DNA of 13,494 bases, taken from contig CAWGVG010000001.1 in NCBI GenBank assembly GCA_963825865.1, forward strand, positions 1 to 13,494, read 5' to 3'. Positions 1 through 13,494 of the stretch are shown piece after piece (positions within the stretch are counted from its first letter, which is position 1; every line of letters begins with the position of its first letter). The DNA is from an uncultured Nitrososphaeraceae archaeon (lineage in GTDB: Archaea > Thermoproteota > Nitrososphaeria > Nitrososphaerales > Nitrososphaeraceae). Below the pieces are notes generated by a model that made no database searches, was not told where the DNA came from, and was given only the letters and a program-made list of their open reading frames with translations. The translations under genes and the position numbers were made by a program.

Positions 1-140
1 TCACTTATTGCTTCTATGTCATTTTGGGGAATTACTACATCTATTTTAATCATGGAATAGATATGATGACATGTTATCTTATGTTAAAAAACATTTCTCG
101 AATTTCCTTAGCAATATTAGCATTTATTATAAGAACAATT

Positions 141-150
141 ATATTTATAA
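141..150 (+). promoter_or_regulatory. Putative TATA box of amt
   Basis: TTTATAA at 144-150, about 21-27 nt upstream of GTG 171. This spacing fits a leaderless archaeal transcript, but the background is AT-rich. Confidence 0.35.
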
Positions 151-170
151 TACAAATATTTAAAAAACTC

Positions 171-1421
171 GTGCCAATAAACTCTGGCGATACTGCTTGG
201 ATGCTTATAGCTTCCAGCCTTGTATTATTGATGATTCCTGCTCTTCGGATTATTTGGAGCAGGATTACTACGGAGAAAGAATACAGTTTCCATCTTTATG
301 CAGATCTTTTTTTGGAATGGCACTTTTGAGTGTCATGTGGTTTATATTTGGGTTCAGTCTGACGTTTGGACCTGATTCTGCCAGGTCTTGTTGGCAATCT
401 AGATTGGACATTTCTTAAAGGTGTGCCTTTTGATAGTTCGCTTAAATATGCACCAACTATTCCGGGAGTTCTGTTTGTAAAATTCGAAATGATGTTTGCA
501 GTAATTACTCCATTATTGTTAACTGGAGCAATATAAGAGGAACGAATGAAGTTTAGTGCATATGTTCTTTTCATTGCAGATTTGGAGTTTTCTAATATAC
601 TATCCGCTCGTACACTGGATATGGGGTGCGGGTGGCTTGGTAAATTAGGAGTTTTTGACTTTGCAGGTGGAATTGTAATTCACACAAGTGCAGGAATGGG
701 AGCGCTTGCTGCACTTCTGGTCTTGGGAAAAGATCAAATTATGGTCCATCGATCATGGTTCCGCATAGTATACCAATTGCTGTTCTAGGATTTTCGCTTT
801 TATGGTTGGGTTGGTTTGGATTTAACGCTGGAAGTGCATTGGCTTCTGGTGGAGTAGCTGGAAATACTGTAATTGTTACACATATGGCTTCGGCGGTCTC
901 TGCTCTGGTATGGGTTGCACTTTCTTGGATGAGAACCCACAAACCGAGTGTAATCTGCAATAAATGGTGCTATAGCAGGTCTTGCTGGAATAACTCCTGC
1001 ATCAGGATACGTAAGCGTAGAACATGCCTTTGCAATTGGATTGGCTATCGGTGTTGCGTCATATATGGGAGTAATCTTTTTAAAAGAAAGGCTAAGGATA
1101 GATGATGCACTAGATGTAAGCTCAGTATATGGCATTGCTGGAATTATCGGATCTCTTGCAATTGGCATTTTTGCAAGCTCCCTAATAAACCCTGCAGGCC
1201 CAAACGGATTATTATTCGGTAATGCACATCAGCTTCTGGTTCAAGCTATAGGAGTTGGTGTCGCAGGAACATTGGGTTTTGGAGGAACTTTCATAATAAT
1301 GAAAGCCATAGATGTCTTGATAGGCGTTAGAGTTTCACATGAGACAGAAGAAAGGGGTCTTGACATTGAAGAACATGCTGAGCGTGCCTATACTGATGAA
1401 GGTGACTTTGAAAAGATCTAG
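171..1421 (+). CDS. amt: Ammonium transporter (Amt family), broken by about 7-8 lesions
   Basis: Joining frames from GTG 171 gives MPINSGDTAWMLIASSLVLLMIPAL..GLLRRKN..FMQIFFG..FEMMFAVITP..ERMKF..YYPLVHWIWG..DFAGGIVIHTSAG..LWLGWFGFNAGS..NGAIAGLAGITPASG..IDDALDVSSVYG..EERGLDIEEHAERAY, all Amt motifs. Breaks lie near 246, 310, 382, 535 (in-frame TAA), 580, 628, 731 and 955. ORFs 24..329, 197..418, 546..788, 755..1105 and 1041..1421 are fragments of this gene. Confidence 0.95.
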
Positions 1422-1581
1422 AATTTAAAGTTTAAAATAAAAACATCTGAGGCCCTATTTTTTCCACATCTTAATAACATTGTCATCAAATTCGAACCAT
1501 GACTACCTACCTATTTTTCAACCAACCAATATTTACATTACAAATAATAAATAATTGCTTTCCAATCCTCTTAATTGAACC

Positions 1582-1925
1582 CTATATTGCACTATCGCCA
1601 CTTTTCTTCGTGCCTATGTCGTAAGCTTCTGTAACATCGTAGACAAATATTTTGCCATCATAAGCTGAGCCTTATTTATAATATTTAGAATATCGTCTAT
1701 AATCTGCTTTGCTTGTGAATCTGAAACCAGTATTCAACCTTTGTTCCAAGCCCAAACTCTGGGACATATTTCATTACACCTGTGCCTACGTATATTGGTT
1801 CATTTTTCGAACGGCCTCTGACCTTTGATATCATAAAATGTCATACCACCGACATTGTGCTTATGGAGAACTTCATTTAGCTCTCCTACGCGTTCGTGAG
1901 GAATTATTATATCTAATCTTTTCAT
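1582..1925 (-). CDS. glnK: P-II family nitrogen regulatory protein (GlnB/GlnK-like), about 3 frameshifts, absent from ORF track
   Basis: Manual translation from ATG 1925: MKRLDIIIPHERVGELNEVLHKHNVGGMTFYDIKG/RGRSKNEPIYVGTGVMKYVPEFGLGTKVE/ILVSDSQAKQIIDDILNIIN/KGSAYDGKIFVYDVTEAYDIGTKKSGDSAI*. Shows the P-II features GxT..xKGRG, a T-loop, the B-loop DGKIFV and a length near 113 aa. Convergent with amt. Confidence 0.9.
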
Positions 1926-2059
1926 CACGAATTATCTTAGCATATAAACGTAAATAATACGGTTCCGTTAAGTTACTTATGTAAGTATATATGTATGACT
2001 TTTATTACCTACTGTTATTGCGTTGTATTAGTAACAAAGAAAGAAAGAAAAATCTATTT

Positions 2060-2996
2060 CTAGAAGTTAATATTTCCCATCTTGCCATTACGATAGTCTT
2101 CTATTGCTTGAAGAATCTCTTCTTTGGTATTCATAACAAATGGACCATACCTTGCTACTGGTTCATTTAATGGAATTCCTCCTATGAGAAGCAAATCGAG
2201 TGGAGATTTGAGTATTACTAGCAGAAGCATTGATTGCTACTCCTTCTCCAGCTTTATTAAACGTCACCATCTGTCCTGTCTTTGCAACCTTTTGCTTTTC
2301 TGCAGGTCCAAATAAACCTTCACCGTCGATAACATAAGCAAATGTATTATACTCATTTGGAATCGGCTGTATCAATTTAGCTCCTGATTGAAGAGTAAAG
2401 TGAAGATAAAAGATAGGAATTCGCGTGTCTATTACCGCCCTAGAACCTAATGCTTCTCCCGCAATAACCTTAACTTTGATGCTACCATCATCATTCTGCG
2501 CTACAGGAATCTTTGCAGAGAGAACATCTTGATACTTTGGCTTTATCATCTTATCACGCTGTGGCAAATTGACCCACAACTGGAATGCATGTAAGCTTCC
2601 GCCAGTACGTAGAAACTGCTTTTCTGGCATCTCAGAATGAACAACACCTGCTCCAGCTGTCATCCATTGTACATCACCTGGCCCAAGCTTTCCTGAGTTT
2701 CCTCTAGAATCTTTATGTTCAAACTTTCCCTCAAGCATATAGGTAACAGTCTCAAATCCTCGATGAGGATAATCTGGTGCTCCTTTTGCCTCACCTGGCT
2801 TCCAATCTTTAGAACCCATTTCATCTAATAGAAGAAATGGATCAAAATCCAAAAGAGCATTAGTTGGAAATGGCCTATGGACAACGAAGCCACCACCCTC
2901 TGTTGTCTCTTCACTGTCTATAATACGAGAAACAGAATGCAAATGATATTGTTGTTTATCTTGTTTATCCAAACTTGTTGTTTCTATTTTTGTCAT
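2060..2996 (-). CDS. Pirin family protein (bicupin), one frameshift near 2210
   Basis: [24 protein letters not shown](Y)[41 protein letters not shown]. The Pirin_C tail [40 protein letters not shown] continues in a shifted frame to TAG at 2060-2062. Confidence 0.93.
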
Positions 2997-3000
2997 ACAT

Positions 3001-3029
3001 TAGTGGTATAGCAATAATACACTATTTAA
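3001..3029 (-). promoter_or_regulatory. Pirin promoter: TATA box plus overlapping imperfect inverted repeat (candidate operator)
   Basis: Minus-strand TTAAATA at 3023-3029, about 27 nt upstream of ATG 2996. TAGTGGTATA-GCAA-TATAATACTA (3001-3024, arms match 8/10) lies between the box and the start. Confidence 0.4.
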
Positions 3030-3297
3030 CTTCAGTAGTGTCATACAACTTAGTTAGTATTTAATACCATATCTAGTAAGTTGTAACTGACTGTTTTGGT
3101 GATTATAACCTTTGACTGCTTTGGAATCATGATTCCCACCCATGCTATGCTGTACTAAGCCATGTAGCCACAAATCTGTGTCAATGGTTCTACTTCACAT
3201 TAGAATACGCAAGTAGTTTCTTAAAAAGCGGAATTGAATGCACTACTGCTGGAAGTATTTGGTATTCAAACGATGCATCTGGTGCTTTATCTACGCA

Positions 3298-4974
3298 TCA
3301 ATCAATAATTGGATAGTTCTTATCTATTTCTGTATCTTCTTTAATATTTATGGTTTGTACTATCTCAGAGTAGATTAATGGTGTTGTTATTGTTGCAGAT
3401 GTCACTGAAAGAACTAGACTTGCCAAGTCAATTCTATAATAATCAAGTTTATCGGGATCGTATCTTTGTACTACCTCGATATTTTCTCCTCTTTTTACTC
3501 TCTGTTGGATAACATTACGATGTACATAACTTGACACATACAAATACCCCCGACGTTTTGCCTCTTTAAGGAATTCTATTCTAAGAATATGCCCACCAGT
3601 TTCTCCCCAGAAACCTGGCTTGATGCTAATCCATTCCATATACGCAGTATTCTTCTCTCCAAAATTCTCATCATGTGTACCACGCCTTAGCTGGTAATTC
3701 TCTAATGGCCCTCCTTTTACATAACCAACAATTTGTATAGATGTGTTGTCGTCTTTAACCCTAAGGGTAAGTAGGATCGTATCTTTATGATTGAGAGATT
3801 TCTTGAATCTTTGTTCATCCTTAATGCCTATTGGAAGATGTAATTCTCTGTATATGTCAACCACAGTTTCTCGTATATTGGGATCAAGAATATGTTTATC
3901 GTCGTCATCGTCATTTTCAGTTTTTATCTCTTCGACTACGGGAATGAGACTTGTTTTATTTCTTCTAATTGAACTTCTTATGTCCACCTCCTTGGCCCAT
4001 GCCTGTTTGAACGCTGCTATATTTTCAAAAAAGTTTTTCTGATACTCATCTGGTACACTATATATTACACTTTCGAACATTTCTTTTTCCTCCTTTAACA
4101 TGCTGAAGTACTTGACAGACTCTTCATGTATACGTGATGGATGCCAACCAAGCGCATGGGCATTTGTGCGTGCAAGTTCCATAGAATGTTCAAGATTACC
4201 TAAAGCATAGCCTGCAATACGTTCCGAAACAGACAAGAACCAGCCTAAATTTTTATAATGTTTCCTTGTTTCAGTATCGCTTTCGTCTATACCTGCATAT
4301 GTAAATAATTCCTCCATTCTCTTTTCTGCATGCTCTGCTATCTTGCCTTTAAAGGGATATGCTGTTCTATGGATTATTGCAATTACTATATCGATATTAA
4401 TCCCAACACCATCAATGAACTTTCTTATTTTGCCATCATTTCTTATAAACCACTCAACAGCATCTTCATTTGGTTTGTCAGATTGCTTTAATGGATCATA
4501 GTCATGAAAAAGAGCGGCTATAAATAGATATTTTATGTCTTCACTGAATTTATCATTCTCTATGCCTAGTCCTTCTTCTTCTTCTTCTTTGTTCTGCTGT
4601 CCGTTGGCTGCAAGCAAAGTAAAGTAAGCAGCTTCTAATTCATGATCTATATTGTGATAACCATAATAATCAGATCCTAATCCTTTTTTTGAGAATTCAG
4701 ATACTGCATGCCTTATTATTCTATGGAGCCATCTGTCTTGTAAATCCATTGTAGTACCCAGTTGAATTATTTTATCTTTGATAACGGCTTCCTTGGCAAT
4801 GCCTATATTGTAACGTATCCACCAAGGAAATAGCTTTAGTCGTTTGTAAAACTGGTACCAAGCGGGCAGGGGCTCGGCTAAAGGATTAGAAGGGGATGAC
4901 GGTTGCAAATCATTGTTGATATTGCTATTGGAATCATAGTTATTATTATTATTAACTTTGACTTGGGGCGACAA
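3298..4974 (-). CDS. HD-superfamily metal-dependent phosphohydrolase (class I PDE-like motifs) fused to C-terminal GNAT-like domain
   Basis: Intact 558-aa ORF. GYHNIDHELE and AALFHDYDP resemble the YHNxxH..xLxHD motifs of HD/PDEase folds. The C-terminus IVGYVKG...AYMEWISIKPGFWGETGGHILRIEFLKEAKRRGYLYV has GNAT motif-A-like layout. TTATATA lies about 26 nt upstream (5000-5006). Confidence 0.8.
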   Translation of the reverse strand: MSPQVKVNNNNNYDSNSNINNDLQPSSPSNPLAEPLPAWYQFYKRLKLFPWWIRYNIGIAKEAVIKDKIIQLGTTMDLQDRWLHRIIRHAVSEFSKKGLGSDYYGYHNIDHELEAAYFTLLAANGQQNKEEEEEGLGIENDKFSEDIKYLFIAALFHDYDPLKQSDKPNEDAVEWFIRNDGKIRKFIDGVGINIDIVIAIIHRTAYPFKGKIAEHAEKRMEELFTYAGIDESDTETRKHYKNLGWFLSVSERIAGYALGNLEHSMELARTNAHALGWHPSRIHEESVKYFSMLKEEKEMFESVIYSVPDEYQKNFFENIAAFKQAWAKEVDIRSSIRRNKTSLIPVVEEIKTENDDDDDKHILDPNIRETVVDIYRELHLPIGIKDEQRFKKSLNHKDTILLTLRVKDDNTSIQIVGYVKGGPLENYQLRRGTHDENFGEKNTAYMEWISIKPGFWGETGGHILRIEFLKEAKRRGYLYVSSYVHRNVIQQRVKRGENIEVVQRYDPDKLDYYRIDLASLVLSVTSATITTPLIYSEIVQTINIKEDTEIDKNYPIID

Positions 4975-5262
4975 AAGTTGTTTATAATGATGACATTCAT
5001 ATATAAGAATATTTAGTGTTTAACCTGATCGTAATCAAATTATTATAATAAAATTTGATTATTGCTATTTTTCAGATATAATTGAATATATTTTGAAAAA
5101 ACATCTCTGCTATCAGCCTACAGAAGGTGAGTAATAAGCGCTAACTATCACAATGATTTACAACAGACTAATGTATTCTGCTTTTATGTATATTCAAAAC
5201 ATGGTGTGAGCCTAATAATAAATTTTCATTTATAAACTACTAGTGTAATAAGTTATAAAAAC

Positions 5263-5700
5263 TCGACTTCTGGTAAATATTTCAACAAAGGAGTAAAAGC
5301 ACCGTATGCTCCCCACATAGACCACATAGTAAGAGGAACCTCTGCTAAAATTATAGTATTTGGAAGAGGAGGAAACGAGAGATATATGATATATATATCT
5401 ATTTCAACAAGTTGGTGGAAGTGTTCTCATCGGTTTTAGAATGTATGGCATTATAAACAAGTATAAAGTCAGTACAAAGATCCCATTACCTACAAGTCGC
5501 AAAGACCCATGGCTGGGCCTGATAGAATAGATCTTAATTATGATAGGGAATATTCAAAGTCTCTTTTCAATAAAGGGGAGGACAAAGAATGATCACATAG
5601 GACATGTTATGAAAGAGCATATGACACGATAGTTGTTTTTGGAGATTCTAACTATAGATTTGACATTCCAAAGTTTAAGATTATAACAGTACAAAAGTTG
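5263..5700 (+). pseudogene. Decayed copy of the two PRC-barrel-like repeats found at the cyclase N-terminus
   Basis: Broken frames read SGKYFNKGVKAPYAPHIDHIVRGTSAKIIVFG..VGGSVLIGF..KYKVSTKIPLPT..YDREYSKSLFNKG..DHIGHVMKE..DTIVVFGDSNYRFDIPK. An identical 20-mer CACATAGGACATGTTATGAA occurs at 5594-5613 and 6084-6103. Confidence 0.8.
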
Positions 5701-5737
5701 TTAGCAAATTTTATTGCTTATTATATACATAATAACA

Positions 5738-7217
5738 ATGATGACTACTGGGAAGTACTTTAATAGAGGAGTAATGGCATTGGATTCTCCGTATCTTGGG
5801 CACGTAGTAAGAGAAACTTATGACAAGATAGTTGTATTCGGTGAAGGAAATGATAGGTACGATATCCCAAAGTCTGAAATTCAAACAACAGGCAGAAACG
5901 TGTTAATAGGTCTTAATCTATCCGAGATTGCAAAAAGGTATAAAGTAAACCGTCAAGAACCATTGCCTACAACTGTACCCATTAGAACATTGGACCCAAG
6001 GAGAAAATCTAGACTTGGCAACTTATGAGAGAAAATATCCAAAATCATTATTTAACAAGGGAGTAAGAGTGCTAAATGAAGACCACATAGGACATGTTAT
6101 GAAGGAAACTGATGACAAGGTGGTGATATTTGGTAGCTATGGCTATAGATTTGATGTTCCAAAATCAATGATTAAAGAAGTTGGAAGAAATGTCATTCTG
6201 AACATGGACTTTCCAGAACTAGCTGCAAAATATAAGGTAGATAGGAATGCAGAGTTACCAACAGGGGAGCCTATTGATAAGATAAATGATCAGGCATATC
6301 CTGAAGAAGACCATCAGGAGATTAAAGAAGAATATCAACACGAGGAGGCAATAAAAACAACAAAATCTGGTTTAGTTTATCCTGAAGAGGAGGAGAAAGA
6401 GAAGCAGCAGATCATCACCCAATCAATTGCCAACATGCTAATGGGCAATAATAGCGATAATTATGATTCTAAAAATATTAAATCGTCATCAATAGCAACC
6501 GCTGCAGTAGAGATAGTCGATTCAGAAACGCTAGTAACTCAGACACAAGATAGAATGTGGAAGGCATTAGAAGGCCATTATCGATACGATTCATCTCTAA
6601 AGGATAGTCAAGGTTTCCTTCTTAATCATGTAAATTCAAAGATTCCACTTGTAGTCATGTATGCAGATTTAGTTGGCTCAACTAATATGAGCATGACATT
6701 GCCTGCTGAGAAGATGGTTACCATAATCAGAGCATTCACATATGAAATGACTTGCATTGTGCGGAGCTATGGTGGTTATGTGCTAAAATATGTAGGCGAT
6801 GCAGTAATTGCTTTTTTTCCGTCTGGCTACAACAAATTACTGGCCTGTGATAAGGCAGTCCAATGCGCGAAATCAATGATAACTGTAATTAAAAACGGAA
6901 TTAATCCCATATTAAATAAGTATGATTATCCGGAACTTGGTGTTAAGATAGGCATAGATGAGGGCGAGAATGTAATCGTACAGTATGGACACGATAAAAG
7001 CTCCTTAATTGACATTCTTGGATATGGTATGAGTATAACTGCAAAAATAACTTCATTAACCAATCCCGACAAAATTACAATAGGTAAAGATGTCTATGAC
7101 ATATTGCACCCAGAAATTAAAAGCAAATTCGCAGAAATTAAATATAATGTTGACAACTGGAAATACGCTGATAGACGTACTGGCAGGCTTTACAAACTTT
7201 ACACATTAACAGATTAG
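5738..7217 (+). CDS. Class III adenylate/guanylate cyclase domain protein with two N-terminal PRC-barrel-like repeats, one frameshift near 5983
   Basis: Catalytic motifs VMYADLVGST (Asp 6666-6668), LKYVGDAVIAFF (Asp 6798-6800), VKIGIDEG, DILG..SITAK. ORFs 5714..6028 and 6015..7217 join if one base is removed near 5983 (…PTTVPIEHWTQGENLDLATYERKY…). Likely start is ATG 5738 or 5741. Confidence 0.88.
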
Positions 7218-7517
7218 AAGTTACAATGGGCTAGAAGAATATTCACCTCCGTATTACTGGCCTCCATTTATTTTGGTTGAGATTGGGAATAATAAAGGAA
7301 GATTATTGTAATCAATCCAATAAGTTATAGAGAAACTACCTTCACTACCTACACCAAAGCCTTTTTCGTGCTCAAATTTAGTCTTTGGTTATTAAAACAA
7401 GATAATAATTGTAGATTTGTCATAAAACGTAACGTTGACTTGTACCAAGAATAAAACAAATAAGAATCTAACATGATAACTGATTTGAAAAAATACAGGC
7501 TCGTATCTCTTGGCTAT

Positions 7518-7740
7518 TTACCTTAGCTGTTCTCTTTTAGCAACTTTTATTATTCTTTCCTTGGCTAATACCACTGCAGTTATCGCTATGTAAGCGACTA
7601 GTGCTAATTCGCATACCATATCGATCGCATTAACATCCCCAGCTCTTCAAGTAACAGGATTCCCAGGGAATCATGTTATTACATGTAATATTATGAAACC
7701 TACATTTCCTGCAATTCCTAATAATAATCACCTACCGTAA
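7518..7740 (-). pseudogene. Remnant of a small membrane protein gene
   Basis: One frame reads YGR*LLLGIAGNVGFIILHVIT*FPGNPVT*RAGDVNAIDMVCELALVAYIAITAVVLAKERIIK…*: two hydrophobic helices around a PGNPxT-R loop, with three in-frame TGA stops and no 5' part. Confidence 0.5.
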
Positions 7741-7792
7741 TTTTTAGGAGTAAACAACTAACGGTAACGTCTTCTTTTTTTATTTAGCAAAT

Positions 7793-8041
7793 CTAGCAAG
7801 CATTTAGTCTTAAAGTGAAGTTATCATCAATTTCAATTAGTCCAGATCCTTTGAATAAATCCCAAATATTTAGACTAAGATATTCAGGACCCAGTCCCTG
7901 AACCTGCATATGTACCTCTTCTTGAGTAAAAGTTGGGTCTCTTCTATTCTTGTATTTACGGCAAATTTCTCTTAATATATAGTTCATAACCTTCACTTTT
8001 ATCTCGGGATCTGAGTCGACATTTGATATTCTATCAAACAT
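7793..8041 (-). CDS. Small hypothetical protein (possibly winged-helix-like)
   Basis: 82-aa ATG ORF with natural-looking composition. The ending WDLFKGSGLIEIDDNFTLRL resembles a recognition helix plus wing. No family recognised. Confidence 0.5.
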   Translation of the reverse strand: MFDRISNVDSDPEIKVKVMNYILREICRKYKNRRDPTFTQEEVHMQVQGLGPEYLSLNIWDLFKGSGLIEIDDNFTLRLNAC

Positions 8042-8872
8042 TGCTCATATTGACTGCTTCCCGTTTAATTCTGTTGTGAAGTAGTTTCAAACATACACAA
8101 GCTTTAACCGAATTTCTGAATTGTATGTGTATCGATAGTCTTTAGCATAATATGGTAAAACGTATCGTTCTGTTCTAAATAAAATTCCATATATGCCTCT
8201 CTAGAGGGCAAAACACTTTCAACGTGTGACTGTGTGACTGGGTCACATGTTGTATATATGTATATAGATATTCACACTAATTTTATTGTGGTCGTAATAT
8301 AGTCCAATCTTTGACGCATTTATTAGGTACTATTTATCATTGAGAAAGTCCCACTATGTTTGGTCAAAGTATTGGTCACAGTTTACAATACTTTTGCTTG
8401 GAATGCGGTAACGAACTTACTAGTAAGTCAAGTAGAAGACTTATTGATATCGGTGGTTGTCACACTTCCCAGGAATGTCTAAAATGTGGCTACACATTAC
8501 TGTTTGGTACTATTAAGAAAAAGTCTAAGTAACAAATGGCAATGTGATGTAGATCTGGAGACCAACTCAGATAAGAGAAAAAGAGTCTACAAAGAAGTGA
8601 ATCAACATACATAGTCCTTAGAATTGAAATTTCTTAATTGTAAACATACTCTGCTTTCAGACCAACTGTTGATATACAATTAGGCAATATTTATCATTGT
8701 AAACAATGCAAATGCTTAAGGCAGGTTGCAATAATAATCAGATATAAGGCATCTCCTGGATAACACCATAAAAGCTGTTCATACATGAATACGTTTGGGC
8801 ATTCCCATTGCAGCTCTTCTACTTGAACTCATAATTTATCTGCCACATCTTTTTTTAAGAGAACATTACAAA

Positions 8873-10024
8873 ATGAAAGCTGTTGGTTTATACAAACACT
8901 TACCAATAGAAGATCCTCACTCTCTGGTTGACCTAGACGTTGAACAACCCAAGTATCCTACAGGTCATGATCTACTAGTTGCCATAACGGCAATTTCAGT
9001 AAATCCTGTAGATACTAAGGTCAGAAAAGGGACGATTCCTCCAATGGAAAATGAAAATATGCCGCGTATATTGGGATGGGATGCTGCTGGAGAAGTAGTA
9101 GCGGCTGGATCAGATTGTACACTTTTTGATGAAGGCGACACCGTTTACTATGCTGGCAGCATTTCTCGACCATTAGGAACAAACTGCGAATTTCATTTAG
9201 TAGACGAACGTATTGTTGGAAGAAAACCAAATTCACTCTCCTTTGAGGAAGCTGCTGCCATGCCCCTTACAACTATAACAGCCTGGGAGGCTCTATATGA
9301 TAGGTTATCTTTGTATTCAGACACTATAGGAAGGAAAACCGCCACACCACCAATAATGTTATCAACTTCAAATAATGGTACTGACGACAACAACAACAAC
9401 AACAAGAGATATCGTCCATCTATTCTTATCATAGGTGGTGCAGGAGGAGTTGGTTCCATAGCCACACAGCTTGCAAAAAACCTTGTAAACCACCACTCCC
9501 CTTCTTCATCGTCTTCATTCTCAGGAATCAATGTAATCACAACTGCATCTAGAAATGAATCTGTAGAATGGTGTAAGAAAATGGGTGCCGATTACGTGGT
9601 AAACCATCATGGCGATCTTAAATCTCAAATCAAGAAAGTTGTAGGTATTGATTATACAGACTACATTCTCTGTTTGAACAATACTGATGGTCATTTTGAT
9701 AGTATGGCTCAATTAGTTGCTCCACAAGGAAAGATATGCTCTATTGTTGAAACCAAGGCTCCTGTAGACCTAGGTGGTATACTACGGCAGAAAAGTGCTA
9801 CGTTTGTTTGGGAGCTCATGTTCACTAGGTCTCTATTCCAAACCCGCGATATGATAGCACAACATCACTTGCTCAACGCAGTAGCCGATCTTATTGATAG
9901 TAAGAAAATAAAAACTACTTTGACAGACCAGTTGTCTCCAATAAATGCAGAAAATCTGCGTAAGGCACACAAGAAGCTGGAATCTGGTAGAATGATTGGA
10001 AAGATTGCATTATCTGGCTTCTAA
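8873..10024 (+). CDS. Zinc-binding alcohol dehydrogenase family protein (MDR superfamily, quinone-oxidoreductase-like)
   Basis: True start is probably ATG 8873 (MKAVGLYKHLPI). Motifs AISVNPVDTKVR, ILGWDAAGEV, VYYAGSISRP, VDERIVGRKP, EAAAMPLTTITAWEAL, Rossmann IIGGAGGVGSIATQLAK, FVWELMFTRS, AHKKLESGRMIGKI. Confidence 0.93.
   Translation: MKAVGLYKHLPIEDPHSLVDLDVEQPKYPTGHDLLVAITAISVNPVDTKVRKGTIPPMENENMPRILGWDAAGEVVAAGSDCTLFDEGDTVYYAGSISRPLGTNCEFHLVDERIVGRKPNSLSFEEAAAMPLTTITAWEALYDRLSLYSDTIGRKTATPPIMLSTSNNGTDDNNNNNKRYRPSILIIGGAGGVGSIATQLAKNLVNHHSPSSSSSFSGINVITTASRNESVEWCKKMGADYVVNHHGDLKSQIKKVVGIDYTDYILCLNNTDGHFDSMAQLVAPQGKICSIVETKAPVDLGGILRQKSATFVWELMFTRSLFQTRDMIAQHHLLNAVADLIDSKKIKTTLTDQLSPINAENLRKAHKKLESGRMIGKIALSGF
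9388..9405 (+). repeat. (CAA)n microsatellite encoding a poly-Asn loop insertion
   Basis: CAACAACAACAACAACAA within the oxidoreductase, translated as DNNNNNK. Confidence 0.7.
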
Positions 10025-10166
10025 ACCTAACTTACTTTTCCAATTCTCTTTACAACTATGTCATACAATGCTCTGTTCTCTTCCTCTAACTTTTCTAGAA
10101 TTAGTGGAAAAGAACCTTTGCTGTTGCATGACTGAAGCACAGAATGTAGTTTATAATAATGTTAAA

Positions 10167-10742
10167 TCATTGTATGAGGTCCTTATACCTAAAGCAGTAG
10201 ACAGTATGATCGTTTACCATTCCCACAGCCTGCATCATAGAATAACAAATGGTTGACCCTACGAATACAAAGCCTCTTCTCTTCAGATCGTTGCTTAGCA
10301 CATCAGATATTTCTGTTCTTGAAGGAATCTCTATCCATCTTTTCCACCCATTATGTTTCGGTCTGCCATCAACGAAATTCCAAAGATATGAGTCGAAGCT
10401 CCCAAATTCTTGCTGTAATTTTAGGAAAGCTCTGGCGTTCGTTATAGTAGATTGAATTTTCAATCTATTTCTTATGATAGATGGATTGGTAAGTAGCTCT
10501 TGAATCCTTCTTTGATCATAATTGGCTACCCTGTTTGCATCAAAATCATCAAATGCTTTTCTATATCCTTCTCTCTTCTTGAGTATTATCGACCAACTTA
10601 GACCAGCTTGTGCGGATTCGAGTAATAAGAATTCAAACAGCTTCTTATCACTATGCACTGGAACACCCTATTCATCGTCATGATATTCAATATCAGTTGG
10701 ACTACCGTTAGCGGCCCATTCACAACGAAGTTTAACACGCAT
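10167..10742 (-). pseudogene. tag: DNA-3-methyladenine glycosylase I with premature amber codon at codon 25
   Basis: From ATG 10742: MRVKLRCEWAANGSPTDIEYHDDE*GVPVHSDKKLFEFLLLESAQAGLSW…IIRNRLKI…FVGSTICYSMMQAVGMVNDHTVYC. The Trp of conserved YHDxEWG is TAG (10668-10670). The frame is otherwise intact (191 codons) and all four Zn ligands (C, H, H, C) are present. Confidence 0.9.
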
Positions 10743-10899
10743 ATGATGATTTGAAGGAACTATGGTTTTCTGAATATATGTAATTGTATTTAATATTTGA
10801 AATATATCTCCTCCTTGTTGCCTTCTGATTTTGTAATAACACACAGAAACGTATCTAATTAAAATATGACTCTCTATGTCCTAGGATATAACACTTTGA

Positions 10900-11514
10900 G
10901 CGTGTGAGTGTACCATCCCTGTCACTGGATATGATCACGGCTGCAAGGATGCAAAGATTTCTCCATTCTCAGATAGATACATTGCCCAGCCCACAAGAGG
11001 TCCACAATTCCACACAAAGGAGTTTAATACTGGTTACAATGTTGGATTAAGAGCTTGCAGCAATGTTCTAGAAGGAGTACCAGCAGATCAGCTATTACAA
11101 GGTGATAATGATAATGATAATGATCAAAATCAGGGAAAAGCTCAGGAATCGAAGAGCTCTAGCGCTTCAGGTAGTACTAGTTCAAGTAGTGCAAGTAACA
11201 ACAATCAGATAATAATTAACAACAATATCCAATCTAAAGAACTCAAGACTGGAAAAGCACTGGGATTTAGAGAAGAGCCAACACAGTCGGCTTGCGCAGG
11301 ACTGGAAGGTACTGAAGGAGATAACGGATATGATCAGGGATATGTAGATGCACATGTTCACTTCTCAAAACATAAAGGCTTTGACAGTGACCCAGGTAAC
11401 AGACATAGCGCAGAATACAATAAACAATATGTCAACGGATATAATGATGGTTGGGTAGATGCTAAGAATGGAGTACAAGACCCAAGTGCTAACCTAGATG
11501 TTCGCTGGATTTGA
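10900..11514 (+). CDS. Start-less 204-codon open frame: GYxxG-repeat protein with low-complexity linker (5'-truncated or frameshifted), absent from ORF track
   Basis: Stop-free from 10900 to TGA 11512-11514: TGYDHGCKDAKISPFSDRYIAQPTRGPQFHTKEFNTGYNVGLRACS…GDNDNDNDQNQG…SSSASGSTSSSSASNNN…GYDQGYVDA…HSAEYNKQYVNGYNDGWVDAKNG…. No in-frame ATG/GTG/TTG. Confidence 0.7.
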   Translation, partial: ACECTIPVTGYDHGCKDAKISPFSDRYIAQPTRGPQFHTKEFNTGYNVGLRACSNVLEGVPADQLLQGDNDNDNDQNQGKAQESKSSSASGSTSSSSASNNNQIIINNNIQSKELKTGKALGFREEPTQSACAGLEGTEGDNGYDQGYVDAHVHFSKHKGFDSDPGNRHSAEYNKQYVNGYNDGWVDAKNGVQDPSANLDVRWI

Positions 11515-11956
11515 GACATTGATAGAAATCTACCAAGGTTGCTATTTCGATGAAGAAACAGTGGTATTCTTGAATTTCTTAAAACGAGATATATTGTATA
11601 TGTTAGTCTAACATACTTAGATTCCTTCGATATCCAGAGTGAGGTGCACTTATCTCATTAATACAGATTTCTGACAAAACTCATAAAAGCGCTTTCTTCT
11701 TTCACATATCTCGCATTTGTCTTCTGAATATGACGCCAGTGCTGTTTTCGCAGCAAAGGAGCGTAGTACTATAACAAGCAAATGATAGAAATTTTATTTA
11801 ATGAAAGGAGCCTGTTTGTATATCATCTCATATCAACAGCTTTGTATCATAAATTATATTTGTAAACTAAATTGGCCTAAAATGATAGGTCATAGAAGAA
11901 TAGATTTAGTTAAATACATCTTATCTAGTAACTTGCTGTGCTGACTAAGTTATCAA

Positions 11957-12587
11957 ATGGCAATAATAGAAATACTTAGGCCCATAGTAGAATTTATTAC
12001 CTCAATTATATCTACCATGAGCTATCCCGGAATTTTTTTTCTTATGATACTAGAAAGTGCCTTGATTCCTATACCAAGTGAAATCATAATGCCATTTTCA
12101 GGTTTTCTTGCTTCAACTGGAAAGCTGAGTTCCGTAGGTGTTGTCCTAGCTGGGTACTTTTGGAAATCTTGTTGGTTCCATCTTAACCTATTACTTTGGA
12201 ATAAATGTAGGAAGAGCTTTTTTAATAAAATATGGTAGATACGTATTTTTTAAAAAAGAACACCTCGAGCTTACAGAGAATTTATTTAAAAGATACGGAG
12301 ATAAAGTTTCCTTTGTTGGCAGGTTATTGCCAGGTATTAGAACATATGTTTCACTACCAGCAGGAATAGGAAAAGCCAAATTTACAAAGTTTGTGATCTA
12401 TACTTTTCTTGGATTTATAATCTGGAATTCCATGCTAACATATGTGGGTATGAAACTTGGAAGTAATTGGAAAAATATTGACAAGTACTCTATATATTTA
12501 GATTTAGCAGCAGTAATAGCAATTGCAGTTTTTTTAATATGGTTTGTATATAATAGCAGAAGAAAATCCAAGGCAATTGGAAGATAG
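11957..12587 (+). CDS. dedA: DedA family membrane protein, one frameshift at GGG 12152-12154
   Basis: YPGIFFLMILESALIPIPSEIIMPFSGFL, then (shifted frame) GTFGNLVGSILTYYFG…FKRYGDKVSFVGRLLPGIRTYVSLPAGI…FVIYTFLG. These are canonical DedA/SNARE-associated motifs. Confidence 0.92.
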
Positions 12588-12645
12588 AAAACCAGAAATA
12601 CTATCGTCATTGCTTATCCTCGACTGATATTTCAACAAAGCCCCT

Positions 12646-13444
12646 ATTGCATATCCATATAAATATCGAGGATCATCCAGTTCATCGAGGTCTATTCTGC
12701 GATTTAAAAAACTAAAAATCCAAGCAGCAATCCTGACAATTGTTGTTATGATTGTAGTAATGTCTAAATCTGTAGTTATCATATAAGCAGGACATAGAGG
12801 AGGTTTGTCCTTTACGTTGGGGCAATCGAGAATAGAATTTTAGGAGAAGGCGTGCACTTTATCATACCATTTGTTGAAAAAGTGATGCAGCTAGAAGTAC
12901 TTACATTAAAGTTGCAAGCTGATGCGTCGACTGCTTCAAATGACCCAAAAGAAGTGGCAACCGTTATAGCATTGAATTACCACATCGATATGCAAAATTC
13001 AACGCCGAAGAACTCATAACAAAAAGAGAAACCGCGAAACGGGCTGCTATCCGTAATACTCTCTTAACAAGAGACATAAATTTTGAGGACGTATTTATAA
13101 CTGACTTCAAATTCTCAGAAGCATTTGCAGGTCAGGTTGAATCAAAAGTAGTAGCATTTCAAAAATATTTGACTGAACAAAACAATCTAAAGGCTGTTCA
13201 TTTAGTAGATAATCAGACAGTTGTTCAAGCACAAGCACAAGCAAGAGCAAATATGGCTACAGCATTTGGTGAAGGACAGACAATCAGCATAATTACCGAA
13301 CAGCTTAGACAAAGTCCACAGTATTTGCAATGGCAATTTATCAATAGATACGATAGACTGATGTCAGATTCTCTTGGAAGAAGCGATAGTGGATTTCCAT
13401 TTTTCCAATTATCGCAACAAGAATCTCAAAACCCAACCGGATAA
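12646..13444 (+). pseudogene. Prohibitin/SPFH (band 7) family protein, decayed
   Basis: N-terminal TM segment AAILTIVVMIVVM, then SVVII*AGHRG (TAA 12784-12786), frameshift near 12803, LYVGAIENRILGEGVHFIIPFVEKV…ASND..V.TVIALNYHID, an apparent deletion near 12990, KFNAEELITKRE…VFITDFKFSEAFAGQVESKVVA…AQAQARAN…YLQWQ. ORF 13169..13444 is the C-terminal fragment. Start position is approximate. Confidence 0.85.
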
Positions 13445-13494
13445 TAAAACATACACGCTCACTATAAATTGAAGGTCATCCCAAACCAGATTCC

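What the first reader, a model, noticed from the sequence alone, without database searches (positions are those of the whole stretch)
3298..7217. Head-to-head nucleotide cyclase and HD(PDE-like)-GNAT fusion: candidate archaeal cyclic-nucleotide signalling module
Seen: a class III cyclase and a protein with YHNxxH…HD motifs plus a GNAT-like tail are divergently transcribed across a shared region. Established: class III cyclases make cNMPs; class I cyclic-nucleotide phosphodiesterases use an HD fold with YHN..H..HD; cAMP-controlled protein acetyltransferases exist in mycobacteria as cNMP-binding + GNAT fusions. Inferred: the pair may synthesise and then degrade or sense a cyclic nucleotide and convert it into an acetylation output. 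Second-messenger signalling is poorly characterised in ammonia-oxidising archaea.
Basis: partly seen in the sequence, partly recalled or inferred. Interest (0 to 1): 0.75.

Follow-up and report, generated by a model that had tools for sequence, protein, structure and literature searches.

The report
Archaeal PDE-like–acetyltransferase gene beside a cyclase
A soil ammonia-oxidising archaeon carries, back to back, a cyclic-nucleotide-making enzyme and an uncharacterised protein that joins a domain shaped like animal cyclic-nucleotide phosphodiesterases to an acetyltransferase-type domain, giving a testable candidate for how archaea make, break and read out cAMP.

Summary
ORF 3298-4974 (-) is an intact 558-aa protein. 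Its N-terminal helical domain is closest, by fold (Z 14.8-16.8) and by weak profile matches, to class I 3',5'-cyclic-nucleotide phosphodiesterases. Its C-terminal domain has a GNAT fold. The divergent gene is a class III cyclase, but it starts at 5738, not 6015. It has two PRC-barrel-like N-terminal repeats and is split in this assembly by one extra C at 5978-5980. Near-identical contigs from three other DNA runs lack that base.

The PDE-like-GNAT family (about 1300 sequences, all unnamed) appears confined to Nitrososphaeraceae and close kin. It was found only in genomes that also carry these cyclases. A cyclase lies next to it in 7 of 20 related loci. Its orientation varies and no other neighbour is shared. 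The more distant relatives show no such linkage.

The histidines and acidic residues expected to bind metal are invariant, so a working phosphohydrolase is likely, but its substrate is untested. A paralogue joins the same domain to a methyltransferase and is not cyclase-linked.

Verdict: a plausible but unproven cNMP make-break-output module, and a new variant of a known kind. None of five literature searches returned a paper describing this family.

The parts
3298..4974 (-). Gene for the 558-aa PDE-like HD + GNAT fusion protein (TTG start is the first start in the ORF; the exact start is uncertain because residues 1-28 are low-complexity and disordered)
   Evidence: ORF; 1299 homologues, full-length at 91-95% identity; AF2 model pLDDT 82
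3964..4857 (-). Class-I-PDE-like HD phosphohydrolase domain (aa ~40-337). Putative metal and acid residues are H107, H111, H157, D158 and E251
   Evidence: VIA-align Z 14.8-16.8 to PDE5/9/8/7/4/3/2/1 over ~235 residues; profile vs PDB E 0.002 to PDE5 over YHN..H...HD; residues invariant across two paralogous families; Atlas 15 of 30 nearest clusters in the PDEase_I set
3415..3957 (-). GNAT-fold acyltransferase domain (aa ~340-520) with a glycine-rich beta4-alpha3 loop (WGETGG)
   Evidence: Foldseek E 1.4e-5 to GNAT acetyltransferases; VIA Z 12-13.8; phmmer hits to proteins with above-threshold Pfam Acetyltransf_1; three family members carry precomputed PF00583
3298..3414 (-). Disordered C-terminal linker ending in a conserved short tail (…DKNYPIID)
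   Evidence: pLDDT <50 for residues 523-558; tail conserved in the alignment
4975..5737 (.). Divergent intergenic region (763 bp, about 30% G+C) between the two starts; includes decayed domain copies
5266..5697 (+). Two decayed, frame-broken copies of the cyclase's ~90-aa N-terminal domain (5266-5497 and ~5512-5697). An orthologue (P0273, 581 aa) still reads a third copy here
   Evidence: tblastn; P0273 sequence; a contig of run X6 skips 5268-5333
5738..7217 (+). Class III nucleotidyl cyclase gene, about 493 aa when read as in orthologues; split in this assembly by one extra C
   Evidence: Orthologues P0271 (493 aa, 97%) and P0275 (489 aa) start MMTTGKYF and read through the junction
5978..5980 (+). 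CCC run holding one base more than in all other near-identical contigs; it causes the frame change between ORFs 5714-6028 and 6015-7217
   Evidence: 'left out 1' at 5978 in the single covering contig of each of X1, X2 and X6 (three studies); net -1 in the X15 contig (table 4)
5765..6236 (+). Two tandem small beta-rich N-terminal domains (PRC-barrel-like lead), the presumed sensor or interaction modules
   Evidence: AF2 strands 11-57 and 108-154 of P0271; JGI names 'YlmC with PRC-barrel domain'; Atlas DUF2171/PRC leads at 0.91-0.92; no Pfam hit
6516..7214 (+). Class III cyclase homology domain. Metal Asp x2 and the Lys/Asp pair are present; the transition-state Asn is Ser and the Arg is Lys
   Evidence: Pfam PF00211 E 6e-12; VIA Z 23.4/23.3/22.1 to 8jsf, 3r5g, 1wc1; residue alignment to CyaC 1wc0; paralogue motifs

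Best explanation
The two genes are a cyclic-nucleotide 'make and break' pair with an acyl-transfer output.

- The cyclase has two PRC-barrel-like input domains, a linker and a class III catalytic domain. The catalytic domain carries the Lys/Asp pair typical of adenylyl cyclases. It makes a 3',5'-cNMP, most likely cAMP, in response to an unknown input.
- The divergently encoded 558-aa protein binds that nucleotide in its class-I-PDE-like, metal-dependent HD domain and hydrolyses it to the 5'-NMP.
- Its fused GNAT domain transfers an acyl group from acyl-CoA to an unknown protein or small-molecule acceptor. Its activity is plausibly coupled to occupancy of the PDE site.

Shown here: the domain folds, conservation of the predicted metal-binding residues, recurrent gene adjacency, phyletic co-occurrence, and a cNMP-binding-domain protein elsewhere in the genome.

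Inferred: the substrate of each enzyme, any coupling between the two domains, and co-regulation from the shared region.
For: 1. Fold. The 17 best of 48,161 chains are all class I cNMP PDEs (Z 14.8-16.8, about 235 aligned residues, model residues 50-330). The first generic HD hydrolase scores Z 12.1.
2. Sequence.
   - A profile of both paralogous families hits 89 PDB sequences at E<=1. Of the best 60 shown, 59 are class I PDEs, best E 0.002, aligned over YHN..H...HD.
   - 15 of 56 family members touch Pfam PDEase_I and 19 of 56 touch HD, all below cut-off.
   - 15 of the 30 nearest Atlas clusters belong to the PDEase_I set.
3. Active site. H107, H111, H157 and D158 are invariant in 32 sequences that are only 17-25% identical between the two families. 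Position 251 is always acidic in that alignment. This argues for catalysis.
4. Adjacency. A class III cyclase lies within about 0.3-0.75 kb of the HD-GNAT gene in 7 of 20 related loci, from six genomes.
   - Its orientation varies: divergent in four, upstream on the same strand in two, downstream in one.
   - In the 18 loci scanned, no other Pfam family is shared among the seven cyclase-linked loci.
   - My chance estimate, from copy numbers and genome sizes, is 0.33 of 18 loci.
5. Phyletic pattern. HD-GNAT occurs in 20 of 28 cyclase-bearing genomes and in 0 of 13 genomes without the cyclase.
6. Cyclase. Pfam is above cut-off and the fold scores Z 23. Both metal Asp residues and the Lys/Asp pair are present.
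7. Gene state. The cyclase is intact in other samples.
8. Receptor. G000 encodes a cNMP_binding domain at 58.9 bits against a cut-off of 27.5.
9. RNA. Contigs of a soil metatranscriptome library cover parts of both genes at 95-99% identity. This is weak evidence, because DNA can be present in such libraries.
Against: - Adjacency is absent in nine loci with 2-8 kb of flank on both sides (L018, 19, 21, 22, 25, 26, 27, 31, 32), including all relatives below about 52% identity. The seven linked loci are kin, not independent events.
- Eight cyclase-bearing genomes lack HD-GNAT.
- The domain scores below the Pfam PDEase_I cut-off. It has Pro where class I PDEs have the second His of the signature as I recall it.
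- The purine-recognising Gln and the hydrophobic clamp could not be located.
- The paralogue with the same domain is fused to a TrmB-like methyltransferase. It has no cyclase within about 1.5 kb in 14 loci, so the domain need not be tied to cNMPs.
- The cyclase has Ser for the transition-state Asn and Lys for the Arg. Its best structural match is tied between a cytidylate cyclase and adenylyl cyclases. Activity and product are therefore open.
- In this assembly the cyclase frame is broken.
Confidence: 0.45

Rival explanations
1. The HD domain is an active phosphohydrolase for a substrate other than a signalling cNMP. Candidates are a nucleotide, an RNA 2',3'-cyclic or 5'-phosphate end, or a phosphorylated metabolite. 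It would work in series with the fused transferase, as a 'process then modify' enzyme. The cyclase would be a neighbour only through lineage-limited synteny.
For: - The same domain is fused to a TrmB-like Methyltransf_4 domain in a 705-850-aa paralogue. That paralogue was seen in 23 of 25 family genomes and has no cyclase nearby in 14 loci.
- Two different group-transfer partners suggest a shared chemical step rather than shared signalling.
- The PDE signature's second His is missing and Pfam PDEase_I is not reached.
- Linkage to the cyclase is lost in nine well-flanked loci.
Against: - Every characterised protein among the top structural matches is a 3',5'-cNMP phosphodiesterase.
- No other HD family appears among the best 60 PDB profile hits.
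- Cyclase adjacency survives changes of orientation and of all other neighbours.
- HD-GNAT was never found in a genome without the cyclases.
Confidence: 0.3
2. The PDE-like domain acts mainly as the cNMP receptor of a cNMP-gated acyltransferase, with slow hydrolysis serving as a reset timer. Functionally this parallels the mycobacterial cAMP-dependent protein acetyltransferase, but with a PDE fold in place of a cNMP-binding domain.
For: - The fusion is fixed, with the two domains predicted as one compact unit (pTM 0.81).
- The cyclase family is very large (17 catalytic-domain tblastn hits in G000) against only two cNMP_binding matches. That leaves room for unconventional receptors.
- The cyclase is a recurrent neighbour.
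Against: - The full set of predicted catalytic residues is invariant. That is what a hydrolase needs, not a pure sensor.
- No evidence of allostery can be obtained from sequence.
- All the points raised against a cNMP substrate apply here too.
Confidence: 0.12
3. There is no functional relation. Two unrelated genes happen to be adjacent in a repeat-rich, decaying region, and the cyclase is a pseudogene in this genome.
For: - The cyclase frame is broken at 5978-5980.
- Decayed domain copies lie upstream.
- ORF-poor stretches of the window share repeats with other contigs.
- Cyclase-family matches are very numerous per genome (26 in G000).
Against: - Three DNA runs from three studies carry the intact frame at 99-100% identity, so the break is an assembly error or private to this strain.
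- Observed adjacency is 7 of 20 related loci, against about 0.33 expected by chance over the 18 loci counted.
Confidence: 0.1

Closest known systems
Class I 3',5'-cyclic-nucleotide phosphodiesterases (Pfam PDEase_I, PF00233; e.g. PDE5A 1t9r/9lss, PDE9A 3qi3, PDE8A 3ecm, RhoPDE 5vyd, Leishmania PDEB1 2r8q)
   Same: - All-helical catalytic fold over about 235 aligned residues, Z up to 16.8.
- The YHNxxH ... HD block aligns residue for residue with PDE5.
- A conserved acidic residue lies in a later helix. In the paralogue it sits in an A-D-L-S-like context.
   Different: - Only 10-16% identity.
- Below the Pfam cut-off.
- Pro replaces the His that follows HD-x-x in PDEs (the signature is recalled).
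- The nucleotide-recognising Gln was not identified.
- It is archaeal and fused to a GNAT domain. The regulatory modules usually found with PDEs (GAF, PAS, UCR, rhodopsin) are recalled, not checked here.
cAMP-regulated protein lysine acetyltransferase of mycobacteria (cNMP-binding domain + GNAT; recalled, not retrieved here)
   Same: A cNMP-related domain fused N-terminally to a GNAT domain, in an organism with many class III cyclases.
   Different: The sensor there is a CAP-type cNMP-binding domain with no hydrolytic activity. Here it is a PDE-like HD domain with an apparently complete catalytic site. No sequence relation between the two GNAT domains was tested.
Bacterial class III cyclases: Spirulina CyaC (1wc0/1wc1), P. 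aeruginosa CyaB (3r5g), Cya2 (2w01); Pycsar cytidylate/uridylate cyclases (8jsf, 7r65, 8jsz)
   Same: Cyclase homology domain, E 2e-11 to 1e-10 by sequence and Z 19-23.4 by fold. Both metal Asp residues and the substrate Lys are conserved.
   Different: - Asn to Ser and Arg to Lys at the transition-state positions. The Lys is family-wide in this genome, and the Ser alternates with Asn among paralogues.
- The N-terminal modules are two PRC-barrel-like repeats, a pairing I found named only in automatic JGI annotations.
In-genome paralogue: unknown N-domain + PDE-like HD + Methyltransf_4 (G000:C57, L033:3184-5301, 705 aa)
   Same: The same HD domain, with EYHNFHH and LLHDYDP and the same invariant residues. 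It gives sub-threshold hits to PDEase_I positions 1-45 and to HD.
   Different: Its partner enzyme is different (a SAM methyltransferase, E 4.8e-6). It has a long insert after the HD motif. It was found in 23 of 25 family genomes rather than 17. No cyclase neighbour was seen in 14 loci.

Membership tests
Class I cNMP phosphodiesterase (PF00233) | Pfam PDEase_I match above the gathering score | tested here: not met
   No hit for the window protein at E<=0.1. 15 of 56 family members hit at E<=1, best 1.2e-3, all below cut-off. A genome scan finds only the paralogue, at 18.6 bits against a cut-off of 24.8.
Class I cNMP phosphodiesterase (PF00233) | Characteristic all-helical catalytic-domain fold | tested here: met
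   The top 17 of 48,161 chains are class I PDEs, Z 14.8-16.8, rmsd 3.6-4.8, 228-248 aligned. PDE5A reaches Foldseek E 6.7e-4, TM 0.56 on the target. This rests on a predicted model (pLDDT 82).
Class I cNMP phosphodiesterase (PF00233) | Metal-site residues: H (acid) and H in YHNxxH, HD, and a distal Asp | tested here: inconclusive
   H107, H111, H157 and D158 align to the PDE5 YHN..H and HD residues and are invariant. The distal ligand is inferred to be the always-acidic position 251 (E here, D in many). That inference comes from conservation only, with no structural superposition of side chains.
Class I cNMP phosphodiesterase (PF00233) | Signature HD-x-x-H-x-G/A (recalled from memory, not from a call) | tested here: not met
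   The window has HDYDPLK. In the HMMER alignment Pro lies where PDE5 has His.
Class I cNMP phosphodiesterase (PF00233) | Hydrolysis of 3',5'-cAMP or cGMP; purine-binding Gln and hydrophobic clamp | not testable with these tools
   Needs an enzyme assay or a superposition with coordinates.
HD superfamily (PF01966) | H...HD...D metal-binding pattern on a helical core | tested here: met
   The motifs are present and invariant. 19 of 56 members hit Pfam HD at sub-threshold level, best 2.7e-4. The generic HD hydrolase 2pq7 scores Z 12.1.
GNAT superfamily (PF00583 clan) | GNAT alpha/beta fold with a beta4-alpha3 pyrophosphate-binding loop | tested here: met
   Foldseek E 1.4e-5, prob 1.00 to 2r7h and many other acetyltransferases. 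Z is 12-13.8 over residues 340-525. Strand 443-446, the glycine-rich loop WGETGG and helix 456-474 are in the model.
GNAT superfamily (PF00583 clan) | Pfam Acetyltransf_1 above the gathering score | tested here: inconclusive
   The window protein scores 19.0 bits against 20.7. 25 of 56 members hit at E<=1. Three close family members carry a precomputed PF00583 hit. phmmer links the region to proteins with strong PF00583.
GNAT superfamily (PF00583 clan) | Acyl-CoA-dependent acyl transfer; identity of the acceptor | not testable with these tools
   Structural neighbours are tied (within 1 Z unit) between N-acetyltransferases, AHL synthases and an N-acyl amino acid synthase. No subfamily can be assigned.
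Class III nucleotidyl cyclase (PF00211) | Pfam match above cut-off and cyclase homology fold | tested here: met
   45.9 bits against 21.9. Z is 23.4, 23.3 and 22.1 to 8jsf, 3r5g and 1wc1.
Class III nucleotidyl cyclase (PF00211) | Two metal-binding Asp residues; substrate Lys and Asp (adenine) pair | tested here: met
   In the alignment to CyaC 1wc0, YADLVGST and KYVGDA match, and Asp lies at the CyaC Thr position. The roles of these residues are from established knowledge of the family (recalled).
Class III nucleotidyl cyclase (PF00211) | Transition-state Asn and Arg | tested here: not met
   Ser and Lys align with the Asn and Arg of CyaC (MSITAK against VNIAAR). Paralogues in G000 have Asn or Ser, and always Lys where the motif is covered.
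Class III nucleotidyl cyclase (PF00211) | Intact reading frame | tested here: inconclusive
   The frame is broken in the window by an extra C. It is intact in contigs of runs X1, X2 and X6, and net-intact in X15. These were contigs, not raw reads.

The most novel reading that the evidence does not exclude
Soil ammonia-oxidising archaea use a PDE-fold domain as a built-in cNMP receptor and timer on effector enzymes. Binding of cAMP in the PDE-like pocket would switch on the fused acyltransferase, and in the paralogue a methyltransferase. Hydrolysis would switch it off again. That would make a self-resetting second-messenger output with no counterpart among described bacterial or eukaryotic cNMP effectors, and the first cAMP effector pathway defined in archaea.
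Probability: 0.12. Interest if true: 0.85.

Novelty: new variant of a known kind. Interest (0 to 1): 0.6.

Why it matters
- A 2023 review of archaeal second messengers (PMC10249747, passages read) makes three points. 3',5'-cAMP is present in archaea. No protein that makes, degrades or binds it has been characterised. Its function there is unknown.
- Nitrososphaeraceae are dominant soil nitrifiers and carry large families of class III cyclases (PMC13577086, passages read).
- The only thaumarchaeal PDE mentioned in the papers I found is the CpdA type (PMC9289680, passages read).
- An abundant, conserved and unnamed family with a class-I-PDE-like fold, fused to an acyltransferase and repeatedly placed beside a cyclase, gives a concrete three-part system to assay: cyclase, PDE and output. 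If active on cAMP it would be an archaeal class-I-like PDE.
- It would also bear on where the eukaryote-type PDE fold occurs outside eukaryotes.

Tried and rejected
- **Pfam and NCBIfam on the window proteins** named neither the HD domain nor the cyclase's N-domain.
- **The representative search** found only 185 clusters, mostly fragments. There were no distant named relatives of the HD part. Only the GNAT part reached outside the family.
- **The profile search of the 5.8-billion-protein set with A3** returned only the family itself in the 120 rows shown. The tail of its 1466 hits was not visible, so no bridge to true PDEase_I proteins was obtained.
- **Earlier findings of this scan** gave nothing relevant.
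- **Other window genes as conserved neighbours:** pirin, Zn-ADH and ORF 7793-8041 are found in none of the 20 related loci.
- **NitrOD2** (PMC5847659, passages read) was considered for the multi-copy N-domain. Rejected, because the Pfam scan at E<=10 does not list it.
- **tRNA and Rfam scans** of the window found nothing.
Their PRC-barrel assignment rests on automatic names and Atlas leads only.
- **Complex prediction** was not used, because no claim of binding between the two proteins is made.
- **Archaeal promoter elements** in 4975-5737 were not analysed. The promoter tool covers sigma-70-type sites only.
- **One literature query** was rejected for a term of more than four words. It was not resent in that form. 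The searches followed.

Full report
**Setting.** The window is the whole of contig C1 of a 4.98-Mb, 62-contig genome that is 82% complete. Its proteins' named homologues come from Nitrososphaeraceae and Thermoproteota metagenome bins. They are flanked by a pirin gene (2163-2996, -) and a zinc-type alcohol dehydrogenase gene (8795-10024, +).

**The 558-aa protein.**
- Pfam gives only a sub-threshold GNAT match (19.0 bits, cut-off 20.7) and no HD match.
- The protein has 1299 homologues in the 5.8-billion-protein set. Nearly all are 'hypothetical', and several are 91-95% identical over 100% of the length, so the gene is intact.
- At 50% clustering there are only 185 representatives, mostly fragments. 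The family is narrow.
- An AlphaFold2 model built from 56 sequences has pLDDT 82 and pTM 0.81. It shows a helical domain (helices 38-337), an alpha/beta domain (342-516) and disordered ends.
- A Foldseek-independent search of 48,161 PDB representatives ranks 17 class I 3',5'-cyclic-nucleotide phosphodiesterases first. They are PDE5, 9, 8, RhoPDE, Leishmania PDEB1, PDE7, 4, 3, 2, yeast PDE2, PDE1 and T. cruzi PDEC. Z is 14.8-16.8, rmsd 3.6-4.8 A, with 228-248 aligned residues spanning model residues about 50-330.
- The first non-PDE HD protein appears at Z 12.1. The tool warns that helical proteins can reach Z 13-14 by chance. These values lie above that range, and the list is homogeneous.
- Residues 340-525 match GNAT-fold enzymes at Z 12-13.8 and Foldseek E 1.4e-5. 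N-acetyltransferases, AHL synthases and an N-acyl amino acid synthase are tied, so no GNAT subfamily can be named.

**Sequence-level support for the PDE likeness.**
- A profile of the family hits PDE5 first in the PDB, at E 0.03, over YHNxxH ... HD.
- I found a second family with the same motifs. It is a 705-850-aa protein seen in 23 of 25 genomes of the window's family. In G000 it reads as an unknown N-domain, then the PDE-like HD (Pfam PDEase_I E 0.0011, positions 1-45; HD E 0.0031), then Methyltransf_4 (E 4.8e-6).
- A joint profile of both families (32 sequences) hits 89 PDB sequences at E<=1. Of the best 60 shown, 59 are class I PDEs and one is a designed protein; best E is 0.002.
- Scanned one by one, 15 of 56 family members touch PDEase_I, 19 touch HD and 25 touch Acetyltransf_1, all below the cut-offs.
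- 15 of the 30 nearest ESM Atlas clusters belong to the PDEase_I set.
- In the joint alignment H107, H111, H157, D158, T204, P207 and Y256 are invariant. Position 251 is always acidic: E in the window, D in many members, and D within an A-D-L-S-like context in the paralogue.
- The first four residues align with the PDE5 residues of YHN..H and HD. As I recall, these are the general acid and the metal ligands.
- The His that follows HD-x-x in PDEs is Pro here.

My conclusion is that this is a remote, probably catalytically competent, class-I-PDE-like HD domain. It is not a member of PF00233 by Pfam's own criterion.

**The cyclase.**
- The 400-aa ORF has Guanylate_cyc at 45.9 bits.
- Its 4185 homologues are mostly 470-510 aa. 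The orthologues P0271 (493 aa, 97% identity) and P0275 start at the position of ATG 5738 and read straight through the junction of ORFs 5714-6028 and 6015-7217.
- The window has CCC at 5978-5980 where a CC would keep the frame.
- Near-identical contigs of three DNA runs from three studies (X1, X2, X6, one covering contig each) lack one base at 5978. A contig from an RNA library (X15) has a net -1 change there.
- The break is therefore an assembly error or private to this strain. Raw reads were not available.
- The orthologue model (pLDDT 71.5) shows two small beta-rich domains (residues about 10-72 and 108-166), a disordered linker (183-260) and the catalytic domain.
- The catalytic domain matches a cytidylate cyclase (8jsf, Z 23.4), P. 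aeruginosa CyaB (Z 23.3) and Spirulina CyaC (Z 22.1).
- In the alignment to CyaC, both metal Asp residues and the substrate Lys are conserved, and an Asp occupies the second specificity position. As I recall, this Lys/Asp pair is the one adenylyl cyclases carry.
- The transition-state Asn is Ser and the Arg is Lys. Among the 17 catalytic-domain tblastn hits in G000, Lys is constant where the motif is covered and Asn alternates with Ser.
- The N-terminal repeats have no Pfam match. JGI's automatic names say 'YlmC with PRC-barrel domain', and the Atlas gives DUF2171/PRC leads at 0.91-0.92.
- This domain is also encoded by many stand-alone ORFs of about 160-280 aa in these genomes.
- Two decayed copies lie between the genes, at 5266-5497 and about 5512-5697. 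The orthologue P0273 still reads a third copy there.

**Linkage.** I fetched up to 8 kb on each side of 20 HD-GNAT loci from 16 related genomes and searched them with the window's proteins.
- A cyclase catalytic domain lies next to HD-GNAT in 7 loci, with gaps of about 0.3-0.75 kb.
  - Divergent: L013, L015, L020, L023.
  - Upstream on the same strand: L014, L017.
  - Downstream on the same strand: L028.
- Six of these cyclases are 57-83% identical to the window's catalytic domain. L023's is 35% identical.
- Nine loci with 2-8 kb on both sides have none (L018, L019, L021, L022, L025, L026, L027, L031, L032). Four contigs are too short to judge fully (L016, L024, L029, L030).
- A Pfam scan of 103 neighbouring ORFs in 18 loci shows no other family shared among the seven cyclase-linked loci. 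Pirin and the ADH are found in none.
- From per-genome match counts (which overcount) and genome sizes, I estimate 0.33 chance adjacencies in 18 loci.
- The linked loci are the closer relatives (HD-GNAT identity 53-75%). All loci below about 52% identity are unlinked. The events are not independent, although the changes of orientation and of all other neighbours argue against plain inherited synteny.

**Phyletic pattern.** Among 41 genomes, the cyclase is found in all 25 of the window's family and in 3 of 16 other families of the order. True HD-GNAT matches occur in 17 of those 25 and in the same 3 other families. None occurs in the 13 genomes without the cyclase. The methyltransferase paralogue has no cyclase within about 1.5 kb in 14 loci. 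The second, broken HD-GNAT copy of G000 (C33) has none within 3-4 kb.

**Context for signalling.**
- G000 encodes a cNMP_binding domain at 58.9 bits (cut-off 27.5), plus one weaker match.
- Contigs of a soil metatranscriptome library cover parts of both genes (4012-4562, 5819-6402) at 95-99% identity. The tool notes that this does not prove transcription.

**Literature.**
- A 2023 review (PMC10249747, passages read) makes three points. cAMP is present in archaea. No enzyme that makes, degrades or binds it has been characterised there. Archaeal proteins annotated as cAMP phosphodiesterases are untested.
- PMC13577086 (passages read) lists class III adenylate cyclases among clusters conserved in Nitrososphaeraceae.
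- PMC9289680 (passages read) discusses only CpdA-type PDEs in Thaumarchaeota.
- Five searches returned no paper describing a class-I-like PDE or a PDE-GNAT fusion in archaea. The library omits most subscription journals, so this is not proof of absence.

**Weighing.**
- The domain assignments are solid, at about 0.9.
- The functional reading, a cNMP make-and-break pair with an acyl-transfer output, is the best single explanation at about 0.45. Four things support it: the specifically PDE-like fold, the conserved catalytic set, recurrent adjacency through rearrangement, and strict co-occurrence with the cyclases.
- The main rival, at about 0.3, is a phosphohydrolase for another substrate working with its fused transferase. 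It is favoured by the methyltransferase paralogue and by the loss of linkage in distant relatives.
- A receptor-timer role for the PDE-like domain (about 0.12) is the boldest reading that is not excluded.
- Chance adjacency or a dead cyclase (about 0.1) is disfavoured.

Overall this is a new variant of a known kind of system. It sits in a lineage and a domain of life where that kind of system has no characterised component.

Noticed in passing
window 5978-5980: An extra C in a C-run breaks the cyclase frame in this assembly only. This suggests that single-base indel errors may exist elsewhere in the genome, so 'stops inside' other matches may partly be artefacts.
   Followed up: yes
window 5266-5697: Two decayed copies of the ~90-aa PRC-barrel-like domain lie upstream of the cyclase. 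A contig of run X6 skips 5268-5333 (66 nt), so this stretch varies between populations.
   Followed up: partly
G000:C57:69186-71351 (L033:3184-5301, -) and L035-L047: A conserved 705-850-aa protein has an unknown N-terminal 250-390 aa, then a PDE-like HD domain with a long insert, then a TrmB-like Methyltransf_4 domain. It was seen in 23 of 25 family genomes. A phosphohydrolase joined to an N7-type methyltransferase hints at RNA-end chemistry. Its function is unknown.
   Followed up: partly
G000:C33:15235-16696 (L034:3245-4709): A second HD-GNAT copy, 61-65% identical, is interrupted by a frame change near residue 154 and by a TAG. There is no cyclase within 3-4 kb. Cyclase fragments lie about 6.5 kb upstream, at C33:8073-8743.
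   Followed up: partly
related genomes, one search list (e.g. G014:C1:187027-187302, G001:C1:61069-61371): The cyclase's N-terminal domain occurs as many stand-alone ORFs of about 160-280 aa per genome, 60-85% identical to the window's copy. It is a lineage-specific multi-copy domain family with no Pfam model matching it.
   Followed up: no
window 1421-2163, 7217-8795, 10658-11957, 12780-13494: Stretches without long ORFs share translated similarity (50-98%) with several other contigs of the genome. They look like dispersed repeats or gene remnants. No tRNA or Rfam family was found in the window.
   Followed up: partly
window 3298-3414 (aa 523-558 of the HD-GNAT protein): A disordered linker is followed by a short, strongly conserved C-terminal tail (…DKNYPIID). 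It could be a docking motif, but the partner is unknown.
   Followed up: no
window 4571: The X1 contig carries an in-frame CTT insertion in the Glu-rich low-complexity loop between the YHN..H and HD motifs. The length of that loop also varies widely among homologues.
   Followed up: no
G000:C20:4942-5202 (-): A 359-aa ORF with a bona fide cNMP_binding domain (58.9 bits) is a conventional cNMP receptor candidate in the same genome. Its other domains were not examined.
   Followed up: no
L027:11479-12435 and L027:9703-10005: In one relative, the HD-GNAT gene lies about 2 kb from a histone-deacetylase-family gene and next to a P-II gene. This was seen once only.
   Followed up: no
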